From Alphaproteobacteria bacterium (lineage in GTDB: Bacteria; Pseudomonadota; Alphaproteobacteria; SHVV01), in the NCBI GenBank assembly GCA_965261735.1, contig OZ253470.1, forward strand, positions 2,240,001 through 2,304,000: a DNA stretch of 64,000 bases. The letters run 5' to 3'. Below the pieces are notes generated by a model that saw nothing but the letters and a program-made list of their open reading frames with translations, was not told where the DNA came from and ran no database searches. Numbering within the stretch: the first letter of the stretch is position 1; every line of letters begins with the position of its first letter. Both the position numbers and the translations under genes were made by a program. Shown here piece by piece: positions 1 to 64,000 of the stretch.

Positions 1-39
1 CTAGCCCTAGTGGGTGTGGGTGTAAACCGGATAGGCAAG
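1..39 (-). mobile_element. Left end of IS1595-family element A (continues beyond the window)
   Basis: Identical to 1539..1577 and ends in the terminal IR ...AACCGGATAGGCAAG. Confidence 0.9.
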
Positions 40-472
40 GATCGTAAGTATGTGAGGAAGTCGAAACGGCAGTGGACAACTTGCTACGCACAGAAACGAA
101 CAGACGTTTCAAGTATAAAATAGGTAATCATCCTCTGTATTATTGATTGGTGTCCGAATGAGATCTATAATCGTTGGTGCGATGACGGCGCTGTAGATGC
201 ATCGAGTTTCACCGAATCCGCCGCCCGGCCAGAGGCGTCCGCCATCGCAAGCTAGTCGTCCAGCTCCCTTCGGGAGTGCTGGCCGGCGGCAGACCATTGA
301 GGTGCTGATGGTCACTGCAGGAGAACTCGCCCAACTCCGTGACACGGCCGAAGCGGGCGATATCGACGAGGAGTTCCACTCGTTGCGTCGCGCTGCCGAT
401 GCGGGTTGCACCAAGGCCATGCTGCCGTTGAGCGCTATCTGCATTGCGGGCTGGGGGCCCGTACCTTCGTAA

Positions 473-1577
473 CTTGCCTATCCGGTTAACACCCATGGCC
501 GCTACATGTAGGGTGCCACCACTCTCCCGAGTAAAGCTCGGCATAGGTTGGAGCAGAGGTGTCGCCCGCGATGCCGAGCAATGAGCGGAAGGCGTTGAAC
601 GGGTAGAACCGCCTGTTGAAGCGGAAGGTGAACTCGTTGAGGTAGGCTTGTAGGTGCTGGTGGCTAACGCCGTGGTGGATACCGATCAGCCACGTCTTCA
701 GGTTGGCGAAAACCAGATGGATGATCGGCAGGTATTGCTCGGCAACCTCTGGATCACCACACTCGGCAACAGCGAAGTGCTCATAGCCGCGCTTCCCGAG
801 GCCAGCATAGCCGCTCCAATCGTCAGTAACGATCAGCGATCGCGGCGCGACGGTGCTCTCGACGAACCCACAGAGCGACTCGGCGCTACGGTCGAGCACG
901 ACGGCGAGCCGAACGCGTCCGGCATAGCGTCCGTCTTTCCGGTTGTCGAGCTTGGTGCCCGGCTTTCGATGACGCACCTCGATGGCACAGGAGACGGGAA
1001 CCTTGTGGTGAACACCACGGCCTTCCCCACGCGTTCGCCCGCCAACCCAGGTTTCGTCCACCTCAACATGGTTCTTGGGCTGTCCACCGATCCTGTCTTG
1101 GTTGGGCCGCACCATGCCCGAGCGGAGCTTGTGGAGAATTTGAAAGGCCGTCTCGTAGCGCGAAAGACCAAGTTGCCGCTGAAACTGCACGGCGGACATG
1201 CCGGGCGTCTGACTGGCGACCAGATAAGCGGCCCAGAACCAGACGTTCAGCGGAGTGTGGCTACGCTCCATCACTGTTCCCACCGTCAGCCCGGTGTTCT
1301 GGCGGCACTTGCGGCAGCGCAGGACGCCAGGGCGGTTTTCAAAGTGGAACGGCTCTCCCGCCGTGCCGCAGTGCGGGCAGGCAAAGCCGTCTCCCCAGCG
1401 GGCTTTCTCCAGGTAGGCGGCGCAGGCCGCATCATCGGGGAAAAGTCGCTGGAACTCGGGTAGCGAATGCGGGAATGGGAGATCGGCGCGGTCGAGAACA
1501 TCCATGGCGCGCTCCCCTATATCCGGGTTGCGCCCATTCTAGCCCTAGTGGGTGTGGGTGTAAACCGGATAGGCAAG
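473..1577 (-). mobile_element. IS1595-family element A, full-length copy (1105 bp)
   Basis: Terminal IRs CTTGCCTATCCGGTT / AACCGGATAGGCAAG (about 32 bp imperfect) flank a transposase. The flanks do not form a target duplication. Confidence 0.93.
486..1505 (-). CDS. IS1595-family transposase
   Basis: N-terminal Zn ribbon CPHCG...CRKC, VEVDETW, VTDDW and YLNEFTFRFNRR motifs. The stop codon lies inside the IR. Confidence 0.93.
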   Translation of the reverse strand: MDVLDRADLPFPHSLPEFQRLFPDDAACAAYLEKARWGDGFACPHCGTAGEPFHFENRPGVLRCRKCRQNTGLTVGTVMERSHTPLNVWFWAAYLVASQTPGMSAVQFQRQLGLSRYETAFQILHKLRSGMVRPNQDRIGGQPKNHVEVDETWVGGRTRGEGRGVHHKVPVSCAIEVRHRKPGTKLDNRKDGRYAGRVRLAVVLDRSAESLCGFVESTVAPRSLIVTDDWSGYAGLGKRGYEHFAVAECGDPEVAEQYLPIIHLVFANLKTWLIGIHHGVSHQHLQAYLNEFTFRFNRRFYPFNAFRSLLGIAGDTSAPTYAELYSGEWWHPTCSGHGC

Positions 1578-1730
1578 GGCGTATCCTTCCTTCGTGGAAA
1601 TGGCGACTTAGATCATCGCCAGGATACGCCGCCTTTACTTCACCCCATCACCAAGATTCAGCTATAGCTAAATATCAACCCGCCCCGCGGTCGACCGCTG
1701 CTGCCCCCAATCTACAAGAGGCGGCGCGAC

Positions 1731-3146
1731 ATGATCGTGAATGGTCTGTACAGGCGCTACGCGGAGAACCTCATTAAGCGGAAGGCCCGTGAAGGTCATG
1801 CCGCCGGCTGGACCCGCCTGCCTTATCCGCCGGCGGAGAACCGGCGCCTGTTGATCACGCAGCCGCCCCGCTCTCTCAAATCGATCTGCGCCTCGGTCGC
1901 GTTCCCGGCCTGGGTGCTGGGCCACGATCCCACCGTGCGCATCATGTGTGTGAGCTACGGCGAGGGCCTTGCCCACGAGTTTGCCCGGCAGTTTCGCATG
2001 GTCACCGACGGCGAGTGGTACCGGCGGGTCTTTCCCCGCATGCGTCTCAAGACGGAAACCAGGACCGAGGCGGTCACGACCAGGGGCGGCGGCCGGGTCG
2101 CCCTGTCCGTGGGCGGCTCGATTACCGGCCGCGGTGCGGACTTCATCATCATCGACGACCCGCTCAAGGCCGAGGACAGCGCTTCCGAAACGGCCCGCGC
2201 CAGGGTCATCGACTGGTACGACGGCACGCTCAGCACCCGGCTCAACGACAAGGAGCTGGGTGTCATCATCCTGGTCATGCAGCGGCTGCACCAGGAGGAC
2301 CTCGCCGGCTTCGTGATCGAGCGCGGCGGCTGGCTTGAGCTCAGTCTCCCGGCGATCGCCCCCGTTGACCAGGAGGTGTCGGTCAGCCCGGATGAGCTGC
2401 ATTATCGCGAGGCGGGCTCGATACTCCATCCCGAGCGCGAGTCCGGCGAGACCCTGGAGCGGATCAAGGCCGAGATCGGCAGCCTCCAGTTCTCGGCACA
2501 ATACCAGCAAAGCCCCGTTCCGCCGGAGGGCAACCTCATCAGGCGCGACTGGCTCAAGACCTACGACACCGCCCCCTCTCGCGGTCCCGGGGTCAGGATC
2601 GTGCAAAGCTGGGACATCGCGACAACGACCGATGAGCGCAATGACTGGTCGGTCTGCACCACCTGGGCCATCAGGCAAAAGGTCTTCTATCTCCTCGATG
2701 TCTGGCGCGCCCGGGTCGAGTTCCCTGCGCTCAGGCGCCAGATCGTCAACCACGCACTCGCTCACCGGGCACAGACCGTGCTGATCGAGAAGGCCGGTCC
2801 AGGACTGCAGCTGGTCCAGGAGTTGCGGAACGATCCGACGCCCCAGTTTCCAAAGCCGATCGGCATCGTGCCGGAAGGCGACAAGCGGATGCGCATGGAA
2901 GCGCAAACGCCGCGCTTCGAAGCCGGTCACGTGTTGCTGCCAAAGGAGGCCCCCTGGCTCGCCGACCTTCTTGACGAGCTGCTCGCCTTCCCGCGTGGGC
3001 GGCACGACGACCAGGTCGACAGCGTCTCCCAGTTCCTCAAGTGGGCGTGGGCCGACTGGAGGCGACCGAGTATTGCTCTGACCGCCCCCGAACTTATCAG
3101 GCTCGACGACGGAATCATGGATCAGCCGTTCTCGAGATATTGCTGA
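1731..3146 (+). CDS. Phage terminase large subunit-like protein, probably 5'-truncated
   Basis: PPRSLKS P-loop region, GRGADFIIIDD Walker B, VMQRLH, QSWD and HDDQVDS nuclease motifs. Homology appears to start near 1840. Confidence 0.85.
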   Translation: MIVNGLYRRYAENLIKRKAREGHAAGWTRLPYPPAENRRLLITQPPRSLKSICASVAFPAWVLGHDPTVRIMCVSYGEGLAHEFARQFRMVTDGEWYRRVFPRMRLKTETRTEAVTTRGGGRVALSVGGSITGRGADFIIIDDPLKAEDSASETARARVIDWYDGTLSTRLNDKELGVIILVMQRLHQEDLAGFVIERGGWLELSLPAIAPVDQEVSVSPDELHYREAGSILHPERESGETLERIKAEIGSLQFSAQYQQSPVPPEGNLIRRDWLKTYDTAPSRGPGVRIVQSWDIATTTDERNDWSVCTTWAIRQKVFYLLDVWRARVEFPALRRQIVNHALAHRAQTVLIEKAGPGLQLVQELRNDPTPQFPKPIGIVPEGDKRMRMEAQTPRFEAGHVLLPKEAPWLADLLDELLAFPRGRHDDQVDSVSQFLKWAWADWRRPSIALTAPELIRLDDGIMDQPFSRYC

Positions 3147-3433
3147 AATAGATGATCAGGCCTGACGCAGCACCTTAGCTGGCGCTTCGGAATAAGTGCG
3201 CGCGCCGGGTTTGATAACCGCCGTCGAAGGGTGTGCGCAGCCCAGCGACACTGGTGGGACACTTGACCGATGTGAGCTCCATTAAGCCGCCTTCGAAATC
3301 GAAACGAAATGCCTTTGTCGACCGATCAACGCTGGATGCTATTACAAAAGCACCAAATTTTTTTGAATGAGGATGCCGAGAATCTCGACGAAGGTGACCA
3401 CGGCTTTCGGAAATCATGCTGTGGGACTTAGGG

Positions 3434-4827
3434 GGTTGTGTCTCGAAAGTGGTGGAAATTGGTTTTGGCGCCTCTCCGAGCGGGTTGAGTTTTGCGGCGG
3501 TCAGGCTGCGCGGTCAAGGGTTTCGTCGGCGATTAGCTGATCGAGGGTTTCCCATCCATCGACTTTGCGCATCTGGATTTGGCCGGAAGCGAGGAGTGCC
3601 CAGAGGAGCATCGGCACTGTTTCGGGACACGGCAGCACGGTCTGTGTTTTGATCCGGCGCTTGAACTCCTCGTTGAGACGCTCAATGGCGTTGGTCGTTC
3701 GGGCTGATTTCCATTGGCTCTTGGACAGGCGCGTGAAGGTAAAGAGCTTGTCGCCCGCTTCTGCGAGGCTGTCCGCGACGGCCCTGCATTTCAGCCGCCA
3801 CTTGCGGACAAACGCCTTGCGGCGGGTTTCCACCTCGGAGGCAGTGTCGGCATAGATCATATCGCGGTAATCTTCGCTCAGCTCGTCATGCATGTGTTTG
3901 GGAGCATGACCCAGAAGGTTGCGGTGCTTGTGCACGGTGCAGCGTTGAACGGGAAGGTCATCGCCCCAAAGCGCCGACAGAGCCGCCTCCAGTCCCGGCG
4001 CGCCATCGACGATGACAAACCCGGGCCGTTTCAGTCCACGCGCATCAAGGTCGTCGAGGAACTGGCGCCACGCCGCCTGGCTTTCTCCGCCCATATTCCC
4101 GATCGAAAGCAAGACCTTCTGGCCATCCCGGCGCACCCCTATAGCCGCGAGAACCGAGATGTTGGTGGCCTTGCGGTCCAGTCGGGTCTTGATCACAGTG
4201 CCGTCAAGGATCAGCCGAACGATATCCTCATCCGCGAGGCCACGGCTGCACCAGGCGTCCCAATCGACCTTCACCTTGCGCCACGCCCGGCTCACAACGT
4301 CCTTGCTCACAGCACCCCGGAAGAGCCCGAACAGCGCGCGTTTCACCCGCCGCGTGTTGGTTCCGGACAGATACACCGAAGCGATCAGCGCCTCGGCCTT
4401 TCTGGTCAGCCGCTGGTAGCGCGGCAGCGCCCGCGAACGCCATTCCGACGCCCGACCGTCTTCCTCAACGATCCGCGCACGCGGCACGCTCACCCTCTCG
4501 GTCCCGAATGTCCCCGTCAGTTGCCGCTCCCGGTGCCCGTTCCGATACCCTTGCCGAAGCGCGTCCTCTCGACCGTATCGGCAGCGCCCGAGAAACTGCG
4601 CAAGTTCCTCCTCAAAAACGGCCTCGATCGTGGATCTGATGTTCTCCCGCAGCCGGTCCTCGAGCGGATCATAGCCGGCGTCATTGGCCAGTAGCGAAAG
4701 CGCGGAAGTCTCGGTAGTGTTCTTCATGGCGTGATCTCCTTGGCGGTGCTAGCCGCCGATTGGGTGGTTGTCTTGTCACCCGGAGATTACGCCATCCTCA
4801 AATTTCCACCACTTTCGAGACACAGCC
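3434..4827 (-). mobile_element. IS256-family element
   Basis: IRs GG(T/C)TGTGTCTCGAAAGTGGTGGAAATT, with 8-bp target duplication ACTTAGGG at 3426-3433 and 4828-4835. Confidence 0.93.
3501..4727 (-). CDS. IS256-family (mutator) transposase
   Basis: GYRNG, LILDG, IVDGAPGL, QRCTVH and TTNAIERLNEEFKRR motifs. Confidence 0.93.
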   Translation of the reverse strand: MKNTTETSALSLLANDAGYDPLEDRLRENIRSTIEAVFEEELAQFLGRCRYGREDALRQGYRNGHRERQLTGTFGTERVSVPRARIVEEDGRASEWRSRALPRYQRLTRKAEALIASVYLSGTNTRRVKRALFGLFRGAVSKDVVSRAWRKVKVDWDAWCSRGLADEDIVRLILDGTVIKTRLDRKATNISVLAAIGVRRDGQKVLLSIGNMGGESQAAWRQFLDDLDARGLKRPGFVIVDGAPGLEAALSALWGDDLPVQRCTVHKHRNLLGHAPKHMHDELSEDYRDMIYADTASEVETRRKAFVRKWRLKCRAVADSLAEAGDKLFTFTRLSKSQWKSARTTNAIERLNEEFKRRIKTQTVLPCPETVPMLLWALLASGQIQMRKVDGWETLDQLIADETLDRAA

Positions 4828-4869
4828 ACTTAGGGCGCCCACAAACTGACATAAAGAGGATGTTTTTCC

Positions 4870-5235
4870 ATGCGACAACAAACGACTCCCGAATCGGGAA
4901 CCCTGACGGCTCTGGCGGCAGCTAGTGAGCCGCCGGAGGATCCGCGTGAGCGGGCCGCGTTCTACTGGACCCGCGCGAATCACTTTGCTCGGCGCGCTGT
5001 CGAGGATGCGTGGCGTTGCGGCCAAGCGCTCAATGAGGCCAAGGCCGCGTTGCCTCATGGAGCGTGGCACCCCTGGTTGGAAAGCAGAGCCATTGCAAGG
5101 CGCACCGCGACGCGATGGATGGAGCTCGCCCGCGAGATTGAAATCGGCCAAATTGGCCGATTCGAAAGCGTGGAGGCCGCGCTCAAGTCGGTTGATAAGT
5201 GGAGACTAGACGAGTACGCCGCACGCGCGCGCTCG
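4870..5235 (+). pseudogene. DUF3102-like phage/satellite protein, N-terminal part
   Basis: GQALNEAKAALPHGAWHPWL...RTATRWM resembles DUF3102. The ORF runs out of frame into portal sequence. Confidence 0.6.
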
Positions 5236-6265
5236 GCAACGGGAGGCCCGCGAAGCGATTGGCGGATATACCGAGATCATTTCCCGGCTGGTCGAGGCGC
5301 AAGCGGCGGGAACCACGCAACTCGCGAGCGCGACCGCCGCGACCGAGGCCGTGGCCGGCTTGCTCTCACGATCCCTCGCGGCGGCGCTGGTCGAGGGCTC
5401 GGGGGCGTCCGAGGTCGTGACACCGCGTGTCCTGGGCCAGATGGGCCGCGACCTGATCCGCGTTGGTGAGTCGTTGCACGTCATTCGTTTCATGGGTGGG
5501 CGCCTGCTGCTGATCCCGGCGAGCACTTGGTATTGGGAAGGCGACACGGACCCGGCGACGTGGCTTTGCACGGCGACCGCCTACGGGCCGTCGGGATCGT
5601 CGACGTGGCGGGTGCCGCAATCGAGCGTCGTTTTTGTGACCTGGGGAAGTCCGACCGCGCGGCCATACCATGGCTTGTCGCCTTCGTCCTGGGCCGCCGA
5701 TACGGCACGGCTGAACGCGAACACCGAGCGATCCTTGGCCGATGAGGCCGGCGGACCCGTCGCCCAACTCTTGCCGGTTCCGCATGACGGTGGCGACGAC
5801 GACGCGCTCGCCGCATTGAAGGGCGACATTAAAGAGGCACGCGGTAAGGCGTTGCTGGTCGAGACTGTCAATTACGGCTGGGGCGAGGGCAAGGGCGCCG
5901 CCCCCATGGCGGACTGGAAGCAACAACGGCTTGGGCCGCAACCGACCGAGGCAATGGTCAAGCTCGCCGGCGCGGCGTTTGATCGCGTGCTCGCCGCGTC
6001 GGGCTGTTCGCCGGCGTTGTTCGACGACTCGGACGGAACGGCGAAACGCGAGGCGTTGCGGCAATGGCACTTGGGCGCCGTCATGCCGCTGGCCCGGCAG
6101 ATTGAGCACGAACTGGCGGCGAAGCTCGAAACCGACGTGCGGCTCCGTTTTGATTTGTACAACGTGGATCTCGCCGGCCGCGCTCAAGCGTTCCAGAAAC
6201 TTGTCGCCGGCGGCGTGGCGGTGAACGAAGCGCTGGTTACGGCCGGCCTGTTGGCGGGCGAGTGA
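5236..6265 (+). CDS. Phage portal-like protein, start codon apparently lost
   Basis: The frame is open from EAREAIGGYTEIISRLV through the annotated 5351..6265 ORF. It has portal-like features (GLSP, VMPLARQIEHELAAKL, DLAGRAQAFQKLV..G). Confidence 0.6.
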
Positions 6266-6296
6266 TGCCACGGCCGCCGCAGTGCACCTTTGAGTG

Positions 6297-6326
6297 TTGA
6301 CAAATATATTAATGCAGTTTACTAAT
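6297..6326 (+). promoter_or_regulatory. Putative sigma70-type promoter
   Basis: TTGACA at 6297, an AT-rich spacer and TACTAAT at 6320, upstream of a GGAGG RBS and ATG at 6357. Confidence 0.45.
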
Positions 6327-6356
6327 GTACATCAAGCGAGAAATCGGAGGTTGCCG

Positions 6357-6761
6357 ATGGCGAAGCGAAAGGCGCAGGCGGGCCGCAAACTCGTCAGCGT
6401 GCCGAACGAGACATACGACGCGCTCGCTCAGCTTCAACGGGAGCTGGCGGCGGTCACCGGGCAGCGGGTGACCATCGGTGATGTGGTCGCGCGTGGAGCG
6501 CAATGCCTCTGCGACGCGCATGCGGGGCAGACGTGGCTGACTCCCGCCGAACAGGAAGCACCGCTGAGGGAGCGGGTTCGAACGGCCGTAATGTCGAACC
6601 TGATCGCCTTGCGCGAAATGGTGCCGGGAATCGGCATCGGCGAAATCGGGTACGACCCGGACAACGATGCTGTCTTGGTGAACGTCGCGGGCGAAGATGA
6701 GCCGGTGCCGCTCTATCCCGATTCGCCGACCGCTTGGGCCGCGCGCCGAAGGCCAAACTGA
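6357..6761 (+). CDS. Hypothetical protein with possible ribbon-helix-helix N-terminus
   Basis: Good RBS. The KLVSVPNETYDALAQL...TIGDVV pattern suggests RHH. Confidence 0.6.
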   Translation: MAKRKAQAGRKLVSVPNETYDALAQLQRELAAVTGQRVTIGDVVARGAQCLCDAHAGQTWLTPAEQEAPLRERVRTAVMSNLIALREMVPGIGIGEIGYDPDNDAVLVNVAGEDEPVPLYPDSPTAWAARRRPN

Positions 6762-6779
6762 GGGGATGGGCCGCGGCTG

Positions 6780-6977
6780 ATGGCGAATCAGAAAGCTGCC
6801 ATCACGCAAGCGGAGGTCGCGCGCCTCGCCAAAGGCATGCGCGCCGCCGGCATCGACGAATTTTCGATCAAGGTCGAGAAGCCGGACGGCACCAAGATTT
6901 CCATCGACACGGGCAAAACTTTTGAGGCCGTCAACACGGGCGACGATATCGACGCGATGATCGAGAGGTTGCCGTGA
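6780..6977 (+). CDS. Small protein upstream of integrase (excisionase-like position)
   Basis: 65 aa with ITQAEVARLAKGMRAAG; GTGA overlap with the integrase start. Confidence 0.65.
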   Translation: MANQKAAITQAEVARLAKGMRAAGIDEFSIKVEKPDGTKISIDTGKTFEAVNTGDDIDAMIERLP

Positions 6978-7880
6978 AGCATCGCCGCAATCCCTTCCCC
7001 GGCGTTTCGACGAAGCCTGACCGCCACGGCAAGCTGCGGCACCGGTTGCGGCGCACCGTTATGGGGCGCAAGGTCGACACATATCTGCGCGGACCCTACG
7101 GCTCGGCAGAGTTCCGCGCGGCCTATGAGGAAGCCTGCGAGGGTGGGCGCGTGGCAGGACGGCGGGCGCCGCCCGGCACTATCGCCTACCTGATCGAGGC
7201 ATACCTGGACTCGGCCGCGTTTCGGAACCTCGCGCCCACGACGCGCACGGACAAGCGACCGCGGCTTGACTGGATCAGGGCGGCCATCGGCGACGCCCGC
7301 TATGCCCGGATGCAGCCGCGCCAAGTCGAAGCGCTGATGACGAAGAAAGGCGGCCCGGAAGCTTCAAACCGGCTGAAGAAAGACTTGGCCCAGCTTTTCC
7401 GCTTCGCGGCCAAGCACTTCGCATTCAGCAGCCCGAACCCAGCTGCGCTCGCCGACTCGTACAAGATCAGATCGTCGGGTTTTCACTCGTGGACGAACGA
7501 GGAAATAACCAGTTTTCGTCACCAATTCCCATCGGGATCACAGGCGCGGTTGGCGCTGGAACTCTTTCTGGGCACCGGCGCGGCAAGGCAGGACGCAGCG
7601 GGCTTGACGCGGGCGAACATTCGCGGCGCTGAAATCCACTACAGCCGGCAAAAAACCGGGCAAGACGTGGTAATCCCGATACTGCCCGAGCTGCGGCTCG
7701 AATTGGCGCGTATTCCGCCGACCCGACTTCCGATTCTGGCGCATGGTCGCCCGGAGCGACTGTATACAGCGCGCGCTTTGGGGGGCCTGTTCCGCCGCTG
7801 GTGTACGGAGGCCGCCTTGCCGGATCATTGCCGATCCCATGGGCTTCGCAAGGCGGGCGCGCGGCGACTGGCCGAAGCGG

Positions 7881-9329
7881 GGTCGTGTCCCAGGACGTGG
7901 TGTAGGAGTTGTTGGAGCCTCTGTTAGCTGTGGGTAGGCGGCTTGCCGTAGCGACCGCCGAGAGTCTGGCGTAGGCAAGCCGGCTATCCACAGCGGAGGC
8001 CATCGCGGTTCCGGTTTAGGGTTGGGCTAGTGCAAACCAACCTGACCCGAAGGAGAACCACGATGACCCAGGACATGATGACCCTGCGCGCGCTTTTGGA
8101 GAAGAGCTCCGATGCCGATCTGCTTTGCGAGATGATCGGCTTCACGGCCGAGCGGCTGATGGCACTGGAGGTTGAGGGCCTGACCGGCGCCGGGCACGGC
8201 GAGCGCTCGGCGGATCGTATCACCCATCGCAACGGCTACCGCGACCGGTCCTGGGAGACGCGGGCCGGCACGGTCGAGCTGAAGATCCCGAAGCTGAGGA
8301 AGGGAAGCTACTTCCCGGGCTTCCTGGAGCCGCGGCGGATGGCCGAGAAGGCGCTGGCTGCGGTGATCCAGGAGGCCTACATCCAGGGGGTGTCGACCCG
8401 CTCGGTCGACGATCTGGTTCAGGCGATGGGGATGTCGGGCGCCTCCAAGAGCCAGGTCTCCAGGCTGTGCGGCGAGATCGACGATAAGGTCAACGGCTTC
8501 CTCGATCGACCGCTGGAGGGCGACTGGCCCTATCTGTGGCTCGACGCCACCTACGTGAAGGTGCGCCAGACCGGACGCATCGTCTCGGTCGCGGTGACCG
8601 TGGCTGTGGCCGTCAACGACCAAGGCCGCCGCGAGGTCCTGGGCGTGGCGATCGGCGCGTCGGAGGCCGAGACCTTCTGGACCGAGTTCCTGCGCTCGCT
8701 GGCCCGGCGCGGGCTGCGCGGCGTGAAGCTGGTGATCTCCGACGACCACAAGGGCCTGAAGGCCGCCGCGACCCGGATCCTCGGCGCCACATGGCAGCGC
8801 TGCCGCGTGCACTTCGCCCGCAACCTGCTGGCCCATGCCGGCCGCCAGGGCCGGCGCGTCGTCTCCGCCTTCGTCGCCACCGCCTTCGCCCAGGAGGACG
8901 CCGACAGCGCGAAGGTCCAGTGGCGCCAGGTCGCCGACCAGCTCAGGCCCAAGGTGCCCAAGCTGGCAGTTCTCATGGACGAAGCCGAGCACGACGTCCT
9001 CGCCTACATGAGCTTCCCCAGGGAGCACCGCCAGAAATTGCACTCCACAAACCCGATCGAACGGCTCCATGCCGAGGTCAAGCGTCGCACCAACGTCGTC
9101 GGTATCTTTCCCAACGAAGCCGCCATCACACGGCTCGTCGGCGCCATCCTTCTCGAGCAGAACGACGAGTGGGCCGTCTCAAGGAGATACATGACGCTGG
9201 AATCCATCGCTCCGCTGAGCGATGGTGTCCCCATCACGCTGCCCACCGTGGCAGCCTGAACGTCCCGGCCCTACCCGCCGGGAGCCGCGTAGAGCGCAAC
9301 GCTCTTACACCACTCCGCGGGACACGATC
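7881..9329 (+). mobile_element. IS256-family element (second type)
   Basis: Imperfect IRs G(G/A)TCGTGTCCC...GTGGTGTA and 8-bp duplication CGAAGCGG at 7873-7880 and 9330-9337. Confidence 0.92.
8063..9259 (+). CDS. IS256-family transposase
   Basis: [31 protein letters not shown] and STNPIERL motifs; RBS AGGAG upstream. Confidence 0.93.
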
Positions 9330-9474
9330 CGAAGCGGGCGCCACCGAATTTCAGATTATGAGCTTCCTCGGGCACAAGACCCCTACTGAGGCGGCGCGCT
9401 ACACCGCAGCGGCCAATCGCACGAAGTTGGCCGCGTCGGGGATGGCGAAGTTGAGGGCCATACCGCGAACAGAG

Positions 9475-9503
9475 TTGTCCAACCTTGACGAAAGGTTAGA
9501 CAA
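9475..9503. repeat. Inverted repeat at the integrase 3' end (putative att/arm site)
   Basis: TTGTCCAACCTT-N5-AAGGTTAGACAA (11/12 match), followed by an AT-rich tract. Confidence 0.55.
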
Positions 9504-9559
9504 TGAAGGGATATAAAGCATTAATTAATAAAGATAAATCATCAGTGTGCCCAGTCCTT

Positions 9560-9825
9560 CCGGGAATGGACCTCGGTGTTCGCCAGCGAGCGGCTCACCG
9601 GCGCGCTGCTCGACCGCCTCACACACCATGTCCATATCATGGAGATGAACGGCGAAAGCTACCGGCTCAAGCAGAGCAGGTCCCGACGCCGGCCCTCCTC
9701 CGGATAACCCCGCTTGTCCTCGTAGCCCACAGGCCCCTCCCATGGACTACGAGGACAAGCTACCGACGCGCCCGTGGTACAATTTTGCGCCGCCGCGCCG
9801 GTACATTCTTGTGCCGCCGTTGACA
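9560..9825 (+). mobile_element. istB: IS21-family remnant (istB 3' end plus right end)
   Basis: Encodes WTSVFASERLTGALLDRLTHHVHIMEMNGESYRLKQS. Repeated GGTACA...GCCGCCG boxes end in TGACA. Confidence 0.85.
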
Positions 9826-10234
9826 GGGTTCCGGAACAGAAGTTCGATCAGGCCGCGTAGGCCAGATCGCACGCGGACCGCTCCGCTCCGAGCCAGCCGC
9901 TGCTCAAAATCAGACTGAACACCCCCGCGGTCTTCGGCGGATGCATACCGCCCGAGGCAGTGGAAGGCAGTCGCACCGCGCTTCCAAATCGGAATTTGCG
10001 GGGACCCGTGAGCCAACGCGAGGAGCCGTTCTTAGCAAGGGCTCCGGTTTCACTTTGCTGACGGGGGGTGCTAGTCTCCCCGAGACAAGCCCAAAGCGCA
10101 AAGTTTGGCTCGCGCCGCATTCGCGCAGCGATTTCGTGTTGTCCGGCCGATATGCCGGGTGGCGGTCGAGGCCGCCATGCGACCATTGCGGGTACAGCAA
10201 AGGGCGACGATGGAGGACACCACGGAGAGTGCCA

Positions 10235-11104
10235 ATGACGGGCGATACCGCCTTTGAGGAGATCAATGAAGCCAAAGCCAACATGGACTCGATCTACAAT
10301 CAGTCCGACCCAAGGGCTTACTTCCGGGAACTGAAAAAACTCGGCTACGCAATACCCGGCAGCGCCAAGCCCATCTTCCAGAAACTGATCCACCACTTGC
10401 GGCGACGCTGCGACGACACGGTCCACTTGCTGGATCTGGGTTGTTCCTACGGCATCAATGCCGCGCTCCTCAAACATGACCTTTCAATGGAGGAGCTGTA
10501 CGAACATTGGGGCCAGGAGGAGCTGACGGGCGCCGCGCCCGAGGAGGTCATTGCGTACAACCACAATTTCTTTGCCGATCTTGACGAACCTAAGGACATC
10601 GAGGTGATCGGGCTCGACTTGGCCGAAAACGCCATCGCATTTGCCGAAAAGGTCGGCCTGTTGGATGAGGGTCTCGCCGTGAACCTCGAGACCGAGCCGC
10701 TTTCAGCGTTGGCGAAGGAAGATCTGGCGTCGGTCGATTTGGTGACATCGACGGGGTGCGTGGGCTATGTGACCGAGAGGAGTTTCGACCGCTTGTTGCC
10801 GGCGGTGACGCGAGGTCGGCCGCCGTGGATAGCCAATTTCGTGCTGCGGTTGTTTCCCTTCGACGCGATCGAGGAGACCCTGAACAAATGGGGCTACGTG
10901 ACCGAAAAGCTCGATGGCCAAACCTTCTTTCAGCGTCGGTTCGCCTCAGCCGATGAGCAGGAGCAAGTGCTCGAACGGCTGCGCGGCCGAGGTATCGACC
11001 CGACCGGCGCCGAGGCCGAGGGCCATCTTCTCGCCGAGTTCTACCTGTCCCGCCCGATGAGGGATGCAGCTGAGATGCCGATCGAGCGCCTGCTCTTAGC
11101 TTGA
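10235..11104 (+). CDS. Class I SAM-dependent methyltransferase-like protein
   Basis: LLDLGCSYGIN motif I, VIGLDLA and STGCVGY. Confidence 0.75.
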   Translation: MTGDTAFEEINEAKANMDSIYNQSDPRAYFRELKKLGYAIPGSAKPIFQKLIHHLRRRCDDTVHLLDLGCSYGINAALLKHDLSMEELYEHWGQEELTGAAPEEVIAYNHNFFADLDEPKDIEVIGLDLAENAIAFAEKVGLLDEGLAVNLETEPLSALAKEDLASVDLVTSTGCVGYVTERSFDRLLPAVTRGRPPWIANFVLRLFPFDAIEETLNKWGYVTEKLDGQTFFQRRFASADEQEQVLERLRGRGIDPTGAEAEGHLLAEFYLSRPMRDAAEMPIERLLLA

Positions 11105-11457
11105 GCTCGTTGTTCGGCTGTTGGCGGACATCGAGAGCCGCGGCGCCTTCTTGCGAAGGGCCGGAGAACCGGCTAGAAATGACGGTGCAAGAGATTTGCC
11201 GGCGCGCCCCAGGGGATGCGCGGGCGTAGCGGTGCCTAACATCCCGTCATGCGTTTCTATTGCACGAGCGTCTTGCCTCTTTTGCAATTGCACATCCAAG
11301 CCGCCAGCGAGTAAACCCGCAAGCCAAGGGCCACGCTGGGTTTTCCAACCAATCAGGCGGCGAGGCCTGGAAGGTCCGTCATCGTATCGTAATCGGCTGA
11401 TTTCCATAGCGTGTCTATGCGTGGCGTGTCCGATCCTGATTCACGGTCATCCTCCGT

Positions 11458-11745
11458 CTACGTCTTCTGATCTGCATTCAGCGAATCCTTGAGCGTCGTG
11501 CCAGCCTTAAAGGACGGAGACTTCGACGCCGATATCGAAACGGGCTCGCCGGTCCTTGGATTGCGGCCGGTACGGGCCGGTCGGCTCCTGGTGCCGAAGC
11601 TCCCGAAGCCGGCGATCCGCACCTCCTCGCCGTTTGCCAGCGCCTCGCCGATCGTCTCGAACACACTGTCCACTGCGACCCTCGCAGCGGCCTTGTTCAG
11701 GCCGGTCCGGGCAGCCAGACGATCGGCCATTTGCCCCTTGTTCAT
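11458..11745 (-). CDS. hup: HU family DNA-binding protein
   Basis: MNK..., GEEVRIAGFGSF, ARTGRNPRTGE and PSFKAG. Confidence 0.93.
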   Translation of the reverse strand: MNKGQMADRLAARTGLNKAAARVAVDSVFETIGEALANGEEVRIAGFGSFGTRSRPARTGRNPRTGEPVSISASKSPSFKAGTTLKDSLNADQKT

Positions 11746-11882
11746 GCTCTTCTCTCCGTCGCCCCGCGGCGCCACCCCGCGATACTCGGCCAGCCGCTTC
11801 ACACAATCGACTACCACGAATTGCCACAGGTCGCGACGCCCGGCGGATCTCGGTTTGCTGTCCCCTCATTGCCGATCCACGA

Positions 11883-12587
11883 TCAGTTTGCACCGCAGCA
11901 GCGCTTGTATTTTCGGCCCGAGCCGCATGGGCAGGGCTCGTTTCGGCCCACCTTGCGGCCGAATGCCGGCGGATCGTCATGGACAGATGGGGCATGGAAC
12001 CCGGCGCCGCCCCTGCCGTGCTTCCCGATTTGCCGGGACTTGGTCCAGGCGTTCAGATTGTGGACGAACTCCGGGATCATTCCGGGCGCAAGCCGGTCGA
12101 GCTCGTCCTCGGCCTCTTCCGTCAACTCCGAGCGGCCGTAATAGAAATCGTTCAGCGCAACGATCATGCTGATCGATGCCGACGCCTCCTCGTCGTCGCT
12201 CAGCGCGATCTCCTCCCACGCATCCGGACGCAGCCGCATGGCCCGTTCGAAGCCGTCGATCCAGGGTTCCCACAAGGTCTCGCCACCGTTGGGGTCGATC
12301 TCAAGGACCGGTGCGTAATCCTCCGGATGCTCCGCCAGTTCCCGGGCGATCCGGTTGTAGTGCCCCATCACCGCGGCAATCGTCGCCTCGGCCTCGTCGA
12401 CATCCCCGAATTCGTGTTCTCCGCCCCAGACCCCCGGCAGCCATTCCGAGGGCGGGATCATCTCCGGGCAGACGATCAGGGCGGCGACATAGCCATCCAG
12501 CTCCGCGATCGTCATGCCGTCGCGTTCGGCGGGAATGGCGCTCAGAAGATCATGCAGCCGGTCGAGGTCCGGGTCCGTGTCGCTCAT
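11883..12587 (-). CDS. UPF0149/YecA-family protein with C-terminal SEC-C motif
   Basis: [20 protein letters not shown] and [21 protein letters not shown]. Confidence 0.9.
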
Positions 12588-12597
12588 GGTCCGGCAG

Positions 12598-14876
12598 TTA
12601 TCCGTATGGCATCGCGCCGGTCAACGTCGATCTCTGCCGGGCCCCGGCAGCGGCGGATATGCCGGATTCCGCACCGCCCGTCGGACCGTCCAGCCACTCG
12701 TCCAGCTTCGACCAGCGCCGGCGTCCCGAGGCGTTGCGCACCGCGATGGCGACCGCCTTCTTCTGGCCCACCAGCACCACCAGCCGCTTGCCGCGCGTGA
12801 CCCCGGTGTAGAGCAGGTTCCGCTTCAGCATCGCGTAGTGCTGGGTCAGCACCGGGATCACCACCGCCGGATACTCCGAGCCCTGGCTCTTGTGGACCGT
12901 CGCGGCGTAGGCCGGCACCAGCGTATCCAACTCGCCGAAGCCGTAGAGGAGATCGCGGCCCTCGAACCGCGCGGTCAGCTCGCCGGCGTCTGGATCCACA
13001 TCGGCGACGAGCCCGATGTCGCCGTTGTAGACCTCCTTGTCGTAGTCGTTCTCGATCTGCATCACCTTGTCGCCGGGGGCAAAGGTCCAGCCGAAGCGCT
13101 CGACCTTCCGTTCGCCGGCTGGGTTGAGCGCGGCCTGCAGTTCGATGTTGAGCGAGCGGGCGCGGGCGCCGGCGCCGCCCCGGTTCATCGGGCACAGCAC
13201 CTGGATGTCCTGCATGGCGTCGAAGCCGAAGCGCTGCGGGATACGGGTCTTCACCAGCTCAACGATGCGGGCCGCCGCCGTCTCGGGATCCTCGGCCGGC
13301 ACGAAGTAGAAGTCGCTGTCGCCCTCGGGCCGGGAGAGGTCGGGGATAGCGCCTCGGTTGATACCGTGGGCGGTGGTGACGATCCGGCTTCGCGCCGCCT
13401 GGCGAAACACCTCGGTCAACCGCACCACCGGCACTGCGCCGGAGGCGATGATGTCGGCCAGAACCTGGCCCGGCCCCACCGAGGGCAGTTGGTCGACGTC
13501 GCCCACGATCAGGAGGGCGGCTTCGTCGGGGACCGCCGCCAGCAGCGCCCGCATCAGCATCACGTCCACCATCGACGTCTCGTCGATCACCAGCAGGCCG
13601 CAGTGGAGCGGGTTGTGCGCGTCGCGCCGGAACCCGCCGTTCCTGGGATCGACCTCCAGCAGGCGGTGGATCGTCTTCGCCTCCAACCCGGTGGCCTCGC
13701 TCATCCGCTTGGCCGCGCGCCCGGTCGGCGCGCACAGCAGGATATCGACGCCCTTGGCGGACAGGATGCGCAGGATCGAGTTGACGATCGTCGTCTTGCC
13801 GACGCCCGGTCCGCCGGTGATGACGGAGACCTTCGAGGAGAGCGCCGCGCGTACCGCGTCGGCCTGGCCGGGCGCCAGGGCGAGCCCGGTCTTGCCCTCC
13901 ACCCAGGGCAGGGCCTTGCTCGGGTCGATGTCGGGCCATGGGAGATTGCCGGCCGCAATCCCCAGAAGACGCCCGGCGATCGCGCGTTCGGCCCGGTGCA
14001 GGCCGCCGAGGAATATGGAGGGGATCTCCACCACCGTGTCGGCAACCACCGTGCCTTCGGCCAGCTCCAGGTCCAGCGCGGCGCGGATCAGCTCGCCGAA
14101 CCTCCAGGAGTTTGGCCGCGAGCGGTCCGAGCTCTTCTTCCGGCAGGCCGCAATGACCCTCGTCCATCGCTTCTGTCAGCGCGTAGCCGATGCCCGCGCG
14201 GACCCGGACCATGGCCGTCTTCGCGAAGCCGAGCTTCATCGCGATCGCGTCGGCGGTCACGAAACCGATGCCGCGGATGTCGCGCGCGAGGCGGTACGGG
14301 TTCTCCGTCATGACCTCGACCGCATCGGCGCCGTAGGTCCGGGAATATCCGCACCGCCCGCGCCGTGCCGACGCCGTGGCTGTGCAGGAACACCATGATC
14401 TCGCGGATCACCTTCTGCTCGGCCCAGGCATCGGTGATCCGCTTCGCCCGCACCTTCCCGATGCCGGTCACCTTGCGCAGGCGTTCGGGCTCGGCCTCGA
14501 TGACGTCAAACACCTTCTCGCCGAACGCCCGGACCAGCTTGCGGGCATAGACCGGGCCGATGCCCCGGATCGTGCCGGAGCCGAGATACTTCTCGATGCC
14601 CTCGACCGAGGACGGCTCGGAGGTGCGCATGAAGCGCGCCTTTAACTGTTGACCGTGGGTGCGGTCGTTGACCCACTCGCCCGAGGCGGTGATCCACTCC
14701 CCCGGTCCCACCATGGCGGCATGGCCGACCACGGTCACCAGGTCGCGATGCCCCCGCGCCTTCGTCCTCAGGACGCAGAAGCCGTTCTCCGGATTGTGGA
14801 AGGTGACGCGCTCGACCAGACCGGCCAGGACCTCCCGGTCCGAGGACTCTGGATGCTGGCCGGCGCCGGGTTTCAC
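12598..14876 (-). pseudogene. recD2: RecD2-like ATP-dependent DNA helicase, two frameshifts
   Basis: Homology spans three frames (LAGLVERVTFHN; ENPYRLARDIRGIGF; TGGPGVGKTT...HKSQGSEY), with shifts near 14340 and 14098. Confidence 0.88.
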
Positions 14877-15262
14877 GACGTGCCGAGCGCCGGAGCGGTC
14901 AGCAGTTCCTTCACCAGGTCGAACTGCCGTGCAGCACGCTCCGCTGTCGCCTTTCCATCCGCGAAGCCTGGATATTCATCGTCCAGTGCGGCTACTTCCA
15001 TCTCGCGTCGCCGCCGTTCGGTACGCGCAAGATGCGCGGCCATTTCCTCAGGCGTGAACATGCCTCTTACCCTGGATACGAATTGCGGCAGCGCCTGCGC
15101 GAATTCGGGATGTCCCGCCGCCGCCTCGGCGAAATTGAGCAGCTTCTCTCCGACCACGTAGTCGAAAGCCGACTCCACACCGTATCTGAGCTTTATCGTT
15201 TCCGCGGCTTCGCACTGTTCGAGCCAGATGTCATGCCAGCGGCGCTCTGTCATCGACTGCAT
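14873..15262 (-). CDS. Hypothetical protein coupled to recD2
   Basis: 129-aa ORF whose stop overlaps the recD2 GTG start; plausible globular sequence. Confidence 0.7.
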   Translation of the reverse strand: MQSMTERRWHDIWLEQCEAAETIKLRYGVESAFDYVVGEKLLNFAEAAAGHPEFAQALPQFVSRVRGMFTPEEMAAHLARTERRRREMEVAALDDEYPGFADGKATAERAARQFDLVKELLTAPALGTS

Positions 15263-18030
15263 CCCGACCTCTCTCTTCTACAATGACCCTCTACCGCGCC
15301 CATCCGCGCCCATTCGCGGAAGTCCGGTCGGACGCAGGCCGGCGTCCGTCGACACGGCAGTTCAAGCCGCTTCCCATGCCAGCCGCCCGGCGCGCAATCC
15401 CGATCCCGGCGCCCTGCAGACGATATCTTCCTCGCTCCGCCATCCGGGAAACCCGGTCACCCCGGCCCGAACAATGCATCGATATCCTCTTCGGTGAGCG
15501 CCAGGGGGCCTTCACCCGTTCCTTCGAACAATGCGTCCGCGAGGGCCTGCTTGCGGATCTGCATCTTCTGGATTGCCGCCTCGACGGTATCTTCAGCAAT
15601 GAGACGATGTACGAATACTGGCTTGTCCTGGCCGATCCGGTGCGCCCGGTCCATGGCCTGCCGTTCCACCGCCGGGTTCCACCAGGGGTCGTAGACAATG
15701 ACGGTGTCGGCAGCGGTCAGGTTGAGACCCGTGCCGCCCGCCTTCAGGCTGATCAGGAACAGCGGCAGGTTTCCCGACTGGAAGTTCGACACCTGAACGT
15801 CACGGTCCTTCGTGCTGCCGTGCAGCATGGCATAGTCCCAGCCGCGGGCGGCGACGTCGCCTTCGATCAGTCTCAGCATCTTTACGAACTGGGAGAAGAT
15901 CAGGATGTTTCGCCCTTCGGCCACGAGTTCCTCAAGCAACGCGAAGAGGCGCGCCCGCTTGGCGCTCTCGGTCACCTTGCGGGCAGAGTCGAGCCGGACC
16001 AGACGCGGATCGCAGCAGACCTGCCGCAGCTTCAGGAGCGCGTCGAGAATCGTGATGCGGGATGCGGCCAGGCCCCTCGCCGCGATGGCGTCGCGGATCC
16101 GCGCATCCATCGCCGTCCTGATGCTCTCGTAAAGCGCGGCCTGGCCGCCTTCGAGAGGGATGAGCTCGTCGATCACCGTCTTCTCGGGAAGGTCGCGGGC
16201 GACCTGCTCCTTGGTGCGCCGCATCAGGAAGGGCTTGATCCGGGTGGAGAGCAGGCGCTGTCTCGCGCGGTCGCCCCGCTTCTCGATCGGAGTTCGATAG
16301 TCGGCCGTGAAGGATTTTCGGTTTCCGAGCAGGCCGGGGATCAGCCAGTCATAGAGCGACCACAGCTCCCCGAGATTGTTCTCGAGCGGCGTCCCGGTCA
16401 GCGCCAGACGCTGCCGGGCCCGAACGTCCCGGATACGTTTGGAGACGGCCGCAGCCGGGTTCTTGACCGTCTGTGCCTCGTCCAGGATGGCGGTGTCGTA
16501 GTCGTGGCCGAACAACGCTTCATGGTCCCGGTTCAAGAGCGGATAGGTCGTGAGGACGAGATGGTGGTTAGGGATTTCAGAAAAGCGCTGCCGCCGGTCG
16601 GGCCCGTGAAGCACCAGGAGCTTCAGGTCCGGGACGAAACGTGCGGCCTCCCGTTTCCAGTTGCCGACCAGACTTGTCGGCACCACCACGAGGCTCGGGC
16701 GGTCGGTCCTCTCCTCAAGGTGCCGATGGGCGAGCAGGGCGAGCGCCTGCACGGTCTTGCCGAGCCCCATGTCGTCGGCAAGCATGCCGCCGAAGCCGCT
16801 GTCGGAGAGCGCCCTCAGCCAGCCGTAGCCGGCGCGCTGATAGGGACGCAACTCTCCGCGCAGCGCGGCGGGGGCCGGCAGCTCCGGGGCCTCGGAGAGA
16901 GACCGGAGGCGGGCGCCGAGATCGAGCAATTCCCGGCCCCCGGTCCACGGCGCACCGCAGCCCTCCAGGGCTTCGGCCAGTTCGGACAGGCGGCCCGCCT
17001 CGGCCCGATGGAAGCCGAGCAGCCCCTGCGCTTCCAGAAAGGCCTCGGCGAACCGCGCGAACCGTGCCCCGTCAATCGCAAGATACGTCCCGTCCTCGAA
17101 TCGGGCATGGATGACCCTGCCGGCAAGATGCCGGTCGACGTCGAAGCCGTCTTCCAGCTGTCCCCATTCGTTCACGGGCAGGGCGTCGACGATCTGCAGG
17201 ACGATCGGCGAGATGTCGAACGTCTGGCCGTTCGCCTCAAGCGACAGGGCAAGCGAGAACCAGTCGGAGTCCGACGATTCCAGCGCGGTCGAGAACGCGA
17301 CCGGCCCCTCGTAAATGCGGAACGGCCCTGTCTTGTCGATCTCGACGCGCCAGCCCTCGGCGCGGAGCGCGGGAAGCGTCCGCGAGACGAATCCGATGCC
17401 GGCCGCGGCCGCCTCCCCGTCGTCCCCGTCCCGGAGCGGCGGAAAGACGAAATCCGCATCGAGCACCCCGGGCAGCAGCCGGATCTCGTGACGCAGCGCG
17501 CTTGGATCCTCGCCGCCATGGCGCTTCGCCTCCTGCACGAGCGCCTCCCGGAAGCCGGCTTCCCGCACGGGATCGCGCCGGATGACGGCGGGACGGCAGT
17601 CGCCGTCGGCCTGGAGGCCGCCGATCCCGCCGGGCCGCAGCCGCCTCCCGGCACCCTCGTAGGTGATCTCCAGCCGGGCGCAGGGAAAGACGGCCGAAAC
17701 GTCTTTGCCGGGGCCCCTGCGGTATTCGCCAGGCGCGTACAGGGTCACGTTCTGCTCGCAGCCGTAGAGCGTCAGGACCGGTTCGGGCCGCACATCGGTG
17801 CGCTCCTCGACACGTTGCAACCGGGGCACGGGCGCATGCTGGCCGACCCGCGACAGTTTCGCCGTGACCGTCCCGACCGATTCATGCGGCACCGGCGGAG
17901 CGGAGGCGAACCAGGGTAACGATTCGGTCGTGCCGGGATGGGGGGCGTGTTCGTCATGATCCTCCACGTAATGGGGTAACCCTCAACAACTCACTGGTAA
18001 CGAGATTCGTCATGCCCTATCGTCAAGCGC

Positions 18031-20274
18031 ATGGTGGCTCGCGACGAGGATTTTGACGCGGCGCTGACGCTGGCCCAGGAGAGCGACGGGACTTGGTCGC
18101 CCTCTGAGGCCGTGCCGTCGCGCGAGCCGCGCGACTGGCGCCCGCGGTTTGAGCAGGAGCGTGCCCGCGCCGACCGGGACCGGGAGCGGGCAGACGCGGC
18201 GGAGGCGCGCCTTTCGAAAGCCGCTGTCGAGTCGGCGAAGCGCCGTAAGGTCGTCTCGCCGTCCGGGCAGGTGAGCCGACTGCAAAAGGAGAACGCTCGG
18301 CTGTCCAGGGAGGCCGCTCGGCTGGACAAGCGGCTGGCCCTCGAATCGCAGTCGTCGGAGAGCCACAAGGAGACCATTAGGTCACAGAACCGCGAGATCA
18401 TTCGTCTCGTTGCGGAGTTGAGGCGATTGCGCGACCAGAAGGATACGGTCAAGCGGCTGTCCGAAGAGGCCTACCGACTGCGCTTTGCCCGGCTGCTGCG
18501 TGCGACCGAGGCGGTGCGGTCGAAGTCGCCGCCCCGCGATACCGCTGAGCTGCGCGCGGCTTTAAGACGATCACGGCGCCAGAAGACAACGATCAGGTCG
18601 CTGAGCAAGGAGAACGCCCGGCTGCACAGGACGGTGCGGAGGTCGGAGACCCGCAAGGAAGCGCTGAAGGGCCGGCTTGCCAAACTTCGCGCAGGGAAGA
18701 CGCTGTCCGACACCGTCGGCGATCTGCGCAAGGCCCTTTCAAGATCGCGGCGCCAGAAGACGACGATCAAGTCGCTGGGCCAGGACAATGCCCGGTTGCA
18801 CAGGGCGGTGCGGAAGTTGGAGACCCGGAAGGCGGCGTTGGAGTCTCAGCTTGCCAGGCTCCGCGCGACCGGGACGACCCTGTCGAAGGCGCTCTTCGGG
18901 CGCCGGAGCGAGCAGCAGGAGAAGCCGCGCTCGGAGCGCAAACGCGGCCAGCAGCGCGGTGCTGCCGGCCATGGACGCACCCAACGGCCCACGATTGAGG
19001 AAAGGACGGAAGAGCACAACCCGTCGCCGGACGAGCGCGTCTGTGCCTGCTGCGGGAAGCCCTACGTGGCGAACGGCGCCGAGGAATCCACCCTCATCGA
19101 GATCGAGGTCCAGGCCCACAAGCGCGTCATCCGCCGTCCGAGGTGGCGCCGGGGCTGCACTTGCGAATCGTCGCCGCGGGAGGTGTCGGCCCCCCCGGTG
19201 CCGCGCCTGTTCGACAATACGCCCTACGGGATCAGCGTGTGGGCGCGCGTGCTCTTTGAGCGCTGTGCCTACTTCCGCCCGCTGAACCGGGTCGCGGCCT
19301 GGCTGTCGGACCAGGGGCTGGCGATCTCACCGGGGACACTGGGCGACAGCGAGAAGCGGTTCGTGCCGATGTTCGAACCGGTGGCCGAAGCGATCCTCGC
19401 GCACCAGAACAAGGCGGCAGTGCGCCACGGGGACGAGACCGGGTGGCGCATCCACTCGCTACGCGAGCAGGGCCGGTCGAGCCGCGCCTGGCTGTGGACC
19501 TCGGTCAGCAACGACGCGGTCTACTTCCACATCGACCCCTCGCGCAGCGCCGAGGTTGCGAAGACGCTGTTCGGCGCCGTCATCGGCATCGTGTTCCTGA
19601 TCTGCGACCGCCTCTCGACCTACAAGAAGATGGCGCGCGAGCTCGACGGCAAGGTGGTTCTGTGCTGGTGCTGGGTCCATCACCGCCGCGACTTCATCCA
19701 CTGCGCTGCCGGCCAGGTGCGCATGACGCAGTGGTGCCAGGCATGGATCGAGCGGATCGCGTCGATTTACCGGCTGAACGAGGCGCGACTGATCCACTAC
19801 GACCCTTGTCGCGACCGGCAGAGAGCGGCCTTCACCGCAGCGCAATCCGAGCTGAAGGCGACGGTCGACGATCTGTTCTCAGGGGCCGAACGGGAACTGG
19901 CCGCCCTGCCGCCGGAGGCGCGCGAGGGCAAGGCGCTGCGCTCTCTGGTGAACCACCGCGAGGGGCTGAGCGTCTTCGTCGACCGGCCTCAGGTGCCGAT
20001 GGATAATAATGCGGCCGAGCGCGCGCTCAGAGGTCCAGTCATAGGAAGACGGCTGTCGTTCGGCTCCGACAGCGAGACCGGCGCGCAGTTCACGGCGCTG
20101 ACGTACTCCGTGCTGGGCACTCTCGCGTTGAACCGCATCGACGTCCTGCGCTGGCTGGAAGCATGGCTGGGCGCGTGCGCGGAGAATGGCGGTCGACCAC
20201 CGGACGACCTGTCGCCCTGGCTGCCATGGTCGATGGACGAGGAACGCAGACGCGTCCTGACGGCGTCAGGATGA
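18031..20274 (+). CDS. tnpC: IS66-family transposase with long coiled-coil N-terminus
   Basis: LFGRRSE, KRGQQRG..GHGR, Zn finger C..CG, HGDETGW, ICDR..TY, CWVHHRR and DNNAAERALR motifs. Confidence 0.9.
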   Translation: MVARDEDFDAALTLAQESDGTWSPSEAVPSREPRDWRPRFEQERARADRDRERADAAEARLSKAAVESAKRRKVVSPSGQVSRLQKENARLSREAARLDKRLALESQSSESHKETIRSQNREIIRLVAELRRLRDQKDTVKRLSEEAYRLRFARLLRATEAVRSKSPPRDTAELRAALRRSRRQKTTIRSLSKENARLHRTVRRSETRKEALKGRLAKLRAGKTLSDTVGDLRKALSRSRRQKTTIKSLGQDNARLHRAVRKLETRKAALESQLARLRATGTTLSKALFGRRSEQQEKPRSERKRGQQRGAAGHGRTQRPTIEERTEEHNPSPDERVCACCGKPYVANGAEESTLIEIEVQAHKRVIRRPRWRRGCTCESSPREVSAPPVPRLFDNTPYGISVWARVLFERCAYFRPLNRVAAWLSDQGLAISPGTLGDSEKRFVPMFEPVAEAILAHQNKAAVRHGDETGWRIHSLREQGRSSRAWLWTSVSNDAVYFHIDPSRSAEVAKTLFGAVIGIVFLICDRLSTYKKMARELDGKVVLCWCWVHHRRDFIHCAAGQVRMTQWCQAWIERIASIYRLNEARLIHYDPCRDRQRAAFTAAQSELKATVDDLFSGAERELAALPPEAREGKALRSLVNHREGLSVFVDRPQVPMDNNAAERALRGPVIGRRLSFGSDSETGAQFTALTYSVLGTLALNRIDVLRWLEAWLGACAENGGRPPDDLSPWLPWSMDEERRRVLTASG

Positions 20275-21152
20275 CCGGCGCCGTCGAGTGCCGCTACTAC
20301 GGACGCGACTTCAGCGCCGAGGAAATGGCGCTGCTGCGCGCGCTGATCGCCGGCCCTCCGCCGCTGAACCGCCACGCCCTGTCGAAGGAGTTCTGCCGGC
20401 GCATCCGCTGGCTCAAGCCCGATGGCGGGCTCAAGGACATGATGGCCAGGGTGACCATGCTGGCCTTGCACAAGGACGGCCTGATCGCGCTGCCGGCGCC
20501 GAAGTGGCGGCAGAACCGGCCAAAGCCGATCGTCTTCGGACCGGAAACCGAGCCGCCGCTGTTCCCGGCGCCATCTACCCTCGACGAGGTCCGTCCGCTC
20601 GACCTGCGGACCGTCGCTCGCGGCACCCAGGAGGGCAAGCTGTGGAACGAGTTCGTCGCCCGCTACCACTATCTCGGCTACAGCACCCTGGTCGGCGCCC
20701 AGATGCGCTACGCCGTCCACGACAGAAACGGCTGGCCGCTCGCCATGCTCGGCTTCTCAACCGCCGCGTGGAAGCTCGCCCCGCGCGACACCTTCATCGG
20801 ATGGACGCCGCAGCTGCGCGAGAAGAACCTACCCCTCGTCGTCGACAACCCGAGGTTCCTCATCCTGCCCTGGATCGAGATCCCCAACCTCGGCTCGCAC
20901 ATCCTCGCCCTAATCCGCCGGCGCCTGCCCGACGACTGGACCGAGCGCTACAACACAACGCCCGTGCTCATCGAGACCTTCGTCGAAACGCCGCGCTACA
21001 CCGGACACGTCTACAAAGCCTCCGGCTGGCTCCGTGTCGGAACTACCCAGGGCCGGGGACGCTACGACCGACACACGAAGCGCGCCCAGCCGAAAAAGGA
21101 CATCTGGCTCCGGCCCCTGAAAAAAGATTGGAAGCGGACACTCAACCGATAA
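20271..21152 (+). CDS. DUF4338 (DruA-like) domain protein
   Basis: YHYLGY..LVGAQMRY, AAWKLAPRD.FIGW, RFLILPW..PNLGS, DW.ERY...PVLIETFV and G..YKASGW..VG.T.GRGR motifs. ATGA overlap with tnpC. Confidence 0.88.
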   Translation: MTGAVECRYYGRDFSAEEMALLRALIAGPPPLNRHALSKEFCRRIRWLKPDGGLKDMMARVTMLALHKDGLIALPAPKWRQNRPKPIVFGPETEPPLFPAPSTLDEVRPLDLRTVARGTQEGKLWNEFVARYHYLGYSTLVGAQMRYAVHDRNGWPLAMLGFSTAAWKLAPRDTFIGWTPQLREKNLPLVVDNPRFLILPWIEIPNLGSHILALIRRRLPDDWTERYNTTPVLIETFVETPRYTGHVYKASGWLRVGTTQGRGRYDRHTKRAQPKKDIWLRPLKKDWKRTLNR

Positions 21153-21615
21153 AATCAGTGGCCTATCCCGGCACGACCGAATCGTTACGAACCAGGACGC
21201 CATCCGGGGCGACAGCGACGTTTCGGCGACACCGGTCTCCCCGGTTGCGGGATCGAGGAAGAACGGTGACGGGAACGGCAGCAGCGTCATGGTGGAACCG
21301 GCGCCGTCGCGCGCCACGATCGACTGCTCGCCGGCCGGGCCGACCTCCCAGGCGAGATCGAGCCTCCGCGGCGGCGACCACGACAGGGCCATGCCCCGGA
21401 TTTCGTGAGCCCGGGCGCGGCCCGTCTCGACGATTTCACGCACGAGGCCGGTCAGCTCTTCGCCGTCCGGCCAGTCGTAGCTCGGCTGAAAGCCGCCATC
21501 GGCAAAGAAGTCGAGCTTCCCGAGGATCGCGGCGTCCTGCACGGTCAGGTTCTTCCGGGCCCAAGACGATCGGCGGTTGAATTCCTGGAAGTTGGAGCCG
21601 ATCGTTTCATCCTTC

Positions 21616-22535
21616 CTTGCCTATCCGGTGTACACCCACACCCACTAGGGCTAGAATGGGCGCAAACCGGATATAGGGGAGCGCGCCATGGATGTTCTCG
21701 ACCGCGCCGATCTCCCATTCCCGCATTCGCTACCCGAGTTCCAGCGACTTTTCCCCGATGATGCGGCCTGCGCCGCCTACCTGGAGAAAGCCCGCTGGGG
21801 AGACGGCTTTGCGCTGCCGCAAGTGCCGCCAGAACGCCGGGCTGACGGTGGGAACAGTGATGGAGCGTAGCCACACTCCGCTGAACGTCTGGTTCTGGGC
21901 CGCTTATCTGGTCGCCAGTCAGACGCCCGGCATGTCCGCCGTGCAGTTTCAGCGGCAACTTGGTCTTTCGCGAACGCGTGGGGAAGGCCGTGGTGTTCAC
22001 CACAAGGTTCCCGTCTCCTGTGCCATCGAGGTGCGTCATCGAAAGCCGGGCACCAAGCTCGACAACCGGAAAGACGGACGCTATGCCGGACGCGTTCGGC
22101 TCGCCGTCGTGCTCGACCGTAGCGCCGAGTCGCTCTGTGGGTTCGTCGAGAGCACCGTCGCGCCGCGATCGCTGATCGTTACTGACGATTGGAGCGGCTA
22201 TGCTGGCCTCGGTAAGCGCGGCTATGAGCACTTCGCTGTTGCCGAGTGTGGTGATCCAGAGGTTGCCGAGCAATACCTGCCGATCATCCATCTGGTTTTC
22301 GCCAACCTGAAGACGTGGCTGATCGGTATCCACCACGGCGTTAGCCACCAGCACCTACAAGCCTACCTCAACGAGTTCACCTTCCGCTTCAACAGGCGGT
22401 TCTACCCGTTCAACGCCTTCCGCTCATTGCTCGGCATCGCGGGCGACACCTCTGCTCCAACCTATGCCGAGCTTTACTCGGGAGAGTGGCGGCACCCTAC
22501 ATGTAGCGGTCATGGGCGTTAACCGGATAGGCAAG
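21616..22535 (+). mobile_element. IS1595 element A with two internal deletions (920 bp)
   Basis: Both IRs present, with 8-bp duplication CATCCTTC. It lacks 62 bp and 123 bp relative to the full copies. Confidence 0.93.
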
Positions 22536-22848
22536 CATCCTTCTTCAGATAGGCCCTGTAGGGCGTGATGCACATGCCGCGCACCCGATCCCGGTGGATG
22601 ACGTAGAACAGATGCTCCTGTCCTGGCGCCGGAGGGCCCGGCGGCCGGACCTCCAGCGCGGGGGCGATCCTTCCGGGCCAGAGATCGAGCCACCGGCTGA
22701 CCTCGCCCGGCAGAAGGGCGGGGTCCGCCGGGCCGTGTGCCCCGGTCCGGCGCTCCGACATTCCCCGCGCGTCAAGCAGCAGGGCGGCGACATGCTTGCA
22801 GTTGAAACCCACCGGGCAGGAACAATGCCCCTCGACCCGGCCAGGCAT

Positions 22849-22860
22849 CGGATAGGCAAG
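22849..22860. repeat. 12-bp IS1595-A terminal IR remnant
   Basis: CGGATAGGCAAG caps the truncated SWIM gene. Confidence 0.65.
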
Positions 22861-22878
22861 GAAGGATCATGAGAGAAC

Positions 22879-23983
22879 CTTGCCTATCCGGTTAACGCCC
22901 ATGACCGCTACATGTAGGGTGCCGCCACTCTCCCGAGTAAAGCTCGGCATAGGTTGGAGCAGAGGTGTCGCCCGCGATGCCGAGCAATGAGCGGAAGGCG
23001 TTGAACGGGTAGAACCGCCTGTTGAAGCGGAAGGTGAACTCGTTGAGGTAGGCTTGTAGGTGCTGGTGGCTAACGCCGTGGTGGATACCGATCAGCCACG
23101 TCTTCAGGTTGGCGAAAACCAGATGGATGATCGGCAGGTATTGCTCGGCAACCTCTGGATCACCACACTCGGCAACAGCGAAGTGCTCATAGCCGCGCTT
23201 ACCGAGGCCAGCATAGCCGCTCCAATCGTCAGTAACGATCAGCGATCCCGGCGCGACGGTGCTCTCGACGAACCCACAGAGCGACTCGGCGCTACGGTCG
23301 AGCACGACGGCGAGCCGAACGCGTCCGGCATAGCGTCCGTCTTTCCGGTTGTCGAGCTTGGTGCCCGGCTTTCGATGACGCACCTCGATGGCACAGGAGA
23401 CGGGAACCTTGTGGTGAACACCACGGCCTTCCCCACGCGTTCGCCCGCCAACCCAGGTTTCGTCCACCTCAACATGGTTCTTGGGCTGTCCACCGATCCT
23501 GTCTTGGTTGGGCCGCACCATGCCCGAGCGGAGCTTGTGGAGAATTTGAAAGGCCGTCTCGTAGCGCGAAAGACCAAGTTGCCGCTGAAACTGCACGGCG
23601 GACATGCCGGGCGTCTGACTGGCGACCAGATAAGCGGCCCAGAACCAGACGTTCAGCGGAGTGTGGCTACGCTCCATCACTGTTCCCACCGTCAGCCCGG
23701 TGTTCTGGCGGCACTTGCGGCAGCGCAGGACGCCAGGGCGGTTTTCAAAGTGGAACGGCTCTCCCGCCGTGCCGCAGTGCGGGCAGGCAAAGCCGTCTCC
23801 CCAGCGGGCTTTCTCCAGGTAGGCGGCGCAGGCCGCATCATCGGGGAAAAGTCGCTGGAACTCGGGTAGCGAATGCGGGAATGGGAGATCGGCGCGGTCG
23901 AGAACATCCATGGCGCGCTCCCCTATATCCGGGTTGCGCCCATTCTAGCCCTAGTGGGTGTGGGTGTAAACCGGATAGGCAAG
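22879..23983 (-). mobile_element. IS1595 element A, full-length copy
   Basis: Near-identical to 473..1577; flanked by an AGAGAAC direct repeat. Confidence 0.93.
22892..23911 (-). CDS. IS1595-family transposase
   Basis: Intact 339-aa ORF, almost identical to 486..1505. Confidence 0.93.
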   Translation of the reverse strand: MDVLDRADLPFPHSLPEFQRLFPDDAACAAYLEKARWGDGFACPHCGTAGEPFHFENRPGVLRCRKCRQNTGLTVGTVMERSHTPLNVWFWAAYLVASQTPGMSAVQFQRQLGLSRYETAFQILHKLRSGMVRPNQDRIGGQPKNHVEVDETWVGGRTRGEGRGVHHKVPVSCAIEVRHRKPGTKLDNRKDGRYAGRVRLAVVLDRSAESLCGFVESTVAPGSLIVTDDWSGYAGLGKRGYEHFAVAECGDPEVAEQYLPIIHLVFANLKTWLIGIHHGVSHQHLQAYLNEFTFRFNRRFYPFNAFRSLLGIAGDTSAPTYAELYSGEWRHPTCSGHGR

Positions 23984-24223
23984 AGAGAACTTTCGGCGGC
24001 AAGTAAACATTTGGCTTGCCTTGAGGCCAAAGCCTACCAAATTGGAGGTGGAGTTTCTACGCTCGCCTCAATCCTGAGGCGAGAGAGGTCCGTAGATGGT
24101 TATGTATTCGACAATGACGATTGGCCCGATGGGTATGAAATAGAGAATCTTTTCTTGGATATGGCTGCCACTAAGGCAACAATATCCAAACTCACGAACC
24201 AGAAGGAAAGCCTAGGCATCTAA
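23984..24223 (+). pseudogene. 3' part of a hypothetical gene truncated by IS1595
   Basis: Open frame from the IS edge to a TAA that overlaps the next ATG (TAATG). Confidence 0.45.
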
Positions 24224-24651
24224 TGGATAGCATCGAAGCACTTTGGGCCGTCTATTTCGGTGACGCAGACGATAACCCGAACAATCCCTTTAGTTTTTTA
24301 CCCGGCATGTCCAATGCAGGTGTCGCTGTCATAGAGACCACGCGGGTTTTTGGTGGCGACTCGCAGTTCTTCTATCTCGGGAGCGTCAAAGTCACAGGAA
24401 CGCGCGTAACCGCTAAGATCACGGTGACCCATTTTAACGGCCCTGGTATGACGGCCTTTGGTGTCAACAGAACCGAACCGTTCGATGTTGAGGTAGATGG
24501 AAGTCGCGACGGAAATACGATTAGTGGTGAGATGTGGACATCTGATCAACCAAATGTGCGCCTGAAAATCATGTTTCAACGCTTGACAGAGCTACCATTA
24601 TTCAAGGTCACCGTAGTAGTCGTAAGTAATCCAGATGACCAAAACCTCTAA
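24223..24651 (+). CDS. GrlR-like beta-barrel protein
   Basis: GVAVIETTRVFGGDSQFFYLG resembles the GrlR-family GGD motif; beta-strand-rich sequence. Confidence 0.65.
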   Translation: MDSIEALWAVYFGDADDNPNNPFSFLPGMSNAGVAVIETTRVFGGDSQFFYLGSVKVTGTRVTAKITVTHFNGPGMTAFGVNRTEPFDVEVDGSRDGNTISGEMWTSDQPNVRLKIMFQRLTELPLFKVTVVVVSNPDDQNL

Positions 24652-24708
24652 GCCGCCCGCCCCTAAAGCCGCCCAAGCCCGCCGATATTGAGATAGAGGT
24701 GGTCAATC

Positions 24709-24829
24709 CTTGCCTATCCGGTAAAGCCCATGACCGCTACATGTAGGGTGCCGCCACTCTCCCGAGTAAAGCTCGGCATAGGTTGGAGCAGAGGTGTCGC
24801 CCGCGATGCCGAGCAATGAGCGGAAGGCG
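24709..24829 (-). mobile_element. IS1595-A right-end remnant
   Basis: About 120 bp matching 22879..23000. Confidence 0.9.
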
Positions 24830-24898
24830 GCCGCCATCCGATTGGTAGCCTTCGCTCTACTTGTGTCAATTTTTCTCAAACGCTTCCGCCGGAGGTAA
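24830..24898 (+). pseudogene. C-terminal transmembrane remnant (possible halA)
   Basis: Encodes LVAFALLVSIFLKRFRRR*, ending immediately before the nucleotidyltransferase GTG. Confidence 0.45.
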
Positions 24899-24899
24899 G

Positions 24900-25367
24900 G
24901 TGCATATTTATGCATTCGGATCGATCTGCAGAGGAGACCTGACTATCGACTCAGATATCGACCTTTTGGCGATCGTCGTAGGTCTAGATGAAAGATTTGA
25001 CCCAAGCAAATTCTCCATCTACTCGTACAATCGAATTACGAAACTATGGAACATTGGTAACGCCTTCGCTTGGCACTTGCATTATGAAAGCCGACTCATT
25101 TTCGCCGAGAACGGTCTCGATGACCTGGCGGAGCGCGGCCCGCCCGGTCCATATTGTCGGGGAGCATTAGATTGCGAGCGATTCAAGAACATTTTTGAGA
25201 ATGCCTATGAATCCTTGAGGACGGATAACGTGAGCACCGTGTTCGAGCTCTCAACAATCTTCTTCAGCATACGGAATTTAGCGACTTGTTAGTCACTCGG
25301 CGTTTGTAAGGAGCCTAATTTCGGTCGAGACGCTGCGCTACGGCTCGGGCAGTTGAGCGTGCTCTGA
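24900..25367 (+). pseudogene. Nucleotidyltransferase (HalB-like) with premature stop
   Basis: HIYAFGSICRGD...SDIDLL pol-beta motif and GNAFAWHL. TAG at 25290-25292, after which plausible coding sequence continues (SLG...FGRDAALRLG). Confidence 0.7.
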
Positions 25368-25692
25368 AGTAGTCCGCCTACTCCGACGAACCGCGGATCG
25401 CAGTGTACTCCGGGGACTGGTCCCGAGAACTCTGCTACGGTCGGCTTCTTTTGCTCTACGAGATCAAAGCCGGAACTGGAGCAGACTGCCAGCGAGCAGA
25501 ACAGCTCGCCGACGCCCTTCCTTCGCTTGTCACGGTTGACCAACAACGGCAGGCCGAGCGCCTCTTCAGAGCTTCTGATAATCGAGCTGAGGCCCTTTCT
25601 CCTGAGTCCTTACGCTTTATTGCAACAGCTGAGCATGTCGCAGCGCAACTGGAATTGAACGCACAGCTTGAGTGGTCACCCGCTGTAATAGG

Positions 25693-27043
25693 CGGTAGCG
25701 CATGCGATGGCGATGCTTGCGGAAGAAGGCGAGTTCCCGCTCGGTCTCGGCCCGGTCGGGCGCAGCGGCGGCATCGCGAAGGTGGCGCAGCGCCCGGATC
25801 ACCTTGGCGACGCCACGGGGATCGTGACGGAGGATCTCGCGGTACTTCTCGAACCAGCCGGGCGCCACGGCATGGTCGGACGCGGTTTGCAGATGTTCGC
25901 AAGCATGCCAGAAGTCGATCACCTCGGTTTCGGGCGACAGGGTCTCCAGGAAGGTCCAGTTGTCGGCGGCGCCATCGGCGATAGCGACGATCCCGATCTC
26001 GGGGCGTGCTCGCCTGATGTGTGCGACTTCGCTTGCAAGCTGCGCCTTCAGCGTGAGCTTGCCGCTCTCCGGCATGGGGCCGAGATAGAGGGTCTTCAGG
26101 CGCTTGCCCTCGGCGTCGTGGAAGGAGACCGTGCCGCAGGCGGCCTCGCGCCAGGAGGCCTTGGCGCGACCGTCCTCGCCGGGTCTCAGCGGCACCATGA
26201 CGCCGTCGAGGGAGACCGAGGCGGTGGTCGCGTCCTGCGGTATGCCCTCGGCCTCACGGATGCTGCCCAGCGTCTCCGGGCCGAGGCTCTCCCAGCATTC
26301 GTGCATGCTCAGGGTCAGGCGCTGCAGGGTGCTCACCGACGGCGTCATGGCGCCGGTCTTCGCAAAGAACGCCGCCGCTTCCCGGGCCGTGCAGCGACCC
26401 ATCATCAGCAGACCGAGCTCGGCCGCCGGCCGCGTCAGGTAATCGTCGACGAAGCCCAGGCTCTCGTCGACCGGCACCGGCGATGCCCCGCTCGCGCCGC
26501 TGCGGTAACGCGCTCGCCGGTAGGTCACCGGACCGAGCGAGGTCATGATCGTCTTCGGCGTCACCGCGACCCGGAACCAGCTCTGCCCGTCCCGCTCGAT
26601 CCGGGAAGCGCCATCGTCCCGGTTCTCGATGACGGCGCCCATGACATCGCGAGCGAACTCGTTCGTGGCCTCACGCACCCGCAACTCGACCTCCTCGGGC
26701 ACCTCGGGGCGCGGCTCGGAACGAAGCTCCTCGCGACACAGTGCGAGCACCCGGGCGGCCGCCTCGACGACCCGAGGAGGCAGGCCGGAAAGATCGATGG
26801 ACGAAGGCGCCGGAGGCGGGGATACTGCCATGGGAATGCCCCCGATGTTGGGTTTCGAGACACGGCATCGTACCGCTTCTGGCGGTGCGGAGCGTTCCCA
26901 CCTTCCCCTGCTCGACCCTGCCGTCGTGACAAAATCCTGCCTTGGAGCGGCCCATTGTCACGAATAGCCGTTTTCGGCCGTTCGTCTCGACACAAAAACG
27001 CACTAAATCAATGACTTGGATTTTCCATACCAGACCCACACCC
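25693..27043 (-). mobile_element. ISKra4-like element, 3'-truncated (transposase 26831 to ~25693)
   Basis: SLDGVMVP, WREAACG, IADGAADNW and IDFWHACEHL motifs. The final catalytic E region is missing. Probable left end GGGTGTGGGTC at 27043. Confidence 0.78.
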
Positions 27044-27187
27044 TTGAAATTCCGCAACGAGCACAGGCGAACAGCCGTGTCATTTGCCGTGATTGCGGTG
27101 GTGTTCACACGCTGAGCACGTTATTGAGGGCTCTCGACGAACGTTATGAGCGGAACAAGTCCGGAGGCGATCCGCAGAAATGAACGA

Positions 27188-27260
27188 GTGGCTTCCGATC
27201 TCGACATCTGGCGCGCCGCCCAAGGACGATACAGCAGCATAGCGACGGCGCGGCCCTACA
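27188..27260 (+). pseudogene. Remnant of a small conserved alphaproteobacterial protein
   Basis: SDLDIWRAAQ..IQQH.DGAALH with a frameshift. Confidence 0.4.
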
Positions 27261-27343
27261 TCACACCTCCGCTCCCGCGCACTCCCACAACTGCGTTCGT
27301 TGCCGTAAGCTGATCAACCGCAAGCGATCTGGAGGATGGCGAG

Positions 27344-27487
27344 ATGGGGTTTATGTTATTCTTGGAAATTGTCGCGCTCGCCGCGATGGTGTGGTTTTTG
27401 TACCGGATCGATTCCAAGCTCCAGGCGATCGGTGACATGATCAATGAAGCCCGCAGGCACGAGGCGCCACGGAGGCTGACGGACTAA
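27344..27487 (+). CDS. Small (47 aa) single-pass membrane protein
   Basis: GGAGGA RBS; MGFMLFLEIVALAAMVWFLYRIDSKLQAIGD... It is below the ORF-track size cutoff. Confidence 0.5.
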   Translation: MGFMLFLEIVALAAMVWFLYRIDSKLQAIGDMINEARRHEAPRRLTD

Positions 27488-28035
27488 GCCGGAATCGGCC
27501 CTGAAGGCCCTGACACACCGATTCCGACCTTCCGCGCAACAATCTGTCGCGTTCAGCCGGCCGCTGAATGGCCTTCCCGCACTTGGCCGGGACAGGGATA
27601 CTCCCCATATCCTTGGATAGGACGCCGCAGGGAGCCGCGCGGCACACCCTCGTGCCCTCCAGGCTCGGCTCCCTGCGACTCGCGGGATCATCAAAGCTGT
27701 GTCCTGCCGTGGTCCCGCGATTTTTGTTGGCATCGATAATCGGAATTTCCCAGTTTAGGGTCGGACTAAGGATGGCTTCATATGACGTATTGAGCGAACT
27801 TGAAAACCAGTTCACAGAGCTATTTGTGAATAATCCGGTACTCGAATCCTACAATTCAATGAAGCTCTGATTTCCTGGAATATTCCATCGGTGTCGTTCA
27901 CCTCCGATTTCAGATAAATTTCAATGAAGTGACGGTCCTTTATGCAACGTGGCGTTTTGCCAAATCCGACTCAATGATTAGGATTTCCGCCACGCTAAAG
28001 TGTCGCCTAAAAGCCGCTACAATGCCGTCCGAGTC

Positions 28036-28145
28036 CCTGCTCGGCATCGCCGGAGATATCTCCGCTTCGACCTGCACCGAGCTTTACTCAGGAAAATGGG
28101 TGCACACTACATATAGTGGGTGTGGGTGATAACCGGATAGGCAAG
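28036..28145 (+). mobile_element. Diverged IS1595-A-related right-end remnant
   Basis: Encodes LLGIAGDISAST.TELYSGKW.H and ends in AACCGGATAGGCAAG. Confidence 0.85.
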
Positions 28146-28309
28146 GTTTGTTGTTTCATTCCGTGACCGTTTCCGCGTTTCTGTCGTGGCCGTCCGGGGG
28201 CATCCGGGCGCCGTCCTCGGTAACAGCCTGTCGCGACAGAGCTGAGCCGACGGGACTGGAAGGCTAGTCGGGCGTTGTCCGAAGGTAAAGCGCGAGGGTT
28301 TGCCGTCAG

Positions 28310-28401
28310 TGTTGACCGGCGTCGAATGTTGACCCCTCACAGTCACGCAATATCAATGCATTAGCACGCCGATCGGCGTCGAATTGGCGCGCCGATCAAC
28401 A
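28310..28401. mobile_element. 92-bp IS21-type miniature element
   Basis: TGTTGACCGGCG...TGACCCC at the left and ...CGCCGATCAACA at the right. Flanks are GTCAG and GTCTG. Confidence 0.65.
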
Positions 28402-28533
28402 GTCTGGGACGAACCGCAGCCCGAACCCCGGCACAACACCCACCCAAAGCGGCGCCTCTCGTCCCGTCGGTGACGGCGACGAACCTGCTCACCGCACTCG
28501 GCGCCTGGCTTTTCCTCACCAGCTGACATCGGC

Positions 28534-29686
28534 TAGTGGATTGATCGGAACGAAAGAGTCCGATTTGAGATTCCGTATTGTGCGGTGTCATGCGAGTCTG
28601 TGCTATGCGCACCGGCATCCATTTTACTGTCACGTCTGGCGACCGTCAGCGATTGCAAGCTATCGTCGCGGACCCGAAGAGCTCGCAGAAACATGTCTGG
28701 CGGGCGCGGATCATCCTGAAGAGCGACGAGGGGCTCGGGAACTCGTCGATCATGGCCGAGACCGGCAAGTCCAAGACCTGTGTCTGGCGCTGGCAGGAGC
28801 GGTTCATGCACGAGGGTGTCAACGGCTTGCTTCGCGACAGGTCCCGTCCGCCTGGCAAAGCGCCGATCCCGCCGGAGCGCGTCGCCGAGATCGTCCGCCT
28901 GACCCAGCAAGCGCCGCCGCACGAGGCGACCCACTGGACGCTGCGCGCGATGGCGAAGGTTGCTGGCGTCGCGGCGTCGACGGTCCAAGCGATCTGGAAG
29001 GCCCATGGCCTCAGCCCGCACCGCTGGCGGCACTTCAAGCTCTCCAATGATCCCGCCTTCGCCGAGAAGCTCACAGATATCGTCGGCTTGTATGTCGATC
29101 CGCCGGCCCATGCCGTGGTGCTGTCGGTTGATGAGAAATCACAGATCCAGGCGCTCGACCGCACCCAACCCGGCTTGCCGATGAAGAAGGGCCGCGCCGG
29201 TACGATGACCTATGATTACAAACGGCATGGCACGACGACGCTGTTCGCCGCGCTCAACGTGCTGGACGGTACGGTCATCGCACAGAACATGCAGCGCCAC
29301 CGCCATCAGGAGTTCATCCGCTTCCTCAACCGCATCGAGCGCGAGGTGCCGACGGACAAGGCCGTCCACGTCATCCTCGACAACTACGCCGCGCACAAGA
29401 AGGACAAGGTCCGCGCCTGGCTCGCCCGCCATCCACGCTGGACCTTCCACTTCACGCCAACCTCGTGCTCGTGGCTCAATGCCGTCGAGGGCTTCTTCGC
29501 CAAACTAACGCGGCGCAGGCTCAAATACGGCGTCTTCCAATCCGTCGTCGACCTTCAGGCCCCCATCAACCGATTTGTCCGCGAATACAATGACGCAAAC
29601 CCAAAACCCTTCATCTGGAAAGCCGACCCCGATCATATCATCGCCGCACGAAACAGAGGGTTCCAAACGTTGGAATCAATCCACTA
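28534..29686 (+). mobile_element. IS630-family element
   Basis: TAGTGGATTGAT...ATCAATCCACTA ends, inserted in CTAG (TA duplication). Confidence 0.92.
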
Positions 29687-29687
29687 G
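28605..29687 (+). CDS. IS630-family transposase
   Basis: VDEKSQIQAL, DYKRHGT, ILDNYAAH and SWLNAVE motifs. Confidence 0.93.
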   Translation: MRTGIHFTVTSGDRQRLQAIVADPKSSQKHVWRARIILKSDEGLGNSSIMAETGKSKTCVWRWQERFMHEGVNGLLRDRSRPPGKAPIPPERVAEIVRLTQQAPPHEATHWTLRAMAKVAGVAASTVQAIWKAHGLSPHRWRHFKLSNDPAFAEKLTDIVGLYVDPPAHAVVLSVDEKSQIQALDRTQPGLPMKKGRAGTMTYDYKRHGTTTLFAALNVLDGTVIAQNMQRHRHQEFIRFLNRIEREVPTDKAVHVILDNYAAHKKDKVRAWLARHPRWTFHFTPTSCSWLNAVEGFFAKLTRRRLKYGVFQSVVDLQAPINRFVREYNDANPKPFIWKADPDHIIAARNRGFQTLESIH

Positions 29688-29859
29688 GTGTCCGCTAAAC
29701 TCTTGGCGGACATCTACGAAGTTTCCGCTCCCCGGTCGCCCAGCCTGCCCAATCTCACCCGATCAGAACAGGTGGCCGACGTAGGATGGATACTTTGGCT
29801 AACTCCTCGCTCATGGAGAGAACAAAATCCATGCCCGAACAGCATTCACTGGAGAGCAT

Positions 29860-29890
29860 GCTGAGTTGATGGGATTCGAACCAACGGTAT
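29860..29890 (-). other. Degenerate tRNA 3'-half fragment (att-like)
   Basis: The minus strand reads CCGTTGGTTCGAATCCCATC, a T-arm consensus. There is no full cloverleaf. Confidence 0.5.
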
Positions 29891-30127
29891 GCTTTGCGCA
29901 CCGCTTTGTTTTTTCGGAGTGTTTTCAGCGCTTTAGGCTCTGAGAAACCCGCGCCAAACGAGCTCTTTGTAGTGGACTTCCGGGCGCCAGGAAGCGGTAC
30001 TGTCGTCAGGTCGAGGAACGGGACAGTCCCCGCTCTCCGCCCGCCCGGACCGGGGTTCATACCCCTACCGGGCTTGGGGTGGTGGGAGGCCGCGCAAGGG
30101 GCGCGGCCGGAGACGGAGGACCGCCCC

Positions 30128-30424
30128 ATGACCAAGCGAACCCCGAACAAAACGCGCCCGCGCACCCGTGCGAAGAAGAAGAGCGCCGCGACGAGCGCTC
30201 AGAAATCGGATGCGGCCAGACGCCCGAGCGGCAAGCTCGGCCTGATCGTGGACCGGCTCGAACGAACGGCCGGAGCGACGATCGACGAACTTGTCGATGC
30301 GACGGGATGGCAGAAACATTCGGTCCACGGCGCTCTGAGCCGGCTCCGGTCAGCGGGCTTCGCCATTCGTCTGGAATTGACGGTGGGACGGAAGGCCTAT
30401 CGGCTCGCACCGGCCGAGGCGTAA
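30128..30424 (+). CDS. DUF3489-family winged-helix protein
   Basis: GATIDEL..ATGWQKHSV.GALS motif; RBS GGAGGA. Confidence 0.85.
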   Translation: MTKRTPNKTRPRTRAKKKSAATSAQKSDAARRPSGKLGLIVDRLERTAGATIDELVDATGWQKHSVHGALSRLRSAGFAIRLELTVGRKAYRLAPAEA

Positions 30425-30427
30425 GCC

Positions 30428-30967
30428 ATGTCAGTTACGGAAATCCACACTATGGAAAGCCCGACGCGCGCAGACGGCGCGCCAAGTGACGCGGGCTCCG
30501 AAGACGCAGTGGCTGCCAAGCTTCGGGCTCTCGAGGGTATGACCTACGACGGATTACGCGTCGAATGGCGGCGGCTTTACCGCGCCCATCCGCCGAAGCG
30601 GGTGGCGCGCGATCTGCTCGTGCTTGGTGTCGCCTGGAAGATTCAGGAGCAGGCCTATGGCGGCCTTGGCGCAGCCACCAAGCGGCGCCTCGCCGATCTG
30701 GCGAAGACCATGGAACAGGACGGCGACCTCGCCCGGCGTCGTGTTGCACGGCTGAAACCCGGGGCGAGGCTGGTGCGCGAATGGCGCTGCCAAACCCACA
30801 CGGTGATCGTTCTCGAAGACGGGTTCGAATGGCAGGGCAAACGATGGCGATCGCTGTCGGTGATCGCCCGCGAGATCACCGACGCTCACTGGTCCGGCCC
30901 GCGCTTTTTTGGTCTGAACGGGAAAGCGGAGGCAGGCGTCGCGATCGGGGAGGCGGGCGATGCGTAA
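30428..30967 (+). CDS. DUF2924-family protein
   Basis: [21 protein letters not shown] and [21 protein letters not shown]. Confidence 0.88.
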
Positions 30968-31272
30968 ATCCACGACTGGCAAGGGGACGAACGGCAAAGC
31001 ATTAATCCGCTGCGCCATCTACACTCGGAAATCATCGGAGGACGGCCTCGAGCAGGACTTCAACTCGCTCGATGCCCAGCGGGAATCCTGCGAAGCCTTT
31101 ATCCTCAGTCAGAAGCACGAGGGCTGGACCGCGCTGCCCGAGATGTACGATGACGGCGGCATCTCCGGCGGCACCCTTGAGAGACCCGCCCTGAAACGGA
31201 TTCTTGCGGATATCGAGGCCCACCGGATCGACACTGTGGTCGTCTACAAGGTGGATCGACTGACACGCTCGC
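30960..31272 (+). pseudogene. Large serine recombinase, N-terminal fragment
   Basis: [32 protein letters not shown] and [12 protein letters not shown], then truncated. Confidence 0.9.
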
Positions 31273-31326
31273 CGAGGATCCGGAGATCACCAGCTTCACG
31301 CCGCGCAGCCCGCGCCGGGCCAGCGA

Positions 31327-31395
31327 GCGCGCTCCCCTATATCCGGTTTGCGCCCATTCTGCCCTAGTGGGTGTGGGTGTAACCGGATAGGCAAG
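31327..31395 (-). mobile_element. IS1595-A left-end remnant
   Basis: Matches 1507..1577 with two 1-bp deletions and one substitution. Confidence 0.9.
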
Positions 31396-31625
31396 CAGTC
31401 ACCAGGTGCGGCGGCTCGAGGAATTCCTCGGTACGGCATTGATCGACCGCGCGGGCAAGCGCCCCAGACTGACCGATACCGGCCGCCGCTACCTCGAGCA
31501 GATCGAACCCGCGATACACCAGATCCAAAGGGCAACCGAAGCCCTACTGCCGGCGGGCGGCCGCAGCATCGTACGCCTCACGCTGCCGCCCTCGCTCGCC
31601 GCCACATGGCTGATCCGAAAATGCT
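31396..31625 (+). pseudogene. LysR-family regulator fragment
   Basis: SHQVRRLEEFLGTALIDR...LTDTG...LTLPPSLAATWL, cut by IS on both sides. Confidence 0.8.
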
Positions 31626-31629
31626 CTAG

Positions 31630-33002
31630 CAGGCTGCTGAAAAAGTCATCATTGCCGGGCCTTGAACTCGGATTCATCGCCGAAATGAAATGAGATTTCG
31701 TGTCTTAGGGTGAAACCGTCTTCAATCTCGACCGATCCGATGCCCTGGGCTTCGTCCAGTTCGATGATCTGCCACTTTGCGGTCAGCGGCGTGCCGGCAT
31801 CGCCCGTCATGTTGGCGCCTCCGCCAGCAGTCTGGGTAGTCGGACGAGGTTGTAGGCGGCCAAGGCCAGGGTGAACGAAGCGTCGACCCGGTGGCGGCCC
31901 CGGAATTTGGTCTTGCTCAATCCCGCGCTCGTCTTGACCCAGCCGAAGACCTCCTCGATGCGCTTGCGGCAACGTTGGCTGACGCCGTAACCGGGATGGC
32001 GCGTCGTGCGCCCGTCTATCTTGGTCTTGCGCCGCTTGCCGGTCTTGGTGACGTGGTCCTGGACGGCGATATGGGGGGTCACCTTGCGGTGCCGCAGTTC
32101 CTCGACAAAATCCGCGACGTCAAAACCCTTGTCCCCGCCCACCGTGATCCGACGCCGCCCGCCTCTACTCTCCACCGGGCGATGCCTGTCGATCAGATCA
32201 AGGGCGGCTTCGCGTTCCGCCGTGCCCGACGCAATGGTCACGCCGCCGCCGACTGCCAGACCATGGCGGTTCTCCGTCAGCGCATGGCCCATGTAACACA
32301 GCTTGCTTTCCCGGCCATTACCCTTGCGATAAAGCCGGGCGTCCGGATCAGTGGTGCTTGCATGGGTCGCGTTCGAGCGTTTCTCGCCATGAAAATCCCG
32401 CGCGGCGTTGCGCCCCGATCCCCCGTCGCCATCGTCCTCACCTTTGGGACGAAAGCTCTTCATCGACGCCCAGGCCTCGATCAATGTTCCGTCTACCGAA
32501 AAATGATCCCGGCTCAATAGTCCCCCTACCTTGTGGTGCTGGATAACCCCCGCAAGCAGCTGCCCCGAAACCTCCGCCTCCAGAAGACGGTCCCGGTTGT
32601 GGCAGAACGCGCTGGCGTCCCACACGCCATCGTCCAGCCCAAGCCCCACAAACCAGCAAAACAGCATGTTGAAGTTTAGCTGCTCCATCAGCTGACGCTC
32701 CGAGCAGATCGAATAAAACGCCTGCAACAGTAACGCTCGAAGAAGCTTCTCCGGCGGGATCGATGGGCGACCCATGTGGGAATAAAGCGTCTCGAACTCC
32801 GAAGATAGAGACCCCAATACGTCGTTCACGATCTCACGGATCAGACGCAGCGGATGATCATCCGGAACACGCTCTTCCAAGTCTACGTAGCTGAATAAAT
32901 TGCCACTGCTTTGATCTCGACCCCGCATGCCATCCTCCATCACTCGAAGGAATCACAGAATCATGTCACAACTGCAAAGGCGAGGACTTTTTCAGCAGCC
33001 TG
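31630..33002 (-). mobile_element. IS5-family element
   Basis: Perfect IRs CAGGCTGCTGAAAAAGTC flanked by CTAG on both sides. Confidence 0.93.
31807..32943 (-). CDS. IS5-family transposase
   Basis: GRPSIPPEKLLRA, FSVDGTLIEA, STTDPDARL, GDKGFD and RKRIEEVFGW motifs. Confidence 0.92.
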   Translation of the reverse strand: MMEDGMRGRDQSSGNLFSYVDLEERVPDDHPLRLIREIVNDVLGSLSSEFETLYSHMGRPSIPPEKLLRALLLQAFYSICSERQLMEQLNFNMLFCWFVGLGLDDGVWDASAFCHNRDRLLEAEVSGQLLAGVIQHHKVGGLLSRDHFSVDGTLIEAWASMKSFRPKGEDDGDGGSGRNAARDFHGEKRSNATHASTTDPDARLYRKGNGRESKLCYMGHALTENRHGLAVGGGVTIASGTAEREAALDLIDRHRPVESRGGRRRITVGGDKGFDVADFVEELRHRKVTPHIAVQDHVTKTGKRRKTKIDGRTTRHPGYGVSQRCRKRIEEVFGWVKTSAGLSKTKFRGRHRVDASFTLALAAYNLVRLPRLLAEAPT

Positions 33003-33006
33003 CTAG

Positions 33007-34886
33007 ACGCGTTGCGCCGCCAGGTCGAAGAGATCGGCGATGATTTCGATCCCGACGGCGCGCTTGCCGATGCCATAGAAGCCGCCGGCAACGTGATACT
33101 CCCTTTCTCCTTCATCTTTCGCGCCGATGATGATCCCTTGCGGAGCCGGGAGCGCGCCGCTTCCAGGGCGGTTGGCAGCTGGGCCTATCAGGGCACGCGC
33201 CTCGCCGAGTCTGAGGAGCCTCGCCTGCCGCTACGCGCGGATGACCTGTTCCCTCCGGTGAACCGGATCGCTAAGCGCGCCCTGAGCGGCGGCCACGTGA
33301 ACGTCGGGCGCGAATCCGACGGCACCACGCGCTACGAATACCCGGTGCTCGCGTATCAGGGAAAGTACTACCCCTCGCTCTCGGTCCAGGCGGCGCGCGC
33401 TTTTCTCGGCATTGCGCCGGGTGAGGTTGTCGTCACGCTCAACAAAGGCCTTCAGCTCGGCCCGCTTTGGCTTCCGACCGATGATCGCATGCGTATGGTC
33501 GTCAACTTCTATGGGGTCGGCGGGACCATCCCGATCCACTCGTTCACCGATGTCGTCAACGGCAAGAAGGCGCCATCCCACTTCGCCGACAAGATCGTCC
33601 TGATCGGCGCCAACGCCACCGGCATCAAGGATGAGTTCATCACGCCGTTCTCGCCAAACCTCTCCGGTACCGAGCGGCTCGGCATCGTCATTGACAACAT
33701 CCTGCAACAGCGCTTCATCGCGCGGCAGAGCTATTACTGGTTCATCGATGCGGCGATCGCCATTACCGGCGGCCTGATCCTCGGAGTGGCGGCGTCCAGG
33801 CTCTCGGCCTTTGCGTTCAGTTTCTTCACTCTGGCACTGGGGGTGGCGCTCATTGTCGGCAATCAGCTGGCCTTTGCGGTCTACAACCTGTGGCTCAACG
33901 TCACCCTGCCGGCGGCGGCCCTGCTGATCGCCTATAGTTCGCTCAGCATCTACCGCTATTTCGTGCAGGAGCGCAGCGCACGCGAGATTCGCTCGGCCTT
34001 CAGCCATTACATCCACCCCGATATGGTCAGGGTTCTGGCCGCCGACCCGGAGCGGCTGGTTCTCGGCGGCGAGATGCGGACGATGACGCTATTGTTCGCC
34101 GACATTCGCGGCTTTTCCACGATCGCCGAGCACTTCAAGAGCGATCCCCAAGGGGTGACCCGCCTGATCAACCGTTTCCTGACGCCAATGACCGACATCA
34201 TCATGGACCGCCGCGGCACCATCGATAAGTCCATGGGCGACTGCATCATGGCGTTCTGGAACGCGCCGCTCGATGATGCCGAGGACGCGGCACACGCCTG
34301 CGACGCGGCGCTTGCCATGATCCGCGACCTGGCCGTTCTCAACGACGCCTTGAAGCGGGAGGCGGAGGCCGAGGGACGCCCCTTCCACGTCATCGAGATC
34401 GGTGTCGGCCTCAACACGGGCGAATGCTGCGTCGGCAATCTCGGCTCGGAGCAACGATTCGATTACTCGGTGCTCGGCGATGCCGTGAATCTGGCTTCGC
34501 GGCTGCAGGGGCAGTGCAAGGCCTATGGCGTCGACATCGTGATCGGTGAGGAGACGCGCAGCGCGGCGCCTGACTTCGCGACCGTCGAGCTCGACCGCAT
34601 CGCCGTCTCGGGCAAGACCGAGGCGATCCGCGCGTACGCCCTGGTGGGAGACGAATCGTACAAGGCCGATCCACGGTTCCAGGATTTCCTGGCCGTTCAC
34701 AACGCGATGCTCGCGGCCTATCGATCGCGCGACTGGGCCCGGGCGCGTAATTTGATCCGCGAGTGCCTGCGCCTCAATCCGGACCTTCGCGCCCTTTACG
34801 CTCTCTACGGCGCGCGGATCGCCCAGTTCGAGGAAGCGCCGCCGCCAGAGAGCTGGGATGGGGTGTTCGTGGCAGTTGCCAAGTAA
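33007..34886 (+). pseudogene. CHASE2-domain adenylate/guanylate cyclase, 5'-truncated by IS5
   Basis: CHASE2 C-terminal part (KIVLIGA.A.G..D...TP), three TM helices, FADIRGFS, GDCIMAFW and GDAVNLASRL. Confidence 0.88.
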
Positions 34887-34895
34887 GGCGAACCA

Positions 34896-36122
34896 TTGAG
34901 GGGCAGGTACCTCGGAGGGATCGCCGCACTGGGTGTGCTTCTAGGCCCGGTCGTTCAACCCGGGGCCCAGACCTTTATCGAGGCCCTGGTGGACGGCCGG
35001 CCAACCATCGACGTGCGCTACCGCCTCGAGAATGTCGATCAGGACGGTTTCGCCCGCGAGGCGCTGGCCTCGACCTTGCGTACGCGGATCGGCTACGAAA
35101 CGCGAAGTTACGAAGGCTTCTTCGCCTTCGTTGAGATCGAGAACGTCAGCGCCGTCGGCAACGAGGCGTTCGATGACACGATCGAGGGTCGAGCGCGGTT
35201 TCCGGTCGTCGCTGACCCGGAGACCACTGAAATCAACCAGGCGGTGCTCACTACCGACCGGTTGCCCGATTCGCTGGTGCGGCTGGGGCGCCAGCGAATC
35301 GACTTCGACAATCAGCGCTTCGTCGGCAACGTCGGCTTCCGCCAGAACCAGCAGACCTTTGACGCCGCGCTCATCACCAACCGCTCATTGGTCGATACCA
35401 TCGCCACCTACGCCTACGTTCACAACGTGAACCGGGTGCTCGGTGATGATTCGCTCGACGGCGATTTCGAATCCGAGAGCCACCTGATCAATCTCGCCTA
35501 CGAGGGGCTCCGCCTCGGCCGCCTCTCGGCCTACGCCTACCTCATCGATCTCGACAACCAGGCCGCCCTGTCGTCGCGGACGTTCGGGCTCCGCTTCGCC
35601 GGCAGCCATCGCTTCTGGTTCAACCGCGACGTCGGTATCGTTTATGCGGTCGAGTTTGCCCGGCAGAGCGACCACGCCGGACACCCGGGCGATTACGACG
35701 AGAGCTACGTGCTCGTGGAACCCGGTATCATCTATGGCGATCTGGTGGCGAGACTCGGCTATGAGCTTCTCGGCGGCGACGGCGCCAACAGCTTTCAGAC
35801 GCCGCTCGCTACGCTGCACGGCTTCAATGGCGTTACCGATAAGTTCCTGGTGACGCCGACCGCCGGTCTCGAGGACCGCTTCGCCCGGGTCTCGTATGAG
35901 CTGGAAGAGCTCGGGCCGTTCGAATCGGCGGTGCTCAGTGCCGCCTATCACGACTTTCGCTCCGACCGCCTCGACCTCGACTTCGGCTCGGAATGGAGCG
36001 TCAAGGCGGAGCTGAAGGTCAGCACCGCGTTCTCCGTGTCGCTGGAATACGCGGATTTCGACGCCGATCTCATCTCGACCGATACCCAGATCATCTGGAC
36101 CACGCTGCAAGTTCGATTTTAG
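34896..36122 (+). CDS. Outer-membrane beta-barrel (alginate export family-like)
   Basis: Signal peptide, GRQRI.FDNQRFVGNVGFRQN.QTFD, FQTPLATLH.FNG and C-terminal F. Confidence 0.8.
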   Translation: MRGRYLGGIAALGVLLGPVVQPGAQTFIEALVDGRPTIDVRYRLENVDQDGFAREALASTLRTRIGYETRSYEGFFAFVEIENVSAVGNEAFDDTIEGRARFPVVADPETTEINQAVLTTDRLPDSLVRLGRQRIDFDNQRFVGNVGFRQNQQTFDAALITNRSLVDTIATYAYVHNVNRVLGDDSLDGDFESESHLINLAYEGLRLGRLSAYAYLIDLDNQAALSSRTFGLRFAGSHRFWFNRDVGIVYAVEFARQSDHAGHPGDYDESYVLVEPGIIYGDLVARLGYELLGGDGANSFQTPLATLHGFNGVTDKFLVTPTAGLEDRFARVSYELEELGPFESAVLSAAYHDFRSDRLDLDFGSEWSVKAELKVSTAFSVSLEYADFDADLISTDTQIIWTTLQVRF

Positions 36123-36148
36123 GGTCGCCGGTCAGATCTCGGTTCGAC

Positions 36149-37345
36149 GTGAAGCGGCCCAATCCTGCCTTTTTCGTGCTTGCCGCCGGCTTCGTCCTGC
36201 TGCTGTTCAACGGCGGTTCGCGCTTCATCATGGGCCTGACGCTGGGGCCCATGACGGACGATCTAGGTTGGAGCCGCAGTACGCTATCGTTGACCGTGAC
36301 CGTCTTTCTGGTCGTGTCTTCGCTTGCCCTCCCGATCGCGGGACGACTGATCGACCGCTACGACGCCAGGTTCGTGCTCGCGTCGTCGGTGCTCCTTGCC
36401 TGCGTGAGCATCGCCCTCATGGGTGCCGTCGAGACGCCGCTTCAAGCGGTGATTCTCTACGGAATCCTGTTTGCGCTGGCCAGCGCTTCCACCTCGGTAC
36501 CGGCGATCGGCGCCATGATCAGTCAGTGGTTTCCTGACCGGATCGGCGCCGCCAACGGCATCGCGATATCCGGGTCAGGCATCGGGCAGCTCGTGATCAT
36601 CATGGTGCTCACGACGCAGCTTGAAGAGCTTGGATGGCGTGGCTCGTTCCTGGTTCTGGGCGCCGCCGGACTGGTGCTGATCCTGCCGATGGCGTTTTTC
36701 GCCGTCTCGCCGAGCTCAGCGCGTGGTGTGGCGGGCGGGCGCAGAGCCGGGCGCGACCAGATCGTTCCGGTGGTACTTTCAGCTCGCGCGATCCTGCGCT
36801 CTCGACAATTGTGGCTGCTGTTGGCGGTCTATGCCATCTGCGGGTTTCAGGATCATTTCGTGGCCACCCACGTGGTCGCGTTCGCCCGCGACCAGGGCAT
36901 CGGCGTTTTGCTCGCCGGCAATCTCTTCGCGTTCATGGGGCTGTTCGGGCTCGTCGGCGTTATCGGCTCGGGCTATCTGTCGGATCGTGTCGGTCCCGTT
37001 GTGCCGGCATCGATCTGCTTCGCCTTGCGAATCGCCATCTTCACCCTCGTGATAGCGAGCAGAGAGCCATTCGCGATCGCTGGTTTTGCCCTTCTCTACG
37101 GGCTCACATTTTGGATCACGGCGCCACTCTCGGTTGTCTTCACCCGCCAGCACTTCGGCGCTTCGCACCTTGGTACCATCGCCGGGTTCATTACGATGGT
37201 CCACAATGCTGCCGGGGGGCTGGGAGCCTACGTCGGCGGAGCCGTATTCGATACGTCCGGGAACTATGACGCGGTATTCCAGCTGGCACTCGGGCTATCG
37301 ATCGCGGCGTTGTTGCTGACCACGATGATTCGGCCACAAAGCTAA
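36149..37345 (+). CDS. MFS transporter
   Basis: About 12 TM; GRLIDRYDAR and GYLSDRVG motifs. Confidence 0.9.
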   Translation: MKRPNPAFFVLAAGFVLLLFNGGSRFIMGLTLGPMTDDLGWSRSTLSLTVTVFLVVSSLALPIAGRLIDRYDARFVLASSVLLACVSIALMGAVETPLQAVILYGILFALASASTSVPAIGAMISQWFPDRIGAANGIAISGSGIGQLVIIMVLTTQLEELGWRGSFLVLGAAGLVLILPMAFFAVSPSSARGVAGGRRAGRDQIVPVVLSARAILRSRQLWLLLAVYAICGFQDHFVATHVVAFARDQGIGVLLAGNLFAFMGLFGLVGVIGSGYLSDRVGPVVPASICFALRIAIFTLVIASREPFAIAGFALLYGLTFWITAPLSVVFTRQHFGASHLGTIAGFITMVHNAAGGLGAYVGGAVFDTSGNYDAVFQLALGLSIAALLLTTMIRPQS

Positions 37346-37391
37346 GCCGCGACCCTCGCACTGGGTTGCTTGGAGCAATTCGCGCCGTCAT

Positions 37392-38324
37392 TCACTCGCG
37401 CGTGCCGCGCGTCCGGCGCGCCGCGACATAGAGGCCGGCGAACACCAGCGCCGTGCCGACGAGGTGAAATGCCTGCAGGGTCTCGCCCAGCAGGGCGACG
37501 GCCAGGGCCGCGGTGAAGACCGGCATGAGGTAGAAGACCGTGCCCGCCTTTCCCGGTCCGACGTGGGCGATGGCGGTGTTGAGGAGGAGGACCGCGCCTA
37601 TTGAGACGAGGATCGCGATGTAGAAGATCGTTCCCACGGTCGCGAGGTCGAAACGGACGCGCGCGCCGCCGATCAGCATCTCGCCCAGGTAGACGGGCAG
37701 GGTGCAGAGAAACGCTGCAACGAGAATCGCTTCGAGCAGGACCAACGGCGAGAGCGCGGCGGGAACGCGGCTGACCGCCACCGCGTAGGCCGCGAAACTC
37801 AAGATCGCGAGCTGGACCCAAAGGTCGCCGACCACGAATTCGAGGGCGAGCAGGGACTGGAAATCGCCGCGCGCGATGACGGTCAGGGCGCCGGCGATCG
37901 CAATCGCGAGGCCCAGGATCTGACGCAGCGAGATCTGGTGGCCGAGCAGTAGCCAGGCGAGCGCGATGGTGAGCACCGGCCGCGTCGCATCGATCACGCC
38001 GGCATTGATCGCCGTCGTCGTGTGCAGCCCGACATAGAGAAACGCCTGGCCGCCGACGGACTGGGTAAAGCCGAGCACGAGGATCAGCTTCCAGTGCTCG
38101 CGCAACACGGGAAGCTGGGCCCGGAGCCCGCCCAGCACGAAGGGCAGCAACAGGAGCGCGGCCACCGCGCCACGCCAGAAGGTAAACCCCATCGGCGGGA
38201 TGTCCTCGCGCACGGCCCGGCCGACGATCGAATTGCTGGCGAACAACAGCACCGTCACCGTCACCAGGAAGTAGGGCGCCCACGCATGGCGCGTGAGGAA
38301 GCCTGGCGGCGGCCCGAGGCTCAC
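37392..38324 (-). CDS. DMT/EamA-family transporter
   Basis: About 10 TM with a duplicated EamA pattern (ALLGETL). Confidence 0.9.
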   Translation of the reverse strand: MSLGPPPGFLTRHAWAPYFLVTVTVLLFASNSIVGRAVREDIPPMGFTFWRGAVAALLLLPFVLGGLRAQLPVLREHWKLILVLGFTQSVGGQAFLYVGLHTTTAINAGVIDATRPVLTIALAWLLLGHQISLRQILGLAIAIAGALTVIARGDFQSLLALEFVVGDLWVQLAILSFAAYAVAVSRVPAALSPLVLLEAILVAAFLCTLPVYLGEMLIGGARVRFDLATVGTIFYIAILVSIGAVLLLNTAIAHVGPGKAGTVFYLMPVFTAALAVALLGETLQAFHLVGTALVFAGLYVAARRTRGTRE

Positions 38325-38464
38325 TTCCGTTGCATCTCCGCTTTCATCGCGACACCCCTTGTGACTGCCGGGCCCTGGGCGGGGTATAAGAGCCCGTTCG
38401 CTCGACGATAAATATAGCCTGGGCGTCGCGCAAAAGCCGGCGTCAAAAAGCCCGGGAGGCCCTC

Positions 38465-39343
38465 ATGGCGTTCGACGACATGCCCGATCGCGGCCGGCTC
38501 ATGCTGCCCGGGGCCCATGACATCACCGACCGCATGCTGGCGATGTCGAAGGACATCGTGCCCGGCCAGCGCTGCGACCTCGACGTCGCGTACGGCGCCG
38601 ACTTCTACCAAAAGCTCGACGTCTTCCTGCCCGCCGCGGAAGGCTTGAGCGGCTTACCCGTGCTGATGTTCTTTCATGGCGGCGCCTGGCGCCACGGCTT
38701 CAAGGAGTGGGAGGGCTTCATCGCGCCCAACATCACGAGCTTGCCCGCCATCTTCATCTCCGGGAACTACCGCCTCGCGCCCGAGGCGAAATGGCCGGCC
38801 CCGCTCGACGACGTCGCCGACGCCCTCGCGTGGGTGTGCACGAATATCGCCCGCTACGGCGGCGATCGCGATCGGGTCCTCATGGGCGGGCACTCCGCGG
38901 GCGGCCACCTCACCTCGATGCTGACGCTGAGGCCAGAGTATTTGGGCGCGCGCGGCCTGCCCGAGGACGCGATCAAGGCCTGTCTGCCGATGAGCGCGGT
39001 GTTCGACCTCAGACTCGACCGCTTCCCGGCCGGCGGGACGCGCGAGAGGGGCGCGCTCAACCTGTTGGTGGACCGCGCCGACGCTTACGACGCGACCCCG
39101 GCCGAGCACGCCGCCGGCAACCGCACGCCCTTCTACATCAGCTACGGATCGGACGACACCGACGACATCAAGGCCGACGCGGCCACCATGGCGCCGCTGC
39201 TGGAGCGCGAGGTCGGGGTCGTCGAAGTAGAGGTGTTCGACGGCTTGAGCCATTTCGCGACCAACGAGGCCTGCGCCGACCCCGATTTCGCGTGGATAAG
39301 GAAGGCGCGCGCGTGGCTCAGCGCGCCGCCCGCGCGCCCTTAG
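38465..39343 (+). CDS. Alpha/beta hydrolase (arylformamidase-like)
   Basis: HGGAW, GHSAGG and C-terminal SHF. Confidence 0.9.
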   Translation: MAFDDMPDRGRLMLPGAHDITDRMLAMSKDIVPGQRCDLDVAYGADFYQKLDVFLPAAEGLSGLPVLMFFHGGAWRHGFKEWEGFIAPNITSLPAIFISGNYRLAPEAKWPAPLDDVADALAWVCTNIARYGGDRDRVLMGGHSAGGHLTSMLTLRPEYLGARGLPEDAIKACLPMSAVFDLRLDRFPAGGTRERGALNLLVDRADAYDATPAEHAAGNRTPFYISYGSDDTDDIKADAATMAPLLEREVGVVEVEVFDGLSHFATNEACADPDFAWIRKARAWLSAPPARP

Positions 39344-40671
39344 GCGCCCGCGAGCAGGTCGTGCAACCAGCCTGCGTACGCGAAGAGCGCCGCGTCGCGC
39401 TCGGCCAACCCGATTAGCTGCAAGCCGACGGGCAGGCCCTGAATCGTCATGAGCGGCAGCGTGAGCGCCGGTACGCCGAGCACCGAGGCCGGCAGGTTGA
39501 AGGCCGGGTTGCCGGTGTGTTCGAGCCCCACCGGAGCCGGCCCCGTGGCGCCGAGGGTGAGAAAGCCATCGGCCCGGTCGGCGAGCGCTGAATACCGCTC
39601 GCGCAGGCGCTCGCGCTCGGCCGTGGCGGCGCGATAGTCATCGAGGGTCATGGACTCGACCGTCTCCAGCACCCCCTCCAGGATGGGGCTGAGGAGACCC
39701 GGGCCGCGATCGCGATAGTCGTTCAACGGCCAGCGAATTTCCCAGCTATTGATCGTCCGCGAGAGCTCGCCCGCGCGGTCGATGGCCGCTTCGAAGGCCT
39801 CAATTTCGGGCCAGTCCCTCCGTGATACCACCTCGACGCGCGCGTCCCGTAGCCGGGCGAGGTAGTGCTCGAGTGTCTGCTTGGCCTCGCCGTCGGCCTT
39901 CTCCCATCCCCTGGTCTCGAGCCGGATGACGCGGCGCAGCGGCGCGGACTCGGGCACGCCCGCGTCCCCGTACAGCCCGGGAGTGCCGGGATCGCCACCG
40001 ACGCGGCGGGCGATGTTGTGGGCGACGAGCCACGAGTCCGTGAGGCTCGCGGCAATGACGCCGAGGCAGCTCTGCGACATGTAGTCGTGGCAGCCGCCAC
40101 GGTTCGGCTTGAAGCCGTAGGCCCCGCAGTAGCTCGCCGGGCGGATAATGGAGCCGACCACCTGCGTGCCCAGCGCGGCCGGGATCATGCCGGCGCCGAC
40201 GGCGGCACCCGAGCCGCTGTTCGAGCCGCCCGGCGTCCGGCTCGTATCGAGTGGGTTGCGGCTCGGCCCCGGAAAGGGCCCGGCGAACTCGCACGTCACG
40301 GTCTTGCCCAGGATGACCGCGCCGGCATCCCTGAGTGCGCGCACACACGCCGCATCGCGCCCCGAGTGCCAGCCCTCGTACACGGGCGAGCCCATCTGTG
40401 TCGGCATGTCGCGGGTTTCGATGACGTCCTTGATGCCGATCGGCATGCCGTCGATGGGCGAGAGCGGCGTGCCGGCGCGGTAGCGGGCCGAGGCCTCGTC
40501 GGCGGCCTTGCGCGCGCCCTCGACGTTGAGCGTGACGAAAGCCCGGACCTCGGCCTCGCGCGCCTCGATCCGCGCGAGGCACCCCTCGAGGTAATCGCGC
40601 GGCGATTGAGCGCCCTCGAGAAACGCCGCTGTCGAGCGGGAGAAAGGCCGGAGTGCGTCTCCTTCAGCCAT
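39340..40671 (-). CDS. Amidase signature family protein
   Basis: IGIKD, GKTVT, TPGGSNSGS and GSIIRPASYCG. Confidence 0.9.
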   Translation of the reverse strand: MAEGDALRPFSRSTAAFLEGAQSPRDYLEGCLARIEAREAEVRAFVTLNVEGARKAADEASARYRAGTPLSPIDGMPIGIKDVIETRDMPTQMGSPVYEGWHSGRDAACVRALRDAGAVILGKTVTCEFAGPFPGPSRNPLDTSRTPGGSNSGSGAAVGAGMIPAALGTQVVGSIIRPASYCGAYGFKPNRGGCHDYMSQSCLGVIAASLTDSWLVAHNIARRVGGDPGTPGLYGDAGVPESAPLRRVIRLETRGWEKADGEAKQTLEHYLARLRDARVEVVSRRDWPEIEAFEAAIDRAGELSRTINSWEIRWPLNDYRDRGPGLLSPILEGVLETVESMTLDDYRAATAERERLRERYSALADRADGFLTLGATGPAPVGLEHTGNPAFNLPASVLGVPALTLPLMTIQGLPVGLQLIGLAERDAALFAYAGWLHDLLAGA

Positions 40672-40730
40672 GACATCTCCCTCGGGCACGGCCGTCTCGA
40701 TGCGCCGGCGGTGGGCGGTGCTTTCGGTGC

Positions 40731-41534
40731 CTAACCGTGGGCGCTGACGCGGCGGAACGCCACGCGTCCACCGCCGCTGTAGTCGCCGAGCGCGTTGTGA
40801 AGGTTGCACCGGTTGTCCCAGATCACGAGATCGCCGGGGATCCAGTGATGGCGGCAGGTGAACGCCGGCTGCGTGCAATGCGCGGCCAGGAAGCCGAGCA
40901 GGGCGTGGCTCTCGGCAGGCGTCAGCCCGACGATCTCCGTCGTGAAGCCGGGGCTGACGAACAGCGTCGTGCGCCCCGACTCGGGATGCTTGCGGACCAG
41001 CGGGTGGACCGCCGGCGGGCGCTCCTCGTGGCCGCGCACGAACGCCGCCGCGCTATGCACCGCCTCCAGCGTCGCGAGATAGCCCTGCATGATCGGCGAG
41101 AGCGCCTCGTAGGCGGCATAGAGGTCGGCGAAGCATATGTCGCCGCCCTTGGGCGGCATGGCCTCCACATACAGGAGCGAGGCGCCGGCCCACTCGTCCT
41201 CGTTGGCGTAATCCGAGTGCCACGCGCTGCCGGTGTCCACGAATTCGCGGACCGTCGGCGCCTGCCCGACGTCGTAGGAAACCTGGTAGATTTCGGGATG
41301 GCCGGGCACCGCATGCTCGCGCGAGTCGGCCTCGAAGAGTGCCCCGAAGCGGGCGCCGAAATCGACTTGGTGGCGCGGCGTGAGGACCTGATCGCGCACC
41401 ACCATCACGCCGTCGTGATCGAGCCAGGTCTGGTGGAGTTCGTTGAACAGGTTGTCGCCCAGCGGTTTGGCCAGGTCGATGCCGACGATCTCGACGCCGA
41501 AGGCGCCTGCCAGTCGGCTCGCGGTGTACGTCAT
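40731..41534 (-). CDS. TauD/TfdA-family dioxygenase
   Basis: WHSD, HPLVRKHPESG and WDNRCNLH. Confidence 0.9.
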   Translation of the reverse strand: MTYTASRLAGAFGVEIVGIDLAKPLGDNLFNELHQTWLDHDGVMVVRDQVLTPRHQVDFGARFGALFEADSREHAVPGHPEIYQVSYDVGQAPTVREFVDTGSAWHSDYANEDEWAGASLLYVEAMPPKGGDICFADLYAAYEALSPIMQGYLATLEAVHSAAAFVRGHEERPPAVHPLVRKHPESGRTTLFVSPGFTTEIVGLTPAESHALLGFLAAHCTQPAFTCRHHWIPGDLVIWDNRCNLHNALGDYSGGGRVAFRRVSAHG

Positions 41535-41703
41535 GCTCGCCCACCTCGTCGTGGTCTTTGAGGCCACTAGGATAGTTGAGAATCGACGGCGGCACTAGAC
41601 GTGGCGGCGGTTGTCTGCCGGCGCCGGGGCCTTTCGGCGGTTGCGCGAAAGGAGCGGCTGGCGGATGCTGGGCCGGGCAAGGGAAGGCGCACGGAGGTGG
41701 GTC

Positions 41704-42039
41704 ATGGCCGACGGCCACGCGATTCAGGAGGTCGAGAACGCGCTCGAAAAGATGGACCTGCGGGATCGCCCCGACGTTCGCCGCGTGGCGCGATGGCTCG
41801 TTTTCGTGTTGCGCGGTGGCAAGGACCCGCGTGTCGAGGCCGGCGCCACCATTCTCACGGCCGTCGGCATGCTCGCGATGGCCGCCGAGAGCCCGGGACT
41901 CGAGCCGCAGGAGGCCGACTACGTACGCCGCGCCGTCGACCGGGCCGCGGGCCGGCTCAAGCTGATGGCCGAGGACATGCGGGACCTCGCACCCGAGGAG
42001 CCGTTCCCATGGAGCGACGCCGGCGGCGAGGCCGGGTGA
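41704..42039 (+). CDS. Hypothetical protein
   Basis: GGAGG RBS; host-like codon usage; helical sequence. Confidence 0.6.
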   Translation: MADGHAIQEVENALEKMDLRDRPDVRRVARWLVFVLRGGKDPRVEAGATILTAVGMLAMAAESPGLEPQEADYVRRAVDRAAGRLKLMAEDMRDLAPEEPFPWSDAGGEAG

Positions 42040-44645
42040 GGCTGTTCGCCTAGAGCGGCAGCGGCCAGCCCGGTAAGCGAGGCGTGTGGCCTGACGCCGA
42101 GGCGGCGCGGCGCCTGCTTGATTCGACTATGGACCGACGGACAGTACGTTCTGGGTAACGTCGTCGTCGATCAGCAGGCTGGCGAGACCGTTGGTGTAGA
42201 GGGTAAAGCCGGGCTCCGAGCCCTCGGCCCCGGCTGGCTGCTCCGCCCAGGTCTCGGTGTCGGCCGTCAAGGAGTCGCCCTCATCGCCGAGGATCTTGAG
42301 CGTGTTCGAGGTATCGGACATATCGAGCACGTCCTGAAGGTCGAGCGTGAGGGCGTTACCGGACCCCCCGAGGTCGATGGCTTCGACGCCCGTGATCTTC
42401 ATGTTGCCCTCGAAGCCTTTGCCGGCCGCCGTGAGGTCGAGCGACAGGCCCGCGCCGTCGAGGCGGAGCACGTCTTCGCCGGCGCCGCCGGCGATGCGCG
42501 CGAAGCCGAGATCGCCGACACCCAGGATGTCGTCGCCGGTACCGCCCCGGAGTACGTCCTCGCCGCCGCCGACCATGACATCGCCGGCGCCGGTGCCGGA
42601 TAGCGAATCCGCCCCCGTGCCGCCCTGGTGCGTCACCGCGCCCGAGAAGTCGCCGCCGAAGATGACGTAAGACTCGCCCTCCGCGTTGAATCCCGCGCCG
42701 CCGGCCGGGCCGGCCCTCGGCGCGCCGACGAGGAGGTCGTCGAAGCCGTCGCCGTTGACGTCGCCCGCACCGCTGACCGCCTTGCCAGTATAGTCGTAGT
42801 CCTGGAAATCATTGACGACCAGGAAGCCGTCCGCCTCGGTGAACGTCGTGATATCGAGGCTGCCGCCGGCGCCGACATCCTCGCCGCCGAAGACGACGTA
42901 GGTCGCGCTGTAGCCGGCGTAGCTACTGTCTCCCGGACGGCCGACGAGGAAGTCGTCGAAGCCGTCTCCGTTCACGTCCCCGGCGCCGCTCACCGAACTG
43001 CCGAACTCGCTATATCCTTCAGTGACGCCCTCGATGACGAAGCCGCCGCTGCCGTCGCCTTCCGCGATGTCGTCGAGCTCGATGGTGCCGCCGGTGCCGA
43101 CACCGGCGCCGCCAAAGACGACGTAGGCCTCGCCCTGCTGGCGGTCTTCGTCGGTTTCGGACACATACGGCGCGCCGATGATGAGGTCGGCGAAGCCGTC
43201 GCCGTTAACATCGCCCGCCCCGCTTACCGCGCGGCCCGACTGGTCGCCTTCACTGAGGCCGCTGATGCCGTTGGGGACGAAGCCGTGGGTGCCGCCGCCG
43301 TCGGCAAGGCTCGACAAGTCGATGGCGCCGTCCGTGTCGCCGTCCGCGGCATCCAGGTCGGACAGATGGTTACCGAACACGACGTAGCTCTCGCCGGCCT
43401 CGGATTCACCGTTGGGGTCGGCCTTCGGGGCGCCGATGATGAAGTCGGCGAAGCCGTCGCCGTTCACATCGCCGGCCGAGCCGACGGCGTAGCCCGACCT
43501 ATCGCTCTGGTCACCGCCGTTGAGAACGAAGCCGTCGTTACCGTAGCCGCCCCTAATCTCCGAAAGATCAAGGCTGGCGGCAAAATCATCGCCGCCGAAG
43601 ACGACGTAGCTCTCGCCCGGGCGGCTGTAGCTGTACGAAGGCCCGTAGGCATAAGGGGCGCCGATGATGAGGTCGTTGAAGCCGTCGCCGTTGAGATCGC
43701 CCGCGCTGCTGACGGCAGAGCCGGACCGATCACTAAAGACAACGCCCTCAATGACGAAGCCGTCGCTGCCGTCGCCGGCGGCAAGGCTCGACAATTCGAT
43801 CACGCCGTCGGCGTTGCCGTCGAGATCGGACAGGCTGTCGCCGCCGAAGACGACGTAGCTCTCGCCGGCGTCGTTTGGCTCGTCAGCACGCGGTGCGCCG
43901 ATGATGAAGTCGTCGAAGCCGTCGCCGTTGACGTCGCCCGCACCGCTCACCGACCGGCCCGATTGATCGCCGGCGACGATGCCGTTGAGCACGAAACCAT
44001 TCGTTCCGTCAAGGTTCGAAAGATCAATATTACCGTCCGTCGCGCCGTCGGCGGCGTCGAGGACGGACAAACCGGACCCACCGAACACGATGTAACTTTC
44101 TCCCGACTGGGAGCCGTTCGGATCGGCCCGATGGGCGCCGATGAGGAGGTCGGTGAAGCCGTCGCCGTTCACGTCCCCCGCGCCGCTGACGGAATAGCCT
44201 GATTGGTCGCCTTCAACGATGCCGTCAATGGTGAAGCCGGTGCTGCCGTCGAAGAGGTTGGTGTCCATAAACGGCCGGCCGGCGCCGCCCACGTTGGGGC
44301 CGCCGAAGATGATGAAGGTCTCGCCCTCGTTACCGACTTCGTTGCCGACGATTGGATCGGCTTCAGGCGCGCCGATAATGAGATCGTTAAAGCCGTCGCC
44401 GTTGACGTCGCCGGCGCCGCTGACCGAAGTGCCAGCATAGTCTCGCTCTTCGCGACCCGCGAAGCGAAAGCCGTCGCTGCCGTCGAGCGTCGCCAGGTCG
44501 ATGCTGGCGGCGAAGCTCCCGCCCTCGCCGCCGAACAGCACGTAGGTGAAGCCATTTGGGTTGGCGTCACGGTCCTCACCCGGCGCGCCGATCAGAATGT
44601 CGTCGAAGTCGTCGCCGTTGATGTCGCCCGCCGAGCTTACTGAAA

Positions 44646-45671
44646 CCTGCTTATCCCTGAAAGTCATCCGGCGATGAGGAGGCGATAGGGCATGGGCTGG
44701 TTTCGTGCGGCGCTATGGACGAAACGCGGGATCATTGTCTGGAGTTGATAGCGCCGGTTGTAGCGCCAGGCGAAGCTGGCGAGATAGCGTCCGGCATGGT
44801 CGGGGCCGAGCTTGCGATAAGTCCCGGTGATCGCGCTCTTGATGTTGCCGAGCGTCGTGTTCACCCATTTGAACGATGCCATGCGGGCCGCCTGGCGGCC
44901 CGACCCGGTGCGGATCGCCTGGTGGCTGCAGGCGGCTTCTTCGAGTGCGCTCCAGCAGCCCAGGCGGTCCGTCACAACCGCCGCGCCGGGGGCCAGCCAG
45001 TGCTTGGCGCCGCGCGCGATCTCGCGCTTGCGGAAGCCCTTGACCGGCGCCAGCTTCAGCTTGCGCGGGCGCCCCTCGGGACTGGTCGAGACCGCCGCCA
45101 CGAAGGGCGTTTTGCCCGCCGCGCCGCGGCCCCGCTTGCCGCCGGAGCGCACCCCGCCGAGATAGGCGTCGTCCATCTCGACCCGCCCCGTAAGCGCCGT
45201 CTCCCCCTCGCGCCGCGCCATCACCGCCATGATCTTGTGCTTCACGGCCCAGGCCGTCGGCTGCTTGACCCCGAGACGGCGGCCGAGTTCCACCGACGAG
45301 ATGCCGTTCTTCGCCGTCACGATCAGGTGGATGGCGGCAAACCAGACTGTCAGCGGCAGCTTGGTCGCGTGGAAGATCGTGCCCGCCGTGGGCGATGTCT
45401 GCTTCTTGCACCGGTTGCATTGATAGAGACCCCGACCCGCCAACACGCAATGCTCCCGATGGCCGCAGCAGGGGCAGACGAAGCCGCCCGGCCAGCGCAG
45501 CCGGACCAGCGCCGCGCGGCACTGCTCCTTGGTGCCGAAGGCCTCCCGAAACGCCTCGTCGTTCAGACCACGCACGCGCGATGCAACCTTGAACCCCATA
45601 ACCGTGACCCCCTCATACAGAACATATTGAGAACATACATCCCCATAGGCGGAGTGTCACGGATAAGCAGG
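44646..45671 (-). mobile_element. IS1595-family element B (1026 bp)
   Basis: IRs CCTGCTTATCC / GGATAAGCAGG, with 8-bp duplication TACTGAAA at 44638-44645 and 45672-45679. Confidence 0.93.
44664..45599 (-). CDS. IS1595-family transposase
   Basis: RWPGGFVCPCCG, VEMDDAYLGG, WVNTTLGNIK and YNRR motifs. Confidence 0.92.
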   Translation of the reverse strand: MGFKVASRVRGLNDEAFREAFGTKEQCRAALVRLRWPGGFVCPCCGHREHCVLAGRGLYQCNRCKKQTSPTAGTIFHATKLPLTVWFAAIHLIVTAKNGISSVELGRRLGVKQPTAWAVKHKIMAVMARREGETALTGRVEMDDAYLGGVRSGGKRGRGAAGKTPFVAAVSTSPEGRPRKLKLAPVKGFRKREIARGAKHWLAPGAAVVTDRLGCWSALEEAACSHQAIRTGSGRQAARMASFKWVNTTLGNIKSAITGTYRKLGPDHAGRYLASFAWRYNRRYQLQTMIPRFVHSAARNQPMPYRLLIAG

Positions 45672-48600
45672 TACTGAAAAGCCGACATAGTCGAACTCGT
45701 TGAGGCCGGTGATCTTGAAGCCGTCGCTGCCGTCGAGGTCGGAAAGCTCGATGCTGCCGCCGGCGCCGATCATTTCGCGGCCGTCCTTGTCGTCGCTGCC
45801 GAATACCACGTAGGCCTCACCCCTATCGCTGCCCTCGAAGCCGCGATTGGCCTCCCAGGCGCCGATGAGGAGGTCGGCGAAGCCGTCGCCATTAACATCG
45901 CCGGCCGAGCTCACGGCATAGCCCGCTTGGTCGGCCTCCTGGACGCCATTCAGAACAAAGCCGTCGCTACCATCGCTGGCGGTGATATCGGCAAGATCGA
46001 TGGTAGCTGCAAAGCTCTCGGTCGAGAGTTTGCCGAAGATGACGTAGCTCTCACCTTCTTCGCCGAACCCGAGACCGGTTCCGTTCGGGTCCGCGTACGG
46101 GGCGCCGATGATGAGGTCGTCGACGCCATCGCCGTTCACGTCCCCCGCGCCGCTGACGCTGCGGCCAGAACCGTCGAACCTGTCATCGCCGATGATGCGG
46201 AAGCCGTTGTCGCCGTCGAGACCTCCAAGGTCGAGGCTGCCGCCGGAGCCGATGCCGCTGCCGCCGAACACGACGTAGCTCTCGCCTTCCCTGTCGTCTT
46301 CGTTCCGGTCTGCGTATGGGGCGCCGATGACGAAGTCGTCGATGCCGTCGCCATTGACATCGCCGATGCCGCTCACCGCGTGGCCCGAATCGTCGAAGTT
46401 ATCGAGGCCGTTGAGGACGAAACCGTGGCTGCCGTCGCCGGCGGCAAGGCTCGACAATTCGATCACGCCGTCGGCGTTGCCGTCGAGTTCGGACAGATGG
46501 TCGCCGAAAATGACGTAGCTCTCGCCTGCGTCATAGAGGCTGCTCCCCTGTGCGTGCGGCGCGCCGATGATGAAATCGTCAAAACCGTCGTCGTTGACGT
46601 CGCCGATGCCACTGACGGAAGTGCCAGCGTTGTCACCTTCGGTGTCGCCGATGAAAACGTAGCCGTTGGTGCCATCGAGCGAAGATAGATCGATGTCGCC
46701 GTCCGCGCCCACGTCGGGGCCGCCGAAAATGATGTAGCCCTCGCCATCCTCTTCGACGCCCCCGTGGGGCGCGCCGATGAGGAGGTCGGCGAAACCGTCG
46801 TTGTTGACGTCGCCGGCGCCGCTCACGGACGTGCCGGATTCGTCGTTCTCATGGATGCCGGAGATGGTGAACCCGAAGCCATTTACGAGGCCGCCCGGAT
46901 GCAGCTCACCGGTGGGCGCATGGGCGTTGTTAAGAATGCGGCCGTCGGCCTCGCCATCGGCGATGGTGGCATCGCCCGTTGGGTTGCTGAGCGTGATCTC
47001 GAACCGTTCCACGGGCTCATAGAGGTTGTCCGCGGTGACATCGACTTCGATGGTGAGTTCGGCGACGCCGGGCTCGAAGGTGAGGGTGCCGGCGGCACCG
47101 GTGTAGTCGACGCCCTCGGTGGCGGTGACGGCGTTGGTCTGGTAGTCGACGCTGACGGTGCCCGAGAGGTCGCCGGTGCGGGTGACGGTGAAGATCGCGG
47201 CACCGGGGTTCTCGCTGCCGGTGGCGTCGGCGATCGCGAACTCGGACGGCTCCGGCTCCGGCTCCGGCGGTGGCTCCACCGGGAGCTCGGCGACATCGGC
47301 GACGTTGACGGTGAGGGTGCCGGTGACGGGCGCGGTAGCGCCCGATGCGCCCTCGATGGCGGTGGCGGTGATCTCGAGGTCGAAGCTGCCGAAGAAGTCG
47401 GGCGGCGGGGTGATCGAGAGGCCCTCGAGGTCGCCCGGGGTGACGTTGGCGAGCAGCAGCGTGTTGGGCGAGGCATCGGTGCCGCTGGGATCGAAGGTGA
47501 TGCCGCCCGAGGGCAGGTTGATGGTCGCGTTGTCGGGGATGCCGGTAATCGTGACCGACAGCGTCTCCGAGCCGTCGAGGTCGGTGAGCGCGGCATCGAT
47601 ATCGAGCGCGATGGCGCTGTCCTCGTCGCCGCTCGTGGTGCCGGTGAGCTGGTTGCCGGCGGTGTCCGGATCGAGGTCGAGCGTCGGCGTCGAGGCCGAG
47701 GTGTCGGGTGTCGGGGTGATGAACGTCGTGCCACCGCCGTCGCCGCCCTCCTCGCCCGCCGCCGGCGCGAGTTCGCCGAGCGCCTCGGGGTCGACCTCGC
47801 CGTCCTCTTCCTCGCCGCCCTCGTCTTCGCCTTCGCCCTCACCGTCCTCGCCGTCCGCGGCCCCGGGCTCGCCCGCGGTTCCGTCGTCCTGCGCCCCGGC
47901 CGCGGCCTGCGCCGGCAGCGCGCTCAGCGCCGCCCCGTACTGGGCCTCGACCTCGGCCGCCGTCTTGATCTCGGGTGCGCTCGGCGCCACCGAAAAGCTC
48001 GTCGCCGTGATCTGCTGGTAGGCGATGTTGATGAACTGCGTGCCGCCGCCGTTGGTGAACACGATCTCGCCCGTCGAGCCGTCCTCGTCGGGCAGCAGCG
48101 TGATCGTGCTCTGCTCGCCCTCGGCCGCGATCTCGGCCGCCACCGTGGTCCCGCGGATGCCGATCGAGCCGACCGGCGTCGTCACCACCATCGCCTGGTC
48201 GCCTGACTTGGCGATCTCGCCCGAGACGAACACGAACACACCCTGGACCACGGAAAACGCCGAGCTCCCGGTGTTCGTCGACGGATCGTAAATCAGCTCG
48301 TCGAGCACCATGCGCGCGTCCTCGCCGAGCGAGAACGTGGTGTCGTCGACGAAGACGATGCCGAGCGAGGCCCCCGAGCCGGTCTCCAGCACATCGCCCT
48401 GGAACACCGGCGAGCCCGAGGTCAGGCTGACCTGCGTGCCGTCGGCGCGGGCCACAACGACCTCGCCCTCGACCGTATCGACGCGCCCGATCGGCTGCGC
48501 GGCCGCGGCCGGCGCGGCTTGCGCGACCTGACCCGGCGCCGCCGGCCCGGCCAGCGCCTCAGCGAGATCGCCCGAGACGCGCGCGCCGCCCTCGCTCACC

Positions 48601-49140
48601 AAATCGGGCGGCGTCTCGGACGCAAAATAATCGCGGATCAGCACCTGGCGGCCATCGCCGCCGATCAGCAGGAGGTCCGGACCCTCGCGCACATAGTCGG
48701 CCACCAGCAAGAACGCACCGCCCGGAACCACCAGCGAACCACCCGCCGAACCCGCATCGAGCACCAGCGAAACCCCACCACCAGCCGCCGCACCACCCGG
48801 CCCCGCCGACACCAACTCCGACCCGCCCGAGCCCTCCACAACGGCACCCGTCAAGTCCCGCCCCCGATCATTCAATGCCATGAAGTGCCTCCGATGTTCT
48901 AGGAGAGCTGCGCTGCCGGCATCTCATTTGATTCGTGCCCAGCCGGCGCGGTTGGTTGCCGATACTCCTATACGCGAGCCATCTTAGGGTTAGTGAAGCG
49001 TTTCGGCAGTGATGCCCGTCACATGCGCCATCAGGTCCTCGTGGCCTCATCTTCCATGGTAATGCCAACGGGCTGACCTCGAAAAGCCCAAGTCGCCGCG
49101 ATCGTGACCTGTGGAGAATGCCGCCGTCTCGCGCGGCGAC

Positions 49141-50040
49141 CTATACGGCACCCACCTCGGCAGTACCGGCTCGCGGCCACACCATAGGGAAGACGGGATG
49201 CTCGCGATCGGCCGGAAACGGATCGCCGTGATGCAGGCGCGGATCCGCCCAGGGCCTGATGGTGTTCGCGCTCGGGCGCACCGCATAGGTCGCGTCGTCG
49301 CCCGCGAAACGGTAACCGAAGGCGCGCCGGCGGCTATCGGTGGCGTTACCCGGCGCGCCGTGCACCATCGAGAGGCTGGATATGAGGCAATCGCCGGTCC
49401 AGGTCTCCATGGCAACGATATCGTACTCGCGTCGATGCCCCGCGATATCGGGCATTGGCTCGGTCTTCTCAGTGGGCACCCCGGCGATTGCCGGGCGATC
49501 GGAGCCCTGCAGATATTTGTGCCTTGTCGGGTCGCCGGTCGTCACCGCCTCGAAGCGCCGGCCCCAGCGATGCGAGCCGCGGATCCACTCGACGGCGCCG
49601 CTTTGCGGCGTCACGTGATCGAGCGAAATCCACATCCCGCAGGTCTGTATTCCCTCGCACGGGTTGGCTTGGATGTCCTGGTGCCAGCGCGTCTCAGCCG
49701 GGGTGTGCGGTTCCTTGACGAGAATAAAGTCGAACACGATGCTAGCGCGCGCCGAGCGCATCATCGCGGCGGCAAGCTCGCCGACAGGCGATTCGTACGC
49801 CATCGCCCTGAAATCGTCGTTGAAGGTCCATAGGTAATTGTCGTAGGCGAAGCGTCCCGGTGCGCGATCCGGCTTGAGCTCGGCGGCGCGCCAGCTGGGA
49901 TGAGCGAGAACGTCGTCGACGGCGCGGCGCATACGCCCGACCCAGTCGTCGTCGAACATGCCGCGAACGCGGACCACGCCCTCGTCTTCGAACGCGCGGA
50001 TTTCTTCGACGCTCGGCGTGCGCGGTGGTCTCGTGATCAT
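49141..50040 (-). CDS. Phytanoyl-CoA dioxygenase family protein
   Basis: TRWHQD, WISLD, IRGSHRWG and VHGAPGN...RR. Confidence 0.9.
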   Translation of the reverse strand: MITRPPRTPSVEEIRAFEDEGVVRVRGMFDDDWVGRMRRAVDDVLAHPSWRAAELKPDRAPGRFAYDNYLWTFNDDFRAMAYESPVGELAAAMMRSARASIVFDFILVKEPHTPAETRWHQDIQANPCEGIQTCGMWISLDHVTPQSGAVEWIRGSHRWGRRFEAVTTGDPTRHKYLQGSDRPAIAGVPTEKTEPMPDIAGHRREYDIVAMETWTGDCLISSLSMVHGAPGNATDSRRRAFGYRFAGDDATYAVRPSANTIRPWADPRLHHGDPFPADREHPVFPMVWPRAGTAEVGAV

Positions 50041-50161
50041 GGCTTCGGGTCCCGGCGACCAGGCCCTCAGCCTACACCCCCGCTCGTCAGAGTCGAAGCC
50101 CAGAACCGAAAGCGGCGGCACCAGCCGGTTAGCGCCGATCCACGCTCGGTCGACGCCGGTG

Positions 50162-50410
50162 TTACAAGTTCGTAAGCATGATCCGCATCGCCTTCGCCAA
50201 GGCGAGCTGGGCCTCGGTGTGCGAGCCGGACTTGTGCAAGGATTCACCCTCATCGCGCAGTTGCTTGACTTCGCTGGACTGCGAGGCGTTGAGGCTGACC
50301 TTCGACATGGCGGCGTCGATGGCCTTGACGTCGGCGGGACAATGGAACGCGAGCGCGGGTGCCGAGAGCGCGACGACGAGGGCCCCGGCAAGGAGCAGAC
50401 GTCCGATCAT
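50162..50410 (-). CDS. Small secreted helical protein
   Basis: Signal peptide ending ALA, then FHCP.D...ID motif; GGAGG RBS. Confidence 0.75.
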   Translation of the reverse strand: MIGRLLLAGALVVALSAPALAFHCPADVKAIDAAMSKVSLNASQSSEVKQLRDEGESLHKSGSHTEAQLALAKAMRIMLTNL

Positions 50411-50484
50411 GGCTTCCTCCTGTTTGTTGCGACCCGGTTTGCGAGCACCGAGCTCGATAAGGAGTAAACACGCCGGGCGTGGGT

Positions 50485-51885
<1,401 letters not shown>

Positions 51886-51920
51886 GATTCGGCGAGCGAT
51901 CGGGGCCGGCTCGCGCGCCG

Positions 51921-52808
51921 CTAGCCGCGCGAATCGTCGTTGATAGGGGTTCGGTAGGCGGGCGTGGGCGCCGCCGGCGGTTCGAGGTCGGTCGGAATGT
52001 CCGCGAGGTAGCGGTAGATGGCGGCGGCGCGGTTGATGAACGAGGCCTCCTGGCCGTTGACCAGGAACGCGTTGGTAACGCGCGCGCGAACGAGATTGTA
52101 GTAGCGCCACACGCCTTCGGCTTCCTGGTCGAGGAAGTACAAGAGCTGAAAGGCGCCGGGCTCGAACACGGGCATGAAGAGGAAGCGCACCGGGGTCGCA
52201 TTCTCGACGGCGAAGACGAGCTTGCGCGGCGTTCGCTCGACGATGCGCATGCGGTAGACGACCTCGCCGAGCGGCGTGTTCTCGTTCTGGAAGAAAAACA
52301 GCTCGCGCCCGTTGCGCAGGTCGTCGGGCGAGAAATCGGGGCGCGCCGTCTTGGTCTCGGGGTCGGCGACCACATAGGCTTCGCTCACCAGATCGCGCCA
52401 GCGCTGGAGCGTCACCGACCAGTATCGGATGGCCCGCTGCGCGGAGACCCGTGCGAGCCGGCGCAACAGCCCGTCGGCCTCGCTATCGTGGCTGAAGCGC
52501 CCCGCCGCGGCCATGAGCAGGGTGAAATCGCGGCTCTCCCAGCCGGTGCACGCCGGCGGGCGCCAATTCTCGCCAACATCGACGACGTGCCACACGCGCA
52601 CGTGCAGGGGCTCGTTGATCTTTCCGTACTCTGGCGTCGGGGCCTGCCCGCAGGGCGGCAGGGGTCCCTCCTCGGCAGCCGCGGGCGACAGCCCGATCGC
52701 CAACACCGCGAGCCACAGCGCGCGCCGCAGTGATGCGCGCATGGCCGCCGGCGCCCGGTAAGGGGCGGCAACGGGCTTACGTGGCTCGCGGTCGCGGGGT
52801 TGTGACAT
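51921..52808 (-). CDS. Exported hypothetical protein
   Basis: Signal-like segment and host-like codon usage. The start is uncertain (52808 or 52743). Confidence 0.65.
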   Translation of the reverse strand: MSQPRDREPRKPVAAPYRAPAAMRASLRRALWLAVLAIGLSPAAAEEGPLPPCGQAPTPEYGKINEPLHVRVWHVVDVGENWRPPACTGWESRDFTLLMAAAGRFSHDSEADGLLRRLARVSAQRAIRYWSVTLQRWRDLVSEAYVVADPETKTARPDFSPDDLRNGRELFFFQNENTPLGEVVYRMRIVERTPRKLVFAVENATPVRFLFMPVFEPGAFQLLYFLDQEAEGVWRYYNLVRARVTNAFLVNGQEASFINRAAAIYRYLADIPTDLEPPAAPTPAYRTPINDDSRG

Positions 52809-52999
52809 GGCAGGGCCTTGGGGGTCTCTCGGGGGGCCTATTTCTCCATCTCCTCGCGGCTCCTGTCTAGTGCTCAATGGGGCTGCCCGGCTGACCACGG
52901 GCGCAGAGGAGCAGCCGCGGCGCTCGACTCGGTCCGACGCATAACCGACAATAGCGCACTCATGCCCGCCACACTCCGGTTTCTACGCGCCGTCAGGCA

Positions 53000-54193
53000 A
53001 TGACTACCGAGCCCAGCGGCAAGTCGGCGGGACAGTTCGCCGTCAAAGCAACGCTTCTTGCGGCGAGTGCGCTGACGGTGATGTCGGGCGCGACGATCGC
53101 GCCCTCGCTTCCGGCGCTGTACGAGCACTTCGCCGGCACGCCGCACGCCGACCTCCTGACCCGGCTGGTACTGACGGCTCCGGCCCTGTCGATCGTCATC
53201 GTCGCACCACTGGCCGGCATCGTGATCGACCGGTTCGGGCGGCGATCGCTCCTACTCGGGGCGACGGTGGGCTACGCGATCGCCGGCAGCGCGGGGCTCG
53301 TGCTCGACACGCTCTACGCCATTCTCATCAGCCGGGTGCTGCTCGGTGTCGCCGTCGCCTGCATCATGACCTGCGTGATGACGCTCGTCGGCGATTACTT
53401 CGCTGGCGAGGCCAGGGCGCGCTATATGGGCCTGCAAGCCTCGTTCATGTCATTCGGCGGGGTGGTGTTCATTCTGCTCGGCGGCGCCCTCGCCTCGGTG
53501 CATTGGCGCGGGCCGTTCGTCGTCTACGTCCTGGCTCTGGTCCTACTGCCGGCGATGGCATCGCGGCTATACGAGCCGGCGCACCAGCAGGCACCGGCGT
53601 CGGCGCCGCCGCTCGCCGCAATGCCTATGCGGCTGACGGGGCTGATCTATGGGGTGGCGTTGCTCAGCATGATGTCGTTTTACATGATCCCGGCACAGCT
53701 GCCCTTCTACCTGACGTCCTTCGGCATCCGCGATCCGGCGCTGGTCAGCGCGACGATGTCGCTCGCGATCTTTGTCATGGCGATGACGGCTGCATTCTAC
53801 GGGCGCATTCGCCGGCACCTCAGCCACGCCGCCATCTATGCCGTGGGTTTCGCCTTCTTCGGCGCCGGCTACGCCCTCATGGCCATCGCCGACACCTATG
53901 TCGGCGTGATGTTCGGTGCCACGGTGGCCGGCATCGGCATCGGCATGAACATGCCCAACTCTTCGGTGTGGCTGCTCGCGATGGCGCCCCCGGCCGTACG
54001 CGGGCGCCTATCGGGGGGCCTGTCGACGAGCGTTTTCCTGGGCCAGTTCCTCTCGCCCCTCGCGGCCCAGCCGGTCATCAATTCCTACGGCCTCGCCACC
54101 GCCTACGGCGTGGCGGCCGTTGTGCTGGCCGCGCTCTCGCTCGCCTTCATGGTTGGCGTCGTGACCCGCGCCCCCATACTCGGCCGCACCTGA
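53000..54193 (+). CDS. MFS transporter
   Basis: GIVIDRFGRR motif A; about 12 TM. Confidence 0.9.
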   Translation: MTTEPSGKSAGQFAVKATLLAASALTVMSGATIAPSLPALYEHFAGTPHADLLTRLVLTAPALSIVIVAPLAGIVIDRFGRRSLLLGATVGYAIAGSAGLVLDTLYAILISRVLLGVAVACIMTCVMTLVGDYFAGEARARYMGLQASFMSFGGVVFILLGGALASVHWRGPFVVYVLALVLLPAMASRLYEPAHQQAPASAPPLAAMPMRLTGLIYGVALLSMMSFYMIPAQLPFYLTSFGIRDPALVSATMSLAIFVMAMTAAFYGRIRRHLSHAAIYAVGFAFFGAGYALMAIADTYVGVMFGATVAGIGIGMNMPNSSVWLLAMAPPAVRGRLSGGLSTSVFLGQFLSPLAAQPVINSYGLATAYGVAAVVLAALSLAFMVGVVTRAPILGRT

Positions 54194-54208
54194 CGCCGTC
54201 GCGCGGCC

Positions 54209-54900
54209 CTATCCGTGCGCTGGCCGCCAGCCCGCGTCCTCTGCCTCGGTTTTGCTACAGAACCAGCGCTCGCCGTTTTCAGCCTCGATCCTGATCAGCG
54301 GGTAGGATTGCGCTTCGGGAAGGTAGTAGATCCCTTGCCTATCCGGTTAACGCCCATGACCAGATCCTTCGGCCGTCGTGGGCGACGGAGCCTTTGATGG
54401 GGCACAGGTCGGGGTCAACGGCCGTCGCAGCTTGTTCGAAGCGTTTACCGGCGCGCCAGTCTTGTGGGGCGACGAACACACCGCGCCACATGCCCCTTCG
54501 CGCAGCCTTCGCCGCCTGCTGTTCGGTGGCGTAGGCGGAAGCGTTGTGGCCGCCCGCCAGGGCCCAGCCCTCGGCGACCATCCAGCCGTTGAGATCGGCC
54601 TTGCCGTCGAGCAAACAGACCGCCAGCAATCGGCGCTCGCGGTCACGATCGACGCCGAAGCAATTGACCTCGCGATCGCCGATGTGCGCCGCTAGCGCGC
54701 TCGCAGCGTGTTCGCCACACGGCCACGGCTTGCGGTCTTCGAGGCAGACCTGGTCGCGCGCTGGCGCCTCGACGCCGCTCAGGCGAATGTCCTCGCCGAA
54801 GATGTTCAGTGTTTGACCGTCGATAACGATGTCGTGGCCCGTGATCTCGGCCAACGCGATCGCGGGCACCAGAAAGAGGAAGAGCGGTAAGGCGCGTCAT
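54209..54900 (-). pseudogene. Thermonuclease (ExoI-like) disrupted by an IS scar and a 5' frameshift
   Basis: IRLSGVEAP, NGWMVAEGWA and RGMW..F..P.DWR motifs. The C-terminal CPIKG...RIY...GERWFCS..EA..AGWR lies in another frame after 54334. Confidence 0.85.
54334..54361 (-). mobile_element. 28-bp IS1595-A right-end scar
   Basis: CTTGCCTATCCGGTTAACGCCCATGACC flanked by AGATCC on both sides. Confidence 0.9.
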
Positions 54901-55063
54901 GGGGTCGGTGAGGGTCGGTCGCAGGGCTTCAGGTCTGCCACGACGATCTATCAAACCAACCTTATCGGCCGGTTAAACGGCCTGCCCTTGCCGCGAGCAC
55001 CGCTTGCGGCGACCCTGCCCCCGGCATAGGATCGTGCCCCAGGTACGGCGACGGGACGGCGAT

Positions 55064-56443
55064 ATGCGGCTTGCGCTATTGGGACTGCTGTTGGCGATGA
55101 TCGCCGCGGCCGAGGCGCGCGCGGCGCCGCCGGTGGTGATCCTCGAGGTCAAGGGGCCGATCGGTCCCGCCACCAGCGACTACATTGGGCGCGGCCTCGA
55201 GACCGCGGACGAGCGCGGCGCCGGCCTCGTCGTCATTCGCATGGACACGCCCGGCGGGCTCGACACGTCGATGCGCGACATCATCCGCGACATCCTGGCC
55301 TCGCCGGTGCCGGTGGCGACCTTCGTCGCGCCAGGTGGCGCGCGCGCCGCGAGCGCCGGCACCTACATCCTGTATGCGAGCCACGTCGCAGCCATGGCGC
55401 CGGCCACCAATCTTGGCGCGGCGACGCCGATACAGATCGGCGGCATGCCGGGCGCGCCGCCCGTCGAGGAGGACGAAGAGGACGACGGCGCCGGCGGGAA
55501 GGTCGGCGAGACCGGGCTGCGCCAGGATGAGGAAGAAACTGCCGCCGCCCACCCGACGCTCGAAGACAAGATGGTCAACGACGCGGTCGCCTACATCCGT
55601 AGCCTCGCGCAAATGCGTGGGCGCAACGCGGAATGGGCGGTCAAGGCCGTCAACGAGGCCGCGAGCCTGTCCTCGGAGGACGCCGCCAAGCAGGGCGTCA
55701 TCGACCTCATCGCCGCCGATGTCGACGAGCTGTTGGAGAAAATACACGGGCGAAAGGTGAGCGTCCTCAACCGCGAGCGCGAGCTCGACACCGCCGACGT
55801 CGAGTTGATCGAGATTCTGCCCAATTGGCGCACCGAGCTGCTCGCGATCCTGACCAACCCGAACGTCGCCTACATCCTCATGATGGTCGGCTTCTACGGG
55901 ATCATCTTCGAGTTCTATAGCCCGGGCGCGATAGCGCCGGGGGTGATCGGCGCGATCTCGCTTGTGCTGGCCTTCTTCGCGCTCCAGGTCTTGCCCATCA
56001 ACTACGCGGGCCTCGGCCTGATCGTCCTCGGCATCGCGTTCATGACGGCGGAGGCCTTCTTGCCCTCCTTCGGGATCCTTGGTATCGGCGGGCTCTCCGC
56101 CTTCGTCATCGGCTCGGTCATGCTGCTCGACACCGACATCCCGGGCTACGGCATTGCCTGGCCCCTGATCACCGCGGTCGCGGGAACCTCCGCGGCGTTC
56201 TTCCTCTTCGTATTGGCGATGGCGGCGCGCGCCCAACGGCGCCCGGTCGTGAGCGGGCGCGAGGACATGATCGGTAGCGTCGCCCGCGTCGCCGATTGGG
56301 ACGACGGCCGCGGCCACGTGCGCGTACGGGGTGAATCGTGGCGCGCCGAAGGGAGTGAGCGGATGGAGCCCGGCGCCGAGGTGCGCATCGTCGCGATGCA
56401 GGGCCTCACGCTGAGGGTCGAGCCCGCCGAGGGGAAAGGATAG
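55064..56443 (+). CDS. nfeD: NfeD-family membrane-bound serine protease
   Basis: MDTPGGL, AASAG, TNLGAA and C-terminal OB fold (GESWRA); adjacent to a slipin gene. Confidence 0.93.
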
Positions 56444-56447
56444 GACG

Positions 56448-57236
56448 ATGTCCATCGCCATTTACGTGTACGGCGCGCTCGCCATCCTCGTCCTACTGCT
56501 GGTCCTACTGAGCCTGCGCGTGCTGCGCGAGTATGAGCGCGGCACCATCTTCCTGCTCGGCAAGTTCTGGAAGGTCAAGGGCCCGGGCCTCATCATCGTC
56601 ATTCCCATCATCCAGCAGATGGTGCGCGTCGACCTGCGGACCGTCGTGCTCGACGTGCCGACCCAGGACGTGATCTCGCGCGACAACGTCTCGGTCAAGG
56701 TCAACGCCGTCATCTATTACCGGGTGGTCGACCCGCAGAGCGCGATCATTCAGGTCGAGCATTTTCAGGCAGCGACCAGCCAGCTCGCGCAGACGACGCT
56801 GCGCTCGGTGCTCGGCCAGCACCATCTCGATGAGATGCTGGCCGAGCGCGACAAGCTCAACACCGACATCCAGCAAATCCTCGACGAACATACCGATGCC
56901 TGGGGGATCAAGGTCTCGAACGTCGAGATCAAGCACGTCGACCTCAACGACAGCATGGTCCGCGTCATCGCCAAGCAGGCGGAGGCCGAACGCATCCGGC
57001 GCGCCAAGATCATCGACGCCGAAGGCGAGTTCCAGGCCGCCACCAAGCTGTTGGAAGCCGCGGAGATCCTGTCGGCACGGCCCCAGGCGATGCAGCTGCG
57101 CTATCTCAGCGCGCTCGCCAACATTGCCGGCGAGAAGAGTTCGACCATCGTCTTTCCGCTGCCCATCGACCTCATCAGCGGCCTTTCGCGGATAGGCGGC
57201 GGTGGCGGTGGCGATACCGGCCCCGAGGCCACGTAA
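56448..57236 (+). CDS. Slipin / SPFH (stomatin-like) protein
   Basis: [21 protein letters not shown] and QLRYL. Confidence 0.93.
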
Positions 57237-57261
57237 CGCGCCCACCATTCGCTCGCGCGCC

Positions 57262-57731
57262 ATGCGCTGCTTCTTCTATGGCACGCTGATGGACGCGAAT
57301 GTCGCGGCCGTCGTCCTGGGGCGCGCCGCGCCGCGCCGGTATGGCGCCCGGCCGTACTCTGGGGGTACGTCCGCCGCGGCGTCGTTGGGGCGACCTACCC
57401 GGCCCTTGCGCCGCGCCGCGGCCATGCGGTCCACGGCATCTTTGCCGCCGGACTCTCGGCCGGGGATTTGAGCCGCCTGCGCTATTTCGAGGGCGGGCGG
57501 GAGTATTCGTCCCATACCCGCCGTGTCGTCTTTGCCGATGGCGACGTGACGCGCGCCACCGTGTTCCTACCGACGCGCACCGTCAAGCTCGACCGCCGCG
57601 GCTGGGATTTCGCCCCCTGGCAGGTCAATGGGAGGGCCGCGTTCGTCAAGGAAGCGCGCGCCCACATGGCGCGCTACCGCGCGCGGCCGGTTACCCGCGT
57701 CGGCGCCTTGCCGCGCACTGCGCACCGATAA
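57262..57731 (+). pseudogene. Gamma-glutamylcyclotransferase (AIG2-like), frameshifted
   Basis: FFYGTLMD in one frame; YPAL...L.RL.YFEG..EY in another, with the shift near 57335. Confidence 0.75.
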
Positions 57732-57739
57732 ACCCCGAC

Positions 57740-58225
57740 ATGGCCGAGCCCACGAGACCAGCGCCCAGGCTGCCGGCTCTCGATCCGGCGACCGTGACGG
57801 AGCGCAAGGGCTCCGCATACCCGGCGCCGTTCCGCGAGCGCGCCGCCGGGCACAGCAAGCGGGCGCTCGGCGATGCGGCGGGGCTGACCAATTTCGGGGT
57901 CAACCTGGTGACGCTGGCGCCCGGCGCCGCGTCTTCGGTGCGCCATTGGCATGCCCGGCAGGATGAGCTCGTCTACGTGCTCGAGGGCGAGATCTCACTG
58001 GTGACCGATGCCGGCGAGCAGCCGCTCGGCCCGGGCATGGCGGCGGGCTTTCCGGCCGGCCGCGCGGACGGCCACCATCTTGTCAACCGTACGAAGGCCG
58101 CGGCGAGCTACCTCGAGATCGGCGATCGCTCGCCGGGCGATGCGGTGACTTACCCGGACGACGATCTCGAGGCGCGCCAGGCCGCGAGCTGGCGCTTCGC
58201 GCACAAGGACGGCACGCCTTACTGA
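57740..58225 (+). CDS. Cupin-domain protein
   Basis: GLTNFGVNL, RHWH..QDE and GHHLVN. Confidence 0.9.
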   Translation: MAEPTRPAPRLPALDPATVTERKGSAYPAPFRERAAGHSKRALGDAAGLTNFGVNLVTLAPGAASSVRHWHARQDELVYVLEGEISLVTDAGEQPLGPGMAAGFPAGRADGHHLVNRTKAAASYLEIGDRSPGDAVTYPDDDLEARQAASWRFAHKDGTPY

Positions 58226-59016
58226 GGCGGCGCAGGCGCGCCGCCGACCGCAGCGAGCGCCCGCGCCGCCGGCGCCGCCGGCGTCGCCGCTATCTCGAGC
58301 ACGAGCTTGCGCCGGATCGCTTCGGCGAACTGTGCCCGCGTCTCGGCGGTCTCGACGAAGGCGCCGAAGCCGCCGATCACGTCACGCGCGTAGTGCGTCT
58401 CGAGCGGGATGCCACCAGGTCCGCGATAGGTACCGCCCGGCGATTTGATCACCAGGGCGTTGATGGTGATGTCGAGATCGAGGGCGGCCGCGCGCACCAA
58501 GGCGAGCGGCGGCCCGTTGATCTGGGGCCCGTCGCCGGAGATGTCGATGATCTTGCGCGCAGCCCTGAAATCGTTGCTCTCGATGAGGCTTGCGGCGTGA
58601 ACGATGGCGGCGCTGATCGAGTTGTAGCCGCCGGCGACGCGCGGCGCCAAAATCAGCCTATCGGCGAAGACCGCGGCGGAAGCGGCGTCGCGAATGACCA
58701 TCCAGTCGACGATGGTATGAACCGATGTCGGCGCGGCCCACTCGACATAGGCGATCGCGATCGCCTGGCTGTAGCCGGACAGTATCGCGCCGAGAACGTC
58801 CGGATGGGTGATCGCCTCAGCGTAGCCCGCCCGCTGCAGGCTGAACTCGGCCGCATCCATCGAGCCCGACCCGTCGGCCGCCAGCACGAGTTCGAGGTCG
58901 ACGCGCTCGGCCGCCTGCGCGGCGCTCAGCGCCAGCGCCAGGATGGCCAAGGCAGCGACAAAGGCTCGGCCCACGGTGCGGATCCTGGTACCCGATTGTG
59001 CAGGACAGCGGCTCAT
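58219..59016 (-). CDS. DUF1194 (vWA-like) exported protein
   Basis: VDLELVLAADGSGS, IDISGDG, VIGG.GAFV and RKLVLEIA. Confidence 0.88.
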   Translation of the reverse strand: MSRCPAQSGTRIRTVGRAFVAALAILALALSAAQAAERVDLELVLAADGSGSMDAAEFSLQRAGYAEAITHPDVLGAILSGYSQAIAIAYVEWAAPTSVHTIVDWMVIRDAASAAVFADRLILAPRVAGGYNSISAAIVHAASLIESNDFRAARKIIDISGDGPQINGPPLALVRAAALDLDITINALVIKSPGGTYRGPGGIPLETHYARDVIGGFGAFVETAETRAQFAEAIRRKLVLEIAATPAAPAARALAAVGGAPAPPQ

Positions 59017-59023
59017 CTTTCGT

Positions 59024-59123
59024 CCCCCTCCCCCTACCCCCTCCCACCAGGGGGAGGGGGATTTAGGGTGCGAGGTCCGGTTCTTGGCCCTCCCCCTTGA
59101 TGGGGGAGGGTGGGGAGGGGGTG
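59024..59123. repeat. Pair of inverted REP-like palindromic repeats
   Basis: CCCCCTCCCCCTACCCCCTCCCACCAGGGGGAGGGG and CCCTCCCCCTTGATGGGGGAGGGTGGGGAGGGGGTG. Confidence 0.75.
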
Positions 59124-59141
59124 ACACGCAGACCCCAGGCA

Positions 59142-59428
59142 CTATTCGTGCATGACGAAGGTGTTGCCGTCGGGGTCCTTGAACTGGGCCATCAGTCCAC
59201 CCCACGGCTGGCGCGTGGGCGGCTCGGAGAACTCGACGCCGCGGCGCGCGAGCTCGGCGCAGGTTTCCTCGATGTCGGGCGCGGAGAAGACGATATTGGC
59301 GAAGCCGCCGATACGCTCCTTCATGCCGGGCGGCGTGAATAGCGCGAGCGAGGTCTCGGCGCCCGGGGGCCTGACCTGCAGCCAGCGCTGGCCGTCGCCG
59401 AAGGGGTTGTCGGCCACGAGCTCGAACC
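59142..59428 (-). pseudogene. VOC/glyoxalase-family protein, 5'-truncated
   Basis: GFELVAD.P.G.G.RWL and PWGG...FKDPDGN; fused directly to IS1595 sequence. Confidence 0.85.
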
Positions 59429-60517
59429 CGCCCATGACCGCTACATGTAGGGTGCCGCCACTCTCCCGAGTAAAGCTCGGCATAGGTTGGAGCAGAGGTG
59501 TCGCCCGCGATGCCGAGCAATGAGCGGAAGGCGTTGAACGGGTAGAACCGCCTGTTGAAGCGGAAGGTGAACTCGTTGAGGTAGGCTTGTAGGTGCTGGT
59601 GGCTAACGCCGTGGTGAGATACCGATCAGCCACGTCTTCAGGTTGGCGAAAACCAGATGGATGATCGGCAGGTATTGCTCGGCAACCTCTGGATCACCAC
59701 ACTCGGCAACAGCGAAGTGCTCATAGCCGCGCTTACCGAGGCCAGCATAGCCGCTCCAATCGTCAGTAACGATCAGCGATCGCGGCGCGACGGTGCTCTC
59801 GACGAACCCACAGAGCGACTCGGCGCTACGGTCGAGCACGACGGCGAGCCGAACGCGTCCGGCATAGCGTCCGTCTTTCCGGTTGTCGAGCTTGGTGCCC
59901 GGCTTTCGATGACGCACCTCGATGGCACAGGAGACGGGAACCTTGTGGTGAACACCACGGCCTTCCCCACGCGTTCGCCCGCCAACCCAGGTTTCGTCCA
60001 CCTCAACATGGTTCTTGGGCTGTCCACCGATCCTGTCTTGGTTGGGCCGCACCATGCCCGAGCGGAGCTTGTGGAGAATTTGAAAGGCCGTCTCGTAGCG
60101 CGAAAGACCAAGTTGCCGCTGAAACTGCACGGCGGACATGCCGGGCGTCTGACTGGCGACCAGATAAGCGGCCCAGAACCAGACGTTCAGCGGAGTGTGG
60201 CTACGCTCCATCACTGTTCCCACCGTCAGCCCGGTGTTCTGGCGGCACTTGCGGCAGCGCAGGACGCCAGGGCGGTTTTCAAAGTGGAACGGCTCTCCCG
60301 CCGTGCCGCAGTGCGGGCAGGCAAAGCCGTCTCCCCAGCGGGCTTTCTCCAGGTAGGCGGCGCAGGCCGCATCATCGGGGAAAAGTCGCTGGAACTCGGG
60401 TAGCGAATGCGGGAATGGGAGATCGGCGCGGTCGAGAACATCCATGGCGCGCTCCCCTATATCCGGGTTGCGCCCATTCTAGCCCTAGTGGGTGTGGGTG
60501 TAAACCGGATAGGTAAG
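59429..60517 (-). mobile_element. IS1595 element A, defective copy
   Basis: The outer 17 bp of the right IR are missing, there is a +1 insertion at 59617, and the left IR has a point change. Confidence 0.92.
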
Positions 60518-60852
60518 GATGGTTCGTCCTCCCAGCACCAATGTTGGCGCAGCGAATGTGCCTCGGGGTAGGGTGGCGCGCAACGGCGACGCCTCTGCCA
60601 CGATCCCTTCAGCCACGGCCGACCTGCAATTGTTGGGTGCAGCTTGGACGCCACTTTGGTTGCCGCGCTCTCCTCGTACCTGGTTGCACCGGAATGTGCT
60701 TCACGACGTCTCTCCCTTCCCCTGGCTCCCACCTTTCCGCAGAGGAGGGGGAATCATGGTGCGATCTCATTCTCTTAGCCCTCAGCGCTGGTCGAGAGGG
60801 TTGGGTGGTGGTGATCTGTGGACTTCCGTGAGCCAGGATTACGGCGCCGGAC

Positions 60853-62046
60853 ATGACTGACGACCCGAGCGGCTTCCTGCCGCACACCGACGCCGCGGCC
60901 GCCTCGCGCGAGCGCACGCTCGGCCTCATCGCCGTCATCGCCAGCATCGCCATCGTCAGCGTGACCTTCGGGATCACCTCACCGCTGCTGTCCATCCTTC
61001 TCGAGCGCCAGGGAGTCGACAGCGTCCTGATCGGTATGACCGCGTCCTGTTCGGCGGCAGGTTTCATCACGTTCGCGCCCCTGCTGCCGCGAGCGGTCCG
61101 CCGCTTCGGTACCGCCAACGTCATGCTCGGCTGCATCGCCGCGGTGCTCTTTGCACTCATCCTCCTGCCGCTGTTCCCCAACGTGTGGGCGTGGGCGGCC
61201 ATCCGGTTCTTCTATGGCATCTGCAGTGGCGGCCTATTCGTCGTCAGCGAAACCTGGATCAACCAGCTCGCCCCGGCGGCGACGCGCGGCCGGGTGCTTG
61301 GCCTTTACGTCATGTCGATGTCGATCGGGCTCGCGCTTGGGCCCCTCGTCCTGTGGGCCATGGGAACGGACACAACGGCGCCGTTCTTCGCCGCCATGCT
61401 CGTCGTCGTGGTCGGCGCCGTTCCGGTCGTGCTCGCGCGGCGGTCGGCGCCACGCATCGCCGCGCGCCCAACAGCGCCGCTGTGGCGTTTCCTGCGCATC
61501 GCACCGACCGGCACCTTTGCCGGCCTCGTCCTCGGTTTCGTCGAAACGAGCGTGCTGTCGCTACTGCCGCTGTACGCGCTGCGCAGCGGGTTTCCACCTG
61601 GTATGGCCGCCGTCCTGATTTCGGTCTTCACCGCCGGCGCCATCGTCATTCCGCCGTTCTTCGGTTGGCTCGGTGACCGCATCGCGCTGCGCAGCGCGTC
61701 CTTTCTCGCGGCCCTGATCGCGGGCCTGTCGATCGCGAGTTTCCCTCTGGTCACCGGCTCGCCGCTGCTGTGGGTCGCCGCCTTCATCTGGGGCGGCGCC
61801 GCGACCTCGATCTACTCGCTCGGGCTCACGCTGCTCGGCGAAAGATTTCGCGGCGCCGATCTCGTAGCGGTCAACGCGGTCATGATCTTCATGTATTCGA
61901 TCGGCTCGCTGAGCGGAGCGATCTTGACGGGCGCTGCGATGGACATCTGGGGCACGAGGGCCTACCCCGGCTTCTTGGCGGTGGTGTGCCTGTCCTACGC
62001 GCTGCTCGTCGGGGTGCGCCGGATGACCCACGGCAAACGAGGTTAG
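60853..62046 (+). CDS. MFS transporter (YcaD-like)
   Basis: SETWINQLAP...RGRVLGLY and GWLGDRI. Confidence 0.9.
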   Translation: MTDDPSGFLPHTDAAAASRERTLGLIAVIASIAIVSVTFGITSPLLSILLERQGVDSVLIGMTASCSAAGFITFAPLLPRAVRRFGTANVMLGCIAAVLFALILLPLFPNVWAWAAIRFFYGICSGGLFVVSETWINQLAPAATRGRVLGLYVMSMSIGLALGPLVLWAMGTDTTAPFFAAMLVVVVGAVPVVLARRSAPRIAARPTAPLWRFLRIAPTGTFAGLVLGFVETSVLSLLPLYALRSGFPPGMAAVLISVFTAGAIVIPPFFGWLGDRIALRSASFLAALIAGLSIASFPLVTGSPLLWVAAFIWGGAATSIYSLGLTLLGERFRGADLVAVNAVMIFMYSIGSLSGAILTGAAMDIWGTRAYPGFLAVVCLSYALLVGVRRMTHGKRG

Positions 62047-62161
62047 GCGCGCGGGCGGGCCTTCTCACGCTTGCCCTAGCTCGGCGCTGCCGGCTCGTGT
62101 ACAAAGTCGGGCGCGCGCCGGGCGGCGCCATAATCCGAGCGATAGGAAGGCAGGGAGCGAG

Positions 62162-63178
62162 ATGGAGTACGGACTGATGATGCGCGGACAGTACGCGCAA
62201 GGCGATGACATGCATGCGCGTTTTCACGAGCTGTTGGCGCAGATCCGGCTCGCCGACAAGCTCGGGTTCAACTCCTACGTCATGGGCCAGCACTACAGCA
62301 CCAGCCCCCTGCAAATGCTGCAGCAGGCGCCTTTCATGGCGCGCGCCATCGCCGAGGCGCCCTCGATGCGGGTCGTCGCCGGCATCGTCCTGATCCCGTT
62401 GCACAAGCCGCTCGACATCGCCGAGCAGCACGCGACCATCGACGTGATGTCGAACGGCAAGCTCATCTTCGGCGCCGGCCTCGGCTATCGCGAGGTCGAG
62501 TTCCGCGCCTTCGGCACCACCCAGAAGGATGCCGGCGCACGCCTCGAGGAGGGACTGGTCGCGATCAAGCGGCTGTGGACCGAGGACACCGTGGACATGG
62601 TGGGCTCGCACTTCGAGCTCAAGGGCGCCTCGGTCTCGGTGCGGCCGATCCAGAAGCCCCATCCCCCCATCTGGATCGGTGCCAACGCCGACAGCGCGAT
62701 CCGCCGTGCGGCGCAGATCTCCGACGCCTGGTACGTCAATCCGCACAACCGATTGGACACCATCGAACGCCAGGTGGAGGTCTACAAGCGGGCGCTCGAT
62801 GACGCCGGCAAGCCCTTCCCGGCCGAGTTCCCGATGATGCGCGAGGTCTTCGTGGCACCGACGCGCGAGGAGGCGATCCGCAACTGCGCGCCGACGCTCG
62901 GGACCAAGTACAAGGCCTACCACCAGTGGGGCCAGGACAAGGTCATGCCCAAGGGCGACGACAATTTCGACCTCGAGTTCGAGGAGCTAACGAAGGACCG
63001 CTTCCTGCTCGGCGCGCCCGACGAGGTCGCCGAGCAGATCATCGGGCTCGCCAAGCGCTTCGGCGTCACCCACACCGTGCTCGGCATCCAGTTCCCCGGC
63101 ATGGCGCAGAGCCTGATCACCGAACAGATGGAGCTGCTCGCGGCCGAGGTCTTCCCCAAGGTCGAGCAGGGACTGTAG
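62162..63178 (+). CDS. LLM-class flavin-dependent oxidoreductase
   Basis: AEQ.ATID.MSNG.L.FGAGLGYR and RPIQKPHPPIWIG. Confidence 0.92.
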   Translation: MEYGLMMRGQYAQGDDMHARFHELLAQIRLADKLGFNSYVMGQHYSTSPLQMLQQAPFMARAIAEAPSMRVVAGIVLIPLHKPLDIAEQHATIDVMSNGKLIFGAGLGYREVEFRAFGTTQKDAGARLEEGLVAIKRLWTEDTVDMVGSHFELKGASVSVRPIQKPHPPIWIGANADSAIRRAAQISDAWYVNPHNRLDTIERQVEVYKRALDDAGKPFPAEFPMMREVFVAPTREEAIRNCAPTLGTKYKAYHQWGQDKVMPKGDDNFDLEFEELTKDRFLLGAPDEVAEQIIGLAKRFGVTHTVLGIQFPGMAQSLITEQMELLAAEVFPKVEQGL

Positions 63179-63208
63179 GGACGGCTCGCAGCGAACGCGG
63201 CCCGGCAA

Positions 63209-63904
63209 TCACTCCGCGGTCGGGTTGAGGAACTTCGTTCGGTACTCCTCGGGAACGAAGAACAGGTGGTCCTGTTGATCGCCCGCCGCGATGTGACACT
63301 CGCCACAGAATTCGACGCGCTCCGAGCCCTCACCGCCCGTCGTTCCGAACAGGCTGCCGTCGGGCATGATCATGGTGTAGCGCCAGTCGCGAAACCGCGG
63401 GCTGAAGCCCGGCGGCATCTTTTCCATGAGCGATAGCGGCGCGGACAGGACGTCACCGCGCTCGGTTACCTCGAAGGCATCCTTGGCCAGTACCGAGCCG
63501 ATGGGTAGGGTTCCGGCCTCCTCCGCCTTGCCGTAGTCGATGGCCGCTGAATTGGCGTAGTTGTTGACGTAACGCTCGCCGTGCGTCGCCGACAAGTAGG
63601 GCGCTACGTTGTAGCGGCGCCACGTGCGGTAGACCTCCGCGAAGGGGTCTCCCGACTTGCCGTAGGCGGCCACCATGTCCTCGAGGATACGGTCGTAGAT
63701 GACGAGGGCGTCAGCACCCGCGAGGTCGGCGGGCCGCTCGACGCGGAAATGCCGCGTCGGACGCGCGACCTGCGGGAAAGCTCCGCCGTCGTCGGACGCC
63801 CCTTCCCGTAGCGGCGCGCCGAGCCACAGCGCGGCCCCGACGCCGGCGGCGGCGATGACGACCACCGCGACAGCGATCAGCGCGAGCCACGGCCGATCCT
63901 TGCC
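63209..63904 (-). CDS. Membrane-anchored cytochrome P460-family domain
   Basis: TM helix, PYLSATHG.RYVNNYAN, GSVLAKD, MEKM..G, DWRY and C-terminal CGECH heme motif. Confidence 0.8.
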   Translation of the reverse strand, partial: GKDRPWLALIAVAVVVIAAAGVGAALWLGAPLREGASDDGGAFPQVARPTRHFRVERPADLAGADALVIYDRILEDMVAAYGKSGDPFAEVYRTWRRYNVAPYLSATHGERYVNNYANSAAIDYGKAEEAGTLPIGSVLAKDAFEVTERGDVLSAPLSLMEKMPPGFSPRFRDWRYTMIMPDGSLFGTTGGEGSERVEFCGECHIAAGDQQDHLFFVPEEYRTKFLNPTAE

Positions 63905-63919
63905 CTACACGCCGATCAA

Positions 63920-64000
63920 CTAGCCCGCGGCCTCGGGAGCCGTGAGGACGCGGTAGACGACGACCGGCTCGGCGATGTTCTTGACCGCGTGTTCACCCAT
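63920..64000 (-). CDS. End of a class III adenylate/guanylate cyclase domain (partial)
   Basis: MGEHAVKNIAEPVVVYRV is typical of the cyclase C-terminal KNI..P motif. Confidence 0.7.
   Translation of the reverse strand: MGEHAVKNIAEPVVVYRVLTAPEAAG

Follow-up and report, generated by a model that had tools for sequence, protein, structure and literature searches.

We conclude that positions 17916..21188 of the window (the whole 64,000-nt stretch of DNA that was analysed; all coordinates are positions within it, and locus (L) and genome (G) labels are as given) constitute a genuine, recently moved IS66-family element, which we regard as practically certain, and that this element is a member of a widespread two-gene IS66 lineage, in which the transposase gene tnpC is joined to a gene for a DUF4338 (PF14236) protein. 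The structure model places the C-terminal domain of this protein in the GNAT alpha/beta fold; the characterised relative nearest to that domain is phage Mu Mom, and the protein is probably a transposase-linked, nucleic-acid-modifying enzyme. To our knowledge, the accessory proteins and the mechanism of IS66, a large IS family, are not understood; here, a whole lineage exchanges TnpA/TnpB for an enzyme-like protein under tighter conservation than the transposase. The element and its insertion site comprise the following features:

15457..17915, minus strand: 3' part of an SNF2-family helicase gene (PF00176, E 2.7e-63; PF00271), with a frame that runs uninterrupted through the in-silico empty site
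17908..17915, no strand: left copy of the 8-bp target-site duplication GAACCAGG, represented by a single GAACCACG in the L125 empty site; contig joint with 9 letters fitting either side
17916..17939, plus strand: left inverted repeat (IRL), 24 bp, 5'-GTAA; pairing reaches 17942 at 26/27
18031..20274, plus strand: tnpC, IS66-family DDE transposase, 747 aa (PF03050, E 5e-57, residues 399-686; NF033517, 272 bits against a cut-off of 180 bits)
18031..18930, plus strand: N-terminal arm of TnpC, ~300 aa, coiled-coil-like and fast-evolving (dN/dS 0.78), with weak SMC/JetC-like matches only
19225..20088, plus strand: DDE_Tnp_IS66 catalytic core, residues 399-686 (PF03050)
20271..21152, plus strand: DUF4338/PF14236 gene, 293 aa, its ATG overlapping the TGA of tnpC (ATGA at 20271-20274)
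20271..20510, plus strand: small N-terminal domain, residues 1-80, a predicted beta-hairpin and three helices with invariant W47 (predicted model and alignments)
20580..21149, plus strand: predicted GNAT-fold, Mom-like domain, residues 104-293 (structure model and comparisons)
21165..21188, minus strand: right inverted repeat (IRR), perfect complement of IRL (direct reading and repeat search)
21189..21196, no strand: right copy of the target-site duplication GAACCAGG (direct reading; single copy in the L125 empty site)
21189..21620, minus strand: 5' portion of the same SNF2-family helicase gene; its match to L125 (77% nt identity) continues straight on from that of the left flank

Direct reading and a repeat search agree on an element of 3273 bp, whose termini are reverse complements at 24/24 positions (26/27 when extended), both start with 5'-GTAA and are enclosed by identical 8-bp direct repeats. 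Insertion of IS66-family elements creates an 8-bp target-site duplication, and their termini are inverted repeats of ~20-30 bp beginning 5'-GTAA; the window element combines both features with a TnpC-type DDE transposase. The same termini are present in its relatives, and inspection of 27 target duplications of related copies revealed no obvious target consensus. This genome holds one intact copy only. The two genes take up 3122 of the 3273 bp, leaving no room for a further gene, which agrees with the original prediction of perfect 24-bp inverted repeats and an 8-bp duplication around exactly two genes overlapping by ATGA. The predicted absence of tnpA and tnpB, as known from the canonical group, was likewise borne out: only 115 bp precede tnpC inside the element, and a genome-wide search for PF05717 (TnpB_IS66) returned no match within it, all four matches in the genome lying elsewhere.

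The gene interrupted by the element encodes an SNF2 helicase. Removal in silico of the element and one repeat copy leaves a minus-strand frame that spans the junction and runs for 960 codons without a stop, and a genome of the same family (G401, locus L125) has an uninterrupted orthologue with the single repeat copy at the insertion place. In addition, two public runs, each from a different study, contain contigs in which position 17906 is joined straight to 21188, with 3281 bases skipped; these represent the empty site. The earlier view of an intact and recently moved element is upheld. The N-terminal arm of TnpC contains a 174-nt tandem repeat (18522-18866), one unit of which is missing from one contig (run X1); TnpC length in relatives ranges from 721 to 883 aa. 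Contigs from an RNA library (run X17) match parts of both genes at 90-98%; these possibly come from related copies, and no transcription can be inferred from them. A candidate outward promoter-like site at 21128-21155 was rejected: it lies over coding sequence, and only 3/8 lineages retain its second hexamer.

The association between the two genes extends well beyond the window. In the 78 loci with close DUF4338 copies, a tnpC gene precedes every one of the 87 copies, the ATGA start is shared by 74/87 related copies, and the two genes co-diverge with a Mantel r of 0.91 (a figure that, like those of label clustering, is inflated by relatedness and by selection of best-scoring rows); the survey of pairs and co-phylogeny proposed earlier as a check thereby excludes a one-off capture. 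A comparison of dN/dS values (0.22 for DUF4338 vs. 0.46 for the transposase) indicates tighter constraint on the former. Relatives of DUF4338 occur next to, or fused with, IS66, IS4/Tn5-like, ISAs1, ISKra4 and IS1634 transposases; fusions in frame involve three transposase families (those fused 'proteins' with 83-87% identity may be gene-call read-through), and gene order varies among relatives. This range of partners points to a transposition helper that has apparently not been described before. A plasmid collection yielded 2 records only, both from Thiodictyon. The transposition unit very probably includes DUF4338 as a component under selection and not as cargo.

An alternative would nevertheless treat the gene as cargo, i.e., as a DruA-like or Mom-like defence or anti-restriction gene benefiting host or element after horizontal transfer, with no role in transposition. 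Its Pfam family, PF14236, is named after Druantia DruA, and the strongest PADLOC DruA1-type gene among 401 genomes (in G319) sits behind tniQ, in an apparent cargo position. In type I Druantia, druA stands in an operon with druB-druE. A protective function is also on record for Mom, which shields Mu DNA against restriction (as described in part of PMC13219725). We consider this alternative quite improbable: the constant retention, the co-divergence with tnpC and the in-frame fusions described above are not cargo behaviour, the match of the window protein to PADLOC DruA1 covers only residues 111-235 at just 27 bits (E 5.4e-7), and Dru partner genes are missing both from the interior of the inverted repeats, where tnpC is the sole companion, and from the flanks, which are halves of one SNF2 gene. 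Furthermore, translational coupling to the transposase implies very low expression, which is a poor fit to genome-wide protection.

Identification of the accessory protein as DUF4338 is sound (PF14236, E 1.7e-39, 136 bits vs. a cut-off of 27), and so is the family it was said to share with DruA, whereas the closer link is undercut by the weak DruA1 match and the missing partners. A DruA1-type protein in turn matches the IS-type profile at E 2e-5. The G319 gene was rejected as a genuine type I DruA for active-site comparison: it lies behind tniQ, has no large DruE-like ORF nearby, and its alignment with the IS-type profile spans no more than ~65 residues. A literature search found nothing linking DruA or DUF4338 with transposases, nor (by whole word) DruA with GNAT, and a term search of the accessible part of the YprA/Druantia preprint located no mention of DruA, GNAT or transposases. 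PF14236/'DruA' matches beside transposases should not be tallied as defence genes.

Several comparisons connect the GNAT domain with Mom. After re-alignment of Foldseek's 1000 best chains, Mom is the nearest solved structure (SpeG comes first and Mom 15th in Foldseek's own ranking), the nearest phage family is a Mom-like PHROG (E 0.0083), and the profile-level relatives of DUF4338 are Mom families only. At the level of sequence, hhalign assigns DUF4338 vs. Mom a probability of only 8.5%, the window protein has no match to Pfam Mom (PF25680) at E<=10, its homologue at L095 scores 25.9 bits, below the cut-off of 27.1, and PDB sequence searches gave no useful match (one chance match, E 0.84). Mom (PF25680; PDB 8bv8) performs a Gly-tRNA-dependent N6-adenine modification (part of PMC13219725), and its active site comprises H48, Y49, R101, S114, D139, R141 and Y149 (parts of PMC7261163 and PMC13219725, the latter numbering +10). 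Six of these seven residues have aligned and conserved counterparts in DUF4338, with R101 falling in a gap and with the alpha3 Ser and alpha4 Tyr being GNAT-wide (part of PMC7261163). The Mom-like motif originally proposed is partly a general GNAT alpha4-beta6 feature, and R101 and the HTH-like insertion of Mom are absent; what survives of that claim is the GNAT fold and Mom as the nearest structure.

Conserved residues of the GNAT domain include H133, Y134, R172, W178, R195, S209, E235, E/D239, R242, Y248, W253, G261 and R262, and those of the cleft are nearly invariant across deep divergence, which suggests retained chemistry; DUF4338 is likely to be catalytically active. A passage of PMC10853773 terms DUF4338 a GCN5-like acetyltransferase domain. 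One could envisage an acetyl-CoA-using protein acetyltransferase that acts on the transposase or a host factor (e.g., a nucleoid protein) and not on DNA, its effect being regulation of transposase activity or stability. The acetyl-CoA pyrophosphate is bound in GNAT proteins by a Q/R-x-x-G-x-G/A motif in beta4-alpha3, but the corresponding loop here is PNLGSH (consensus PNLAS), in which inspection alone reveals no such motif; no acetyltransferase family of Pfam matches the window protein at E<=10, and the restriction of profile-level relatives to Mom families also makes an acetyltransferase unlikely.

The N-terminal domain, as modelled, is presumed to bind DNA; a Pfam search of 11 such segments gave nothing significant (scattered matches at E 0.02-0.24). 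Such a separate predicted domain would also suit a non-catalytic architectural or targeting subunit (pseudo-enzyme), which would stand in for TnpA/TnpB by binding to the target or the element's ends and by building or directing the transpososome. The replacement of tnpA/tnpB by DUF4338 in the window lineage, the variable gene order and the existing fusions favour this possibility; however, near-invariance of the cleft suggests that chemistry was kept, and the ISAs1 fusions retain the GNAT part but lack the N-terminal domain. We hold a pseudo-enzyme to be improbable.

Our preferred reading, that DUF4338 is a core accessory enzyme coupled to TnpC and modifying a substrate at the transposition site, has about an even chance of being the whole explanation. 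The transposition module would consist of TnpC and the translationally coupled DUF4338, replacing TnpA/TnpB, with DUF4338 as the element's core accessory enzyme and not its cargo. Termination-reinitiation at ATGA would provide small amounts of DUF4338 together with the transposase; the protein may be guided to DNA by the transposase itself in fused relatives and otherwise by its N-terminal domain, and would acylate or aminoacylate a substrate at the transposition site. The likeliest candidate for that substrate would be the DNA of the element's ends, intermediate or target, although DNA as the substrate is proposed tentatively; the resulting mark would control or protect transposition.

An extended version, which we rate as rather unlikely, would view DUF4338 proteins as Mom-like nucleic-acid-modifying enzymes that the DDE transposases of five or more IS families have recruited, either as coupled genes or through in-frame fusion, and that covalently mark ends, intermediate or target via a non-CoA donor (e.g., aminoacyl-tRNA) as an element-encoded transposition control, with Mom and DruA as offshoots. 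If DUF4338 modifies DNA like Mom, elements would encode a chemical layer of transposition control, and the uncharacterised DruA of Druantia would gain a concrete, testable activity. In type II Druantia, a methyltransferase occupies the place compared to that of DruA in type I; if DruA is an offshoot of the transposon-borne family, it would be the self-marking enzyme of type I where type II has the methyltransferase.

With respect to known IS66 groups, the canonical group (IS66, IS679, ISRm14) has the organisation tnpA-tnpB-tnpC, and the ISBst12 group has tnpC as its sole gene. The window element shares with canonical IS66 a DDE_Tnp_IS66 above the NCBIfam cut-off, GTAA inverted repeats and the 8-bp target duplication, but differs from it in having no tnpA/tnpB, in the 300-aa, repeat-bearing, coiled-coil-like arm of TnpC and in the coupled downstream DUF4338 gene. 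With the ISBst12 group it shares the lack of tnpA/tnpB; unlike that group, it is not a single-ORF element, since a second gene, conserved and co-diverging, lies within its inverted repeats. The existence of the ISBst12 group, as IS66-family elements without DUF4338, implies that DUF4338 is not generally required for IS66 chemistry. Druantia type I DruA and the window protein belong to the same Pfam family, PF14236, and in the DndF fusion DUF4338 is the N-terminal module of a defence ATPase (in a passage of PMC10853773 that is silent on transposases). Relative to Mom, whose HTH-like insertion between beta6 and beta7 is essential (part of PMC13219725), DUF4338 shows in that place an hhalign gap of ~23 residues and a loop of 16 residues that contains a TQGRG motif; the family-specific R101 of Mom has no aligned counterpart in DUF4338, which, unlike Mom, possesses a 16-residue insertion of its own (R172-L187, in which R172 and W178 are invariant) and the extra N-terminal domain.

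The element (17916..21188, 3273 bp) is organised as the original prediction had described: on reading of the sequence, the left inverted repeat (IRL, 17916-17939, GTAACGATTCGGTCGTGCCGGGAT) is a perfect 24-bp reverse complement of the right one (IRR, 21165-21188), a repeat search extends this pairing to 27 nt (26/27), and the 8-bp GAACCAGG stands directly outside both ends (17908-17915 and 21189-21196). The inverted repeats enclose two genes:

18031..20274, + strand, tnpC, 747 aa; PF03050 DDE_Tnp_IS66, E 5e-57; NCBIfam IS66 transposase, 272 bits (cut-off 180)
20271..21152, + strand, DUF4338 gene, 293 aa; PF14236 "DruA", formerly DUF4338, E 1.7e-39

The ATG of the second gene and the TGA of the first overlap as ATGA. 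Since the two genes fill 3122 of the 3273 bp and all four TnpB_IS66 matches in a profile search of the window's genome fall outside the element, tnpA and tnpB are absent, again as proposed. The TnpC arm contains a 174-nt tandem repeat (18522-18866; two copies, 74% identical), and one metagenome contig from the public run X1 lacks exactly 174 nt of the arm (18622 joined to 18797); thus, the repeat number differs between populations. A promoter-like site (TTGGAA, 16 nt, TAAAAT; 21128-21155) within the 3' end of the DUF4338 gene points outwards through IRR and, judging by its sequence, might promote the following gene or, were IRR and IRL joined end to end, tnpC; only 3 of 8 lineages retain the second hexamer, and conservation is confounded by the coding sequence.

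Four lines of evidence establish the element as a real and recent insertion, bearing out the predicted recent movement. First, it interrupts a minus-strand SNF2-family helicase gene (PF00176, E 2.7e-63), and scripted in-silico excision of the element with one repeat copy leaves a helicase frame of 960 open codons spanning the junction. Second, in the orthologous region of a genome of the same family (left flank aligned at 72%, right flank at 77%) the flank alignments meet on a single GAACCACG, the IS is wholly absent and the helicase frame is uninterrupted. Third, contigs in two public runs, each from a different study, pass directly from 17906 to 21188 and omit 3281 bases (3273 + 8), at depths of 107.5 (X1) and 26.3 (X2); the X1 contig differs from the window flank at only 6 of 310 positions, so near-identical populations still have the empty site. 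Fourth, this is the only intact copy in the window's genome (5.03 Mb, one contig). A second, decayed copy (82% nucleotide identity) lies outside the window (contig C1 1952141-1953015; fetched locus L002 1513-2444, minus strand); its DUF4338 gene is frameshifted and preceded by the last ~25 codons of tnpC, truncated by an IS256-type insertion. More fragments of both genes occur elsewhere in this genome, and the surroundings of the element (8030-32943) are dense in other mobile-element genes, listed here with a split helicase gene:

8030-9259, IS256/Mutator-type transposase
12598-14876, - strand, RecD2-like helicase, split over at least 3 frames
21692-22522, + strand, IS1595-type transposase
22892-23911, - strand, IS1595-type transposase
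25617-26831, - strand, UPF0236-type fragment
28578-29687, IS630-like DDE_3 transposase
31807-32943, - strand, IS5-like transposase

In all three DNA-type runs, contig depth over the DUF4338 gene, summed at 90% likeness (20220-21005), exceeds that over the TnpC arm tens- to hundreds-fold (in X2, up to 50,623 vs. 41-59), which fits many related elements with a common conserved DUF4338 gene and differing arms, such depth being summed over organisms and no measure of copy number.

The pairing of the two genes is no one-off. Relatives of the DUF4338 protein are abundant (5973 at E<=0.001 among 8000 candidates scored; 8279 related cluster representatives), and a survey of 78 genome loci, drawn mainly from alphaproteobacterial MAGs in which one genome often has many copies, yielded 87 full-length copies at 84-87% identity, some counted twice through overlap of loci. 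A TnpC homologue ends within 30 nt of the DUF4338 start in 87/87 copies, and 74 have the ATGA start; a crude search placed GTAA inverted repeats (>=17/24) around the gene pair in 41 copies and found identical 8-bp duplications at 27. TnpC identity among these relatives is only 47-65% overall, with total lengths of 721-883 aa that vary through the N-terminal arm, and median dN/dS (190 pairs from 20 elements) is lowest for DUF4338 (0.22), higher for the TnpC core (0.46) and highest for the arm (0.78). The co-phylogeny check gave a Mantel r of 0.909 between TnpC and DUF4338 pairwise distances over 77 IS66-type elements (20 two-gene elements, 3 with reverse gene order and 54 fusions, 10 of the 87 being left out for poor coverage), a value reached by 0/999 permutations, although inflated by relatedness. 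By these sequence comparisons, tnpC and DUF4338 have clearly been long-standing companions. As the ATGA overlap leaves no room for a separate ribosome-binding site, translation of the DUF4338 protein may depend on reinitiation and keep pace with that of the transposase.

In MAG assemblies, related elements stand as head-to-tail tandem copies at four loci: L028 (1885-9094; spacer exactly 8 bp and equal to the outer duplications, with GCCTACCC three times), L084 (1857-8990; 8-bp spacer), L045 (2028-8845; 17-bp spacer, followed by a third left end) and L048 (17-bp spacer). They could be IS dimers of the copy-out-paste-in type or assembly artefacts.

DUF4338 is also associated with other transposases. 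Among 8000 candidates, 977 long relatives (551-2000 aa) were found at E<=1e-10, and the best 120 of these carry PF03050 (63), Tn5-type DNA-binding or dimerisation domains (55), PF01609 (1, ISAs1 by NCBIfam) or DruA alone (1); DUF4338 is C-terminal in fusions with IS66 and N-terminal with Tn5-like transposases. In an even sample of the phylum, 23/401 genomes have a DUF4338 match at E<=1e-10, and a scan of 71 of the 124 ORFs of >=130 aa in 28 loci from these genomes (longer ORFs chosen) placed DUF4338 upstream of and overlapping IS66 tnpC (L096, L098, L099), adjoining or fused with IS4/Tn5-like transposases (L097, L112, L118), upstream of ISKra4 transposases (L100, L101), adjoining IS1634 transposases (L110, L120) and, in seven loci, as the GNAT part only, fused to the N-terminus of an ISAs1 transposase. 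The public annotation hides one such fusion: a gene of Thiodictyon plasmid NZ_CP020371.1 (L092 5034-6368) with an N-terminal DUF4338 GNAT part is annotated only as "ISAs1 family transposase". The sister plasmid (L091) has a DUF2235 gene split in two by an inserted block of integrase, IS91 and IS4 genes, with a free-standing DUF4338 gene at the head of the block. A FastTree phylogeny of the GNAT part (147 rows of best hits, near-copies included; 186 columns) requires 7-8 changes of partner-family label (minimum possible 5; mean of 55.9 with shuffled labels, 0/200 shuffles as low), so partner switches look rare, and the associations old, on this sequence tree. Because it is fused to transposases of three families, sits next to those of two others, co-diverges with tnpC and is under stronger constraint than the transposase, the protein would work alongside the transposase, probably within one complex, and its membership of the transposition unit can be held with good confidence.

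A rival reading makes DUF4338 a defence or anti-restriction cargo. By sequence, however, the link to Druantia is weak: the PADLOC DruA1 model gives the window protein only 27 bits (residues 111-235), a phylum-sample protein that matches DruA1 strongly (268 bits) reaches only E 2e-5 against the IS-type profile, and Dru-like genes were found neither inside nor beside the element. That strongest DruA1-type gene of the 401-genome sample (397 aa; L134 13622-18981, genome G319) is directly downstream of a tniQ-like gene and is followed by a 404-aa gene without a match and a 614-aa HerA/mad8-like ATPase; a large DruE-like ORF was not found in 19.5 kb, and the gene may be Tn7-like element cargo or another transposition link.

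An AlphaFold2 model from a 33-sequence alignment (pLDDT 92.7) predicts an N-terminal unit (residues 1 to ~78: beta-hairpin, three helices, small hairpin), a proline-rich linker and a domain at residues 104-293. Foldseek returned 219 PDB matches at E<=0.001, the top ones listed all being GNAT-fold proteins (SpeG first, 4e-6; Mom, 8bv8_B, at rank 15), so that the model points to the anticipated fold; searching the PDB by sequence gave no useful match. The fold as such had been noted before: a passage of PMC10853773 already names DUF4338 a GNAT domain. A second rival reading is a protein acetyltransferase; Pfam at E<=10 returned only DruA and one chance match, with no general acetyltransferase family, and no acetyl-CoA pyrophosphate motif was seen by inspection.

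Profile comparisons lead to Mom, the DNA-modifying enzyme of phage Mu. Against a 26-sequence Mom alignment, E was 0.0039 over 147 columns, but with a probability of only 8.5%; of 38,880 PHROG families, only "Mom-like DNA modification protein" fell below E 0.1 (E 0.0083; 2.8e-7 for the homologue L095, which slightly missed the Pfam Mom cut-off of 27.1 with 25.9 bits, E 8.8e-6). The profile-profile alignment (residue numbers of the 2026 Mom paper being those of the GenBank protein + 10) places Mom H48/Y49 opposite H133/Y134, S114 opposite S209, D139 opposite E239 (D/E in the family), R141 opposite R242 and Y149 opposite Y248. Family conservation is 33/33 for H133, 26/33 for Y134, 32/33 for S209, 30/33 for D/E239, 28/33 for R242 and 31/33 for Y248; H133, S209 and Y248 are each kept in 120/120 fusions. 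A third rival reading is a pseudo-enzyme scaffold; that the GNAT cleft hardly varies speaks for chemistry instead, and the protein is probably active, as far as sequence can tell.

With Mom as nearest relative and the acetyl-CoA motif not seen, the substrate may be a nucleic acid and the donor something other than acetyl-CoA. The N-terminal domain, dropped where the ISAs1 transposase has its own DNA-binding region, may bring the enzyme to DNA. We therefore envisage a putative accessory enzyme of the transposition module that would most likely mark DNA at the ends, intermediate or target; DNA as the substrate is, by analogy, a tentative proposal.

The expected likeness to Mom stands in part. 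Its profile relatives are Mom-like and the cleft residues align, whereas the Ser of alpha3 and the Tyr of alpha4 are contacts shared by GNATs in general (an excerpt of PMC7261163), the family-specific and essential Mom R101 faces a gap, and Mom's HTH-like insertion, deletion of which kills activity (a passage of PMC13219725), is without a DUF4338 counterpart. DUF4338 is further set apart from Mom by an additional N-terminal domain and by a conserved insertion of its own (R172-L187), in which R172 and W178 are invariant. The element itself belongs to a known IS family, as a variant of it; of wider reach is the recurrence of a Mom-like GNAT alongside DDE transposases, a partnership not found in the searchable literature.
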